Origin: an uncultured Eubacteriales bacterium
GTDB taxonomy: Bacteria; Bacillota; Clostridia; Oscillospirales; Acutalibacteraceae
DNA: 64,000 nt
Reading direction: 5' to 3'
NCBI GenBank assembly: GCA_934552855.1
Contig: CAKTEU010000004.1
Span: forward strand, 17,021 to 81,020
Shown piece after piece: positions 1 through 64,000 of this stretch. The notes below the pieces were generated by a model. It was not told the origin of the DNA, made no database searches, and saw nothing but the letters and a program-made list of their open reading frames with translations. Position 1 is the stretch's first letter, and the number at the start of each line of letters is the position of its first letter. The position numbers and the translations under genes are program-made.

Positions 1-8825: not shown

Positions 8826-9599
8826 ATGGCATATACACTTGCTCTTAAAGAAAAAGTTGCTCTCATAACGGGTGCGGCCGGGGGAATCGGCCTTGAGTGC
8901 GCAAAGGGCTTTCTTGAAAACGAAGCTTCGGTTTTTCTTTGCGATCTTGACGAAGCTGCGCTTTCTTCTGCCGCAGCAAAGCTCAATGAAGAATATCCTT
9001 CTTCAAAAATTGCCTTTTCCCGCTGCGATATAACAAAAGAAAAAGACATTGAAGAGGTTCTTGAAAAAGCCGAAAAAGCCTTCGGCTCGGTTGATATTCT
9101 TGTCAATAACGCAGGAGTTGCCCACGATGTTTACAGTATGAATGAAACACGCAAGGATTGGGGAAGGGTTATCGACATCAATCTTACGGCTCAGTTCTTT
9201 TTTACTCAACAGGTTTTTAACCGTTTTTGGAACAAAAAGAAGGGCGGAAAAGTTGTTTTTATGGCATCGCTGAGCGCATTTATTGCCGTTCCGTCCGCTG
9301 CGGCATACAGCGCAAGCAAGGGTGCGGTTTTGCAGCTTACAAAATCGCTTGCCGGCGAATGGGCAAGGTTCGGCGTTCGGGTCAACTGTGTTTGCCCCGG
9401 CTTTGTTGAAACTCCGCTCATTGAAGCGCAGCTTAAAGATGAACGCTGGATGGGATACATGAATATGCGCATTCCTCAAAAAAGGCTTGCAAAGCCGGAA
9501 GATATCACCGGAGCGGTGCTTTATCTTTCTTCGCCGCTTTCCGATTATGTTACCGGAACTTCGATTGTTGTTGACGGCGGCTTTTCCGCTTGCGGCTGA
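8826..9599 (+). CDS. SDR family oxidoreductase
   Basis: ORF trimmed to the ATG at 8826, 7 nt after AGGAG. It has TGAAGGIG, NNAG and YSASK motifs. Confidence 0.88.
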   Translation: MAYTLALKEKVALITGAAGGIGLECAKGFLENEASVFLCDLDEAALSSAAAKLNEEYPSSKIAFSRCDITKEKDIEEVLEKAEKAFGSVDILVNNAGVAHDVYSMNETRKDWGRVIDINLTAQFFFTQQVFNRFWNKKKGGKVVFMASLSAFIAVPSAAAYSASKGAVLQLTKSLAGEWARFGVRVNCVCPGFVETPLIEAQLKDERWMGYMNMRIPQKRLAKPEDITGAVLYLSSPLSDYVTGTSIVVDGGFSACG

Positions 9600-9735
9600 T
9601 TAGGCGGTATATTATTTTTAAAGGCTGACTGCTCCGGAATTTTCCGGCGGCGGCCTTTTTTCTTTACATTCTTTTCTTGGCGTGTTATGATGTTATCAAA
9701 CAATCGGAAATTTTTTCAAAGGGAAACGAAGAAAA

Positions 9736-11814
9736 ATGAAAAAATCAAAATTTTTGAAACGGAGCTTTGCACTTGTTTTGGCTTTTGTTTTTGTTCTTTC
9801 GGCGGCACCGGTTTTTGACTTTTGCGTTTTTTCAAATGCGGCCGCAGTCTATTCATCCGATTACCGTTACTGGTCGCAAGGTGCGTCGGAGCTTGAAAAA
9901 ATGCGCCTTTACGGCTGCTGGATTGTTGCGCAGGCAAAACTTATTTATGAAACAAACGTCAACCGTGAAGAAAGCTTTAATCCGGATGTCTATTACTACT
10001 GGCAAAAGGACAACGGCTTTGTTGACAGCGGCTTTTATCAAACCAACGGCGGCTATGCCCCGGTTTCATATTCAAAGGAAAAGGAAAAACCGCTTGAATA
10101 CCTCGGCTATTTTAAAGCTACCGAAGAAAAGCTTTGGGAAAACATAAACAACGGTTATTATTCAATTATTCAGCTGAACAACGGCGGTCATTACGTTTAT
10201 CTTGACAACGAAACCTCAAAGAAAAAGAAAAAGCTTTACTGCTTTGATTCCTGGAGCGAGCAGTATTCTTACGGAACCCGTCTTTTGTCAAACTATAAAA
10301 AATGGGACGTATGTTATGTTTATAAGGTTTGCGACCCGAACGACCTTTTCCGGCCGTCAAAACCAACTCTTTTGCCCTTGTCCGCATTTTTTCCGGCAGA
10401 CGGAAAGCTTTCGCTTTCCTGGAGTCCCGTCTCGGGTGCAGAAGGTTACCGCCTTCGCATACTTGACGAAAACGGAAAAAGCATCAGGGAAGATGATATT
10501 AAAACGCAGACAAATGTAAATTACACCCTTTCAAAAGGAAAATACACCGTTTCGCTCACGGCGTATAATTCTTACGGCGATTCGCCGGAAAGCACGGCTG
10601 ATGTTGAAGCCGTCAGCGGATACACGGTGACTTTTGACCCTTGCGGCGGAACCTGCGCAAAAAAAAGCATAAATGTTTCTTTGGGTGCGCCTTACGGAAA
10701 GCTGCCGAAACCGAAACGAAACGGCTATAAGTTTTCCGGCTGGTACACGGCAAAAGAGGGCGGAACAAAAATTACGGCTTCAACAACGGTCAAAACCGAT
10801 GCAAATCATACCCTTTATGCCCGCTGGAGCCACACCCATTCATACACGGAAAAAATCACGCTTGAAGCAACGTGTGAAAAAGAGGGCGTTAAAACCTTCA
10901 CCTGCGTTTGCGGAAACAGTTATACCGAACCCGTTCCCGCACTTGAGCATAAATATGACGCTTCAACAAAAAAAGCGACGCTCGATTTTGACGGACTTTT
11001 CAAAGTTGCCTGCGTCTATTGCGGAAACGTGGCTTATTCTTCGCCGATTGCAAAGCCGCTTTTTCCCGTTCTTTCAAAAGAAAGCTTTGAATATGACGGA
11101 AAAGAGCATACTCCTTCCGTCACGGTAAAGAACAGCGAAGGAAAGCTTCTTTATCCCGATGCGGATTATACGGTTGAATATTTGAACAACCGAAAAAGCG
11201 GAAAGGCTGCCGCCGAAATCACATTCTGCGGCGATTACGAAGGAACGGCAAGGGTTCTTTTTGATATTGTTCCCAAAAAGGTGAAAAACGTTGCGGTGAA
11301 ACAATTTTCAAAATCGCTCACCGTTTCCTGGAATGCCTGTGAGGGTGTTTCCGGATATAAGGTTACTCTCATGAACAAAAACAAAAAGGTTTTGAAAACC
11401 GAGGAGACAAAAAGAACATCGCTGCGCCTTAAAAACCTTCAAAGCGGAACAAAATATATCATTACGGTTCAGGCTTTCGGAAAAAGCGAGGACAAAGCGG
11501 TGTTTTCGCAAAGCACAAATCCGCTTTTGACCGCAACAAAGCCTGCCGCTCCCGAACAGCTTTCGGTTACGCCCGGAAAGGGTCAGGCAAGGCTTTCATG
11601 GAAAAAATCTTTCGGTGCAACCGGTTATACCGTTTATTACGGCACAAACAAAAAATCCGGCTTCAAAAAATTTGAAACAAAAAGAAGAATCTGCACAATC
11701 GGAAAGCTTAAGCCGAACACGGTTTATTATTTCAAAGTGACCGCAAACAAAAAAGGCGAAAACAACACGGTTTCTTCCGCCTTTTCAAAGCTTCGTTCGG
11801 CAAGAATAAAATAA
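9736..11814 (+). CDS. secreted multidomain surface protein: N-terminal papain-like (C39-like) cysteine peptidase domain, a Listeria-Bacteroides type repeat and several Fn3-like modules
   Basis: It has a signal peptide. YGCW...GGHYVYLD is a Cys/His dyad pattern. GYKFSGWYTAKEGGTKI is the repeat signature. The P..P..L....G...A.LSW...GA.GY modules repeat several times. Confidence 0.7.
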   Translation: MKKSKFLKRSFALVLAFVFVLSAAPVFDFCVFSNAAAVYSSDYRYWSQGASELEKMRLYGCWIVAQAKLIYETNVNREESFNPDVYYYWQKDNGFVDSGFYQTNGGYAPVSYSKEKEKPLEYLGYFKATEEKLWENINNGYYSIIQLNNGGHYVYLDNETSKKKKKLYCFDSWSEQYSYGTRLLSNYKKWDVCYVYKVCDPNDLFRPSKPTLLPLSAFFPADGKLSLSWSPVSGAEGYRLRILDENGKSIREDDIKTQTNVNYTLSKGKYTVSLTAYNSYGDSPESTADVEAVSGYTVTFDPCGGTCAKKSINVSLGAPYGKLPKPKRNGYKFSGWYTAKEGGTKITASTTVKTDANHTLYARWSHTHSYTEKITLEATCEKEGVKTFTCVCGNSYTEPVPALEHKYDASTKKATLDFDGLFKVACVYCGNVAYSSPIAKPLFPVLSKESFEYDGKEHTPSVTVKNSEGKLLYPDADYTVEYLNNRKSGKAAAEITFCGDYEGTARVLFDIVPKKVKNVAVKQFSKSLTVSWNACEGVSGYKVTLMNKNKKVLKTEETKRTSLRLKNLQSGTKYIITVQAFGKSEDKAVFSQSTNPLLTATKPAAPEQLSVTPGKGQARLSWKKSFGATGYTVYYGTNKKSGFKKFETKRRICTIGKLKPNTVYYFKVTANKKGENNTVSSAFSKLRSARIK

Positions 11815-11853
11815 AGCCGAAAACTTTTGAACCGCCGCACTGCCGCTTTCACC

Positions 11854-11882
11854 ATTGACTTATGACGGAATTTGTAATATAA
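11854..11882 (+). promoter_or_regulatory. consensus sigma-A promoter for metY
   Basis: TTGACT-17 nt-TATAAT. Confidence 0.6.
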
Positions 11883-11926
11883 TTACTTTCATATAATCTT
11901 TTTCATGAAAAGGACGGTGTGTAATT

Positions 11927-13210
11927 TTGAGCGAATACGGTTTTAACACAAAGTGTCTTCATTCGGGCTATTCTCCGAAAAACGGCGAACCCAGAGTTCT
12001 TCCGATCGTTCAAAGCACAACATATAAATATGATTCAAGCGAAGAAATGGGAAGACTTTTTGACCTTGAAGAAAGCGGATATTTTTATACCCGCCTTGCA
12101 AACCCGACCAATGATGCCGTTGCCGCAAAGCTTGCTTCTCTTGAAGGCGGAGTCGGTTCGGTTTTGACTTCTTCCGGTCAGGCGGCAAATTTCTTCGCTG
12201 TTTTTAACATTGCCGGCGCAGGCGACCACGTTGTTGCCTCAAGCGCAATCTATGGCGGAACGTTCAACCTTTTCAACGTTACAATGAGAAAACTCGGCGT
12301 TGATTTCACCTTCGTTTCGCCCGATTGCACAAAAGAAGAACTTGATTCGGCTTTCAAGAAAAACACAAAGGCCGTTTTCGGCGAAACGCTTTCAAATCCT
12401 TCGCTCAATGTTTTGGACATTGAAAAATTTGCTTTTGCGGCTCATGAACACGGCGTTCCGCTCATTGTTGACAACACTTTTCCGACTCCGGTCAACTGCC
12501 GCCCCTTCATGTTCGGCGCAGATATCGTTACCCATTCAACAACAAAGTATCTTGACGGACATGCAACCTCGGTCGGCGGAGCGATTGTTGACAGCGGAAA
12601 CTTTGATTGGAAAAAAAGCGGAAAGTTCCCCTGCCTCACAACGCCCGATGAATCCTATCACGGCGTTATATACACCGAAAAATTCGGAAGGCTTGCCTAT
12701 ATTCAAAAGTGCGTTGCCCAGGTCATGCGTGATCTCGGCTCAATCCCCGCTCCGATGAATTCGTTTTTGCTCAATCTCGGAATGGAAACGCTTCCACTTC
12801 GTGTTGAACGCCATTGTCAAAATGCGCTTGCAGTTGCAAAGCACCTTGAAAAAAGCGAATATGTTTCATGGGTGTCCTATCCTTCGCTTGAAGGCGACAG
12901 CCAGTTTGAAAAGGCAAAAAAATATATGCCGAACGGCACTTGCGGCGTTGTTTCCTTCGGCGTAAAAGGCGGAAGAACGGCGGCAACAAAATTCATGGAT
13001 TCCTTAAAGCTTGCTTCAATTGTTACTCATGTTGCGGACTGCCGAACCTGCGTTTTGCACCCGGCTTCAACAACTCACCGCCAGCTTTCGGACAAACAGC
13101 TTGAAGAATGCGGAGTTAAAAGCGACCTTATCCGCCTTTCGGTCGGAATTGAAAACGTTGAAGACATTATCGAAGATATTGACAAGGCGCTTAAAGAGGC
13201 CTGTGAATAA
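11927..13210 (+). CDS. metY: O-acetylhomoserine aminocarboxypropyltransferase / sulfhydrylase (PLP-dependent)
   Basis: 427 aa with a TTG start. It contains ...YTRLANPT..., ...HSTTKYLDGH (PLP lysine region) and ...VADCRTCVLHPASTTH. Confidence 0.88.
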   Translation: MSEYGFNTKCLHSGYSPKNGEPRVLPIVQSTTYKYDSSEEMGRLFDLEESGYFYTRLANPTNDAVAAKLASLEGGVGSVLTSSGQAANFFAVFNIAGAGDHVVASSAIYGGTFNLFNVTMRKLGVDFTFVSPDCTKEELDSAFKKNTKAVFGETLSNPSLNVLDIEKFAFAAHEHGVPLIVDNTFPTPVNCRPFMFGADIVTHSTTKYLDGHATSVGGAIVDSGNFDWKKSGKFPCLTTPDESYHGVIYTEKFGRLAYIQKCVAQVMRDLGSIPAPMNSFLLNLGMETLPLRVERHCQNALAVAKHLEKSEYVSWVSYPSLEGDSQFEKAKKYMPNGTCGVVSFGVKGGRTAATKFMDSLKLASIVTHVADCRTCVLHPASTTHRQLSDKQLEECGVKSDLIRLSVGIENVEDIIEDIDKALKEACE

Positions 13211-13266
13211 TAAATATTAAAAAACAAAAAGTATAACAAGAAAGAAAAAATGAGGTTTTTAAAAAG

Positions 13267-14361
13267 ATGAAACTCGGAATAGTAGGTTTGCCGAATGTTG
13301 GCAAAAGCACCCTTTTCAATGCTATCACCAATGCGGGCGCACAGTCTGCAAACTATCCTTTTTGCACAATTGAACCGAACGTCGGCGTTGTTGCCGTTCC
13401 CGATTCAAGGCTTGACAAGCTTGCCGAAATGTATAATCCTTTGAAGATTACCCCGGCAACGGTTGAATTTGTTGACATTGCCGGCCTTGTAAGAGGTGCG
13501 TCAAAGGGCGAAGGACTCGGAAACAAGTTCCTTTCTCACATTCGTGAGGTTGACGCAATCGTTCACGTTGTCCGCTGTTTTGAAAGCACCGATATCATTC
13601 ATGTTGACGGTTCGGTTGACGCAAAGCGTGATATTGAAACAATCAATCTTGAACTCATCCTTTCCGACCTTGAAATGGTTGAAAGAAGAATCGACAGAAC
13701 AACAAAGGCCATGAAGGGCGACAAATCGCTTGCTTCGGAGGTTGAATTTTTCAAACGTGTTAAAGAAGCTCTTGAAAACGAAAAACCGGCAAGAAGCGTT
13801 GAGTGTGACGAAACCGAAAAAGCACTCCTTGACTCCGCCTGCCTCCTCACCGGCAAAAAAGTTATCTATGCCTGCAACATGAGCGAGCAGGACTTTACAA
13901 ACGGAATTGAAGAAAACGAAAATTACAAAGCCGTTTGCGCCATTGCGGCAGAGGAAGGCAGTGAGGTTCTTCCCATTTGCGCCGGACTTGAAGCTGAAAT
14001 TTCCTCGCTTTCAAAAGAGGATAAGGAAATTTTCCTTGCCGACCTCGGCGTTCAGGAAGGCGGACTTGATCTTCTCATCAGAAAGTGCTATCACCTTCTC
14101 GGTCTTATTTCTTATCTCACCGCGGGTCAGCCCGAAGTCAGAGCATGGACAATCAAAGAGGGCACAAAAGCACCGCAGGCAGCCGGAAAGATTCATTCGG
14201 ACTTTGAAAGAGGCTTTATCAGAGCCGAGGTTGTTTCATATGAAAACCTTATTGAATGCGGTTCACTTGCCGCCGCAAGAGAAAAGGGTCTTATCCGCTC
14301 CGAGGGCAAGGAGTATGTTATGAAGGACGGCGACGTTGTTCACTTCCTTTTCAATGTATAA
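13267..14361 (+). CDS. ychF: redox-regulated ATPase YchF
   Basis: [21 protein letters not shown]..., 364 aa with the TGS-like C-terminus. Confidence 0.93.
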
Positions 14362-14412
14362 TTGTATTTTTGGAAGATACACCGTCAATTCAAACAAAAA
14401 ATGAATATTTTG

Positions 14413-14457
14413 GCACTCCGTTTTTGAAAAAAACATTGACAAACGGAGTGCTTTATT
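14413..14457 (+). terminator. ychF terminator hairpin
   Basis: GCACTCCGTT-N19-AACGGAGTGC followed by TTTATT. It overlaps the next promoter. Confidence 0.6.
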
Positions 14458-14464
14458 ATAAAAT
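14436..14464 (+). promoter_or_regulatory. promoter for the 14553 lipoprotein gene
   Basis: TTGACA-17 nt-TAAAAT. Confidence 0.55.
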
Positions 14465-14552
14465 GAAGACATAAATACGCCTTGTGTTTAGCACAAGTTA
14501 ACCTTGTCAAAACCGGGGCAAAATATTTTCCAAAGCTAAAGGAGAAAAAGAA

Positions 14553-15455
14553 ATGAAAAAAACTTCCCGCATTATTGCAATTGTTCTTTGCCTTGTTCTT
14601 GCGGTTTCGGCTTTGTCCGGCTGCACAATCAAGCTGAACATCAATGTTAACAACACCGGAAGCGCTGCTCCGGCAAACAACACAACCGCTGCTCCGGCAA
14701 CCGCCGCTCCGGCAACCACCGCCGCTCCGGCTTCAACCGCTGCTCCGGACGCAAGCAAGCCCGCAGAAAGCAAGCCTGCCGATAAGCCCGCCGACAGCAA
14801 ACCGGCCGATGACAAGCCCGCCGCAGCAGAGCTTTCCGCTTCTTCTTCAAAAGAGGACATCGTTGCCGAATATGTTAAGGTTTATAACACCACCAAAAAA
14901 GCCGGAACATTCACCGGTCACGACACAATGGCTCTTACAAGCGTTCTCATTGACGGAAAAGAAAACAGCATGGTTAAAAGCCTTGCCGCCGGTATCGTTA
15001 AGGCTGACGCAAAGGATATGCAGCTTCCGCCGTATACCGACAGCAACCCCGGCACGGAATGCATGATTACCGCAGCTGATGTTGCCGAAGCAACATATAA
15101 AGACAACGGCGACGGAACCGCAACAATCAAAATTGTTCCGATTTCCTGCAAGAACTCAAAGAGATTTGAAGACGCACAGGGCAAGATGTTCAACGTTATG
15201 GAAGACGTTAAGAGCACCGTTGACGGAATCAGCCTCATTTCATGGGCTGAGGGCGACACCGATTCAAACGTTGTTCTCACCTGTGACGGCGGCTATGCCG
15301 AAGTTACCTATAACAAGGACACAAAAATGATGACCGCTGCCGATTATACGCTCATCACAATCGCAGACGTTCAGCACGCAAACGTTGCAATTCTCAAAAA
15401 CAAGAGTGCAACCGCAACCTTTGATTACAAAATGCTCTTCCCCGGAAACGGCTGA
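14553..15455 (+). CDS. lipoprotein with an Ala/Thr/Pro/Lys low-complexity linker and an uncharacterised C-terminal domain of about 200 aa
   Basis: Lipobox is LSGC (MKKTSRIIAIVLCLVLAVSALSGC). KPAD-type repeats are present. The C-terminal domain is paralogous to 32928..33863. Confidence 0.8.
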   Translation: MKKTSRIIAIVLCLVLAVSALSGCTIKLNINVNNTGSAAPANNTTAAPATAAPATTAAPASTAAPDASKPAESKPADKPADSKPADDKPAAAELSASSSKEDIVAEYVKVYNTTKKAGTFTGHDTMALTSVLIDGKENSMVKSLAAGIVKADAKDMQLPPYTDSNPGTECMITAADVAEATYKDNGDGTATIKIVPISCKNSKRFEDAQGKMFNVMEDVKSTVDGISLISWAEGDTDSNVVLTCDGGYAEVTYNKDTKMMTAADYTLITIADVQHANVAILKNKSATATFDYKMLFPGNG

Positions 15456-15479
15456 TAAAACAAAAAAAACAACAAATTC

Positions 15480-15510
15480 GGGCATCCGCAATGGATGCCC
15501 TTATTATTTT
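15480..15510 (+). terminator. intrinsic terminator
   Basis: GGGCATCC-GCAAT-GGATGCCC followed by TTATTATTTT. Confidence 0.75.
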
Positions 15511-15645
15511 TATAAAACCGGTTCAGTCACTTTATTTCTGCGGAACTTTCTGCCTTGCTTTTTCCTCTTTGAAACTTTCAAGAATATCCTCTTTAGTGAT
15601 TGCTATTGTTTTTTCCATTTTTGTCCCCCGCTTCAGCTTTTTGTG

Positions 15646-17463
15646 TTAAAAGCCTTTATACCCGAAAAACCTGTTGACAAAATCATTCAAAGCTTTAAGA
15701 AGCTTTATGAAAAAGGCTTTTAAAAGAGACGTGAATTTTTCCTTTTTAACTTCGCTTTCGCTTTTCGGTGCGGCGGTGATTTTGTCTTTGATTGAATAAA
15801 AGCGTGTTTCGGCCTTTTTGAAAGCGTCTGCGTCAACAACCGTTTCTGCAAGGACTGCGTCAACTTCGGCAATTGCAGCCTTGAGTTCGGCCGCATCTTC
15901 GGGTGAAAGGGTTGACGTGTCATAATTTCTCATGCCGTCAACAGCACCGATGAGCCATTTTGAAAGCCTTGAATTGTTGAACTGCGGAAATTCGTTCGGA
16001 TAGGAGTATACGTTTTTGAAGTTTTTGTTCAAAAGAAGCTCTACCGCAAGCTTGATTATAACGTCGCAGCCTCCCGTGTATTCGTGGTTGTGGTTATAGA
16101 AATAGAAAGTGTGGTCGGGAAGAAGACCGGCCGAAGCGTCAACAATGTTATAAGGGTCAATGTGGTTGTGTTTCGAGTCAGTGCAGGTGCCGAAAGCGTT
16201 GCCCTTTTGGGCGTAATTTTCGCCGAGTGAGCCGTTGACCGGTGCGCTGACTGCTCCGAGCGAGGTTGAGTCAAGCTGAATGATTCCGTCGGCATTGACT
16301 TTGTTCCATGAGTCAACAATCGGATACATCGAATAGTTGTAGCCGACGATGTCAAAAAAATCAACGCCTTTGCTTTTGAAGGAAAGGATGTTTTTCTTTG
16401 CGTTAAGCTGAGCGTTATAAAATCTGTCGGTCTGCGCTCTGATTACGGCTTTTTCGTCGCTCATGAGATATTTTTCACGTGCGGTTTTATATGAACCCGA
16501 GGGAACAAGTCCCCACATACAGGTTGAATTTGAAAGATAATTTGCAATAAGCTTATCAACGGCAATGTCAAGAACGTCGTTAAGAACGTCTTTCGGAACA
16601 ATGCGGATAAGCAGGTTGACAAGATATCCCAAAAAATCGTCCTCGCCGATAAGCTTCGGGAACATATAATCATAAAGCGCATCGTCATCGTCAATAAAGC
16701 CTTTTTCAAAAATATCACCGATGAGAGCCGAACCGTCAACGGCGGGAACAATATATATGATTCTTCCGATGCTTTCCGCAACTTCGGGGTGAAATTCCAT
16801 AACTGCGTTCCAGATTGAGCCGCCCTGGCTGATTGGAACAACGTTGATTTTGCTGTGTCCGGTTTCCTTTTTTGCGGTTTCAATCAATTCGCAAAGCTCG
16901 TTTGCAAGGCGTTCAATGTTGTCAAACGATGAATAAGAGAAAAAGTAAAGGTGGTCTTCGCCTGCCTTTGAAATATAGCTTTCAAGCGGAATTGCGCCGA
17001 GGATATGATTTTTGTCGTGTTCACTGAGGTTTGCAACGCTCGTGTCATACTTTGCCGCACGAATATCGTAAACAAAATTTCCGTTGTTGTCTGACTTAAT
17101 TCTTTCCATGAGTGCGTTGCCGAGAACATCGCCCAATGCATTTGCAAATTCATGCTGACTGTCTTTCCTTGTCAGCAAAGTTTTTGAAAGCGGAAGAAGT
17201 GCATTTTTAACTGCGTCTTCAACAACTTCCGAAGTATCCATGAAAAACGGACCCTTTCTTTCGTTGCCTTTTGAATCAAGCATAATTTTTCCGTCTTCGT
17301 CATAGCAAAAAACTTCGCTTTGAAAAAGTCCCGGAATAACAACGGTCGGGTTGTTTTCGCACTTTCCGCCGCATGAAGCTTTGCCGGCAAAAGCAAAAAG
17401 CGAAGCCGAAGGCAAAACAAGAAGCAAGCAGAGAATAAGCGCTGTAAATCTTTTCATTTTCAT
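15646..17463 (-). CDS. secreted lipase/LCAT-like alpha/beta hydrolase (paralog A)
   Basis: ORF trimmed to MKMKRFTALILCLLLVLPSASLFAFA, with RBS GGGAG. PISQGG sits at the nucleophile-elbow position, ADGII is an Asp motif and HNHE is a His motif. It carries a C-terminal amphipathic tail and is a paralog of 56821..58416. Confidence 0.8.
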   Translation of the reverse strand: MKMKRFTALILCLLLVLPSASLFAFAGKASCGGKCENNPTVVIPGLFQSEVFCYDEDGKIMLDSKGNERKGPFFMDTSEVVEDAVKNALLPLSKTLLTRKDSQHEFANALGDVLGNALMERIKSDNNGNFVYDIRAAKYDTSVANLSEHDKNHILGAIPLESYISKAGEDHLYFFSYSSFDNIERLANELCELIETAKKETGHSKINVVPISQGGSIWNAVMEFHPEVAESIGRIIYIVPAVDGSALIGDIFEKGFIDDDDALYDYMFPKLIGEDDFLGYLVNLLIRIVPKDVLNDVLDIAVDKLIANYLSNSTCMWGLVPSGSYKTAREKYLMSDEKAVIRAQTDRFYNAQLNAKKNILSFKSKGVDFFDIVGYNYSMYPIVDSWNKVNADGIIQLDSTSLGAVSAPVNGSLGENYAQKGNAFGTCTDSKHNHIDPYNIVDASAGLLPDHTFYFYNHNHEYTGGCDVIIKLAVELLLNKNFKNVYSYPNEFPQFNNSRLSKWLIGAVDGMRNYDTSTLSPEDAAELKAAIAEVDAVLAETVVDADAFKKAETRFYSIKDKITAAPKSESEVKKEKFTSLLKAFFIKLLKALNDFVNRFFGYKGF

Positions 17464-17585
17464 TTTTGATAATCTCCCTTTTCTTTTGCAAAGAAAACCT
17501 TTGCTTTGTATTTTATATATATTAAACAAAAACGGGAATATTTTCAATAGTATACGGAAGAAAACACAAAAACTTTCAAAAACCC

Positions 17586-17614
17586 TTGATTTTATCACCG
17601 GTTTATATTATAAT
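17586..17614 (+). promoter_or_regulatory. promoter of the SRP RNA gene
   Basis: TTGATT-17 nt-TATAAT. Confidence 0.6.
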
Positions 17615-17620
17615 AATTCA

Positions 17621-17818
17621 GCTAAAGCGGTTCCGGGCCGTTTGGCTTTTTAGACAAGATACTTTAATTTGGTCATGCAGCGGCGGGTCCTGTGCGGCAG
17701 GATACTGCGAACCATGTCAGGCGGGGAACCGAGCAGCATTAAGCGGGAATACTGTGCGACACAGTCAAAGCCTGCTGCTGTATGATCAAGCGAACGTGTC
17801 TTGTCTGTTTTTCTGTTT
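17621..17818 (+). ncRNA. ffs: signal recognition particle RNA (scRNA/4.5S homolog)
   Basis: GAACCATGTCAGGCGGGGAACCGAGCAGCATTAAG closely matches the conserved domain-IV segment (B. subtilis GAACCAUGUCAGGUCCGGAAGGAAGCAGCAUUAAG). The closing helix is AGACAAGATAC/GTGTCTTGTCT, followed by a U-tract. Its position immediately upstream of dnaX matches other Firmicutes. The ends are approximate. Confidence 0.8.
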
Positions 17819-17837
17819 GCCGAAAGGAGTGAAAAGA

Positions 17838-19568
17838 ATGTATCAGGTACTTTACAGAAAATACCGCCCAAAGGTATTCTCCGACGTTGTCGGTCAGGAT
17901 CATATCACAAAAACCCTTCAAAGCGAAATTGAAAAAGGAAAGCTTTCTCACGCATATCTTTTCACCGGCTCAAGGGGAACGGGAAAAACAACCTGCGCAA
18001 AAATTCTTTCAAAGGCGGTCAATTGCCTTCACCCCGTTGACGGAAACCCCTGCAACGAATGCGAAATTTGCAAAGGCATTGACTCCGGCGCAATTTTGGA
18101 TGTTGTTGAAATTGATGCCGCAAGCAACAACGGCGTTGATAACATTCGTGATATCCGTGACGAATCCGGCTTTGCTCCCGTCAGCTGCAAGTATAGGGTA
18201 TACATCATTGACGAGGTTCACATGCTTTCAATCGGTGCGTTCAATGCGCTTTTAAAAACGCTTGAAGAACCGCCGGAACACGTTATGTTCATTCTTGCAA
18301 CAACCGAAGTTCACAAGCTTCCCGTCACCATTCTTTCACGCTGCCAGCGGTTTGATTTCAGAAGGGTTGCGCCGCAGGACATGATAAAGCGAATGAACTA
18401 TATCGCCGAAAAAGAAAGCTTTATTCTTGATGAAGATGCGGCCATGCTCATTGCAAGGCTTGCCGACGGCGGAATGCGTGATGCACTTTCAACTCTTGAT
18501 CAATGCATTTCGGTTTCAAATCATGTCACAAACGAGGTTGTCTGTTCCGTTGCCGGAATTGCCGGAAAACAGCATCTTTTTGAAATTGCAAACGACATTG
18601 CAAGCCATAACAGTGCAGAAGCACTCAAAAAGCTCAGCGAACTTTATGCCGCTTCGTGCGATATGGAACGCCTTTGCGCCGATTTGACAATGCATTTTCG
18701 CAACCTTATGATTGCAAAAACGGTCAAAAACGCAGAAAATATCCTTGTTTGCACAAAGGACGAGCTTGAAAGCTATAAAAGTCAAAGCTCTCTTTTCACT
18801 CTTGAGGGCATACTTTATTCGATAGACCTTCTTCAGGAAGCTGCCGCAAACATCAAACGTTCGGTTAACCGAAGGATAGAAATGGAAATGACACTTCTGC
18901 GCCTTTCCTCGCCCTCGCTTGACAGCGGCAATGAAGCACTTTTAAAGCGTATTGCCGCACTTGAACTTGCGGTTAAAAGCGGCTCGTTCGTTCGGCAGAA
19001 AACAGAAACGCCCGAAGTACCGGAACCGGATATACCCAAGACACAGCCTGCGCCGGTGTCCGTTGAACCGCCGGCGGATGAAAGCTTTTTTGCTTTTTCG
19101 CCTTCGTTTGAAGATACTTTGCCCGAACCGCCGAAAGAACAAAGGCGTGCTTCGTGGGAAACCCCCGTTTCAAACCGTGAGGTGTCTGAGGCTAAAGCCA
19201 CACAAACTTCCGTTTCCTCTCAGGGCGAACAGTCATCTGTGCCATTTTCCGATTGGGCTCAGGTGCTTTCCGAACTTACGCAAATCAATCAGCCGCTTTG
19301 GGGCGTACTGATAGGCTCGACGGCGTTCATAAACGGCGAATTTGTTCTCATCAAAAGCGAAAACCCGACCTTTGCTTCCTTCATCAAAGTTGGAACAAAC
19401 GGCCGTGACGTTAAAGAGGCAATATACAGAGTTACCGGCAAAAAGTATCGTTTGGGTATATATAACCCGGCATCGGCACAGAAAAAGGAAAACTCAAAAC
19501 CGAAAGACCCTCTTCAAGACCTTGTTAAAAGAGCAAAGGACTTCGGTGTTCGGGTTGATGTTGAATAA
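17838..19568 (+). CDS. dnaX: DNA polymerase III subunit gamma/tau
   Basis: ORF 17586..19568 trimmed to the ATG at 17838 (RBS AAAGGAG): MYQVLYRKYRPKVFSDVVGQDHI...GSRGTGKTT. Confidence 0.92.
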   Translation: MYQVLYRKYRPKVFSDVVGQDHITKTLQSEIEKGKLSHAYLFTGSRGTGKTTCAKILSKAVNCLHPVDGNPCNECEICKGIDSGAILDVVEIDAASNNGVDNIRDIRDESGFAPVSCKYRVYIIDEVHMLSIGAFNALLKTLEEPPEHVMFILATTEVHKLPVTILSRCQRFDFRRVAPQDMIKRMNYIAEKESFILDEDAAMLIARLADGGMRDALSTLDQCISVSNHVTNEVVCSVAGIAGKQHLFEIANDIASHNSAEALKKLSELYAASCDMERLCADLTMHFRNLMIAKTVKNAENILVCTKDELESYKSQSSLFTLEGILYSIDLLQEAAANIKRSVNRRIEMEMTLLRLSSPSLDSGNEALLKRIAALELAVKSGSFVRQKTETPEVPEPDIPKTQPAPVSVEPPADESFFAFSPSFEDTLPEPPKEQRRASWETPVSNREVSEAKATQTSVSSQGEQSSVPFSDWAQVLSELTQINQPLWGVLIGSTAFINGEFVLIKSENPTFASFIKVGTNGRDVKEAIYRVTGKKYRLGIYNPASAQKKENSKPKDPLQDLVKRAKDFGVRVDVE

Positions 19569-19614
19569 CACAGCAAAAATTTAACAATAAATAAAATCAA
19601 AGGAGATACAGAAC

Positions 19615-19947
19615 ATGAAAGCAAGAATTCCCGGAATGCAGGGCGGCGGCCAGATGAACATGATGAAAAAAATTCAGGAGATGCAAGCTCAGCTTGAAAC
19701 AAAACAGGCAGAGATTGAGCAGACCGAATTTTCGGCTTCCGCAGGCGGCGGAGCCGTTGAAGTCACTGTTACCGGCGCACACGAAATTAAAAAAATTGAC
19801 CTTCAGCCCGATGTTGTTGACCCCGAAGACATTGAAATGCTCTCAGACCTTATCATTGCCGCCGCAAACGAAGCAATGAAAAAGGCAGACGACGCAATGG
19901 AACAGGCAATGGGTGCACTCAAAAGCGGACTCAACCTTCCGTTCTGA
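19615..19947 (+). CDS. ybaB: nucleoid-associated protein YbaB/EbfC
   Basis: 110 aa with a ...[40 protein letters not shown] pattern, in the conserved dnaX-ybaB-recR order. Confidence 0.9.
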
Positions 19948-20549
19948 TGGCAGATTACAAAGTGGCCTCGCTTGCAAGGCTTATCGACCAGTTTGAGCGC
20001 CTTCCCGGAATAGGACATAAAAGTGCGCAAAGGCTTGCGTTTTATGTTCTTTCAATGAGCGACGAGCAGGCAAAAAGCTTTGCACAGAATATTCTTGACG
20101 CTCATCAAAAAATAAAAAAGTGTTCTCGCTGCTGCAATCTTTCGGAGGATGAGCTTTGTCCGATTTGCAAAAACACCGCACGTGACGACAGCGTAATCTG
20201 CGTTGTTGAAGATCCGAGGGACGTTATGGCGTTTGAACGCACACATGAATACAACGGAACCTATCACGTTCTTCACGGCGTAATTTCGCCGATGAACGGT
20301 GTCGGACCGGAGGACATCACTATCAAGGAGCTTATCGCCCGGCTTTCCGACGGAAAGGTCACCGAGGTCATCATGGCAACGAATCCGACCGTTGAAGGCG
20401 AAGCGACCGCAATGTATATTTCACGTCTTCTCAAGCCGATGGGCATTACCGTTACCCGCCTTGCATACGGTGTACCCGTCGGAGCAGACCTTGAATATGC
20501 CGATGAAGTTACGCTGACAAGGGCACTTGAAGGCAGACGAAAGCTTTAA
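19947..20549 (+). CDS. recR: recombination protein RecR
   Basis: It has [15 protein letters not shown], a C4 zinc finger CSRCCN...CPIC and a Toprim region. Its start overlaps the ybaB stop (TGATG). Confidence 0.95.
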
Positions 20550-20584
20550 AAAAATCAAAAGCACAAAAGAAAGAGGTGATTTCC

Positions 20585-21049
20585 GTGGCGAAAGGAAACG
20601 ATATTCCGAAAGTTGCGCAAAACAAAAAAGCATATCACGATTACTTTGTTCTTGAAACCTATGAAGCCGGAATTGAACTTTTCGGCACGGAGGTCAAGTC
20701 AATCCGAAAGGGAAGGCTCAACCTCAAGGACTCCTGGTGCAGCATTGAAAACGGCGAAATTTTTGTCAACGGAATGCATATCAGTCCTTATGAACACGGA
20801 AACATTTTTAACCGTGACCCGATGCGTGTCAAAAAGCTGCTTATGCACAAGCGTGAAATCAACCGCCTTTTCGGTGTAACAAAACAGCAGGGCTTGACGC
20901 TCATTCCCCTTTCGGTATATTTTTTGAACGGAAGGGCAAAGCTTGAAATAGGACTTTGCAAAGGCAAAAAGAACTATGACAAGCGTGAAACCGCCGCAAA
21001 ACGTGACGCAAAGCGTGACATTGAGCGTGAGATGAGAGGAAGAAGTTGA
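20585..21049 (+). CDS. smpB: SsrA-binding protein
   Basis: GTG at 20585 lies 8 nt after AGAGGTG: (M)[37 protein letters not shown]. Confidence 0.92.
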
Positions 21050-21135
21050 TTTTTCAAAAATCTTCCGTTGACACAAAACGCAAAAAATGATAAAATATCA
21101 AAGCAGACAAACCGAAAAGTTTTTCTGCCCTATAT

Positions 21136-21483
21136 GGGGATGAAAGGATTTCGACGGGGACTCTGAACTCTGATAAGCGGGTAGTGCCTGTGCAACCACT
21201 TTAAACTGCACAAACTTTAAAAATAAACGACAATACTACAGTATTGAAGGCTGCTTAACGCAGCCCGTCTGAGCTTTGAGTACTGCGGCGAAGCATCAGG
21301 CGTTACGAAGCAGTGAACGTGAACAGCCGAGCACCTCGTAGGCTGTCATGAACAAGGGGCTACCGAGGACTAAAGCCTGTCTTTCGGCGTTGGTTTGAGG
21401 GAATTTTAAAAGACTGACTGCACCCGGAGAAAGTCAGACGGATCGGTTTTCGGACGCGGTTTCGATTACCGCCATCTCCACCA
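21136..21483 (+). ncRNA. ssrA: transfer-messenger RNA
   Basis: The 5' end is GGGGATGAAAGGATTTCGACGGGG and the 3' end is GGACGCGGTTTCGATTACCGCCATCTCCACCA. The tag frame ends ...AAT ACT ACA GTA TTG AAG GCT GCT TAA, with the stop in a hairpin loop. It lies directly downstream of smpB. Confidence 0.9.
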
Positions 21484-21489
21484 ACAAAA

Positions 21490-21514
21490 AGCACGCTTTC
21501 GGGCGTGCTTTTTC
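21490..21514 (+). terminator. tmRNA terminator
   Basis: AGCACGC-TTTCGG-GCGTGCT followed by TTTTC. Confidence 0.8.
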
Positions 21515-21855
21515 ACTGAAATAAATCCTGAAAATTTATGCAATTCGCCCTGCGGCGAGTGAATTTGCTTTTGACAATTAAATTTCGGCGGTGCGGGCAG
21601 TGAGCCGAACAAAACCGCAGACATCAGGCAATCGTTGCAAGGTCATGATAAAATAATTAAGATTTATTAAGACGACTGCTTGTGTGCCGTAAATTCATTG
21701 TTTAATTTTCACATATTTTGTTGGTTTGATTAGTATGATAGTAACGAAAAACTATAAAACACTTGACTTGTTTTATTAAATTCTATAAAATAGTCGTGTT
21801 AGATGCCTCAAAAAGTTTACAGAGGTTACAAAATATTAAAAAAGGAGAACCCGAT

Positions 21856-23523
21856 ATGAAAAGAAAAATCCTTGCATTAATCCTTGCGGTCATGATGATC
21901 GTTTGTGCTCTCCCGTTCGCCGCTTTCGCTTCAAACGGAAGTGCTATCCACGATGAAATTCTTGACAACAGCCATTATTATCATATGGACTATGTTGAGA
22001 ACGAAAACTATTTCAAAGGTGAGTTCGGCTGGTATACCGCTCTCGGCTTCTATGACAACGCTTGGTATAACCTTATTGACAAATCGGTTGATATCGACTA
22101 TGCAAAGGCTGTTCTTCTCGGCCTCATTGAACAGGTTGAAGCTGAATACAACAACGAAACCTTTGAAGAGATTATGAAAATTCTCAACGGCGCAAGCAGC
22201 GCAATGGGCGTTATTGAAAAGGTAAGCGAAGTTTCCAAAAAATTCACCGACGCTCTTGACTTTGCTCAGTCCGCAGAATGGGGAACAACCCTCGGCGTTC
22301 TTAACGGCGTAATCAAAGCAGCAAACTACGGCAACGAAGTTTACAAAGCTTATGTTAAAGGTTATGCAATGATTCTTTCCGCAAAGGCAGCAAGTGCTTT
22401 TTACGGCGACTTCCTTACATATCTTTCCGAAAACTGCAAAAACGAAGCTGTTAGAAAAGCAGCTAAGGAAATTGCAGCAACAATCGACGCAGAAATGCAG
22501 GCAGCTGTTGACGAACTTGTAAAGTCACTCGCAGCAAACGCAGGTAAAGACGCCGTTACAATCGCTGCCGAAGTTGCTCTTGACAGCTATGGCGTAACAG
22601 CCGCAATCAAAGGCGCATACAAAACCGTAATCAATATTTCCGATAAGCTTTTCAACACCAAGGATAAGTATGAATTCATGGTATCGCTTGTTGAAACTTA
22701 TTACATTGAAGACTGCTTCACCGAATGGGCAAAGGCAGCTTTTGAATCGGATAACGCCGATTACGCTTCGTTTGCAGAAAGCACCGTAATCGCAGTCAGA
22801 GAAACCGGCGAAGGCCTTCTTGCAAAACTTGCAGCAGCTAAGACTTCGGCTCTTGTAAACATGGTTAAAAAATATGACGCAACCGAAATCAAAGTAAAAA
22901 CCGCAGCAGAACTTGCAAAGCTTAACGTTGCTTCGGCAATCCTTGCAGCAGACGCAGACGCAGCCTATGCAAAGAGCGTTGTTGTTACCGGTAACACCGC
23001 AGTAGCAGTTAAGGCAGCAGGCGCAGACGTATTCACAATTGCAGACGGCGAAGCAGTTCCCGCAGTTGTTACCGCTTCCGGCGCATACGGTAGCGTTTAT
23101 AATGACGGTCTCGGCCAGTATGTTAAGGCTGCTTATCTCCTTGGCGACGACTATGACGTTGTTCTTTCCGGCGCAGAAAAGAACGGAACCGTTTACGGCG
23201 TTGTCGGAAACAGCTACACTTGCGTTGACACCACCGCAGGCAGAACAATCACATTCAAAAACGTTCTCACCGCTCCGTCAATCGTTGTTGCCGACGAAGG
23301 AAAAGAAGCAATCACTCTTTCGTTCAGCGATAAGTTTGTTAAGACTTGCGATCCCTCCGTTGCAGTAAGCGGCGGTTCAAGCTCCTCGGGCGGTTCAAGC
23401 AGCTCAGGCTCTTCCTCAAGCGGCTCCTCCTCAGTCGGAAGCTCAATCAGCAAGGCTTTCTCAGACTTCTTCAAGAGCATTATTGAAGCTTTCAAAAACA
23501 TCTTCAAAATCTTCAAGAAGTAA
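21856..23523 (+). CDS. secreted Ala-rich alpha-helical protein of unknown function with a Ser/Gly linker and an amphipathic C-terminal tail
   Basis: ATG at 21856 follows AAAGGAG. Signal peptide is MKRKILALILAVMMIVCALPFAAFA. It ends ...GGSSSSGGSSSSGSSSSGSSSVGSSISKAFSDFFKSIIEAFKNIFKIFKK. Confidence 0.75.
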   Translation: MKRKILALILAVMMIVCALPFAAFASNGSAIHDEILDNSHYYHMDYVENENYFKGEFGWYTALGFYDNAWYNLIDKSVDIDYAKAVLLGLIEQVEAEYNNETFEEIMKILNGASSAMGVIEKVSEVSKKFTDALDFAQSAEWGTTLGVLNGVIKAANYGNEVYKAYVKGYAMILSAKAASAFYGDFLTYLSENCKNEAVRKAAKEIAATIDAEMQAAVDELVKSLAANAGKDAVTIAAEVALDSYGVTAAIKGAYKTVINISDKLFNTKDKYEFMVSLVETYYIEDCFTEWAKAAFESDNADYASFAESTVIAVRETGEGLLAKLAAAKTSALVNMVKKYDATEIKVKTAAELAKLNVASAILAADADAAYAKSVVVTGNTAVAVKAAGADVFTIADGEAVPAVVTASGAYGSVYNDGLGQYVKAAYLLGDDYDVVLSGAEKNGTVYGVVGNSYTCVDTTAGRTITFKNVLTAPSIVVADEGKEAITLSFSDKFVKTCDPSVAVSGGSSSSGGSSSSGSSSSGSSSVGSSISKAFSDFFKSIIEAFKNIFKIFKK

Positions 23524-23643
23524 TTCAATTTAAATATTGCGGCTGTCGCTTTTGCGGCGGCCGTTTTTTTCGTTTGAAACGGGTGGAAATATTTTCAAAA
23601 ATATGCTAAACTGTTTATATCAAAAAACACGGGGTAACTTTCC

Positions 23644-25830
23644 ATGAAAAAAAGAGCCTTTGCAATTATTGCTTTTACTTTTCTTTTTTTACTTTTGCTT
23701 TCTTCCTGCTCTGCCGAAAGAAAAACCGGTTCAAAAGTTTTTGAAAAAATTCTTCCTGCCGAATCTTCTGCCGAAAAAAACGGGAAATTCGGATTTTCGG
23801 CCGAAAAAAAAGAAAATCTTCGCCTTGTTTCAAAAACAGATATGACATCGCTTTATTTTGACGAAAAGACGTTTTCGGTTTGCGTTTATGATTCCGGCGC
23901 AGATAAGCTTTGGCGTTCGCTTCCGGAAAGCGAAACGGAAGAAAACACATCGGTCGTTTCCGTTTGTGTGATTTCCGGCGGAAAAGAATATACGCTTTAT
24001 TCTCAAAGCGACAGCGTTGCTCACGGAAACGCCGCCTTTGCGCTTGAAAACGGCGGTGTAACGATAAACTATCGTTTTGAAAAAGCACTCGGAAACGAAA
24101 AAGCCGATTTTACCGTTCCGGTTCTTTTTGAGGCACAGGACGGAATGCTTGTTGCTTCGGTCAATTGCAAAGATATCACCGTTTCTGACGGAAATATTAT
24201 TGTTAAAAGTCTTTCGCTTCTTAGCTGGTTCGGCGCAGACAAGGACGGAAAAAGCGGAGATTTTATTCTTGTTCCGGACGGCTGCGGTGCAATCATTGAC
24301 ACGTCAAAAAGAGCCGAAAAATTTGACAGGCTTTCTCTTTCGGTTTACGGCGGCGACCCTTCGCTTGAAAAAACCGAAAACGCACAGGTTTGTATTCCGG
24401 CATTCGGAAAAAAGAGCGGAAACGGCGCATTTGTTGCGCTCATTGAAAGCGGAGACGCAATTGCAAAAATCGGTGCTTCAAAGTCGCTCAAAAAAAGCGG
24501 CTTCAACCGTGTTTTTGCAAGCTTTGATGTTACTCAAACGATGAACGGCGAAAAGAAAACCTATGTTTCAAAAAACAGCTTTGAAGGTCTTGCTTCGGTT
24601 TCTTACCGCTTTCTTTCCGGTGATAACACAGATTATGTTTCAATGGCCTCTGCCTGCCGTGAGCTTTTGATTCGTTCTTCGGTTCTTTCAATGAACGAAA
24701 GAAAAATTGCGCAAAACGAAGGCCTTCCGTTTGAACTGACCTTGATTTGTTCCGCAAAGCTTAAAGAAAACGAAAAAAGAAGCGAAGAACAGCGTGTTCT
24801 TACAACGCTTTCGGAAGCACGGGACGTTATCTCGTTTATTCGCTCAAAAGGAATTAAAAATATCTCGCTTCGGCTTAAGGGGCTTTTTGAAGGCGGAATT
24901 GTTCAAAAGGACTTTTCTGCGGCAACTTTGTTTTCTTCGGTCGGAACAAAAAAAGAACTTGAAGAATTTATGGAATACGCCAAAGGGCAAAACATCAGCG
25001 TTTATGCCGATATCGGACTTTTCACCTGCTCGGCCTTCGGCTCTGACGGCGCAGTAAATTTGAGCGGCGAAAAAACCGAAATCAATTCAAAACTTTTGAA
25101 AACCGATTTTTCATCTTCGGCCGGCGTTCTTCGCTTTTCATCCGGAGAAAAGGCAAAAAAGAACGCAAACCGTCTCATTGCGTCGCTTCGCTCTTTCGGT
25201 TTTGACGGTGTTTCGCTTTCGGATGCGGGAAAGATTCTTTATTCCGATTTTTCAAAGAACGGGGGAATGAACAGAACCGACACAAAGGACATGATATCTT
25301 CGTTGTGCGGTGCGCTTTCTTCAAGCAAAAAGCTGATGATAAGCGGCTCAAATGTTTATGCGGTTAAATATGCTTCCTTCATCTGTGAGGTGCCTTACAC
25401 GGCGAATTGCGCAAAAAACAAGCTTTGCTTGGCGGTTCCGTTTGTTCAGGCGGTTCTTCATGGCTATGCCGATTACTCCCACACCCCGCTGAACGGTATT
25501 AAGAACAGTGAATTTGCATTTTTGAAGGCCGCAGAATACGGAGCTGTTTTGAGTGAAGAATGGTACTTTTCGGATTTTTCACGGGATGAAAAGAGTGACG
25601 GAATGTATTATATGAACGGTGCGGCAGAAGCTCAGCAGTATTATGAGCGGATGAACGAAGTCTTTTTTGACCTTCGAGACAAAAAAATTACTGCACACAA
25701 AAAAATCAAAAACGGTGTTTTCTGCACCGAATACGGCTCTTCAACCGTTGTTTATGTCAATTACAGCAGCAAGGACGTAACCATCGGCGGTGTTACCGTT
25801 GAGGCAAAAAGCTTTGTGAGGGTCGGATGA
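23644..25830 (+). CDS. large lipoprotein of unknown function
   Basis: 728 aa with lipobox LLSSC (MKKRAFAIIAFTFLFLLLLSSC). I recognise no family with confidence. Confidence 0.75.
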   Translation: MKKRAFAIIAFTFLFLLLLSSCSAERKTGSKVFEKILPAESSAEKNGKFGFSAEKKENLRLVSKTDMTSLYFDEKTFSVCVYDSGADKLWRSLPESETEENTSVVSVCVISGGKEYTLYSQSDSVAHGNAAFALENGGVTINYRFEKALGNEKADFTVPVLFEAQDGMLVASVNCKDITVSDGNIIVKSLSLLSWFGADKDGKSGDFILVPDGCGAIIDTSKRAEKFDRLSLSVYGGDPSLEKTENAQVCIPAFGKKSGNGAFVALIESGDAIAKIGASKSLKKSGFNRVFASFDVTQTMNGEKKTYVSKNSFEGLASVSYRFLSGDNTDYVSMASACRELLIRSSVLSMNERKIAQNEGLPFELTLICSAKLKENEKRSEEQRVLTTLSEARDVISFIRSKGIKNISLRLKGLFEGGIVQKDFSAATLFSSVGTKKELEEFMEYAKGQNISVYADIGLFTCSAFGSDGAVNLSGEKTEINSKLLKTDFSSSAGVLRFSSGEKAKKNANRLIASLRSFGFDGVSLSDAGKILYSDFSKNGGMNRTDTKDMISSLCGALSSSKKLMISGSNVYAVKYASFICEVPYTANCAKNKLCLAVPFVQAVLHGYADYSHTPLNGIKNSEFAFLKAAEYGAVLSEEWYFSDFSRDEKSDGMYYMNGAAEAQQYYERMNEVFFDLRDKKITAHKKIKNGVFCTEYGSSTVVYVNYSSKDVTIGGVTVEAKSFVRVG

Positions 25831-25873
25831 GTTTTGAACGCATCATATTTCAACCGAAGGGCGTGAGTGAAAA

Positions 25874-26524
25874 ATGAAAACCGTTTTTCTTGTTTTATTC
25901 TTTCTTGTCGGTGCCGTGCATCTTGCCGCAAGTTTTTTTGACAGGCAAAAAATCAGATATGCAACAAAAGCGTTTATTCTTCTTTTTCTTTTGCTTTACT
26001 ATATTCTTGCGGCGGAAAAAGCGGACGGAATAATGATTGCGGCTCTCATAACAAGCCTTGTCGGCGATATATTTTTAATGCCGTCGGGTATTGTTTTCTT
26101 CGCTGTCGGCGGCGCAAGCTTTCTTGCGTCTCAGGTTCTTTTTATACTTCGGTATTCGGCAATCATTGAGTTTTCTTCGGTTAATGCTGCGGCGGTCTGT
26201 GCTGTTGCGGCTGTGTACTTTGCTGCGGCGGTTTGCGCTTTCAAAAAACTTAAAGCGGGAATGGACGCAAAAACGCTTGTCGGTGCGGCACTTTATCTTG
26301 CAATTAACGGCACAATGAACCTTTTTGCCTTCATGCTGCTTTTTTCAAAGCCGTGCTTCGGTTCGGCACTTGTTTTTTTTGGTGCCGTGTCGTTTTATGT
26401 TTCGGACATACTTTTGTTTTTCAACGATTTTTATGTTCGGCCGCTCAAACGCAAATATTTTCTTGTAATGCTTACATATATTATTGCGGAATTTTGCATC
26501 ACGCAAGGCATTTTGATGATTTGA
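25874..26524 (+). CDS. YhhN family membrane protein (lysoplasmalogenase family)
   Basis: 216 aa, polytopic, with SLVGDIFLM and YVSDILLF motifs that match the two conserved YhhN D-containing motifs. Confidence 0.7.
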   Translation: MKTVFLVLFFLVGAVHLAASFFDRQKIRYATKAFILLFLLLYYILAAEKADGIMIAALITSLVGDIFLMPSGIVFFAVGGASFLASQVLFILRYSAIIEFSSVNAAAVCAVAAVYFAAAVCAFKKLKAGMDAKTLVGAALYLAINGTMNLFAFMLLFSKPCFGSALVFFGAVSFYVSDILLFFNDFYVRPLKRKYFLVMLTYIIAEFCITQGILMI

Positions 26525-26536
26525 TGAGGAAAGAAA

Positions 26537-27010
26537 ATGAACGAATATTATGATGAACTTTATGAGGCGGCATTCAAAATTCTCGGAGATAAAACTCCGC
26601 TTGGCTGTGACTGCGGCATGATTTGTGAAAAAAACTGCTGCAAAGGTGACGAAAAAACCGGAATGCTTCTTTTTCCGTTTGAAAAAACGCCGCTCAATGT
26701 TATTCAAAACGGAAAAATTCGTCTTGCTGTCTGCGGCGGAAATTGCAAAAGGGAAGCCCGTCCGCTTTCGTGCCGGCTGTTCCCGTTTTTTCCGTGCGTT
26801 GATGAAAAATGGAACATAGATGTTCGGCTTGATTTTCGGGGATATTCGGTTTGTCCTTTGATAAAAAATGCAAGGGACATAAGGTTCAGCAAAAGGTTTT
26901 TGAAGCGTGTTCAAAAAGTCGGCGAACTTTTATCGCAAGACCAAGCGTGCTTTGATTTTTTGAAAGAGGTTTCAAAAGAGATTGACTTTGAAAAAAGACT
27001 TTTTGAATAA
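26537..27010 (+). CDS. YkgJ-type cysteine-cluster (putative Zn/Fe-chelating) protein
   Basis: CDCGMICEKNCC ... CGGNC...RPLSCRLFPFFP matches the CxxCxxCC ... RPxxCRxFP pattern. Confidence 0.6.
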   Translation: MNEYYDELYEAAFKILGDKTPLGCDCGMICEKNCCKGDEKTGMLLFPFEKTPLNVIQNGKIRLAVCGGNCKREARPLSCRLFPFFPCVDEKWNIDVRLDFRGYSVCPLIKNARDIRFSKRFLKRVQKVGELLSQDQACFDFLKEVSKEIDFEKRLFE

Positions 27011-27151
27011 AAAAGTTTTGACTTCATATTGAAAACAAAACCAAAATTTGATATAGTATATTTTGTATTTTAATGCCGCCGGTCACTGCCGTTTTTTTGT
27101 TTGTCCGGCGGATGATTTATGTTTAAAATTTTGAATGCGGAGAGAAGAAAG

Positions 27152-28636
27152 ATGTTTAAAAAAGGGTTTGACAACGATAAGTACATTAAAACTCAGTCCG
27201 AACAGATAAGAAAGCGTATGTCACGCTTCGGCGGAAAGCTTTATATGGAGTTTGGCGGAAAGCTTTTTGACGATAACCACGCCTCAAGGGTGCTTCCGGG
27301 CTTTGAGCCGGACAGCAAGCTGAGAATGCTTCTTGAGCTTAAAGACGAAGCGGAAATTGTTATTGCCGTCAGTGCAGGCGCAATTGAAAGCAAAAAGCTC
27401 AGGGGCGATCTCAACATTTCCTATGATATGGAAGTTCTTCGTCTCATTGACCTTTTCAGAAGCGTCGGCCTTTTTGTCGGTTCGGTTGTAATTACTCAAT
27501 ACAGCGGACAGGACAGCGCAGACGTTTTCAAACAAAAGCTTTGTGCTCTCGGCGTTCCGGTTTTTATTCATTATAAAATTGAAGGCTATCCTTCAAACGT
27601 GAAAAAAATTATTTCCGAAAACGGCTACGGAAAAAACGAATATATTGAAACAACTCGCCGCCTTGTTGTTGTTACCGCCCCCGGTCCCGGAAGCGGTAAA
27701 ATGGCAACCTGCCTTTCGCAGCTTTATCACGAACACCTCAGGGGAATTGAAGCCGGGTATGCAAAGTTTGAAACATTCCCGATTTGGAACCTTCCGCTGG
27801 GTCACCCGGTCAACCTTGCATATGAAGCGGCAACCGCCGACCTCAACGATGTCAATATGCTTGACCCGTTCCATCTTGACGCATACAATGTTAAAACCGT
27901 CAACTATAACCGAGACATTGAAATTTTTCCGGTTTTGAACGCAATGTTCGAAAATATTTACGGAAGCTCACCGTATAAATCACCGACGGATATGGGCGTA
28001 AATATGGCAGGCTATTGCATTTTTGATGATGAAGCCGTATGTCATGCCGCAAAGCAGGAAATCATAAGAAGATATTACAAAGCCCTTTGCGACCGCAGAA
28101 AAGGCCTTGATGTTTCAAAGGAGATTGAAAAGCTTGAACTGCTCATCAGCAAAGCCGACATCACTGTTGCCGACCGAAAGGTTGTTGCCGCCGCAAACGA
28201 AATTGCAAAAAAAACCGGTGCGCCGGCTGCCGCCATTGAACTTGCGGACGGAACCGTTCTCACCGGAAAAACAAAACAGCTTTTGGGTGCGGCAAGTTCG
28301 CTTGTTCTCAATGCCCTTAAATATCTTGCAAAAATTGATGACAAGCTTGAACTCATTCCGTCCGACCTCATTGAACCGGTTCAAAGCCTTAAGGTCAACT
28401 ATCTCGGAAGCCGCAACCCTCGTCTTCATGTTGACGAAATTTTGGTTGCACTCTCAGTTGCCGCCGCAACAAACCGTAACGCCGCAAAAGCACTTTCTTT
28501 TCTTCCGATGCTGAAAGGCGCACAGGTTCACTGCTCGGTCATTCTTTCCGGCACAGACAGCAAGATTTTTTCAAAACTCGGAATTGACCTTACAACCGAA
28601 CCGGATTATGAAAACGATAATTTGTATCATATTTAA
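27152..28636 (+). CDS. UPF0371 / DUF1846 family protein
   Basis: ATG at 27152 lies 7 nt after GGAGAG: MFKKGFDNDKYIKTQSEQI...GGKLFDDNHASRVLPGF. The length of about 494 aa is typical for the family. Confidence 0.8.
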   Translation: MFKKGFDNDKYIKTQSEQIRKRMSRFGGKLYMEFGGKLFDDNHASRVLPGFEPDSKLRMLLELKDEAEIVIAVSAGAIESKKLRGDLNISYDMEVLRLIDLFRSVGLFVGSVVITQYSGQDSADVFKQKLCALGVPVFIHYKIEGYPSNVKKIISENGYGKNEYIETTRRLVVVTAPGPGSGKMATCLSQLYHEHLRGIEAGYAKFETFPIWNLPLGHPVNLAYEAATADLNDVNMLDPFHLDAYNVKTVNYNRDIEIFPVLNAMFENIYGSSPYKSPTDMGVNMAGYCIFDDEAVCHAAKQEIIRRYYKALCDRRKGLDVSKEIEKLELLISKADITVADRKVVAAANEIAKKTGAPAAAIELADGTVLTGKTKQLLGAASSLVLNALKYLAKIDDKLELIPSDLIEPVQSLKVNYLGSRNPRLHVDEILVALSVAAATNRNAAKALSFLPMLKGAQVHCSVILSGTDSKIFSKLGIDLTTEPDYENDNLYHI

Positions 28637-28673
28637 TGACGGATTGTTATACCGTTAAAAACAAAAACTTTTG

Positions 28674-28715
28674 AAAAAAACCGCAAAGCCTTGCAAAAAG
28701 GTATTGCGGTTTTTG
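28674..28715 (+). terminator. intrinsic terminator
   Basis: CCGCAA-N17-TTGCGG followed by TTTTTG, preceded by an A-tract. Confidence 0.65.
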
Positions 28716-28954
28716 TGTATATTTAAAATCGGAATAACGGGCGGCGATTTTTTTCGGCAAAAGGGGCTGTGTTCATGAACACAACAAAATTTTGCCGCAG
28801 ACGTTATAATATTCTTCTTTCAAAAACAAAACAGCAAAAAACGCAGAACGCCCGTGCAATCATTGACATTAAACGTTTTTCTGTGATATAATCAAACATA
28901 TTTTAATGTATGCCGTGTGTTTTTCGGCTTTACACAAAGAAAGGCAGAGAAAAA

Positions 28955-29410
28955 ATGAAGTGTCCTTTTTGCGGCTTTTCCGAAAGCAAGGTCATTGACT
29001 CACGCCCGACCGATGAGGGCGAACGAATCAGAAGAAGGCGTGAATGCGTCTCCTGTTCAAGAAGATTCACAACTTATGAAATTATTGAAAGCGTTCCGAT
29101 AATTGTTGTGAAAAAAGATAAATCACGTGAGGCGTTTGACCGTGTAAAACTTTTCAACGGAATGCTTCGTGCGTGTGAAAAACGCCCCGTTTCAATTGCA
29201 CAGATTGAAGCGGCTGTTTCGGATATCGAAGCGGAGCTTCAAAATTCGCTTGACCGTGAGGTCACGTCCGTTCATATCGGAGAACTTGCAATGGACAAAC
29301 TCAAGCTTCTTGATGAGGTTGCCTATGTTCGTTTTGCTTCGGTATATCGCCAGTTCAAAGATATAAACACGTTTATGGAAGAGCTTGCAAAACTTCTTGG
29401 CGAAAAATAA
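28955..29410 (+). CDS. nrdR: transcriptional repressor NrdR
   Basis: [42 protein letters not shown] plus an ATP-cone. Confidence 0.95.
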
Positions 29411-29423
29411 AATGCGACAGCCC
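29409..29423 (-). repeat. solo copy of the terminal-repeat sequence of the 221-bp element
   Basis: AAAATGCGACAGCCC followed by AAAT matches the inner end of copy L (AAATGCGACAGCCCCAAAT). It overlaps the nrdR stop codon. Confidence 0.4.
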
Positions 29424-29460
29424 AAATCTTACGGCAAAAGCCGGGTTTTCGGAGAAAAAT

Positions 29461-30075
29461 ATGAACGATTTTTCAAACCTTCTTCACAGCGGAGAAATTT
29501 ATTATCCGGAAGACGACAGCATAATGGAAGTTCAGCTTCAATGCCTTGAAAAGCTTTATGATTATAACCAAACAAGGCCGCTTGAACAGGAAAAGCGAAA
29601 AAAGCTTCTTTCCGAAATGTTTGCCGAAATCGGCGAAGGGTGCTATATTGAACCGCCTTTTCACGCAAATTGGGGCGGAAAGCACGTCCATTTCGGAAAC
29701 AATATTTATGCAAATTTTAACCTGACAATGGTTGATGATACGCACATCTTTGTCGGAGACTGCACAATGTTTGCTCCGAACGTTACCGTTGCAACGGCAG
29801 GCCATCCGATTTTGCCGTCGCTCAGAGAAAAGGCATATCAGTTCAACATGCCCGTTCATATCGGAAGAAACTGCTGGATCGGTTCCGGCGCACTCATAAT
29901 GCCGGGTGTTTCAATCGGAGACAACACCGTTATCGGTGCAGGCTCGGTTGTCACAAAAGAGATTCCGGCCAATGTTGTTGCTGTCGGCAATCCCTGCCGT
30001 GTTGTCCGTGAAATCGGAGAAAGGGACAAAGAGTTTTATTTTAAAGAACGGCGTATTCCAAAAGAGCTTCTTTAA
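29461..30075 (+). CDS. maa: maltose/galactoside O-acetyltransferase family (left-handed beta-helix)
   Basis: It has an N-terminal Mac domain, hexapeptide repeats and ...AGHPI....R. Length is 204 aa. Confidence 0.85.
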   Translation: MNDFSNLLHSGEIYYPEDDSIMEVQLQCLEKLYDYNQTRPLEQEKRKKLLSEMFAEIGEGCYIEPPFHANWGGKHVHFGNNIYANFNLTMVDDTHIFVGDCTMFAPNVTVATAGHPILPSLREKAYQFNMPVHIGRNCWIGSGALIMPGVSIGDNTVIGAGSVVTKEIPANVVAVGNPCRVVREIGERDKEFYFKERRIPKELL

Positions 30076-30728
30076 TTTTTTATATCGTGATTTTCTTCGG
30101 CGGTCTCTTTATAACAGGCATACTGTTTATAGAGGTCGCTTTCCTTTTGCATTTTTGAGCCGTAAACATAAGTATAACTCAAAAAACGAGCCATATCTTC
30201 CGAGGGGATTTTCATTCCGTTGTTCATCCATTCAAGAATTGTTGCAAGGATTCCTGAAAGAGCAAAGGTTGTAAGATAATTTCTCGGGTCGTTTTCGGGA
30301 AAAACAACTGCCGAATCGGGAACAACGCAGCGAACGGCAAGCTTTATTTTTTCCGCAAGATGATTGTTGCAGTCGTTCCTTGTTATAAAACGGCAAACGG
30401 CATAGTTTTCACGGCAAAATTCAAGAAAGCGGGAACAATAAGTCACAAAGCTTTCAATGTTGTCAAAATCGCTGTTGAATTTTACAACGGTTTCAAGAAA
30501 AACAGCGTATATTTCCTGCTGAATTTTTTCCATCATATCAAAAACATCGTTGTAATAAAGATAAAAGGTTGAGCGGTTAACATCGGCAAGCGTTGTAAGC
30601 TCGGTGACCGTGATTTGATTTATGCTTTTTGTTTCAAGAAGAGAGAAAAGGCTGTTTCTGAGATTATTTTTTGTTCGCCTTATTCTTCTGTCTTCTTTTG
30701 TTGAGTTAAAATTAAATTTTTCCGGCAT
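30072..30728 (-). CDS. TetR/AcrR family transcriptional regulator
   Basis: The N-terminal HTH is ITVTELTTLADVNRSTFYLYYNDV. It is divergent from the 30929 membrane protein gene. Confidence 0.85.
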   Translation of the reverse strand: MPEKFNFNSTKEDRRIRRTKNNLRNSLFSLLETKSINQITVTELTTLADVNRSTFYLYYNDVFDMMEKIQQEIYAVFLETVVKFNSDFDNIESFVTYCSRFLEFCRENYAVCRFITRNDCNNHLAEKIKLAVRCVVPDSAVVFPENDPRNYLTTFALSGILATILEWMNNGMKIPSEDMARFLSYTYVYGSKMQKESDLYKQYACYKETAEENHDIKN

Positions 30729-30827
30729 TTTTTCCTCCGAATATCATACACTTTGACCCTTGTTTGTCGGTTATCAAACAAAACAAGGTCAGAATAATGG
30801 TTGAAAAACTGATAAAACGATGTATAA

Positions 30828-30841
30828 TTGACAAGTGTCAA
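30828..30841. promoter_or_regulatory. perfect 14-bp palindrome, candidate TetR operator overlapping a -35 box
   Basis: TTGACAAGTGTCAA lies in the TetR/membrane-protein divergent intergenic region. Confidence 0.35.
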
Positions 30842-30928
30842 TGAATAAACAGGTGTTGAAAACTGTTGGTTATATTATATACCTGTTTCAAAAAAAATCA
30901 ATAAATATTTTGTGTACGGAGAGTTTTT

Positions 30929-32197
30929 ATGATTACTGAAACCCTGCTTTCTGCGTCACTGAAAAAAAGAAAAACCGCATTTTGGCTGTTCGTTTCAACA
31001 ACGGTCTATTTTTTTGTGTTCGCATTCCTTGAAAATCCGCTCAAAAGCACAATCAGCGACATCGGAAGAACAAGATTGCCGCTTCTTGCGCTTTATTGCA
31101 TTCTGCTTCCGCTTTGCGACATTGTGAACCTTGAATATATGCTCAGAGCATTCAAGCTTAAAGCACCTGTTCTTCGGGCGCTGTTCATAATTTCAAATGT
31201 TTGCGTCGGATTTGTAACAACAACGCTCATGCCCGAACCTCCCGGAGGCGAAGTTACAATGTTTTCTGTTTTGCTTCACTGGCTCACGGGCTTTGGAAAC
31301 ATTGTTCTTAATGCAACGGTTGTTCTTGTTCTTTGCCTTCGCCTTTCAAAAAGAGAAAACAACAAAAAAGGAAAAATTCTTTTTGCCGTCGGAACGGCCG
31401 GCTGCATTTTTGACCTTGTCTTTTTTGTTTTGATGTCGGTTTTCAAAGGCGGAGTTCAAAACGGAAAAAACGGACTTTATGAAATAATACCGATTGTTTT
31501 TACTCATATTGTTCTTTTTGCAATCAATCATACCGAAATTTTTTCAAAAAAATCAGACCGTGATTCGGCAGAAAAAGCAATCGTAGCAACGGACACAAGC
31601 GTGTTTTCCTCGGTTTGCGAGTTCTTTTTGGTTCTCGGCTGGCTGTTCTTCTTCTTTTATTCATTCGTCAGAAACCCGATTCATTACACAATCAGCATGA
31701 CGGGACTTGATTATCCGCTCGGCTTCGGCATAACCTGTGCCCTTATAAGCGTAGGTTTGGCACTCAGCTTTATTCTTGCGTTCAAACGAAGCGGTTATAA
31801 AAATGTTCTCACATACTTCCTTGCCGTCGGCGGTTCGCTTGTTTTGATGGTTTGCGTTTTTTCACCAACAACCCACAGCGGCAACGGACTTGACCCGGTT
31901 CATTCAACGGCGGCTGTTGCGTTTTTCCTTATGATTATGGCTGCGGTGAGCCTGTTTTGCTTTTTCAAAAGGAAACAGCATAAAGCGTACCTTCCGCTTG
32001 GCATTGCAATGTTTGTCATTCTTGTTTTGACCCTTGTCACGGCGTACATTATGAACATTCTTCTTGACCAGAGGTACGGCAGAACGGGACTTGTTGAAGT
32101 TATTCCGCTTCAGTTCATCTATGTTTTTCTTTTCATTGAAAACCACACAACACTTTTGCACTCGGAGAAAAAAGAAAAACTTGCCGCAAAAAATTGA
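30929..32197 (+). CDS. polytopic membrane protein built from two homologous halves, function unknown
   Basis: 422 aa. The halves share NPLKSTISDIG / NPIHYTISMTG and GLYEIIPIVFTHIVLFAINHTEIFSKK / GLVEVIPLQFIYVFLFIENHTTLLHSEKK. Confidence 0.75.
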   Translation: MITETLLSASLKKRKTAFWLFVSTTVYFFVFAFLENPLKSTISDIGRTRLPLLALYCILLPLCDIVNLEYMLRAFKLKAPVLRALFIISNVCVGFVTTTLMPEPPGGEVTMFSVLLHWLTGFGNIVLNATVVLVLCLRLSKRENNKKGKILFAVGTAGCIFDLVFFVLMSVFKGGVQNGKNGLYEIIPIVFTHIVLFAINHTEIFSKKSDRDSAEKAIVATDTSVFSSVCEFFLVLGWLFFFFYSFVRNPIHYTISMTGLDYPLGFGITCALISVGLALSFILAFKRSGYKNVLTYFLAVGGSLVLMVCVFSPTTHSGNGLDPVHSTAAVAFFLMIMAAVSLFCFFKRKQHKAYLPLGIAMFVILVLTLVTAYIMNILLDQRYGRTGLVEVIPLQFIYVFLFIENHTTLLHSEKKEKLAAKN

Positions 32198-32335
32198 GAT
32201 TTACGTTTTGAAAAACAATTGCCTTTTTGCGCTTTTTCTGATACAATATCTCTCGGTAACAGCCAATCAGCCGATAAACATAAGCTTTGGCAGTTACATT
32301 GAACAAACGAAAAATCAAGGAGATGTTGTTTATTT

Positions 32336-32869
32336 ATGAATATTTGGCATGATATTTCACCGAAAAGAATAAAGCCCGATCAGTTCTATGCCGTAATTGA
32401 GATTTCAAAGGGTACAAAAAACAAGTATGAGCTTGACAAGGAAACCGGTATGCTCAAGCTTGACCGTGTCCTTTTCACCTCAACTCATTATCCGGCAAAC
32501 TACGGTTTCATTCCTCGCACCTATGCAAGCGACAACGACCCGCTTGATGTTCTTGTTCTTTGCAGCGAGCAGATTCGTCCGATGACTATTGTTGAATGCA
32601 AGCCGATTGGTGTTCTCAAAATGACCGACAGCGGAATGAGCGATGAAAAAATAATTGCCGTTCCCATCAATGACCCGAACTATAACACATATGAAGATGT
32701 TTCGCAGCTTCCCGCACACCGTTTTGAGGAAATAAAACACTTTTTTGAGGTTTACAAAACCCTTGAGCACGACCACACAACAACGGTTTCCGAAATTTGC
32801 GACAATGAAGAGGCAAGAAGAATTATTGCCTCCTGCATTGACAGATATATCGAGTGCTATCAGAGATAA
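32336..32869 (+). CDS. ppa: inorganic pyrophosphatase, family I
   Basis: ...IEISKGTKNKYELDKETG...YPANYGFIPRTY..DNDPLDVLVL. Confidence 0.95.
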   Translation: MNIWHDISPKRIKPDQFYAVIEISKGTKNKYELDKETGMLKLDRVLFTSTHYPANYGFIPRTYASDNDPLDVLVLCSEQIRPMTIVECKPIGVLKMTDSGMSDEKIIAVPINDPNYNTYEDVSQLPAHRFEEIKHFFEVYKTLEHDHTTTVSEICDNEEARRIIASCIDRYIECYQR

Positions 32870-32876
32870 AAATTTA

Positions 32877-32910
32877 ACCGCCCGACGATTTTTGCCGGGC
32901 GGTATTTTTA
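32877..32910. terminator. bidirectional terminator
   Basis: ACCGCCCG-N11-CGGGCGGT followed by ATTTTTA, between convergent genes. Confidence 0.75.
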
Positions 32911-32927
32911 TTGAATGATTTGCCTAA

Positions 32928-33863
32928 TTAATAAGTGATGCTGTAATCGTCAATGAAGGTCATGCCGACTTTTGCGTCAATAGTAACCAAAACTTTCGCC
33001 GTAACACTGAGAACCATCGGAAGGGTATATCTTGCCCAGGTCATATTTCCGGTGGCTTTGTCAATTTTGCACTCGATTTGTGCATTGTAAAAATAATTGC
33101 TGAAGGACTGAACAACAGGTGCATTTCCTTTAACATCGGACTCCTTGATGGTTGTGAAAGCACTTGCACAACCGGTGCCTGCTGCCGGGTCAGTACATTC
33201 TTTAAATTTGAGAACAATGTTATAACTTGTTCCGTCATCATTGCATGTTGCGCTTTCAAGGTCGGCTTCGGTTAATTTGCTGACATAGCTTTCGCCTGCA
33301 ACAGGATAGGTATTTTTGATATCATCACCTGTTAAATCAAGGGGTGTTTCGTTCTTTGTGAGGAACCTGCTAATGAGCGGCTTTCCGATTGACTGAAGAG
33401 CCGACGGAAGCTCAGTTTTGTCTTCATTGTGTTGATAATCCTGAAAATTCCTTGTTACCTTTGTTGCATTGGTTTTGATTTTGTTTGCACTTTCATTATA
33501 AAGTTTAACAATATCTGCGGTAGTCGAAGGTGCGCCGGTTGAAGCGTTGTTGTCTGCCGGTGCGGTGCTGTCAGCCGAAGGAGCGGTTGAATCGTTGTTT
33601 GCCGGTGTGCTACTGTCGTTGTTAGCCGGTTCGGTTGCGGGGGGCTGAGTAGCCGGAGCGGTTGTTGCGGCGGTTGTGGGGGCTGTTGTTGCAGCGGTCT
33701 GAGCAGTTGTTGAAGCGGCTTCAACGGCTTTTCCCGCCGACATGAGCGAACCGAGGAAATTTCCGCTTGAAAAGAGAAGGACAATCGCCAATACAATTAC
33801 TATACCCTTTTTGATTTCGGGATCAAAATTAATTTTTGAATCCGTCGTTTTGTCTTTTGCCAT
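32928..33863 (-). CDS. membrane-anchored surface protein with a Thr/Ala/Pro linker and the same uncharacterised C-terminal domain as 14553..15455
   Basis: ORF trimmed to the ATG at 33863 (MAKDKTTDSK...). It has a TM anchor, a TTAPTTAATTAPATQPPATEP linker and a paralogous domain of about 200 aa. Confidence 0.75.
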   Translation of the reverse strand: MAKDKTTDSKINFDPEIKKGIVIVLAIVLLFSSGNFLGSLMSAGKAVEAASTTAQTAATTAPTTAATTAPATQPPATEPANNDSSTPANNDSTAPSADSTAPADNNASTGAPSTTADIVKLYNESANKIKTNATKVTRNFQDYQHNEDKTELPSALQSIGKPLISRFLTKNETPLDLTGDDIKNTYPVAGESYVSKLTEADLESATCNDDGTSYNIVLKFKECTDPAAGTGCASAFTTIKESDVKGNAPVVQSFSNYFYNAQIECKIDKATGNMTWARYTLPMVLSVTAKVLVTIDAKVGMTFIDDYSITY

Positions 33864-34208
33864 AACTTTTTTCCTTTCTGTAACGGCACCTGCCGATTTT
33901 CGGGGTGACCGGCTTTGAAAAAAGCCGCCGCCCAATATGATACGAGGATATTATATTATATTTACGCCGATTGTGCAATAGTAAAAGTAAAAATTATTTA
34001 TGTACTTTTTGTCTAATTCTTGAAAGCGAGACAAATTTTAAATAAAAAGACATTTTTTGACGCAAAAAGTCGAAAACCAAAAATGTAACAATCCTGTAAC
34101 GCCGATTACAAAGCTGATATAATCATTGAAATTTTATACATTTTACAATATCATTTTTTTGCAGGAAGGAAAAGTACCTGTCGAGAGTAATTAAAGGAGG
34201 TTTTTGAA

Positions 34209-34943
34209 ATGAAAAAAATTGCGGCGGCTGTTTTGAGCCTTTTGGTGATTTTTCTGTTTTACGGCTGCACGAAAGGAAAAAACAATGAAAGCACATCTTC
34301 ACCCGAAAGTGTCCTCGGTTCGGCTTCGGATACTTCGGTAAGCAACACATCAAAGCCCGGCGTTCCCACATCGGAAAGCGGCGAATACGTTCGCTACGGC
34401 GACGAGGATCAAAACCTTCTTATCTATAAGGACACCGATTTCGGCTCGTTTAAAAAGCCGCATAAAAAGGGTGAAAGCATAAGAATCCGCCACAGCAACA
34501 TCATCACTTCAGGCAACTATTCTTCGGACAAAAAGGCGGTTTTTGATTATAACCTGACGCTTGAAAAAGTACTTTCCGGAAAAGATGCCGAAAAAATGCT
34601 TGATGAAATCACAACGAATTTTGACGAAGAAAAAAAGTCACTTGAAAATTGCGACCTTTATCTTTTGAGCGTAAACTTTAAGTACAATCCGAAAAGCAAA
34701 GTCAAGGACAAGCTTCCCAATTCGCTTTGCTTTAAAGCGGTTGACAAAAACGGAAATTATGTTGATGCCGAACAGAGATTCGATACCGTTGATTACACGA
34801 ACGAGACCGAAAACGGCGAGGTTACAAATTGGTATCCGCTTGCCGTTCCAAAGGGAACCGAGTTTCGTCCTGTTGCGGTAATCGGTACGCCAATGGAATA
34901 TCCCGGCTTTGTTGCAAATGTGTATTTTGATATTAACGGCTGA
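34209..34943 (+). CDS. lipoprotein of unknown function
   Basis: Lipobox is FYGC (MKKIAAAVLSLLVIFLFYGC). RBS is AAAGGAGG. Confidence 0.75.
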   Translation: MKKIAAAVLSLLVIFLFYGCTKGKNNESTSSPESVLGSASDTSVSNTSKPGVPTSESGEYVRYGDEDQNLLIYKDTDFGSFKKPHKKGESIRIRHSNIITSGNYSSDKKAVFDYNLTLEKVLSGKDAEKMLDEITTNFDEEKKSLENCDLYLLSVNFKYNPKSKVKDKLPNSLCFKAVDKNGNYVDAEQRFDTVDYTNETENGEVTNWYPLAVPKGTEFRPVAVIGTPMEYPGFVANVYFDING

Positions 34944-34972
34944 TTTTTAAAAATATTAACCTGCTTGTTCTC

Positions 34973-34990
34973 GGGCTGTCGCAATCCGAA
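34973..34990 (+). repeat. weak solo match to the terminal repeat of the 221-bp element
   Basis: In GGGCTGTCGCAATCCGAA, the first 11-13 nt match GGGGCTGTCGCATTT. Confidence 0.25.
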
Positions 34991-35083
34991 TTTTCCTTTT
35001 GCGGCAGCTTGTTTTTCTTGACTTCTTTTCTGAAAAACGGTTATAATACAACTGTAAAATATGCATAACCGGAGGAAAAACAA

Positions 35084-35689
35084 ATGAATACAAAAGCGCT
35101 TCAAAATATAGGCTACGGTCTTTATCTTCTTACCGCAAAAGAGGGAGAAAAGGACAACGGCTGTATTATCAACACGTTTTTTCAGCTTGCCTCAAAGCCG
35201 CTCATTGTCGGCGTATCGGTCAACAAGCAAAACTATACCCACGACATGATTCTCAAAACGGGCGCATTTTGTGTCTCGGTACTCACAACCGAAACGCCGT
35301 TCGGTTTGATTGAACACTTCGGTTTTAAAAGCGGACGAGACGAGCAGAAGTTTTTCAAAAATTCGAACGAAACAAGGGCAAATAACGGAGTACTTTACCT
35401 TTCCTCATGCTCAAACGCTTATTTTGCCTGCCGTGTTACAAAAACGATTGATTTTGAAAGCCACACCGTTTTTATTGCGGAGCTTACCGATTGCGAAATC
35501 CTTTCTGCCGAAGAAACGCTGACATATGCCTACTACCACGAAAACATCAAGCCGAAGCCGCAAAAAACGGCGGCAAAAGGCTGGCGGTGCAAAATTTGCG
35601 GCTATGTCTATGAGGGCGAGGAATTGCCGAAGGATTATATCTGTCCGCTGTGTAAACACCCGGCGGAAGATTTTGAAAAAATCGAATGA
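35084..35689 (+). CDS. flavin reductase-like domain fused to rubredoxin (high-molecular-weight rubredoxin type)
   Basis: The N-terminus is a flavin reductase-like fold. The C-terminus WRCKICGYVYEG...YICPLCKHPAEDFEKI has two CxxC rubredoxin knuckles. Confidence 0.85.
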   Translation: MNTKALQNIGYGLYLLTAKEGEKDNGCIINTFFQLASKPLIVGVSVNKQNYTHDMILKTGAFCVSVLTTETPFGLIEHFGFKSGRDEQKFFKNSNETRANNGVLYLSSCSNAYFACRVTKTIDFESHTVFIAELTDCEILSAEETLTYAYYHENIKPKPQKTAAKGWRCKICGYVYEGEELPKDYICPLCKHPAEDFEKIE

Positions 35690-35772
35690 AAACCGCACCT
35701 CTTGCAATTTATCACTGCAAGGGGTATAATTATGCTGTAAACTGCCACAAAAATTTTGAAAGGGTGAACGCT

Positions 35773-37137
35773 ATGAGCGAAACCGTTGCAGCGATTGCAA
35801 CGCCGCAGAATACCGGCTCAATCGGAATTATCCGCATTTCCGGCGACGACGCAATTGAAATTGCAGACCGCATTTTTGAACCGAGCGGAAAAAAGCGTCT
35901 TTGCGAACTTAAAGGTTACCGTGCCGCACACGGTTATGCCGTTTTCGGCGGCGAAAAAATTGACGAATGCGTTGCCCTTGTTTTTCGTGCACCGAAAAGT
36001 TATACCGGTGAAAATGTTGTTGAACTTTCCTGTCACGGCGGATTGTTCGTATTAAAGCGTGTTTTGCGTGCAATTTTTTCAGCCGGTGCAAAGCCGGCCG
36101 CCGCAGGCGAATTTACAAAGCGTGCATTTTTGAACGGAAAGCTTGACCTTGCCGAAGCCGAAGCCGTTATGGGAATTATCAATGCCCAAAACGAGCAGGG
36201 CGCAAAAGCCGCTCTGGGTATTCTTGAAGGTGCGCTCAGCAAAAAAACAGATGCTCTTTGCCAAAGGCTTGTTGCCTCTTCCGCTCAGCTTGCCGCATGG
36301 GTTGACTATCCCGATGATGAAATTGAGGAGCTTGAAACGTCGGCACTGCTTGAAACGCTTTCCTTTGTTCAAAGCGGACTTGAAAATCTGCTTTCAAAAT
36401 TTGATGCCGGAGCGGCGATAACCCGTGGAGTTGAAACCGCAATAATCGGAAAACCCAACGTTGGAAAATCGGCACTCATGAACCTTCTTTCCGGCCGCAA
36501 CCGCTCAATCGTCACCGATATTGAGGGCACAACAAGAGACGTTGTTGAAGAAACGGTGAACCTTGGTGCGCTTGTGCTTCGTCTTGCCGATACCGCCGGA
36601 ATACGTCAAACGGCCGATGAGGTTGAAAAAATCGGTGTTGACAAAGCACGTTTTCAGCTTGAAAGGGCAGGCCTTGTTTTTGCCGTTTTTGACCTTTCCC
36701 GTCCGCTTTCAAAAGAGGACGAGGAAATTATTGACCTTTGCAAAGGCAAACGTGTGATTGCAGTGCTCAACAAAAGCGATCTTTCCCGTGAACTTGACCT
36801 GAAAAAAATTAACGATAACTTCAGCGAAACAGTTGAGCTTTGCGCCCTCAGCGGAAACGGACTTTCTGTTCTTGAAGAAAAGGCGGAACGCCTTCTTTGC
36901 ACAAAGGAACTTGACGCAAGCGAAGGAATACTTTCAACCGAACGCCAGCGCAAAAATGCCGAAGAAGCTCTTGCAAGCGTAAAAGAGGCATATGCCGCAC
37001 TTCAAAGCGGCGTCACGCTTGACGCAGTGAATGTCTGCATTGACGATGCAATCGGCGCTCTTCTTGAACTCACGGGCGAAAAAGCGTCAGATGCCGTTGT
37101 TGACGAGGTGTTCTCAAGTTTTTGCGTTGGAAAATAA
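35773..37137 (+). CDS. mnmE: tRNA uridine-5-carboxymethylaminomethyl modification GTPase MnmE
   Basis: ORF trimmed to the ATG at 35773. It has ...TIAAIATP...G.IGIIRISG, a G-domain GKPNVGKSALMN and a C-terminal FCVGK. Confidence 0.93.
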   Translation: MSETVAAIATPQNTGSIGIIRISGDDAIEIADRIFEPSGKKRLCELKGYRAAHGYAVFGGEKIDECVALVFRAPKSYTGENVVELSCHGGLFVLKRVLRAIFSAGAKPAAAGEFTKRAFLNGKLDLAEAEAVMGIINAQNEQGAKAALGILEGALSKKTDALCQRLVASSAQLAAWVDYPDDEIEELETSALLETLSFVQSGLENLLSKFDAGAAITRGVETAIIGKPNVGKSALMNLLSGRNRSIVTDIEGTTRDVVEETVNLGALVLRLADTAGIRQTADEVEKIGVDKARFQLERAGLVFAVFDLSRPLSKEDEEIIDLCKGKRVIAVLNKSDLSRELDLKKINDNFSETVELCALSGNGLSVLEEKAERLLCTKELDASEGILSTERQRKNAEEALASVKEAYAALQSGVTLDAVNVCIDDAIGALLELTGEKASDAVVDEVFSSFCVGK

Positions 37138-37275
37138 GCTTTAAGTAAGGCTTAGCTTGAAAGCTTATAATATTCAATAATTATGGGTGCCTGAAAAAGC
37201 AGAAGAAAAAATGATAAAGAAACAAAAACCGCCGCCAAAACCGGCGGTGAAAACAAAAGAAGGGACGTTTATTTT

Positions 37276-38565
37276 ATGAAAAAAGCAGTTGCTCTTATAA
37301 TGAGTTTTGCGCTTTTGTTTTTGTCCGTAACTTTCATTGAACCGACTTCAATTGTCCGTGCGGCAACACAGCAGGAACTTGAAGATAAGGTTGACCGCCT
37401 TAACGGCGAAATCAGTTCAAACAAAGAAAAAATCAGCGAACTTGAAAGCCAAAAGGAAAAGAACGAAGCTTATCTTGACACGCTTGAAACTCAGATAGCC
37501 GCCGTTCAGGAAAAGGCGAACACAATCGAAGCGCAGATTAAAGAAATTGACAAGGAAATTGCCGCCTATAACAAACAGCTTGACAAGCTTGCAAAAAGCA
37601 TTAAAAAAACGAAGGCAAAAATCAAAGAAAACCAAGCGAGCGTTGACGAAGCAAAGGGCGAGCTTTCAGTTCTTTTAAGAAATTCATACATCAACGGAAA
37701 AGAAACCGTTCTTGAACTTTTTATGGGTGCAAGCGACCTTGCAAGTTTTCTTACCCACCTTGAAATGATGAAGCGTACTTCGGAAAACGAAAAGCGTATT
37801 ATCGATGACTTTACGGCAAAGATTGAAAAACTCAAAGCTTCAAAAGCGGAACTCAGCAAAACACGTTCGGAAGTAAACGCAACAAAACAAAAGAGCGTTG
37901 AAAAAAAGACCGAGCTTGAAACAAAGCAGGCGGAATACAAAGCAACATCAACCCAGCTTTCGGCAAACAAAGCAAAGGTTCAATTGCTTATTAACGAGAT
38001 TGACCAAAGCAGTGCACTTTATCAAAGCTATATCAAAAAGCTCAGTTCCGAAAAGCAGGCAGCAGATGCCGAAATTGCGGAAATCATCAGACAGCGTGCG
38101 CAGACAAATCCCGCCCCTCAGCCGACTGATAACAGCTCCGATAGCACCGGCAACAGCGGAAACACATCGAACGCCTCCTGGGGCTTCCCGGCGGCAAGCG
38201 GTTATATAAGTTCGGGCTATGGAAACAGAGATGCAAGTATTTCCGGCTGGAATTACCACGGCGGCGTTGACATCACCGGCGGAGGATACTACGGAACGCC
38301 GATTTATGCAACAAGAGCCGGAACGGTTATTGCTGCAAACTACGGAACAACCGGCTACGGCAACTATATTGTTATTGACCACGGCGACGGCTACACTTCG
38401 CTTTACGGCCACTGTTCATCGCTTCTTGTCTCTGCCGGACAATCGGTGAGCAAGGGTCAGCACATTGCAAACGCCGGCGACAGCGGAAACGTTACCGGTC
38501 CGCACCTTCACTTTGAAGTTCGTTACAACGGCGAAAAGCAAAATCCCCTCAATTACATCGGCTGA
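37276..38565 (+). CDS. secreted coiled-coil protein with a C-terminal M23 peptidoglycan metalloendopeptidase domain
   Basis: It has a signal peptide, a long heptad-rich region, and HGGVDI...YGHCS...GNVTGPHLHFEV. Confidence 0.88.
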   Translation: MKKAVALIMSFALLFLSVTFIEPTSIVRAATQQELEDKVDRLNGEISSNKEKISELESQKEKNEAYLDTLETQIAAVQEKANTIEAQIKEIDKEIAAYNKQLDKLAKSIKKTKAKIKENQASVDEAKGELSVLLRNSYINGKETVLELFMGASDLASFLTHLEMMKRTSENEKRIIDDFTAKIEKLKASKAELSKTRSEVNATKQKSVEKKTELETKQAEYKATSTQLSANKAKVQLLINEIDQSSALYQSYIKKLSSEKQAADAEIAEIIRQRAQTNPAPQPTDNSSDSTGNSGNTSNASWGFPAASGYISSGYGNRDASISGWNYHGGVDITGGGYYGTPIYATRAGTVIAANYGTTGYGNYIVIDHGDGYTSLYGHCSSLLVSAGQSVSKGQHIANAGDSGNVTGPHLHFEVRYNGEKQNPLNYIG

Positions 38566-38609
38566 ATGAAATAAAAAGCAATTCAAAACAAACGTGATAA
38601 AAACCAAAA

Positions 38610-38655
38610 CAGCGAATGAGCACGGCAAATCACCGAACTCATTCGCTGCTTTTTT
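38610..38655. terminator. bidirectional terminator hairpin
   Basis: CAGCGAATGAG-N17-CTCATTCGCTG followed by CTTTTTT. The rlmD-like stop codon lies inside the stem. Confidence 0.7.
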
Positions 38656-39865
38656 CATTGTTATATTTTGGCTGATTGTTTGCGTCACCGGTTTTTTTCA
38701 ACAGAACCACGCACTCAACATGGCTTGTATGAGGAAACATATCCACGGGCTGAATTTTTTTCACACGATAACCGTTTTTTGAAAGGAAAACAAGGTCACG
38801 CTCAAGCGTTTCAACCGAACAGGAAACATAAACAATACGCTTGGGCGCAGTTTTTACAATGCTTTTGAGAAAGTTGAGGTCGCTTCCGGCACGGGGCGGA
38901 TCCATAAAAACAACGTCAAAATATTCTTTTTGCGCTGCTGCTTCAAGCATGAATTTTCCGGCATCCGCACAGTAAAAGGACGTGTTTTCAACATTGTTGA
39001 GTTTTGCGTTGAAAACTGCGTCAAAAACCGCATCTTCATTGAGCTCAACGCCGATAACTTTTGCGCCGGAACCTTTTGCCGCAACAATTCCTATTGTGCC
39101 CGTGCCGCAGTATGCGTCAAGTATGCGTTCGCCTTTTTGAATTTTTGCAAAATGGATTGCGGTTTTATAAAGCACTTCGGTTTGAACGGGATTGATTTGA
39201 TAAAACGAACGTGAAGAAATTCTGAACCGGCATGAGCAAAGCGTATCCTCAATGTATCCGTTTCCGAAAAGAACAAACTCCTTTTTGCCCAAAACAAGGC
39301 TTGTTTTGGAATTGTTGACGTTTTGAACAATGGTTGTAATGTTCGGAAAAGCCTTCAAAAGCGCACCGACAAATTCCTTTTTCTTTGGAAAAATCTCTGT
39401 GCCGGTAACAAGCACAACCATTGTTTGTCCGCTTGAAAAACCTCTGCGAACAAGAACGTGACGAAGAAAACCCCGTCCGGTGTCCTCGTTATATGCGTTC
39501 AGCTTGAACAACGGAAGAAGCCTTCTTATATACACAATAATCTCGTCGGCAAGTTTATCTTCAAGCATACATTCCGTTACGGGAACTATTCTGTGACTTG
39601 CGGACTGATATACACCGGATATGATTTTTCCCTGCACGTTTTTGAACGCCGCCTGAACCTTGTTGCGGTAATGCACCGGGTTTTTCATTCCGATTATTTC
39701 TTCAACATGACCGAATTTTCCGAGTGCTTTGATGCACTTGACCTGCTTAAAGGAAAGCTGCTCTTCATACTTCATGTTCTGAAGCTGGCAGCCGCCGCAT
39801 TTTTTATAAAGAGGGCAGCCGTTTCCTCTGCCCTCTTTGCGTTTTGTGTTTTTAACTTCTTTCAT
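38639..39865 (-). CDS. rlmD: 23S rRNA (uracil-5-)-methyltransferase, RlmD/RumA (TrmA) family
   Basis: It has the Fe-S Cys cluster CPLYKKCGGCQLQ, the SAM motif DAYCGTGTIG, and ...DPPRAG.... Confidence 0.85.
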   Translation of the reverse strand: MKEVKNTKRKEGRGNGCPLYKKCGGCQLQNMKYEEQLSFKQVKCIKALGKFGHVEEIIGMKNPVHYRNKVQAAFKNVQGKIISGVYQSASHRIVPVTECMLEDKLADEIIVYIRRLLPLFKLNAYNEDTGRGFLRHVLVRRGFSSGQTMVVLVTGTEIFPKKKEFVGALLKAFPNITTIVQNVNNSKTSLVLGKKEFVLFGNGYIEDTLCSCRFRISSRSFYQINPVQTEVLYKTAIHFAKIQKGERILDAYCGTGTIGIVAAKGSGAKVIGVELNEDAVFDAVFNAKLNNVENTSFYCADAGKFMLEAAAQKEYFDVVFMDPPRAGSDLNFLKSIVKTAPKRIVYVSCSVETLERDLVFLSKNGYRVKKIQPVDMFPHTSHVECVVLLKKTGDANNQPKYNNEKSSE

Positions 39866-39978
39866 TATTTGGCCTTTCTGCCGTATTTTCTCATGCAGTG
39901 TCTGACTGCAAGGTCAATTGTGACAAGGGTAATGACTGCGCAGATTGCCGCAATGGGATTGCTTTCGTTCTTTTTCAT
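39865..39978 (-). CDS. 37-aa small membrane protein, translationally coupled to rlmD (unannotated)
   Basis: AAGGAG lies 7 nt upstream of the ATG. Product: MKKNESNPIAAICAVITLVTIDLAVRHCMRKYGRKAK. Its TAA overlaps the rlmD ATG (TAATG). Confidence 0.45.
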   Translation of the reverse strand: MKKNESNPIAAICAVITLVTIDLAVRHCMRKYGRKAK

Positions 39979-40005
39979 TTTTTGCTCCTTATAAATTAAA
40001 ATTCG

Positions 40006-40377
40006 TTACCGTGCGTGTTTTCCGGTTAAAAGAAGACTGTCTATGTCTTCAAATGCGTTTTCAATTCGCTCTGTATGATAGCCCCAGTAATTATCAAAAA
40101 TCGTTCCGGTTCGGTTGGCTGCAATATATCGAAGCCAATCTTTGTTTGCGCTTTCAAATTCCAACACAAACAAACTTTGAAGTTCTTCTTCAAGAACCTC
40201 AAAAACCGAAACTGTCGACGTACCGCTTTCGCGGCTATTGGTTGTTCGGATTGCCCATTTTTCAGCTTATTCAAAATCGGTAGTAAGATAAAACCCCGCT
40301 CCGAAATCCAAAAGCCTTTTTGACAGAATAAGCTTTGGGCTTTTCACTTCAATATTACTGCCATGATAAAAAATCAT
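40006..40377 (-). pseudogene. DUF3990-like gene interrupted by an in-frame TAA
   Basis: My own translation: [51 protein letters not shown]...DWLRYIAANR.... The TAA at 40267-40269 sits where the family normally has Gln (..QAEKWA..). The C-terminal part looks diverged or shortened. Confidence 0.55.
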
Positions 40378-40422
40378 AATCACTTTGCGGCGACTATGTC
40401 GTCCGCTTCTCCTTAATGATTT

Positions 40423-41241
40423 TTACTTGATATTAACCTTATGCTCCATGATCCAGCCGGTTGCAAAAAGCATTCCGAGCGCAACAAGAGCCATGAACAG
40501 CGTTCCGCCAAGGCCGAAAGAAAACATTGCGTCGCTTCGTTCCATTGAGGTGAGGGCAAGTTTTACGCCTTCGTTTGTTACGCTGACGCTGAGCGGAAGC
40601 GAATATGTCAGCTTTGCACCGATTGAGTTTGTTAAAGCGTATGAACCGAAAAAGATGAGAAAACCAAAAATCTTCGGGTGCTTTTGAAGCGGTCTTGTGT
40701 TTGCAAGTGTGACCGAAAAATACACAAAGCCGACAAAGGTGAGAACAGTCAAAAGCAATATAAACGCAACATAAACAAGGAACTTTGCAATCATCGCGCC
40801 TGACGGGAGCATGTCAAGAAGTCCGCTGTCTTTAAGCACTTCAAGAATACTTCCGAGCTCTTCGCCGCTTTGTGCCCTTGCGTTGAGAAAAATTACAAGA
40901 TAAATAAGTCCCAGCGCAATAACCGAAGTAATTATCCAAACAAACGAAACAATGACTTTTGAAACAAGAAGTGTGCTGCATTTTACCGGAAGAGTAAAGC
41001 TGAGATATCCCTGATTTGTGTAAAGAGTGTCATAAAAGTTTTTGATAACCGCAACAAGCGTCATTATAACAACAAGAAGACCGGCAAAATAAAGAACAAC
41101 CGAAGCGGCAATACTGAGCCATGTCAGTTTGATAAGGAGCGCAACGGCCATAACGGCAAGCACCGCTGCAGTGCAGGCATAAATTGCCATAACATAACGT
41201 GCGGAATTTTTAAATTCATGTTTTAAAAGTTTACCAAGCAT
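40423..41241 (-). CDS. ABC-2 type transporter permease
   Basis: ORF trimmed to the ATG at 41241 (MLGKLLKHEFKN...), overlapping the ATPase gene by 11 nt. It has six predicted TM segments. Confidence 0.75.
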   Translation of the reverse strand: MLGKLLKHEFKNSARYVMAIYACTAAVLAVMAVALLIKLTWLSIAASVVLYFAGLLVVIMTLVAVIKNFYDTLYTNQGYLSFTLPVKCSTLLVSKVIVSFVWIITSVIALGLIYLVIFLNARAQSGEELGSILEVLKDSGLLDMLPSGAMIAKFLVYVAFILLLTVLTFVGFVYFSVTLANTRPLQKHPKIFGFLIFFGSYALTNSIGAKLTYSLPLSVSVTNEGVKLALTSMERSDAMFSFGLGGTLFMALVALGMLFATGWIMEHKVNIK

Positions 41242-41932
41242 AGCTGAATACCTCCTTGAAGACTTCTTCAACGGTTTTTCCTTTTTCTTTGATTTCGTCA
41301 ACGTGAGAGTCGATTACAACCTGTCCGTTGCTTATCATAAGCACACGGTCAAAAATATATTCAACATCGCTTATAAGATGGGTTGAAATGAGAACGGTTG
41401 AGTCCGCCTCGTGGTTTTCCATGATAAGGTCAAGAATGTGGCTTCTTGCCGCCGGATCAACACCGCCGAGCGGCTCGTCAAGAATATAAAGCTTTGCTTT
41501 GCGGCACATTACAAGAACAAGACGAAGCTTTTCCTGCTGACCTTTTGACATTGTTTTGAGCTTTTGTTTCATATCAAGGCCGAAACGGTCAACCATTTTT
41601 TCGGCTTTGTTTTTGTCAAAATCCTTGTAAAAATCGGCAAAGTATTCGATTGCGTCGCACGGACGCATCCAGTCGGGAAGATAGCTTTTTTCCGGAAGAT
41701 ATGCAACAATGCTTTTTGTGTATGCACCGGGTTCTTCGTTGTCAATGCGAACCATTCCGTCATAATCCTTGATAAGACCGGTGAGAATTTTGATAAGCGT
41801 TGTTTTTCCGCAGCCGTTCGGGCCGAGAAGGCCGACAATTTGGCCGCTTTCACAAGCAAAGCCCACGCTCTTCAAAACCTCTTTGCTGCCGTATGACTTT
41901 TTGAGATTTGAAACGTTGATAATTTTACTCAT
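41231..41932 (-). CDS. ABC transporter ATP-binding protein
   Basis: It has Walker A GPNGCGKTT, the signature SKGQQ and Walker B LYILDEP. Confidence 0.92.
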   Translation of the reverse strand: MSKIINVSNLKKSYGSKEVLKSVGFACESGQIVGLLGPNGCGKTTLIKILTGLIKDYDGMVRIDNEEPGAYTKSIVAYLPEKSYLPDWMRPCDAIEYFADFYKDFDKNKAEKMVDRFGLDMKQKLKTMSKGQQEKLRLVLVMCRKAKLYILDEPLGGVDPAARSHILDLIMENHEADSTVLISTHLISDVEYIFDRVLMISNGQVVIDSHVDEIKEKGKTVEEVFKEVFSYAW

Positions 41933-41993
41933 ATTATCATGCGCCTTTCGTTAAATATAATCTTTATTTTAATTGCCAAAAATTAATTTTGCC

Positions 41994-44432
41994 TTAATAT
42001 TTTATTCTTGTTTTTCCGATTACAAATGCAATCACGCCCCAAACAAGCTGAAGAACAATAAGAACGAGCGGGCTGAACGCAAGCGAAACCTTGAGTGCCG
42101 CACAAATTGCGGAAAGAAGAAAGCTGAACCCAAGCCCGGAAAGAAGAACAATTTTTGAAAGCCTGTCCGCTTCAAAAAGGTCGTGCGCCTTGTTGATGAG
42201 AAGAAGAATATTCTTATCGCTTTTTGAACAGGCAAGGCCGCTTTCTTTTCGCATTGAGGCGTTGGCTTTATAAGAGGCAATGATTTCGCAGTTCTTTGTT
42301 GTCATAAGCTTTATTGCGGCAACGTCTGCCATAAGCTTTTTTGCCGCAAGCTCTTGAGTAAGACACGGGTCGCCGCAATTGAGCATGAGAACAATGCCCG
42401 TTTTGTTGAAAGATGAAACGCTTTTTTTAACGTTGCTTTTCACCCGGTAATCAACGGCAAACACGCCGACGATTATTCCTTCAACAACAACATACATCAC
42501 GTTTTTGCCCTTTGCAAAGGCGGTTTCCTGCTCCTCTGTCGGAGCGGCTATGCTGTGAGAGACAAGCATTGAACGGTTTCCAACAAGAACACGGCGGCCG
42601 ACAATCCAGCAGGAATAGCCGAGTTTTTCCTCATATTGAACGTCTTCGGCTTTCGGCGGCCTGATTCTTTCTTCTTCAAGGAACGCATCAAATTCATGGC
42701 GAATAACGCTTCGTGTGTCTTTGAGTGCACTCGCCGCAAAAACAACAACGTCACTTAAAAGCATAGATCTTCCGACCGCCCTGAATTTTGAAACCTTGCC
42801 TTCAAAAATTTCGTCCGCATCAACGACAATGGCGTTTGATTTTGCAACCTCCTTTGCGTTTTCAAAGGAAGCAACAACGGCGGAAGACTGCGAAAGGGCT
42901 TTGTCGTTTTGAAGTTTTATAAGCGAAGAAACAAGTGTGGACATTGCCGGAACGCAAAGACAAAAGCTGCTTGCAAAGCCGGCAAAGAACATGGCTGCGC
43001 TTTTTGAAATTATTGCAACGGCAACCGAAAATGCTGCGCTTGCGGCAAGAACGGAAATCCCTTCAAAAAGCAAAAGCTTTTCATCGGTTGAACGTGAAAG
43101 AGAAAATTTTTCAAAATCTTTCGGAATTTCGCAATCTGCGGTGTAAAGAATTTTCGGATCGTTCTTTTCGCTTATTCCGTAGCCGAGCGAAGAAGCGTCG
43201 GCCTTGTTTTCAACGGTTTGAAGCGTTGAAAGAGTTTTTGAACGCATCAAAACCGAAAGATCCCGCCGAACGCCTTCAAGTCTCAGATATTCCGAAACGC
43301 TTTGCGAAAGCAAAATAAAGAAGAACACCGGAAAATAAAGCGCATATCCGGAAACGTCCTCAGGCTTCAAAAAGAACAGCGTTACGCATTGCAAAAATGA
43401 AACACAGCCGGAAAGTGCGGCAAAAAATGCGGGGCACGGGCTGAACTTTATGACCGAATAAAAACCGGTTTTGAGCGTATCTTTTGCGGTGACTGCGCCG
43501 GCGGCAAAAAGAACAAGGTTCAAAACAAGATATAAAACCGAACCGTTTGCAAAGAAAGCGGAAAACGCACCGGAGCTTACATGAGAGCAAAGCACAAAGA
43601 AAAATGCAAGCGAAACAATGAGAAGAACCCCGAAAATTTCAATTTTCCGTTTTTCATGAGTCAATTCTTCTTTGAGTGAAAGACGTTCGTTTTTTGCGTT
43701 TTTAATTTCTTCACGGCGTTTTTCAAGTTTTGCACGCTGCTGAACAGAACGCATCGTTCTTTCGCCGAGTTTTAAAAGCCCGTTTTTGCCTTTTTTTCTG
43801 ATATCTGCTTTGTCTATTGCATCAAAAAGATTTTCACCCTTTTTCGGTTCAAAAAGGTCGGCAACACTTTTTCCGCCCTCGCCGGTCGGTTCTTTTTCAA
43901 GGATTGTTTCGTCATTGATTTCCTTTGAAAGAACACGGAAGTTTTCAATCAGGTTTTGCCGTGCTTTTTTAAGCTGCTTTTCAACCGATTCCTGCGAAAC
44001 CGTTTTCGGCCTGACTTCGTCACCATAGCCTTCAAGAATAAGCTGAGCACCTTCGCCCTTCCTTTTTTGAACTTTTTTGATTTCGGGAGCTTTTCCCTTG
44101 AGGTCAAAATGCTTTGTTTTTCCGTCATCGGGAATCACTTTTGTTTTTTCCTCGTTTGAAATCTTAATCGTTTTTTCAATATCTTCCTGTTTTTTCGGTT
44201 CCTTTTCTTCGGCAATCGGCGCAATTCCGACAGATTTCAAAAGTGCGTTTATATCGTCAATGTTTTCTTTTTTTGAATCGGCTTTTTCCTTTTTTTTGTC
44301 TTTTGAAGGAAAGGCTTCCTTTTCTTTAAAAATATCTTCGTCCGAAAAGTTTTTCGGCTCTTTTTCGTTCTTTTTCTTTTTTATGAAGTCATCGTCATAA
44401 AGATTTGACGGATTTTTGTTCACGTCTGACAT
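41994..44432 (-). CDS. P1B-type (heavy-metal) ATPase homolog with degenerate catalytic motifs and a Lys/Glu-rich disordered N-terminus of about 270 aa
   Basis: ATG at 44432 follows AAGGGTG; GTG at 44441, overlapping the rlmB stop, is an alternative. It has CLC in place of CPC, VVDADEIFEGK in place of FDKTGTLTEGK, and LMLNCGD in place of MLTGD. I see no TGES or GDGxND. Confidence 0.7.
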   Translation of the reverse strand: MSDVNKNPSNLYDDDFIKKKKNEKEPKNFSDEDIFKEKEAFPSKDKKKEKADSKKENIDDINALLKSVGIAPIAEEKEPKKQEDIEKTIKISNEEKTKVIPDDGKTKHFDLKGKAPEIKKVQKRKGEGAQLILEGYGDEVRPKTVSQESVEKQLKKARQNLIENFRVLSKEINDETILEKEPTGEGGKSVADLFEPKKGENLFDAIDKADIRKKGKNGLLKLGERTMRSVQQRAKLEKRREEIKNAKNERLSLKEELTHEKRKIEIFGVLLIVSLAFFFVLCSHVSSGAFSAFFANGSVLYLVLNLVLFAAGAVTAKDTLKTGFYSVIKFSPCPAFFAALSGCVSFLQCVTLFFLKPEDVSGYALYFPVFFFILLSQSVSEYLRLEGVRRDLSVLMRSKTLSTLQTVENKADASSLGYGISEKNDPKILYTADCEIPKDFEKFSLSRSTDEKLLLFEGISVLAASAAFSVAVAIISKSAAMFFAGFASSFCLCVPAMSTLVSSLIKLQNDKALSQSSAVVASFENAKEVAKSNAIVVDADEIFEGKVSKFRAVGRSMLLSDVVVFAASALKDTRSVIRHEFDAFLEEERIRPPKAEDVQYEEKLGYSCWIVGRRVLVGNRSMLVSHSIAAPTEEQETAFAKGKNVMYVVVEGIIVGVFAVDYRVKSNVKKSVSSFNKTGIVLMLNCGDPCLTQELAAKKLMADVAAIKLMTTKNCEIIASYKANASMRKESGLACSKSDKNILLLINKAHDLFEADRLSKIVLLSGLGFSFLLSAICAALKVSLAFSPLVLIVLQLVWGVIAFVIGKTRIKY

Positions 44433-44437
44433 TTTTT

Positions 44438-45202
44438 TCACCCTTTGTTTGATCTTTGTCTTGAAACTTCATACATTAAAATTCCTGCTGCAACGGAAGC
44501 ATTGAGCGATGTGATTTTTCCTTTCATCGGAAGCGAAACAATAAAATCGCTCTTGTCTCTGATAAGCTTTCCGACACCGTTGCCCTCTGAGCCGACAACA
44601 AGGCCGACTGCACCGGAAAAATCGGTTTTTGAATAATCTGTTCCGTCCATGTCTGCGCTGTAAATCCAAACGCCCTTTTCCTTGAGTTCGTCAATTGCCG
44701 AAGCAAGGTTCGTCACTCTCACAACGGGCATATACTCAAGTGCGCCGGCGGCGGCTTTTCCAACCGCCCAGGTGAGCGAAACGCTGCGCCTTTTCGGAAT
44801 AATTATGCCGTGAGCACCGGCACATTCGGCGGTTCTTATGATTGCGCCGAGGTTGTGCGGGTCTTCAAGCTCATCACAGATGATGATGAATGGGTCTTCG
44901 TTTCGCTCCTTTGCAAGGCTGAAGATATCTTCAAGCTCGGCGTATTCGTGGCTTGCGGCATAAGCGGCAACACCCTGGTGATTTCCGCCGCCGCAAAGGA
45001 AGTCAAGCTTTCTTTTGTCAACTTCTTTGATAACCGTACCCTTGTCTTTGCAAGCGGCGATTATTCTTCCGACGGAACCGTTGCGTTCGCCTTTTGCAAC
45101 AAGAAGAGTGTCAATTGCACGCTCGCTTTTAAGTGCTTCAAGAACGGCGTTCCTTCCAACAATAAGGCCGTTTTCCTGCTTTTCGTTTTTATTGTTATCC
45201 AT
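44438..45202 (-). CDS. rlmB: 23S rRNA (guanosine-2'-O-)-methyltransferase RlmB (SpoU/TrmH family)
   Basis: It has an N-terminal substrate-binding domain, HQGV, ...DPHNLGAIIRTA..., ...GSEG.G..., ...SLNASVA. Confidence 0.9.
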   Translation of the reverse strand: MDNNKNEKQENGLIVGRNAVLEALKSERAIDTLLVAKGERNGSVGRIIAACKDKGTVIKEVDKRKLDFLCGGGNHQGVAAYAASHEYAELEDIFSLAKERNEDPFIIICDELEDPHNLGAIIRTAECAGAHGIIIPKRRSVSLTWAVGKAAAGALEYMPVVRVTNLASAIDELKEKGVWIYSADMDGTDYSKTDFSGAVGLVVGSEGNGVGKLIRDKSDFIVSLPMKGKITSLNASVAAGILMYEVSRQRSNKG

Positions 45203-45446
45203 TCATTTTCCTCCGGTTGTCCGTATTGTGACAGAACAAGGTCAATTATACATTATAAGCTTTTTAATTATACCATAAAGGGAAAAGAACAAAAGGCGAA
45301 ACAGGAAAAATGTTTTGTTAATTTTTTATAATCTTCCGTCTTTTCTTTGGAAAGGCTTGATTATCTCGCCTTATGTTGGCATAATTATACGGTAAGAATT
45401 TTTGTATAATATATAAAATCATAAATTCGGTTTGGAGCTTGTAATC

Positions 45447-46157
45447 ATGAAAAAAGAGGCAATTGAAGAAATACTTTCGCTTTCAAAAGAAGAAAGAGAA
45501 AAAATCATTGAAACACACAAAAAAAGCGGCGTGCTTATCCCGATGGAAGAAAACGTATTCATCGGAAAGGACGTTACTATTGAAAAAGGTGCAATCATTC
45601 TTGAAGGAACACATCTTACGGGCAAAACGGTAATTAAAAAAGACTGCGTCATCGGTCCCGGCTCGTTTATATTTGACACAACGGTCGGCAAAGGCTCGTC
45701 GCTCAATTACGTTCAGGCGTTTGAAAGCGAAGTCGGCGAAAACTGTGACCTCGGTCCGTTTGTTCACATCAGACCGAACAGCCACGTTTCAAACAAAGTC
45801 CACCTCGGCAATTTTGTTGAAGTAAAGAATTCAACCATAGGCGAAAGCACAAGCGTTTCGCATTTGACCTATGTCGGCGACAGCGACGTTGGAAAGCACG
45901 TCAATTTCGGCTGCGGCTGCGTAACGGTTAACTTCACCGGAAAGGAAAAGTTCAGAACAACCGTTGGCGACCACGCATTCATCGGCTGCAACACAAACCT
46001 TGTTGCTCCGGTCAAAGTCGGAGATTACGGCTATACTGCCGCAGGCTCAACAATCACAAAGGACGTTCCCTCAAATGCCCTTGCCATTGCAAGAGCAAGG
46101 CAGGAGAACAAAGAGAACTGGGTGCTTAAAAGAAAACCTTACAGAGACATGAAATAA
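45447..46157 (+). CDS. GlmU-like left-handed beta-helix acetyltransferase domain only (no N-terminal uridyltransferase domain)
   Basis: 236 aa. GPFVHIRPNSHV...LGNFVEVKNSTIGE.TSVSHLTYVGDSDVG..VNFGCG.VTVN..GKEKF.T.VGD.AFIGCN.NLVAPV...AAGSTIT.DVP...LAIARARQ matches the C-terminal half of GlmU. It sits just upstream of pth. Confidence 0.8.
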   Translation: MKKEAIEEILSLSKEEREKIIETHKKSGVLIPMEENVFIGKDVTIEKGAIILEGTHLTGKTVIKKDCVIGPGSFIFDTTVGKGSSLNYVQAFESEVGENCDLGPFVHIRPNSHVSNKVHLGNFVEVKNSTIGESTSVSHLTYVGDSDVGKHVNFGCGCVTVNFTGKEKFRTTVGDHAFIGCNTNLVAPVKVGDYGYTAAGSTITKDVPSNALAIARARQENKENWVLKRKPYRDMK

Positions 46158-46175
46158 AAAAACGGGAGCGTAAAA

Positions 46176-46781
46176 ATGTTTTTCAAAAAAGATAAGTTTT
46201 CGTCCTCGGGTGCGTTTGATTATATGATTGTCGGACTCGGCAACCCGGGAAAAAAATATGAATTTACAAAGCACAACGCAGGCTTTTTGTGCATTGACCT
46301 TTTTGCACAGGAACTGGGCGAAAAAATTGACCGCCTCAAATTCAAAGCTCTCATTGCAGACGTAAAAATAAACGGCAAACGCTGCCTTTTGATGAAGCCG
46401 CAAACCTTTATGAATCTCAGCGGCGATGCGGTTCGCGATGCGGCAGAGTTTTATAAAATACCGCCCGAAAAAATCATCGTAATTTTTGACGATATAAGCC
46501 TTGAACCCGGAAAGCTGAGAATCAGAAGAAAAGGTTCGGACGGCGGCCACAACGGAATCAAAAGCATAATCTATCAGCTTCAAAGCGATAATTTTCCCCG
46601 AATCAAGCTCGGCATAGGCAAAAAGCCGCACCCGGATTTTGACCTTGCGGACTGGGTGCTTGAACCGTTCACAAAGGACGCTTTAAAAGAGCTTCGCTCG
46701 GCGTGCGACAATGCCGGAAAAGCCGTAAAGCTGATGATTGACGGAAAAATTGACGAAGCCATGAGCAACTTCAATTCATAA
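46176..46781 (+). CDS. pth: peptidyl-tRNA hydrolase
   Basis: It has ...MIVGLGNPG.KY..T.HN.GF..., ...MNLSG..., ...DD..L..G..R....GS.GGHNG.KS. Confidence 0.93.
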   Translation: MFFKKDKFSSSGAFDYMIVGLGNPGKKYEFTKHNAGFLCIDLFAQELGEKIDRLKFKALIADVKINGKRCLLMKPQTFMNLSGDAVRDAAEFYKIPPEKIIVIFDDISLEPGKLRIRRKGSDGGHNGIKSIIYQLQSDNFPRIKLGIGKKPHPDFDLADWVLEPFTKDALKELRSACDNAGKAVKLMIDGKIDEAMSNFNS

Positions 46782-46879
46782 AAAGTTTTTTCTTTTTATT
46801 CCCTTCAACATTGACCTTAAAGCAAATGTTTGATAAAATGTGAGTCGGAAATAAAATCCGATAAAAGGGGAACAAAAAA

Positions 46880-47659
46880 ATGAAGAACACAAAAAGACTT
46901 AAAGCTGTTCTTGCCGTTATTATTTGTGCGGCGGTTGTTATTTCGGCGATGTTCTTTTATTCGTTTGAAAAAACAAAAAGAAATTTTAACGTGCAGTTGC
47001 TTCCGGAAGATTTTACGGTTACGGGACACACCGGCTGCATGGGCGAAAAAGATAACTCCGTTGAAGCAATGGAATCTGCGGTTTCCGCCGGAGCACAGAT
47101 TATTGAGTTTGACCTGAATTTTGACGAAAAAGGCGAACCGGTTCTTTCTCACGATGAGCCGAAGGGAGGCGAGGTTACGCTTGAAGAGGCTTTTAAGTTC
47201 CTTCAAAAGCACCCTGCCGTTCTTGCAAACGTTGACGCAAAGAGCACAAAAAACCTTGCCGCTGTTCAAAAGCTCGGCGAAGAATACATGGTGCTCAGTC
47301 AGCTTTTTTACACCGGAATCGGTGAGGAGGATGTTGAGGCTGTTAAAAATGACAGCACGAAAATTCCGTATTATCTCAACGTTGACGTTGGCAAAAGCAA
47401 AGCTTCAAACAAAGATTATCTTGAAGAAATTGCGATGAAGGTTATTTTGAGCGGCGCTGTCGGAATCAATATGCACAAACGTGCCGTTACAAAAGAACTT
47501 TGCGGCTTTTTTCACCAAAAAGGACTTTTGGTTTCGGTGTATACAGTGAATAATGAATACGAGCTTTATCGTGTTCTTTCCTGCGGACCGGATAACATTA
47601 CTTCAAGAAGACCGGACAGGCTTTCAAAAATACTTGAAGCAAAAAACAAAGTTAATTAA
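46880..47659 (+). CDS. membrane-anchored glycerophosphodiester phosphodiesterase family protein
   Basis: It has an N-terminal TM segment and VTGHTGCMGEKDNSVEAMESAV.AGAQIIEFDL....G.PVLSHD. Confidence 0.85.
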   Translation: MKNTKRLKAVLAVIICAAVVISAMFFYSFEKTKRNFNVQLLPEDFTVTGHTGCMGEKDNSVEAMESAVSAGAQIIEFDLNFDEKGEPVLSHDEPKGGEVTLEEAFKFLQKHPAVLANVDAKSTKNLAAVQKLGEEYMVLSQLFYTGIGEEDVEAVKNDSTKIPYYLNVDVGKSKASNKDYLEEIAMKVILSGAVGINMHKRAVTKELCGFFHQKGLLVSVYTVNNEYELYRVLSCGPDNITSRRPDRLSKILEAKNKVN

Positions 47660-47690
47660 AACAATTCATATAAAGTGAGGTACTTAAAAA

Positions 47691-48890
47691 ATGAGCAAAA
47701 TTAAAATGGGAAAAATCGTCGAAATGGACGGCGACGAAATGACAAGAATCATCTGGCAGATGATTAAAGACGAGCTTCTTTCTCCGTTTGTTGAGCTTAA
47801 CACGGAATATTATGACCTTGGTCTTAAACACAGAGACGAAACCAATGACCAAGTCAGCATTGATGCCGGCGAAGCCTGCAAAAAATATCATGTCGGCGTA
47901 AAATGCGCAACAATTACCCCGAACGCACAGCGTGTTGAAGAATACAACCTTAAAGAGATGTGGAAAAGCCCGAACGGAACGATTCGTGCAATTCTTGACG
48001 GAACCGTTTTCCGTGCGCCGATTCTTGTCAGCGGAGTTAAGCCGGCCGTAAGATTTTGGGAAAAACCGATCACTATCGCCCGTCATGCATACGGCGACGT
48101 TTACAAGGGAACCGAATTCAGAGTTACCGAACCCGGAAAAGCGGAACTTCTTTTCACCGGCGAAAGCGGCGAACAAAAAAGGGCAACCGTTTATGACTTT
48201 GAATGCGGCGGCGTTCTTCAGGCGCAGTATAACAAAGACAGTTCAATCAGATCGTTCGCTCATTCATGCTTCAATTATGCGCTTGACACAAAGCAGGATC
48301 TTTGGTTTTCAACAAAGGACACAATCTCAAAACAGTATGACCAGACTTTCAAGCTTATCTTTGAAGAAATTTTTGAAAACGAATATAAAGAAGCCTTTGA
48401 AAAGGCGGGCATTACATACTTCTATACGCTCATTGATGATGCCGTTGCAAGAGTTATCCGTTCAAAAGGCGGCTACATCTGGGCTTGCAAAAACTATGAC
48501 GGCGACGTTATGAGCGACATGGTTTCAACCGCTTTCGGTTCGCTTGCAATGATGACAAGCGTTCTTGTAAGCCCGGACGGAAACTTTGAATATGAAGCCG
48601 CTCACGGAACCGTAACAAGACACTATTACCGTTATCTTGAAGGCGAAACAACTTCAACAAACCCGATTGCAACAATTTTTGCTTGGAGCGGCGCACTCAG
48701 AAAGCGCGGCGAACTTGACGGAAACGACGACCTTATGAAGTTTGCGGATAAGCTTGAAAAAGCTTCGCTTGACGTTATTGAAAGCGGAAGAATGACAAAG
48801 GACCTTGCCCTTCTTTGGCAGGGAGAAAAACCGCAGACGCTTTCAACCGAAGAATTTATCAAAGCAATCAGAGCCGAACTTGAAAAATAA
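47691..48890 (+). CDS. icd: NADP-dependent isocitrate dehydrogenase (about 400-aa subfamily)
   Basis: It has [25 protein letters not shown], ...KCATITP..., ...NYDGDV.SD.... Confidence 0.93.
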
Positions 48891-48904
48891 ATCATAAAAA
48901 CCAA

Positions 48905-48946
48905 ATGCCGCCGAACCCGAAAAAACGGACTCGGCGGCATTTTTTT
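48905..48946. terminator. bidirectional terminator
   Basis: ATGCCGCCGA-N16-TCGGCGGCAT followed by TTTTTT. Confidence 0.8.
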
Positions 48947-48956
48947 AAATTAAAAA

Positions 48957-50378
48957 TTACTGTTGTTCCTTTTCTTTTTCAATGATTTCATCGCAAACGG
49001 CAATTCCTTCATCAATGGCTTTCAATGATTCATCCCTTGAAAGAAGGTAATCGTTAACAATCAAGTAATCATAAAAATCTGAAAGAAGCGGAAGAAAGCT
49101 ACTGTCATTAACCGTGAAAAAGCCCGAACCCACATAATCGCAGCCGGGTTTGTCAACAATAAAAACAACCATTGTGCAGCGGTCAAAGGTGAACACTTCA
49201 ATAACTTCGTCAATACTCAAATTACTGTCTTCGGCAACAAGAACGGGGCATTCTCCGTTTAAAATATAATCCTTTGTTTCAAGAAAAATTCTTTTTCTGT
49301 TTTCCGGACTGATATTTTTGAGAAAAATGCTTGGTGCTTCATAGCTTTTTCCCGTTTCGGCAAAAGCACGGATTGAACTTTTTGTAAAAACCCTTATAGC
49401 ATTGAGCCCTCTGCAAACCAAAAGATGACTCCAGAATGCGCTGAGAATGATTTCTCTGTTTGGAATTTCCTGCCGAAGCGTGTCGTCAAGAATATCTTTT
49501 TCGGTGAAAAAGCAAAGCGGCATATGCGATTCAAAAAGCATATGAGTTGACATCATGAGCGGTTCGGTGATGCTTTTAAGCTCAAAGGGGTTTTCTATAA
49601 TGCGGTTGAAAACAGGCCTTTTTGAATCCCGTTTTGCGGCAGAAATGAAGTATGCTTTTGTAACCGAAGTTTTTGTTGTAAAAAATCCGTTTTCGTTTTG
49701 CGGATCATACATTATTGTTGCATTTTCACCAATAAAATGACACGGAAAAGCAAAGGTTGCCTCATCCGGTTCGGCAATGTCAATGAAATGGCCGAGCTTT
49801 GCAAATTTGATGCTTGCAAAGCCGTTGCGAAGCCGCTCCTTCAGGCTGTTTTCGTCACCTTTTACAATGGTGTGGCGAACCGAAAGCCTGCAGCTTTTAC
49901 AGGACGCAAAATCATAAACAATTTTATCGGTCGGCTCGTCAAAAAATGAATAATTGGTGTATACAACGCCGTTTTCGCCTTTGTTTTCAATGTTCAAAAG
50001 AGTTATCAGTGCGTTGTAAAAATCAGTTTTTCTCGAAAGGACAACGCTGCTTTCTGTCAGGTCAAGTTCGTTTAATTCGGGAAGTTCGCAGACCGGACTT
50101 TTTCCTATGAACCGAATCTCATTGCGGATGAACTCCATCGTTTCAAGCTTTTCTTTGCTGAAAGAGGCAAGGCGAAAAGCACGGGTCAAATCATCCTTTT
50201 GAACGGGAGAAAACTTGTATGTGTTAAGAATGCGCTCAAAGGTTTCTTCACTCGGAATTTTTTTTCCGTTGAAAACCGAATAAACCGCAACACGGTTGAA
50301 ACCGAGGTCATCGGCAAAATGAGTTGCGGGTATTTTCATTTTTTTCAACGTTGCTTTTAAAAGTGAACCAAAGTGCAT
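48957..50378 (-). CDS. XRE-type HTH protein with a large uncharacterised C-terminal domain (paralog 1, 473 aa)
   Basis: The N-terminus MHFGSLLKATLKKMKIPATHFADDLGFNRVAVYSVFNGKK is a Cro/C1-like HTH. The remaining roughly 400 aa share blocks with the next gene: YTNYSFFD, (I/V)KFAKLGH, (H/Y)FIG, FW(S/N)HL. Confidence 0.8.
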   Translation of the reverse strand: MHFGSLLKATLKKMKIPATHFADDLGFNRVAVYSVFNGKKIPSEETFERILNTYKFSPVQKDDLTRAFRLASFSKEKLETMEFIRNEIRFIGKSPVCELPELNELDLTESSVVLSRKTDFYNALITLLNIENKGENGVVYTNYSFFDEPTDKIVYDFASCKSCRLSVRHTIVKGDENSLKERLRNGFASIKFAKLGHFIDIAEPDEATFAFPCHFIGENATIMYDPQNENGFFTTKTSVTKAYFISAAKRDSKRPVFNRIIENPFELKSITEPLMMSTHMLFESHMPLCFFTEKDILDDTLRQEIPNREIILSAFWSHLLVCRGLNAIRVFTKSSIRAFAETGKSYEAPSIFLKNISPENRKRIFLETKDYILNGECPVLVAEDSNLSIDEVIEVFTFDRCTMVVFIVDKPGCDYVGSGFFTVNDSSFLPLLSDFYDYLIVNDYLLSRDESLKAIDEGIAVCDEIIEKEKEQQ

Positions 50379-50421
50379 AAATCTTTCCTTTCGCCCGTTA
50401 TTTTTAAACGGTGAGAAAAGC

Positions 50422-51837
50422 TCAACCGTTGTTTATAACCGATTCGCATTGACCGATGAGATCGTCAATCAAAAGTTCGGCATATTTTTTTGAGAGTGTG
50501 CCGTCGCTCAAAACAATGTATTCCTCAAAATCGGTAAAGAGCTTTGAAAGCTCTGCGTCGTGATAAATAATATAGCAGCCGCCGATAAAGTTTTCTTTTG
50601 AATTGACTTCTGAACAAAAAAGCACCGAAAAACCGTCTTTATAAATTTCAATTGCAAAGTGTTCGGTAACTCTGACGGCATCGCTGTTCATTATTTTTAA
50701 GCAATAATTGTTTTTGACAACGCTTTCTTTGTATTTTTTGAAAAGCACAATTCGGTTTTCGGTGCTTATCGGATGAAGAAATTCAGGTGAAGCGTCGCTT
50801 GCAATTCCGTCCCTTGCAAAACGTTGAAGCCCCAATTGAGAAAAAAGGCCGTGCGGGGTTGAGCTTTGAACTTTTTTGAGATGGTTCCAAAATTCTTCAA
50901 TCACAAAGTCACGATAAGGAACGTTATCCTTGACTGTTTCGGAAAGAATCTTTTTTGTTGTGAAAATATTCGCCGGAAATCTGAAATCCAAAAACGAAAC
51001 CATATTTTTTTGAAGCGGTGTAAGAATTTCTTTCAAATCAAGCACGCTTTCGCAAAAGCCGGTTAAAACGGTTTTCTTTTTTTCGTTTTTCATTGCGGCA
51101 AGGCGAAACGCATCAACAATGGCTTTTTCTCCGGTGAGAAAGCCGCATTCGTTTTCGTTGTCATACTGAATAACGGTTTTTGCCCCGATAAAATATGTTG
51201 CAAAAGTAAAATTCTTTTTTCCGCCGGTTGACGCATTCGTAATGTGGCCGAGTTTTGCAAATTTAACGCTTGAAAAAACGTTGTGAAGGCGTTCTTTGAT
51301 GTCAATGTCACCGCCCATTCTGACAGTATGCTTGATAAGAACGTCGTTTCCCTTGTTGTTTATTGCAAAATCATAAAGCATATTGTCTGCCTGAATGTCA
51401 AAAAACGAATAGTTTGTATATATTACATTATTCTTACACAAAGCTTCGTTTTCAAGAAATGCCGCAATTGCCGAATAATATTCGGCCGAACCGACAATTG
51501 TTGTTTCTTCGTTGCAAACGGCAATTTCTTTCAACGGGAGAGACAAAAACGGGCGGATTTTTCCCGTTGTTTCAAGCTCGTCTTTAAGAACGAATAAAAG
51601 CTCCTTTTGGCTTTCGCCGATATTTTCAAGATAAAAAAGGCGTTTGAGCTCCGAAGCTTGAAGAGGTGAAAAATCATATGTATTGAGAATAAATTTAAAA
51701 GTATCTTCGGAAAGCTTTTTTTCGCCGTTAAAAACCGAATAAAGCGAAACCCTTGTGCAACCGATATCAGAAGAAAGGCGTGTCACGGGCACCGAATTTT
51801 CTTTTAATGTTTTTTTCAAAAGTGCGCCGAATTCCAT
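50422..51837 (-). CDS. XRE-type HTH protein with a large uncharacterised C-terminal domain (paralog 2, 471 aa)
   Basis: It starts MEFGALLKKTLKENSVPVTRLSSDIGCTRVSLYSVFNGEKK and is colinear with 48957..50378 over its full length. Confidence 0.8.
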   Translation of the reverse strand: MEFGALLKKTLKENSVPVTRLSSDIGCTRVSLYSVFNGEKKLSEDTFKFILNTYDFSPLQASELKRLFYLENIGESQKELLFVLKDELETTGKIRPFLSLPLKEIAVCNEETTIVGSAEYYSAIAAFLENEALCKNNVIYTNYSFFDIQADNMLYDFAINNKGNDVLIKHTVRMGGDIDIKERLHNVFSSVKFAKLGHITNASTGGKKNFTFATYFIGAKTVIQYDNENECGFLTGEKAIVDAFRLAAMKNEKKKTVLTGFCESVLDLKEILTPLQKNMVSFLDFRFPANIFTTKKILSETVKDNVPYRDFVIEEFWNHLKKVQSSTPHGLFSQLGLQRFARDGIASDASPEFLHPISTENRIVLFKKYKESVVKNNYCLKIMNSDAVRVTEHFAIEIYKDGFSVLFCSEVNSKENFIGGCYIIYHDAELSKLFTDFEEYIVLSDGTLSKKYAELLIDDLIGQCESVINNG

Positions 51838-51933
51838 AAAATTACCAATGCCTTCCTTTCACACCGGCTTTATCAAATCAATAAGGCCGGGATAATATGA
51901 ACCGCCTGACCGAAAACAGTCAGATACTAAACT

Positions 51934-51962
51934 ATATTATCACATACGCCAAATTGTGTCAA
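51934..51962 (-). promoter_or_regulatory. near-consensus promoter for the HTH pair
   Basis: Minus strand reads TTGACA-17 nt-TAATAT with a TGTG extended -10 context. It leaves a leader of about 95 nt containing two small hairpins. Confidence 0.6.
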
Positions 51963-52073
51963 TCTGAGCAAGTCCAAAAAAACGGACTTATTGCGTTAAT
52001 AAAAATTAATATTTGACTTAAAAAACGGCTATAAACCCTTGTGGAATAATGTTTTTTTGAACCCGGAACTAAA

Positions 52074-52107
52074 AGTGTAAAAAAGTGTAAAATTTAATTT
52101 TTACACT
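52074..52107. promoter_or_regulatory. triple AGTGTAAAA motif (two direct copies plus one inverted), candidate operator or activator site
   Basis: AGTGTAAAA is at 52074-52082 and 52084-52092, and TTTTACACT at 52099-52107. The last two form AAGTGTAAAA-TTTAAT-TTTTACACTT, ending 10 bp before a -35 box on the plus strand. Confidence 0.4.
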
Positions 52108-52116
52108 TTGTAGTAG

Positions 52117-52145
52117 TTGATGAAAATCAAAAAGTCTGCTATTAT
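52117..52145 (+). promoter_or_regulatory. promoter of the structured RNA/leader
   Basis: TTGATG-17 nt-TATTAT. Confidence 0.5.
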
Positions 52146-52151
52146 ATCACC

Positions 52152-52390
52152 GTCAACTGCAAAGCGAAAACCGCTTCGGGGAGACTGCGGTTTTAATCGG
52201 AACGTTTTTGCGGCACACCCTATTTCTTTCACAAAATCGGCGGCCGGTTTTGGCCGAATCACACCCAAATATAAAATCGGACGGCCGATGGGGTTAACTG
52301 TTATTTTTGAATAACCGCTAACCCCGTCGGTCAAAACACCCCTCAAAAAACACAGTCTGTCGCTGCAAAAGCAGCGGCTTTTTATTTTTG
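52152..52390 (+). ncRNA. structured RNA of about 240 nt ending in an intrinsic terminator (unclassified riboswitch-like leader or sRNA) upstream of the glycosyltransferase operon
   Basis: Hairpins are AAAACCGC-N12-GCGGTTTT, CGGCC-GGTTTT-GGCCG and CCGATGGGGTTA-N22-TAACCCCGTCGG. The motifs AAATCGG(A/C)GGCCG and ACACCC recur. The terminator is CGCTGC-AAAA-GCAGCG followed by GCTTTTTATTTTTG. I cannot assign a known riboswitch class. Confidence 0.4.
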
Positions 52391-52403
52391 TCTTTTTAAA
52401 ACG

Positions 52404-52432
52404 TTGTAAAATTATCCGCAAGGTGTTATACT
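52404..52432 (+). promoter_or_regulatory. second promoter directly upstream of the glycosyltransferase operon
   Basis: TTGTAA-17 nt-TATACT. Confidence 0.4.
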
Positions 52433-52467
52433 GTAAAATGTGAATGTTTTTTTGAGGTGACATAACA

Positions 52468-53169
52468 ATGATTTCCGTTGCACTTGCCGCATACAAAGGC
52501 GAAAAATATATTGAAGAACAGCTTTGTTCAATTCTTCCCCAGCTTTCATCGGAAGACGAAATAATTGTTTCGGATGACAAACCCGGCGGACGAACCGAAA
52601 AAATCGTCCGTTCCCTTATGGCGGAAGACCCGAGGATTGTTTATGTTGAAGGAAAAGGAAAGGGCGTTGTTCAAAATTTTGTCAATGCAATCCGCTATTG
52701 CAAGGGAGACAAAATTTTTCTTTGCGACCAGGATGATGTTTGGCTTCCAAACAAAGTTTCAAGGGTTATGGAAGCGTTTGAAAGCGGCGCAACGCTTGTT
52801 CTTCACAACGCATATGTTACAGATGAAAACCTTAATATTACCGATTATTCGTTTTTTCAAAAAAGGGGAAGCAAAAAGGGCTTTATCCGCAACATAATCA
52901 AAAATTCATACATGGGCTGCTGCATGGCGTTTGACAGAAAGCTGCTCAAAAAAATTATGCCGATTCCGCATTATGTTCCGATGCACGACCAATGGATCGG
53001 ACTTATGGGCGAAAAATACGGAAAGGTCATGCTTGTTGACGCTCCGCTTATTTATTATCGCATTCACGGAGATAACGTTACCGGCGGCGAAACATCGTTT
53101 TGGCAAAAACTGCAATGGAGAAGATATCTTCTCAAGCGTCTTTTTACCCGCATAGTTTTCAACAGATAA
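52468..53169 (+). CDS. family 2 glycosyltransferase
   Basis: MISVALAAYKGEKYIEEQL.S...Q, ...SDD.S.D..., ...CDQDD.W. RBS is GAGGTG. Confidence 0.85.
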   Translation: MISVALAAYKGEKYIEEQLCSILPQLSSEDEIIVSDDKPGGRTEKIVRSLMAEDPRIVYVEGKGKGVVQNFVNAIRYCKGDKIFLCDQDDVWLPNKVSRVMEAFESGATLVLHNAYVTDENLNITDYSFFQKRGSKKGFIRNIIKNSYMGCCMAFDRKLLKKIMPIPHYVPMHDQWIGLMGEKYGKVMLVDAPLIYYRIHGDNVTGGETSFWQKLQWRRYLLKRLFTRIVFNR

Positions 53170-53189
53170 AACAAGAGAAGGAGAAAAGC

Positions 53190-53969
53190 ATGAAAGATTA
53201 CACTGTTTCGGTTTGCATTGTGACCTATAACAGCAAAGATATTATTGAAAAAACAATAAGCAGCATTATTGAACAAACAAAGGGCGTGAAGCTTGACTTT
53301 TTTGTTGTTGACAATGCTTCGACCGACAAAACACCGGAATTTATCCGCTCGCATTTTCCGGAAGTTACGGTTGTTGAAAACCGAACAAACCTCGGCTTCG
53401 GTGCGGCGCACAATAAAGTTATACCGAAGCTTAAGTCAAAATATCACATCGTTGTCAATCCCGATATCATTCTTAAGGACAATGCAATTTTGAAACTTTG
53501 CGATTATGCCGACGAGCATGAAAACATCGGTCTGCTTTCGCCGCAAATCAAGTTTGACGACGGAAAAATTCAGCAGCTTGGAAAACGTAACCCGACTTTC
53601 CGCTATCTCGGCTCGCATTGGTTCCATAAAGGCGACATACCCTCAAAAACCATGATTGAATATTGTATGCTTGACGTTCCGGACAACGAAACGGCCGAAA
53701 TTTCAAACGCAACGGGATGTTTCATGTTTTTCCGCACCGACGTTTTCAAACAGCTTGAAGGTTTTGACGAGCGGTTCTTTATGTATCTTGAGGATTGCGA
53801 CATTGCAAGAAGAGTCAGTGAAAGCAAAAAGTATAAAGCCGTTTTTTATCCGATGGCAGAGGTCACTCACCTTTGGGAAAGGGGAAGCAAAAAAAACAAA
53901 AAGCTTCTTGCAATTCATATTCATTCAATCATTTCATACTTCCTCAAATGGGGAATAAAGATTTGGTAA
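53190..53969 (+). CDS. family 2 glycosyltransferase (rhamnosyltransferase-like)
   Basis: ORF trimmed to the ATG at 53190 (RBS AAGGAG). It has VSVCIVTYNS, ...VVDNAS.D, ...NLGFG.AHN, ...EDCD.... Confidence 0.85.
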   Translation: MKDYTVSVCIVTYNSKDIIEKTISSIIEQTKGVKLDFFVVDNASTDKTPEFIRSHFPEVTVVENRTNLGFGAAHNKVIPKLKSKYHIVVNPDIILKDNAILKLCDYADEHENIGLLSPQIKFDDGKIQQLGKRNPTFRYLGSHWFHKGDIPSKTMIEYCMLDVPDNETAEISNATGCFMFFRTDVFKQLEGFDERFFMYLEDCDIARRVSESKKYKAVFYPMAEVTHLWERGSKKNKKLLAIHIHSIISYFLKWGIKIW

Positions 53970-53978
53970 GGTGAGCGC

Positions 53979-55100
53979 ATGAAAAGTTTTTTATATCGCC
54001 TTTATGCGTTGCTGTTCAATATTGCAGCAATGATTTTTCCGCTCAAAAAGAACCGTGCGGCATTCATTTCAATGCACAACGAAAACTTCAACGACAGTCT
54101 CGGAGAGGTTATGCGTGAATTTAAAAGCCGGGGTTTTGAATGTGTTTTGATAACACGCCGTGACCTTGACGTGAGTTTTAAAAACATTCCCCGTGTTTTC
54201 GGATTCTTTTTTATCAAAAGCCGGCTTCTTGCTTCGTCAAAGTATGTTTTTCTTAACGATAATTTTATGCCGATGGCGTTTTTAAACTTCAAAAGCGATG
54301 CGGTTGTTACCCAGCTTTGGCACGCAGAAGGCGCATTCAAGCGTTTCGGCCTTTCAATTGAACAGCCCGAAGCCGTTCGCAAAAACGAAATTGCCGGCAA
54401 CGAAAAGCTGAACTTTGTTGTTTGCTCCTCAAAAGCCGTTGCTCCCGTTTATGCCGAAGCATTCGGCGTAAAGTCCTCTCAGGTGCTTCCGCTCGGAGCA
54501 CCGAGGGCGGACTACCTTTTGAAAAAAGAAAACGCCGAAAAAGCCGAAACTGAACTTGAAAAGCTTTATCCTTTGATAAAGGGCAAGCAAATTGTTCTTT
54601 ATGCGCCGACGTTCAGAAACACGAAAGAAGAAAACGAAACGCTTCTTTCTCATTTTGATTTTGAGCTTTTTCAAAAAGAGTTCGGCGAAGAATATGCTCT
54701 TTTGATAAGGCTTCATCCGCAGATTCACGAAAAAGTAAAAATTATTCCGTTTGCAATTGATGTTACCGATTATGACGACGTTCGAAAGCTTGTTCTTGCG
54801 TCCGACGTTCTTATCACCGATTATTCTTCAATTTGCATGGACTTTTCTCTGCTTTCAAAAAAGACGGTTTTCTTTGCTTTTGATGAGGAAAAATATATTG
54901 CGGAAAGAAATTTCTGCTTCGATTACAAAACAGAGCTTCCGGGCGAAAGAGCAAGAACAACAAAAGAGGTTGTTGAGCTTATCAGAGCCGAATTTGACGA
55001 AGAAAAAAACAAAAAGTTCAGAGATAAAAATTTTGATTTTCTTGATTGCAAAAGTGCAAAACGTGTTGCAGACGCAATTATTAAAGGGGGAAACACATGA
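53979..55100 (+). CDS. CDP-glycerol glycerophosphotransferase (TagB/TagF family)
   Basis: TQLWHAEGAFKRFG, ...YAPTFR and ...LITDYSS are typical TagF-family blocks. Confidence 0.88.
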   Translation: MKSFLYRLYALLFNIAAMIFPLKKNRAAFISMHNENFNDSLGEVMREFKSRGFECVLITRRDLDVSFKNIPRVFGFFFIKSRLLASSKYVFLNDNFMPMAFLNFKSDAVVTQLWHAEGAFKRFGLSIEQPEAVRKNEIAGNEKLNFVVCSSKAVAPVYAEAFGVKSSQVLPLGAPRADYLLKKENAEKAETELEKLYPLIKGKQIVLYAPTFRNTKEENETLLSHFDFELFQKEFGEEYALLIRLHPQIHEKVKIIPFAIDVTDYDDVRKLVLASDVLITDYSSICMDFSLLSKKTVFFAFDEEKYIAERNFCFDYKTELPGERARTTKEVVELIRAEFDEEKNKKFRDKNFDFLDCKSAKRVADAIIKGGNT

Positions 55101-56023
55101 ACCTTCTTCACATGAAATATGCCGTTGTTGTTGCGGAAACAAATTCAATCAACAAAGCCGCCGAACAGCTTTATGTTGGCCAACCGACACTCAGCCGTGC
55201 CGTTAAGGAGCTTGAACAAAGCCTTGGCGTTACACTTTTTGAGCGCAGCGCAAAGGGAATGTTCCTCACACCGGACGGCGAAACCTTTGTTCGATATGCA
55301 AAAACGGTTCTTGAACAGGTTGACGCAATTGAAGATATGTTCACAAAGGGAAGAGTCAGCAAAAAACGTTTTTCGCTTTCCGTTCCCCGTGCAAGCTATA
55401 TCACCGAAGCGTTTGCCGCTTTTTCAAAGCTGATTGAAAAGGACACTCCCGCCGAACTTTTTTATAAGGAAACAAACTCAATGCGAACCCTTCGCAACGT
55501 TCTTCAGGAAAATTATAAGCTTGGAATTGTTCGTTACGCCGAAAACTATGATAAATATTACAAAGACATGATGGACGAAAAAGGGCTTGAATACGAGCTT
55601 GTTACAAAGTTCCGCTATGTTCTTTTAATGAGCGAGGAAAGCGAACTTTCAAAAAAAGAGAACATCACCTATGACGATCTCAAAGACAAAATAGAAATTG
55701 CACACGCCGACCCATACGTTCCTTCAATTCCTTTTGCACAAATCAAAAAAGAGGAACTTCCGGATAATTCAAGCCGCAGAATTTTTGTTTTTGAAAGAGC
55801 GAGCCAGTTTGAACTTCTTGCGCAAAACCCGGAAACGTTCATGTGGGTTTCCTCAATCCCGAAAACGCTTTTAAAACGTTACGGACTTACTCAGCGTGCG
55901 TGTGAAGAGAACAAAAAGATTTACAAGGACGTTTTGATTCACCGCAGGGATTATACTCTCGGCGCATTGGACAATCTTTTTATTGAACAGCTTGTTAAGG
56001 CAAAAAGAGAAGTCCTCGGCTGA
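55097..56023 (+). CDS. LysR family transcriptional regulator
   Basis: MNLLHMKYAVVVAETNSINKAAEQLYVGQPTLSRAVKELE. Its start overlaps the stop of the TagF-like gene (ATGA). Confidence 0.9.
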   Translation: MNLLHMKYAVVVAETNSINKAAEQLYVGQPTLSRAVKELEQSLGVTLFERSAKGMFLTPDGETFVRYAKTVLEQVDAIEDMFTKGRVSKKRFSLSVPRASYITEAFAAFSKLIEKDTPAELFYKETNSMRTLRNVLQENYKLGIVRYAENYDKYYKDMMDEKGLEYELVTKFRYVLLMSEESELSKKENITYDDLKDKIEIAHADPYVPSIPFAQIKKEELPDNSSRRIFVFERASQFELLAQNPETFMWVSSIPKTLLKRYGLTQRACEENKKIYKDVLIHRRDYTLGALDNLFIEQLVKAKREVLG

Positions 56024-56055
56024 AAAACAAAATTGGCGGAAAGGAATGATGCTTC

Positions 56056-56601
56056 ATGAAATGGTTCATTGCGTCCGATATCCACGGAAGCGCATATTAC
56101 TGTGAAAAAATGATTGAACGATATAAGGAGGAAAAATGCGACCGCCTTGTTTTTCTCGGTGATATTCTTTATCACGGGCCGAGAAACGATCTTCCCCGTG
56201 ATTATGCGCCGAAAAAGGTTATTGCAATGCTTTCGGAATATAAGGACGAAACGTTTTCCGTTTGCGGAAACTGTGATTGCGCCGTTGATCAAATGGTGCT
56301 TCCGTTTCCCGTTCTTGCGGAATATTCTGTTCTTGACACCGGAAAAAGGCTCATCTTTTTGACTCACGGACACATTTATAACGAAGAAAAGCTGTTGCCG
56401 ATGAAAAAGGGAGACATTCTTCTTTCCGGCCACACGCACGTTCCGAAGTGCGAAGAAAAAAACGGCTTTGTTTTTATGAATCCCGGTTCGGTTTCAATTC
56501 CGAAAGAAAACAGCGTGCACAGCTATATGACGCTTGAAAACGGAACTTTTCTTTGGAAAAACATTGAAGACGGAAAAATATATATGGAATATAAAATTTG
56601 A
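56056..56601 (+). CDS. yfcE: YfcE/MJ0936 family metallophosphoesterase
   Basis: SDIHGS, ...LGDILYHGPRN, ...GNCD, ...THGH, ...GHTH. Confidence 0.85.
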   Translation: MKWFIASDIHGSAYYCEKMIERYKEEKCDRLVFLGDILYHGPRNDLPRDYAPKKVIAMLSEYKDETFSVCGNCDCAVDQMVLPFPVLAEYSVLDTGKRLIFLTHGHIYNEEKLLPMKKGDILLSGHTHVPKCEEKNGFVFMNPGSVSIPKENSVHSYMTLENGTFLWKNIEDGKIYMEYKI

Positions 56602-56618
56602 ATAAATACTTTGAAAAA

Positions 56619-56655
56619 AGCCGCCGCAGCGATGATTACGTTTGCGGCGGCTTTT
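56619..56655 (+). terminator. intrinsic terminator
   Basis: AGCCGCCGCA-N14-TGCGGCGGCT followed by TTTG. Confidence 0.8.
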
Positions 56656-56820
56656 GTTGTGCGTAAAAAAATCAAGCTTGCAAAATTTGCGCTCTGTTTT
56701 TGGTGATTATTGACAAAGTCTATGACAAATGTTTAATAATTTATAATATTTCTAACAAACAAACGTGACTATTGTTTAATATACTTGATATATCTCAAAA
56801 AGAAAGGTGGAAAAGAAAAA

Positions 56821-58416
56821 ATGAAAAAAATTATATCAATCGTTCTCTCGGTACTGTTGCTTTTTTCTGCGCTCGGCGCAGGCACGGCTGCTTTTGCCGC
56901 AGACGAATGTTCGTGCGGCGTAACGCCGATTGTTTATGTCAAAGGCAGAACAGACATATATAAAGATAAAAACGACCTCAGCAAGGGCTTGGCCGAAAAA
57001 AATGTTTCAGGCGGAAAAGAATCAATAAAAGAGGCCGCAATCAACATTTCTTCCGCATTTGCAAAAGCCATGCTTACGGATGAATGGGACGAATACTGCG
57101 ATGTTCTTTATGAGGAGATTGCGCCGCTTTACGATCAATACCCCTGTGACGAAAACGGAGAGGTTTCAAACAGCAGCGGAATTGCCCCTTATTGGAGCAT
57201 TGAAGAAACCGTTAAAAGAGCAATTGAACGGGGCAGAAATTTTCATATCTATGCCAAAGACGATATCACCCTTTATCAGTTTCAATATGACATACGCCTT
57301 GACCCGATAAAAAATGCGGCCGACCTCAAATTGTTCATTGAAACCGTTAAAAAAACTTCGGGTCACAAAAAAGTGAGCATCGTTTCACGCTGTGAAGGAA
57401 CGGTTATTGCAAACGCACTTTTCAACGCTTACGGTTGGGACGATATTGAAAGCGTTGTAATGTATAACCCGATTGCCGCCGGTGCGGAAATTGCAGACAG
57501 CGTTTTCGGAAATACTGTAAAATTCGATTCCGCCGGAATCAGCAGAATGGCGTTTGAATTTCTCGGCAACGACCCCGTTATGGACCTTATCAGAAGCGGA
57601 CTTGAGCTTTCCGAATACGGCGGTGTTCTCGGTTCGGTCTCCGATTTTGTTCAAAAAATCTATGACAAGGTTGCACCGAACGTTATGCCGAGGCTCATCA
57701 GGGCAACGTTCGGTCAATGCCCCGGCTGGTACGGAATGGTTAGTCCCGAAGTTTTTGAAGACTGCAAAAACTTTACCCTCGGCGGAAATCCGGACGGAAA
57801 ATATGACGGGCTGATTGAAAAAATTGACAATTATAACTACGGATACAAATTAAAAGCACGTTCGGTTCTTGAAGAAATGAAAAATGACGGCGTAAGAGTT
57901 TATGTTATTGCAAAGTATAACAATCAAATGTATCCGGTTATGGAAGTCAGCGACAGGCTCGGCGACGGCGTTGTTTCGGTTCTTAAGCAAACCTATAACG
58001 GTTCAACCTGCGCCGATATCACAAAAACTTTGAGCGACGAATATCTTGCTTCGGCAAACATGAAATATGTTTCGCCGGATAAGATGATTGATTCTTCAAC
58101 GGCTGCTTTTCCGGAGCATACATGGTATATCCGTGACCTTCAGCATGATTACTATCCGTCGTCGTTTGACCCGTATATTTTCAAGCTTGTCCGCTATGAC
58201 GGTTATGCCGATATTGATACTTTTTCGGATATGCCTCAGTATCTTCGTTATGTCGGTGTGAGAGAAAACGACAACAATCACATTGAGATTTTGACAAGTG
58301 AAAGCCCGTTGCCGACGGATAATCAGCCGAAAAAATCAATTGTTACAATTCTTATGGACTTCATAATCAGAGTGCTCAACTTTATCAAATATCAGTTTGA
58401 CAAAATTAAAAAGTGA
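56821..58416 (+). CDS. secreted lipase/LCAT-like alpha/beta hydrolase paralog B, with Cys at the nucleophile position
   Basis: ATG at 56821. Signal peptide is MKKIISIVLSVLLLFSALGAGTAAFA. It is colinear with 15646..17463: SGHKKVSIVSRCEGTV versus TGHSKINVVPISQGGS, GDGVV versus ADGII, and LQHD versus HNHE. It carries a C-terminal amphipathic tail. Confidence 0.8.
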   Translation: MKKIISIVLSVLLLFSALGAGTAAFAADECSCGVTPIVYVKGRTDIYKDKNDLSKGLAEKNVSGGKESIKEAAINISSAFAKAMLTDEWDEYCDVLYEEIAPLYDQYPCDENGEVSNSSGIAPYWSIEETVKRAIERGRNFHIYAKDDITLYQFQYDIRLDPIKNAADLKLFIETVKKTSGHKKVSIVSRCEGTVIANALFNAYGWDDIESVVMYNPIAAGAEIADSVFGNTVKFDSAGISRMAFEFLGNDPVMDLIRSGLELSEYGGVLGSVSDFVQKIYDKVAPNVMPRLIRATFGQCPGWYGMVSPEVFEDCKNFTLGGNPDGKYDGLIEKIDNYNYGYKLKARSVLEEMKNDGVRVYVIAKYNNQMYPVMEVSDRLGDGVVSVLKQTYNGSTCADITKTLSDEYLASANMKYVSPDKMIDSSTAAFPEHTWYIRDLQHDYYPSSFDPYIFKLVRYDGYADIDTFSDMPQYLRYVGVRENDNNHIEILTSESPLPTDNQPKKSIVTILMDFIIRVLNFIKYQFDKIKK

Positions 58417-58427
58417 ATAAGAACATA

Positions 58428-58470
58428 CCCGGCAGAAGCGGTTTAAGGCTTTCTGCCGGGTTGATTTTTT
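58428..58470. terminator. bidirectional terminator
   Basis: CCCGGCAGAA-N13-TTCTGCCGGG followed by TTGATTTTTT. Confidence 0.8.
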
Positions 58471-58476
58471 TATTTG

Positions 58477-60453
58477 TTATTCTGCTTTTTTGGCTTCAAA
58501 AATTTCGTTCCAGTTTGCGTAATATGCTTCCTGCTTTACAAGTGCCCTTGCACGGATATAATCATAAGCCTTTTTATGGAAAGAATCAAGCTCCTTTGAA
58601 GCGGCCTTAAGTTCGGCGGCTTTAAGCTTTTGTTCTTCGGGTGTTTTTTCCGGCAGGGCTTTTGCATTGTTGTATCTTTCAAGCGTAGGCTCGGAAACGG
58701 AGTAAAGCTCTTCAACCGTGTGACTTAAAAGTTCTTTTGCTTTTGAAAGTGCTTTTTTCATGTCGTCTTTTTCAAAGCGGTTCTTTTCTTCGGTAACAAG
58801 CGAAAGAGCCTTGATTTGACGCTTGAGCCGTGATTTTTCTTTGCGCTTGAGCAAAGCGGGCTTTGAAAGCCTGCCCTTTGCTTCGTTCAGTTCTTTTTCG
58901 GCTTTGCGATAAATTTCAACAGCCTCGTCAAGCTGACCTTCGGAAAGATTGTCAGTTGCAAAATCTTCAAGTGCGGCACGGATTTTGAGAACGCCTATGT
59001 GCGCTTCGTGGTCGTCTTCCGTGAGAGTATACATTGTGATGAACGGAATGAGCGAAAGAACATAACCGACAATTGCAATAATTATCAGTCCTCTTGACAT
59101 CGGTTCACGAAAGCTTTGATTATAAAGGTCATTATAATTTGTTGTAAGGCCGTAATGATTCCTTATCAAAACGGTGTTGACAAAATAAGTTGTTGCCATT
59201 GTTATAAACGTTCCGATGAACGAAACAACCTGACCGAGCAGTCCTTCAAGCCGGTCGCCGGTTTTATATTGCTGATAATCAAGAATATCCGCACCGATTG
59301 CACCGTCGCTGATAATCGGAAACGTTGTGAAAAATCCGCGCAAAAATGTGAACGCAAACAAAGCCCAAATATGGCGAAGCGAAAGCAGCATGCCCGTCAT
59401 TGCAACAATGTTTCCGACGGTATACATGATTACAAAATTTTTCTTTCCGATTTTTCTTATCAAAATCGGAGAAAGAAGCATTGCCGGAGTTGCCGCCGCA
59501 CCGAGAATTGTTACAAGGGTTCCGTTGAGCGCACCCTGTTGCTGCGTTGTCAGGCCGAGAACATCTTTGATTCCGTAATAAAAATACCACGTTGTGACGT
59601 TGCCGATTCCGCACTGAAAGAATACGAGCCACGCCTGGAACGACCGAGCCCACTGAAACTTGTTTTTCATTCCGGAAACAATTCCTTTGAAAAACGGAAC
59701 TTTCGGAACGTAGTCTTTTGAAACAATGATTCGCTCCTTTGTTCCGCCGTAAGAAAGCAAACCGATAACCGCACCGACAACACCGAACACAGGCATAATA
59801 ATGCGATAAGGCGCAATTGTGTCCATTCCGCCCAAAAAGCCGCAGATGAGCGGAAAAACAAAACCGGTGATTGACGGCGCAAGCGAATAAATGAACGTTG
59901 AAACGGTGATTACATCGGCACGTTCGGTTGAATTGGGACTCATAACCTGAACAAGGGTGGTGTATGCCTGGTCATAAAGCGGATAGAAAAGCTGAAGCAG
60001 CATATAAAACGCAAAAAGCGAATAAAGCTTTGCGTTATAACTCATGTTTTCCCACGGCATGAGAGCAAAGGCGGCGCAAAGAACGCCGGACGGAATACCC
60101 GTATATAAAAGATAAGGCCTGAACTTTCCTTTTGAAGAACGTGTGTTGTCAATGAGCATTCCTCTGACCGGAACAAGAATAAGGTTGAGAACCGTTGCAA
60201 TAAGGTTAAGATTTGTAAGATCGCCGGAATCAAGGCCGAGCGCCGAACCGGCAAGAAGGCTTGTTCCCGAAAGCGCAATCAGCCAGCAGACGGAAATCAA
60301 AAATTTTACGCCGATTCCGCCAACGCTGTATGCGGCAATCTCCTTAAACGGTATGTATCGTCCTTCCGGCGGCGTTTTCCAATAAGACTTGAGTGACGAA
60401 ACAAATCCGCTGATTTTTTGAAAAACTTTGCCTTGGTTTCCTTTTGTTTTCAT
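58477..60453 (-). CDS. MFS/GPH-family (glycoside-pentoside-hexuronide-type) transporter with a C-terminal coiled-coil extension of about 190 aa
   Basis: ORF trimmed to the ATG at 60453 (MKTKGNQGKV...). A core of about 12 TM segments is followed by a charged heptad-rich tail (...LDEAVEIYRKAEKELNEAKGRL...EEQKLKAAELKAASKELDSFHKKAYDY...). Confidence 0.85.
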   Translation of the reverse strand: MKTKGNQGKVFQKISGFVSSLKSYWKTPPEGRYIPFKEIAAYSVGGIGVKFLISVCWLIALSGTSLLAGSALGLDSGDLTNLNLIATVLNLILVPVRGMLIDNTRSSKGKFRPYLLYTGIPSGVLCAAFALMPWENMSYNAKLYSLFAFYMLLQLFYPLYDQAYTTLVQVMSPNSTERADVITVSTFIYSLAPSITGFVFPLICGFLGGMDTIAPYRIIMPVFGVVGAVIGLLSYGGTKERIIVSKDYVPKVPFFKGIVSGMKNKFQWARSFQAWLVFFQCGIGNVTTWYFYYGIKDVLGLTTQQQGALNGTLVTILGAAATPAMLLSPILIRKIGKKNFVIMYTVGNIVAMTGMLLSLRHIWALFAFTFLRGFFTTFPIISDGAIGADILDYQQYKTGDRLEGLLGQVVSFIGTFITMATTYFVNTVLIRNHYGLTTNYNDLYNQSFREPMSRGLIIIAIVGYVLSLIPFITMYTLTEDDHEAHIGVLKIRAALEDFATDNLSEGQLDEAVEIYRKAEKELNEAKGRLSKPALLKRKEKSRLKRQIKALSLVTEEKNRFEKDDMKKALSKAKELLSHTVEELYSVSEPTLERYNNAKALPEKTPEEQKLKAAELKAASKELDSFHKKAYDYIRARALVKQEAYYANWNEIFEAKKAE

Positions 60454-60746
60454 TATATCTCCCCTTAAAAATTGTATGTGGCATAATGATTTTAACATAA
60501 CAACAGTGCATTTACAATCAAAAAAGTTAAAAAGTTGTAATTTTTTTATGCAGCATTACCGAAGCGGCACTCTTACCGGGCATAATAGATAACAAACATA
60601 TCTATATATGCATTACCCATATGAAAAACATGCAATTCCCAAACGGAGCGTTGTCTGTTAAAATAATGCCTGACGAAAGGTCAAACAGGCGTAATCCGTA
60701 TGGATTACCGAACAAAAAGTCAATTCTTTTAAGGAGGATTTTTATT

Positions 60747-61964
60747 ATGGCACGTTTTACGTTACCCCGTGACCTTTATCACGGAAAAGGAGCACTTGAA
60801 GCCCTTAAATCATTTGAAGGAAAAAAAGCGATGATTTGCGTCGGCGGCGGTTCAATGAAACGCTTCGGCTTTTTGGACAAGGCTGTCGGTTACCTTAAGG
60901 AAGCCGGAATGGAAGTAGAAATCTTTGACGGAATTGAACCCGATCCTTCGGTTGAAACCGTTATGAGAGGCGCAGACGCAATGCTTAAGTTTGAGCCGGA
61001 CTGGATCATCGCAATGGGCGGCGGTTCACCGATTGACGCAGCAAAAGCAATGTGGATCAAATATGAATATCCGGAAGTTACCTTTGAAGATATGTGCAAA
61101 GTTTTCGGCCTTCCGAAGCTTCGCAAAAAAGCTCATTTCTGCGCAATTTCCTCAACATCGGGAACTGCAACCGAAGTTACCGCTTTTTCAATCATCACCG
61201 ACTACAACAAGGGAATCAAATATCCGATTGCCGACTTTGAAATCACTCCCGACGTTGCAATTGTTGACCCCGACCTTGCAGAAACAATGCCCAAAAAGCT
61301 TGTTGCCCACACAGGTATGGACGCAATGACTCATTCAATTGAGGCTTATGTTTCAACCGCAAACTGCGATTACACCGATCCTCTTGCTCTTTACTCAATC
61401 AAGATGATTCAGAACGACCTTGTTGATTCCTATAACGGCGACATGGCAAAGCGTGACAGTATGCACAACGCTCAGTGCCTTGCCGGTATGGCTTTTTCAA
61501 ACGCTCTTCTCGGAATTGTTCACTCAATGGCTCACAAGACTGGCGCAGCATTTGCCGATTACGGCGCACACATCATTCACGGCGCAGCAAACGCAATGTA
61601 TCTTCCGAAGGTTATCGCTTTCAACGCAAAGGATCCCGTTGCCGCCGAACGCTATGCAAAGATTGCCGATTATATGAACCTTGGCGGCGAAACAACCGAA
61701 GAAAAGATTAAAAATCTTATTGCCGAACTTCGCCACATGAACGATGAGCTCAACATTCCGCATTGCATTAAGCATTACGGCGCAGACAGCTATCCCGCCG
61801 AAGAAGGCTTTGTTCCCGAAAACGTATTTCTTGAAAGACTTCATGATATCGCAGTTAACGCCCTTGGCGATGCCTGCACAGGTTCAAACCCCCGTCAGCC
61901 CAGCGTTGACGAAATGGAAAAACTTCTCAAGTGCTGCTATTACGACACAGAAGTTGATTTTTAA
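60747..61964 (+). CDS. iron-containing (group III) alcohol dehydrogenase
   Basis: ATG at 60747 follows AAGGAGG. It has ...GGGS.ID.AKA and the ...H.M.H..GA..... metal-site histidines. Length is 405 aa. Confidence 0.9.
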   Translation: MARFTLPRDLYHGKGALEALKSFEGKKAMICVGGGSMKRFGFLDKAVGYLKEAGMEVEIFDGIEPDPSVETVMRGADAMLKFEPDWIIAMGGGSPIDAAKAMWIKYEYPEVTFEDMCKVFGLPKLRKKAHFCAISSTSGTATEVTAFSIITDYNKGIKYPIADFEITPDVAIVDPDLAETMPKKLVAHTGMDAMTHSIEAYVSTANCDYTDPLALYSIKMIQNDLVDSYNGDMAKRDSMHNAQCLAGMAFSNALLGIVHSMAHKTGAAFADYGAHIIHGAANAMYLPKVIAFNAKDPVAAERYAKIADYMNLGGETTEEKIKNLIAELRHMNDELNIPHCIKHYGADSYPAEEGFVPENVFLERLHDIAVNALGDACTGSNPRQPSVDEMEKLLKCCYYDTEVDF

Positions 61965-62083
61965 TCAAGCGTTCCCCTGTTAAAAAGCTTTTGTCCTCCG
62001 GGTCTTAAAAATTATTTTTCTTGAACTCCTCCGTTTTTATGCTCATTTGAATCTCCTCGTTTTTAAGACCTTCCCCGAAAATT

Positions 62084-62131
62084 TTTTGAGGGCCGGCTCG
62101 AACAAAGATTTTGTCTTTGAGGCCCTCAAAA
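62084..62131 (+). terminator. long-loop hairpin downstream of adh (possible terminator)
   Basis: TTTTGAGGGCC-N26-GGCCCTCAAAA, with a T-run only after a further 10 nt. It is weak as a canonical terminator. Confidence 0.3.
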
Positions 62132-62162
62132 GCAGAAGCTTTTTAAAACAATATTATACTGC

Positions 62163-62370
62163 CGGCGCATATGCGCCGTAACCGCTGATTGACCGAGAGC
62201 GCAAATGTTGACAAGGAGTTTTTCTGCCGGATTGCATAAGACATTGCGGGTGACATCTGATGTATTGTCAAAATGGATTATGTGATATGACGGAAAATGC
62301 ACCGCCAAAATTTATGCTTATCGGTTATCAGCGGTTACTTAGCTGCCGGAGACCCCGGCAGCAGTATTTT
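62163..62370 (+). ncRNA. candidate independent structured ncRNA (long irregular hairpin, 6S-like shape) with its own terminator
   Basis: There is a 5' GGCGCATATGCGCC hairpin. A long-range helix pairs GTAACCGCTGATTGACCGAGAGC (62178-) with GCTTATCGGTTATCAGCGGTTAC (-62338). The apical hairpin is TGACA-N10-TGTCA. The terminator is GCTGCCGG-AGAC-CCCGGCAGC followed by AGTATTTT. TATTATACT lies just upstream. There is no ORF with an RBS inside. Confidence 0.35.
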
Positions 62371-62484
62371 AGCTTGAAAACAATGCTTTTGCCGCTTTTG
62401 AAAAAAATCTTTTTTCGGTGAAAGCTTGACATATATAACTGATTAAAAATAAAAGGCTGATTAAAGATAAAGGAGACTTGCCGT

Positions 62485-63333
62485 ATGTATAGGATAGTGA
62501 GAAAGAAAAAGCTGACCGCAGCTGTTACTCAAATGGAAATTGAAGCACCGCTTGTTGCAAAAAAAGCGATGCCGGGTCAGTTTATCATTCTTCGTGTTGA
62601 CGAAAACGGAGAAAGAATACCCCTCACCGTTGCCGGCTATAACAGAGAAGAAGGAACGGTCAAAATCATCTTTCAGGTTGTCGGCTCAACAACTGAGATG
62701 CTTGACGAAAAAAATGAGGGCGAATACCTTCAGGATTTTGTCGGTCCTCTCGGCGTTGCAACAAACATCGACGGTCTCAAAAAGGTTTGCGTAATCGGCG
62801 GTGGTGTCGGCTGTGCAATTGCGCTTCCGATTGCTCAGGAGCTTTCCGCTTCCGGCGCAGACGTAACAAGCATTGTCGGTTTCAGAAATCAGGAAAACGT
62901 TATTCTTGAAGACGAGTTTGTTAAAAGCTCAAACAAGCTTGTTCTTATGACGGACGACGGTTCTTACGGCAGACACGGAAACGTTACCGTGCCGCTCAAA
63001 GAGATGCTTGAAAAAGGCGAAAAATTTGACGAAATTATTGCAATCGGTCCGCTCATCATGATGAAATTTGTTGTTGCCGCAGCAAAGCCGTTCGGCATTC
63101 CCGTAACGGTTTCAATGAACCCGATTATGATTGACGGAACCGGAATGTGCGGCGGCTGCCGCCTTACCCTTGTTCAAAACGGAAAGCGTGTTACAAAGTT
63201 TGCGTGCGTTGACGGGCCGGACTTCAACGGCTATGAAGTTGATTTTGACGAAGCAATGTCAAGAAGCAGATCTTACAGAGGCTTTGAAGAAAAAGAACGT
63301 GAAAAAACCTGCAACCTTTTCAAAACTCACTAA
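62485..63333 (+). CDS. nfnA: ferredoxin-NADP+ oxidoreductase small subunit (NfnA / sulfide-dehydrogenase-like FAD and [2Fe-2S] protein)
   Basis: MYRIVRKKKL...PGQFIILRVDE.GERIPLT.A, ...GG.GCAI..P.A... and a C-terminal CGGC.....C.DGP cluster. Confidence 0.82.
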   Translation: MYRIVRKKKLTAAVTQMEIEAPLVAKKAMPGQFIILRVDENGERIPLTVAGYNREEGTVKIIFQVVGSTTEMLDEKNEGEYLQDFVGPLGVATNIDGLKKVCVIGGGVGCAIALPIAQELSASGADVTSIVGFRNQENVILEDEFVKSSNKLVLMTDDGSYGRHGNVTVPLKEMLEKGEKFDEIIAIGPLIMMKFVVAAAKPFGIPVTVSMNPIMIDGTGMCGGCRLTLVQNGKRVTKFACVDGPDFNGYEVDFDEAMSRSRSYRGFEEKEREKTCNLFKTH

Positions 63334-63346
63334 GGAGGGAATTACA

Positions 63347-64000: not shown

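Follow-up and report, generated by a model that had tools for sequence, protein, structure and literature searches.

Family-specific amphipathic C-terminal helices on exported proteins of a gut Clostridia bacterium as candidate membrane-binding elements

Several exported proteins encoded in a 64,000-nucleotide stretch of DNA (the window) end in an amphipathic segment, which raises the question of whether these tails form one shared sorting or anchoring module, or whether separate families carry similar but independent elements. The host is an uncultured gut Clostridia bacterium, known from a Gram-positive-type MAG. An earlier note on this DNA had described the tails on four unrelated signal-peptide proteins, with a weaker version on a fifth, and translation reproduced all five C-termini at the positions it gave. 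The most prominent example, SSISKAFSDFFKSIIEAFKNIFKIFKK (nt 23440..23520, plus strand; translation, hydrophobic moment, AlphaFold2 (AF2)), closes a secreted protein of 555 aa (21856..23523, plus strand) that we refer to as family 1. A further tail-peptide sequence among those of the set is SKAFSDFFKSIIEAFKNIFKIFKK.

The four main proteins resolve into fewer families than had been described. The signal-peptide protein of 605 aa at 15646..17463 (minus strand) and that of 531 aa at 56821..58416 (plus strand) are homologous (BLASTP E=1e-18, 23% identity over 482 columns) and fall into the same cluster in family clustering, the latter being a distant paralogue of the former; there are therefore three independent families. 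The structure of the 15646..17463 protein was predicted with good confidence (AF2, pLDDT 86), and Foldseek aligned it with Tle4, LipC12, LCAT, LPLA2, PhaZ7 and PlaB (E 6e-6 to 1e-3), the matches to Tle4, LipC12, LCAT, LPLA2 and PlaB having a probability of 1.0 yet low TM-scores of 0.2–0.5. An I-S-Q-G-G motif, containing the nucleophile-elbow serine, is invariant or nearly so in the family, for which 852 homologues were detected, and no Pfam family scored above its threshold on these proteins. On the strength of the modelled fold, we assign both as lipase/LCAT/phospholipase-like alpha/beta hydrolases, with this activity as a prediction.

The lipase-like protein at 15646..17463 carries a C-terminal extension of about 110 aa that consists of three helices. 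Its terminal amphipathic helix (nt 15649..15744, minus strand; homologue tails, hydrophobic moment, AF2), which ends in ...FFIKLLKALNDFVNRFFGYKGF, is predicted at residues 569–600 with a pLDDT of 75–84 and directly follows two helices with pLDDT values of about 95. The same helix is present in the best 120 of the 852 homologues (48% identity or more), and the G-x-x-G-hydrophobic motif at its end is invariant in the 93 distinct tails that were scored. The tail of the paralogue, KKSIVTILMDFIIRVLNFIKYQFDKIKK (nt 58330..58413, plus strand; hydrophobic moment), does not contain the GxxG motif, and across the lipase paralogues it is the amphipathicity of the tail that is retained, not its sequence. 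Family members with a leader nearly always possess a C-terminal extension of 85 aa or more (50/52), whereas among ten leaderless members the extension is wholly absent in six and stops before the last helix in one; catalysis thus does not appear to need it. One or two members that are probably lipoproteins, and thus have an anchor already, keep the helix as well.

The third tail-bearing family is represented by a signal-peptide protein of 353 aa at 7533..8594 (minus strand), which matches the EEP phosphodiesterase model PF03372 (35.8 bits; cutoff 24.5). A profile of 24 homologues matches human SMPD2 (8j2f, E=1.2e-11) over residues 36–307 as well as sphingomyelinase C (7cne, E=6.7e-7), and 645 homologues of this type were detected. 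These profile matches indicate a neutral-sphingomyelinase-type enzyme. The C-terminal amphipathic helix (nt 7536..7634, minus strand; homologue tails, hydrophobic moment) lies C-terminal to the region matched by the catalytic domain, whose end is close to residue 307. It contains the motif ...D-hydrophobic-x-K-hydrophobic-x-x-H-x-D-E-L..., found in every tail inspected (about half of the 111 distinct tails) among the best 120 homologues (45% identity or more); its polar residues (D, K, H and D/E) are conserved, hinting at specific contacts.

For the family-1 protein, translation, 37 homologues and the AF2 model define a layout of signal peptide, all-helical domain of about 330 aa, beta-sandwich of about 120 aa, Ser/Gly linker and amphipathic tail; the protein is lineage-restricted. 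The tail is present in all 36 complete homologues, down to 32% identity, the 37th (P0025) being a C-terminally truncated fragment. It is preceded by a low-complexity Ser/Gly-rich linker (about aa 505–528, nt 23368..23439, plus strand; AF2 and homologue alignment) that has a pLDDT of 27–30 and no secondary structure. Linker length and composition differ among the homologues and the tail is retained, as reflected in alignment occupancies of 0.72 for the linker versus 0.92 for the tail. Within the tail, AF2 predicts a helix at residues 530–552 with a pLDDT of about 40, and it is therefore not confidently docked onto the rest of the protein. Positions 531, 535, 538, 539, 542, 546, 549 and 550 are hydrophobic in 100% of 14 diverse homologues; positive charge, in contrast, is not conserved, and some of the tails are net neutral. 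The disordered linker followed by a low-confidence helix makes this tail, as modelled, the best candidate in the window for a free in-plane anchor. Searches of Pfam, NCBIfam and the PDB returned no match, and neither profile-versus-PDB comparison nor Foldseek gave anything significant; a resemblance to alpha-toxin (Foldseek E=0.05, probability 0.13) was set aside as unreliable.

The tail that had been noted as a weaker case of the same kind is better explained otherwise. The secreted protein of 545 aa at 2653..4290 (plus strand; hydrophobic moment, paralogues) ends in a short, uncharged-to-acidic helix, SASAIANVFAELIKDVK (nt 4237-4287), with a muH of 0.46 and a net charge of 0. The same short helix is conserved in paralogues at 28–33% identity and is most simply seen as the last helix of the fold; it is probably an ordinary terminal helix and not an anchor. 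Sequence and profile searches with this protein gave no Pfam or PDB match. A ceramidase-like identity was dropped, as neither search supported it.

In the four main proteins, the picture of export drawn earlier was borne out. Their N-termini are canonical, with MKK/R, a hydrophobic core of 12–18 residues and an A-x-A site of the AFA/ASA type, as judged by the heuristic with which signal peptides were assigned throughout. It was also correct that known anchor signals are absent: the four C-termini contain no LPXTG, PEP or GG motif, Pfam gave no dockerin match to whole proteins or isolated tails, and inspection of the four leaders found no true lipobox (L-[AS]-[GA]-C), their Cys residues lying inside the hydrophobic core or outside the context of G/A/S at −1 and L at −3. 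Nor are the C-termini membrane-spanning, since the maximum Kyte-Doolittle 19-mer of the tails is 0.67–1.46 (1.46 in the paralogue tail), too low for a membrane span, with charged residues throughout. Pfam and NCBIfam scans of whole proteins and isolated tails produced no tail or sorting model, the sole matches concerning the tails being two noise matches (E 0.03–0.12). True lipoboxes occur in the window at 14553, 23644 and 34209, in probable lipoproteins (34209 was placed in the signal-peptide class, not the lipoprotein class, by the window classifier), and none of the three proteins has an amphipathic tail.

Strong amphipathicity of the four tails, proposed from their residue pattern, was confirmed by hydrophobic moment. 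On the Fauchere-Pliska scale, the best 18-mers have muH values of 0.80 (family 1), 0.68 (lipase), 0.56 (paralogue) and 0.61 (EEP), at or above the 99.5th percentile of a background of 14,003 internal 18-mers from window proteins, and two of the four, the family-1 tail included, exceed every background 18-mer. Mean hydrophobicity (<H>) is 0.57–0.69 across the tails, with 0.69 for the lipase and paralogue tails and 0.66 for the EEP tail. When full-length tails were compared with residue shuffles, two were individually significant (p<2e-4 for family 1, p=0.004 for the paralogue), the lipase and EEP tails giving p=0.12 and p=0.09. On the Eisenberg scale, muH is 0.74 over 25 residues of the family-1 tail, which has a net charge of +4, and 0.53 over the whole paralogue tail; the EEP tail is about neutral in charge.

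A simple classifier of muH of at least 0.5 plus positive charge performed poorly, selecting 5/59 signal-peptide families versus 14/283 cytoplasmic families in 1.09 Mb of related DNA. Because moment and charge alone discriminated so poorly, mean hydrophobicity was added, giving a C-terminal criterion of muH of at least 0.55 and <H> of at least 0.5, with thresholds set after the data had been seen. With these post hoc thresholds, the criterion selects 4/9 signal-peptide-class ORFs of the window versus 0/46 others (Fisher p=3.7e-4). Across the 1.09 Mb of related DNA it selects 1/280 cytoplasmic families, 0/14 lipoprotein families and 2/60 signal-peptide families, namely the EEP family and family 1; roughly one third of the lipase family is selected as well. 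Orthologues are not independent in these enrichment counts.

The similarity of the tails does not extend to sequence, and HMM, profile and hhalign comparisons argue against a single recurrent module. A family-1 tail HMM run over 270 ORFs from the window plus 16 related loci recovered family-1 members only; the lipase tail scored −0.8 bits, and the EEP tail was missing from the matches even at E<=100. The earlier note had proposed profiling the tails and looking for further secreted proteins, and the profiling yielded no further secreted families among 1.84e9 representative proteins: a multi-family profile of the four window tails and 13 family-1 tails, with 32 positions and so of limited power against a database of this size, gave eight matches, five of them family-1 proteins at the extreme C-terminus and three unrelated (two repeat proteins and one internal match). 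Pairwise hhalign of the tail profiles returned probabilities of 0.8–2.3% and scores of 11–15, overlapping with reversed-sequence controls (6–12). The tails of the families are instead conserved down to 32–48% identity, each with its own family-specific motif; within each family the hydrophobic face is 100% conserved, and the polar face varies, with polar positions changing sign. This pattern of conservation points to vertical inheritance of each tail along with the family that carries it, and to selection on the tails.

These results bear directly on the suggestion that the tails are a shared C-terminal signal, read by a dedicated export, attachment or processing system akin to sortase, exosortase or rhombosortase. 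Signals of that type combine a brief signature motif with a transmembrane helix and a cluster of basic residues; a single profile recognises them across unrelated cargos, and they co-occur with a processing enzyme. Like LPXTG, PEP-CTERM and GlyGly-CTERM signals, the tails are C-terminal and sit on signal-peptide proteins with diverse catalytic domains, but they differ in having no signature motif, no transmembrane helix and no cross-family profile. The common C-terminal composition of several signal-peptide proteins in one genome region is circumstantial evidence for such a signal, as is the absence of known anchor motifs. However, a recognition tag should show a shared motif, and none exists; the motifs differ by family, the HMM and the multi-family profile do not cross families, hhalign does not rise clear of its controls, and each tail dates back as far as the family that carries it. 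In the 1.09 Mb of related DNA, furthermore, the signal-peptide families picked out by the C-terminal criterion were all already part of the finding. The region upstream of the helix shows no conserved motif, nor did we find a transmembrane segment, a shared cleavage site or a candidate sorting enzyme next to the tail-bearing genes. We therefore regard a sorting tag as very improbable, and a new sorting pathway revealed by the tails is not supported. A literature search found no description of these tails.

The closest known counterpart is a membrane anchor. In E. coli PBP5, the last 18 residues tether the enzyme to the outer face of the inner membrane, and removal of the helix releases it (PMC2909392). 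In-plane membrane (IPM) anchors of monotopic proteins form a recognised class, in which an amphipathic helix lies parallel to the membrane and is detectable by hydrophobic moment, not by sequence homology (Sapay et al. 2006, PMC1564421); the tails described here resemble this class in sharing physico-chemistry without sequence. When run through the same script, PBP5 gave a muH of 0.62, an <H> of 0.77 and a z of +1, compared with 0.56–0.80 and 0.57–0.69 for muH and <H> of the window tails, and the family-1 tail shares FF..II...K..F with PBP5 (6/18 identities). The likeness extends to overall architecture, PBP5/DacA being a Sec-exported enzyme with a cleaved signal peptide whose last ~18 residues form a non-spanning amphipathic helix; membrane binding is experimentally proven for PBP5 and predicted for the tails. 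The carriers also differ, being lipase-like, sphingomyelinase-like and family-1 proteins unrelated to DD-carboxypeptidases, as does the Gram-positive-type Clostridia host; the tails are richer in Phe/Lys, and in family 1 the tail is carried by a long Ser/Gly linker. Among IPM anchors, the majority of those characterised belong to cytoplasmic or viral proteins.

On balance, we consider it somewhat probable that the tails arose independently, each as a C-terminal amphipathic helix specific to its family, and that they bind the bilayer interface or lipid surfaces. The proteins would be exported by Sec and their signal peptides cleaved, as their N-termini imply. Sequence statistics and AF2 secondary structure show that the last 18–30 residues form a helix, one face of which is wide and rich in Phe/Leu/Ile and the other polar and often rich in Lys. 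By analogy with PBP5, this helix would partition parallel to the membrane plane, either retaining the enzyme at the outer leaflet of the cytoplasmic membrane of the producing cell or concentrating it on substrate lipid or vesicles. Three of the carriers are predicted lipid or phosphodiester enzymes, two lipase/LCAT-like paralogues and a neutral-sphingomyelinase-type enzyme, and the fourth is the family-1 protein with its all-helical domain and beta-sandwich. For enzymes working at an interface, such a helix would be functionally useful in itself, and not a tag for a sorting machine. The earlier idea of an in-plane anchor on lipid-active enzymes thus fits the PBP5-like muH and <H>, the conserved faces and the family-1 linker, and fits less well where the lipase helix may be partly structural; likewise, lipid-active carriers were recovered in two of the three families tested, through the lipase-like fold and the neutral-sphingomyelinase profile, with family 1 left without a functional match. 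In the models, the case for an anchor is strongest for family 1, with its disordered tether and free helix, and weaker for the lipase family, whose helix ends in the invariant GxxG motif and may have a structural role as well. One point against an anchor is that a lipase held in the cytoplasmic membrane would stay below a thick cell wall, at a distance from bulk lipid substrates.

The main competitor to membrane binding, unlikely in our estimate, is that the tails are ordinary structural helices that pack against the catalytic domain or helical extension of the same protein, or oligomerise, with no membrane role and with the three families co-occurring by chance. The lipase tail speaks for it: its pLDDT of 75–84 after two very confident helices, the invariant GxxG cap and its retention in probable lipoprotein members suggest a structural role, and on the modelled structure this helix may be partly structural. 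The conserved polar residues of the EEP tail point the same way, the tail of the fifth protein is clearly of this kind, and cytoplasmic proteins often end in amphipathic helices, 3/33 of those in the window having a C-terminal muH of at least 0.6. Against this, a disordered Ser/Gly linker, variable in length, separates the family-1 tail from the fold, and the pLDDT of this tail is only ~40; the combination of high muH with an <H> of 0.57–0.69 matches PBP5 and is almost absent from cytoplasmic C-termini (the 1/280 families above); and lipase paralogues keep the amphipathicity without the sequence, while leaderless paralogues do without the extension. We judge it extremely improbable that the tails are antimicrobial or cytolytic peptides, cationic and amphipathic, that stay latent until proteolysis at the linker frees them. 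The family-1 tail FFKSIIEAFKNIFKIFKK, with its charge of +4, presumably resembles Phe/Lys-rich helical antimicrobial peptides, and a protease-accessible linker precedes it; however, charge is not conserved (family 1 includes net-neutral tails, and that of the EEP protein is close to neutral), no cleavage site is conserved, and the tails are always joined to large conserved enzymes.

Interfacial enzymes with a C-terminal accessory element after the catalytic domain that brings them to the bilayer are known from other systems. Human SMPD2 (neutral sphingomyelinase 1) has C-terminal transmembrane helices as anchors, and C. perfringens alpha-toxin uses a PLAT/C2-like domain for membrane targeting; the elements described here would differ from both in being single amphipathic helices instead of transmembrane helices or a beta-sandwich domain. 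We take the EEP tail to lie where SMPD2 carries its C-terminal anchors, the alignment with SMPD2 being limited to the catalytic domain.

If the helices bind membranes, they would provide a sequence rule for recognising, in Gram-positive gut bacteria, exoenzymes that are kept at the surface or targeted to lipids: a signal peptide is followed by a polar linker and finally by a C-terminal helix in which both hydrophobic moment and hydrophobicity are high. Localisation predictors in current use label such proteins 'secreted'. As no new sorting pathway is revealed, the conceptual advance is modest; the analysis also points out widespread uncharacterised enzymes of Clostridia whose substrates may be lipids of host, dietary or bacterial origin. 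A bolder and rather doubtful extension is that, in this Oscillospirales-type lineage of gut Clostridia, linked Sec-exported lipid and phosphodiester hydrolases use convergent Phe-rich helices as generic lipid-binding modules, a lipid counterpart of carbohydrate-binding modules, and shuttle between the producer membrane, vesicles and dietary or host lipids, with the family-1 protein as a new membrane-active factor. Separately, a genuine sortase-type signal (IPATGS, a hydrophobic stretch and KKKK) is present on another protein of a relative (L011:5740-9141).

Translation of the five ORFs gave C-termini identical to those of the earlier note, and the N-termini of all four main tail proteins (21856–23523; 15646–17463, minus strand; 56821–58416; 7533–8594, minus strand) are canonical Sec-type. 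Pfam searches and sequence inspection detected no LPXTG, true lipobox or dockerin in these four proteins, nor any C-terminal segment of transmembrane grade. The carriers had been described as unrelated, which stands for 7533–8594 and 21856–23523, whereas 15646–17463 and 56821–58416 are distant paralogues (E = 1e-18) that group with Tle4, LipC12, LCAT, lysosomal phospholipase A2, PhaZ7 and PlaB (AF2 pLDDT 86; Foldseek). The 7533–8594 product is an EEP enzyme by domain model, and the profile of its family hits human neutral sphingomyelinase 1 (E = 1.2e-11) as well as sphingomyelinase C. The 21856–23523 family (family 1) is small and lineage-restricted, with 37 homologues; the protein itself combines an all-helical domain with a beta-sandwich and, after a disordered Ser/Gly linker, the tail, and PDB profile and Foldseek searches found no recognisable relatives.

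We scored the best C-terminal 18-mer of each protein on the Fauchere-Pliska scale, obtaining hydrophobic moments (muH) of 0.80, 0.68, 0.56 and 0.61 and mean hydrophobicities (<H>) of 0.57, 0.69, 0.69 and 0.66 for 21856–23523, 15646–17463, 56821–58416 and 7533–8594, respectively. Compared with 14,003 internal 18-mers from the window's own proteins, all four moments reach the 99.5th percentile or exceed it, bearing out the tails as originally described. When whole tails were residue-shuffled, two of the four reached significance on their own (p < 2e-4 and p = 0.004), whereas the others fell short (p = 0.12 and p = 0.09). With thresholds chosen post hoc (muH ≥ 0.55 and <H> ≥ 0.5), such tails were found on four of nine signal-peptide-class ORFs versus none of 46 others in the window (p = 3.7e-4). 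Across 1.09 Mb from 96 related loci they occurred in 1/280 cytoplasmic, 0/14 lipoprotein and 2/60 signal-peptide families, along with about one-third of the lipase family. Together, the percentile, the enrichment and these counts show that the amphipathic tail is real and rare, being restricted to a few families rather than a general property of the secretome. Opposite the 3' end of the lipase gene, in antisense, a 112-aa ORF (15385–15723, plus strand) also scores as a tail, because it mirrors the codons of the real one; it is spurious and a warning for automated tail scans.

The proposal that one recurrent module is shared by the four proteins did not survive sequence comparison. An HMM trained on 26 family-1 tails matched family-1 members only, scoring the lipase tail at about 0 bits (−0.8) and missing the EEP tail even at E ≤ 100. 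A 17-sequence multi-family profile including all four window tails, the kind of search envisaged in the earlier note, returned just eight matches among 1.84 billion proteins at E ≤ 1e-3: five from family 1, every one at the extreme C-terminus, and three unrelated proteins. When the three tail alignments were compared profile against profile, probabilities were 0.8–2.3%, with scores overlapping reversed controls, and curated Pfam and NCBIfam models did not match the isolated tails. Instead, each tail is old and vertically inherited within its family, which has a motif peculiar to it: F..FF..II.AFK.IF.IFKK in family 1, a helix with an invariant G-x-x-G-hydrophobic cap throughout 120 inspected lipase homologues, and D-hydrophobic-x-K-hydrophobic-x-x-H-x-D-E-L in every inspected tail of 120 EEP homologues. 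A recognition tag for a dedicated sorting route, which would call for a common module, is thereby effectively excluded. Within each family the hydrophobic positions, spaced 3–4 residues apart, are 100% hydrophobic; polar positions vary, even in sign of charge. Two observations call for caution about an anchor role: the family-1 tails do not consistently keep a positive charge, and polar residues are conserved in the EEP tail. The supposed weaker version on 2653–4290, a 545-aa protein to which domain and profile searches assigned no function, is a short neutral helix retained in 28–33% identical paralogues, and is best interpreted as the fold's final helix.

The closest known counterpart is the C-terminal anchor found in E. 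coli PBP5, an enzyme with a signal peptide that is held on the outer face of the inner membrane by an amphipathic helix made of its last 18 residues; loss of this helix yields soluble enzyme (PMC2909392). In-plane anchors as such form an established class (PMC1564421). Scored with the same script, the dacA C-terminus (GNFFGKIIDYIKLMFHHW) gave muH 0.62 and <H> 0.77, compared with 0.56–0.80 and 0.57–0.69 for the window tails, and the pattern FF..II...K..F is common to the PBP5 anchor and the family-1 tail. In-plane anchoring or lipid-interface binding is the explanation we favour, with some reserve, and by this analogy the tails are rather probably uncharacterised anchors of the PBP5 type, a kind already known, on new enzyme families. 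That they are simply structural helices ranks second and seems unlikely overall, although the pLDDT of the lipase helix (75–84), its invariant glycine cap and its persistence in one or two probable lipoproteins suggest that this helix may be at least partly structural, and the conserved polar residues of the EEP tail point the same way. Against this, the AF2 model of family 1 places a tail helix of pLDDT about 40 on a disordered linker (pLDDT 27–30), which looks like a free, tethered anchor, and the lipase extension, which accompanies export, is dispensable for the fold. This extension, of about 110 aa, is present in 50 of 52 lipase-family members with a hydrophobic leader, whereas of ten leaderless members six end 7–9 residues past the catalytic core and one before the last helix (p = 8e-6, a figure with few independent events behind it). 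Other lipase subfamilies have a second amphipathic helix beyond the glycine motif. A leaderless subfamily of ~450 aa, lacking the helical extension and ending 7–9 residues after an F/YPQF motif, has its genes a few kb away from those of secreted copies in related loci (L051:6302–7669, L052:6302–7669, L057:5295–6662, L083:8427–9776, L087:21–1385 and L064:7741–9249); such proteins presumably represent the enzyme in a cytoplasmic form.

Since a cytoplasmic-membrane anchor would trap the lipase under the wall, the helices may serve more in binding substrate lipid surfaces or vesicles than in enzyme retention. Tail-bearing genes lie amid housekeeping genes, yet often co-occur in relatives: the family-1 and 545-aa genes occur both in one related locus (L003), there with the EEP and hydrolase genes, and in another (L010), there with a lipase paralogue. 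Around them, genes for lipid- or phosphodiester-related exoproteins are concentrated, encoding a membrane-anchored GDPD-like protein (46880–47659), a metallophosphoesterase (56056–56601), a YhhN protein of the lysoplasmalogenase family (25874–26524) and an N-terminally anchored alpha/beta hydrolase (6425–7267). In other Clostridia, secreted metallophosphoesterases frequently adjoin the lipase gene, with calcineurin-like or purple-acid-type enzymes flanking the homologue (16, 14 and 7 loci; L072–L079). This neighbourhood supports a lipid- or phosphodiester-processing theme, in which interface-binding helices make functional sense. The value of the tails, a modest one, lies chiefly in the enzymes themselves and, should the helices bind membranes, in a prediction rule (signal peptide, polar linker, high-muH hydrophobic C-terminal helix).

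By sequence appearance, relatives carry other anchor types (L011:5740–9141; L092:6558–8123; L020:4017–5522). A 1133-aa protein has a sortase-like end, in which IPATGS precedes a hydrophobic stretch and then KKKK. Other proteins finish with a transmembrane helix and RKKKK after it, and one C-terminus looks dockerin-like (DIDSDRKVTSKEARSVLRFAAKL). Adjoining the family-1 locus in five relatives is a gene for a conserved ~480-aa protein without signal peptide (L005:15960–17399, L006:16150–17628, L007:12294–13823, L009:941–2404, L010:962–2422), whose strongly basic C-terminal segment (...KKDAFPGRLKGKLEKIKNRFGR) is unlike the amphipathic helices.

The window, with a GC content of 43%, belongs to an uncultured Clostridia genome, and MAGs related to it bear the labels Eubacteriales, Ruminococcaceae UBA6416, Clostridiales DTU089, Acutalibacteraceae and Oscillospiraceae. 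Two inverted, 99% complementary copies of a MITE-like 221-bp element (5891–6111 and 7291–7511), each ending in 17-bp terminal inverted repeats (GGGACTGTCGCATTTAG), bracket the gene of the N-terminally anchored alpha/beta hydrolase (6425–7267). ENA metagenome scaffold ERZ28613653 scaffold_617 is identical to 5887–64000 and matches only rightward of 5887, the outer edge of the left copy; leftward it runs on into phage-like and FeoAB genes. This point reflects recombination or inversion, unless the assembly was joined at the repeat. A tmRNA gene (21136–21483; tag peptide DNTTVLKAA) lies immediately 3' of smpB and 5' of the family-1 gene. Upstream of dnaX, a small SRP RNA (17681–17780) overlaps the mechanical ORF 17586–19568, placing the true dnaX start near 17838.
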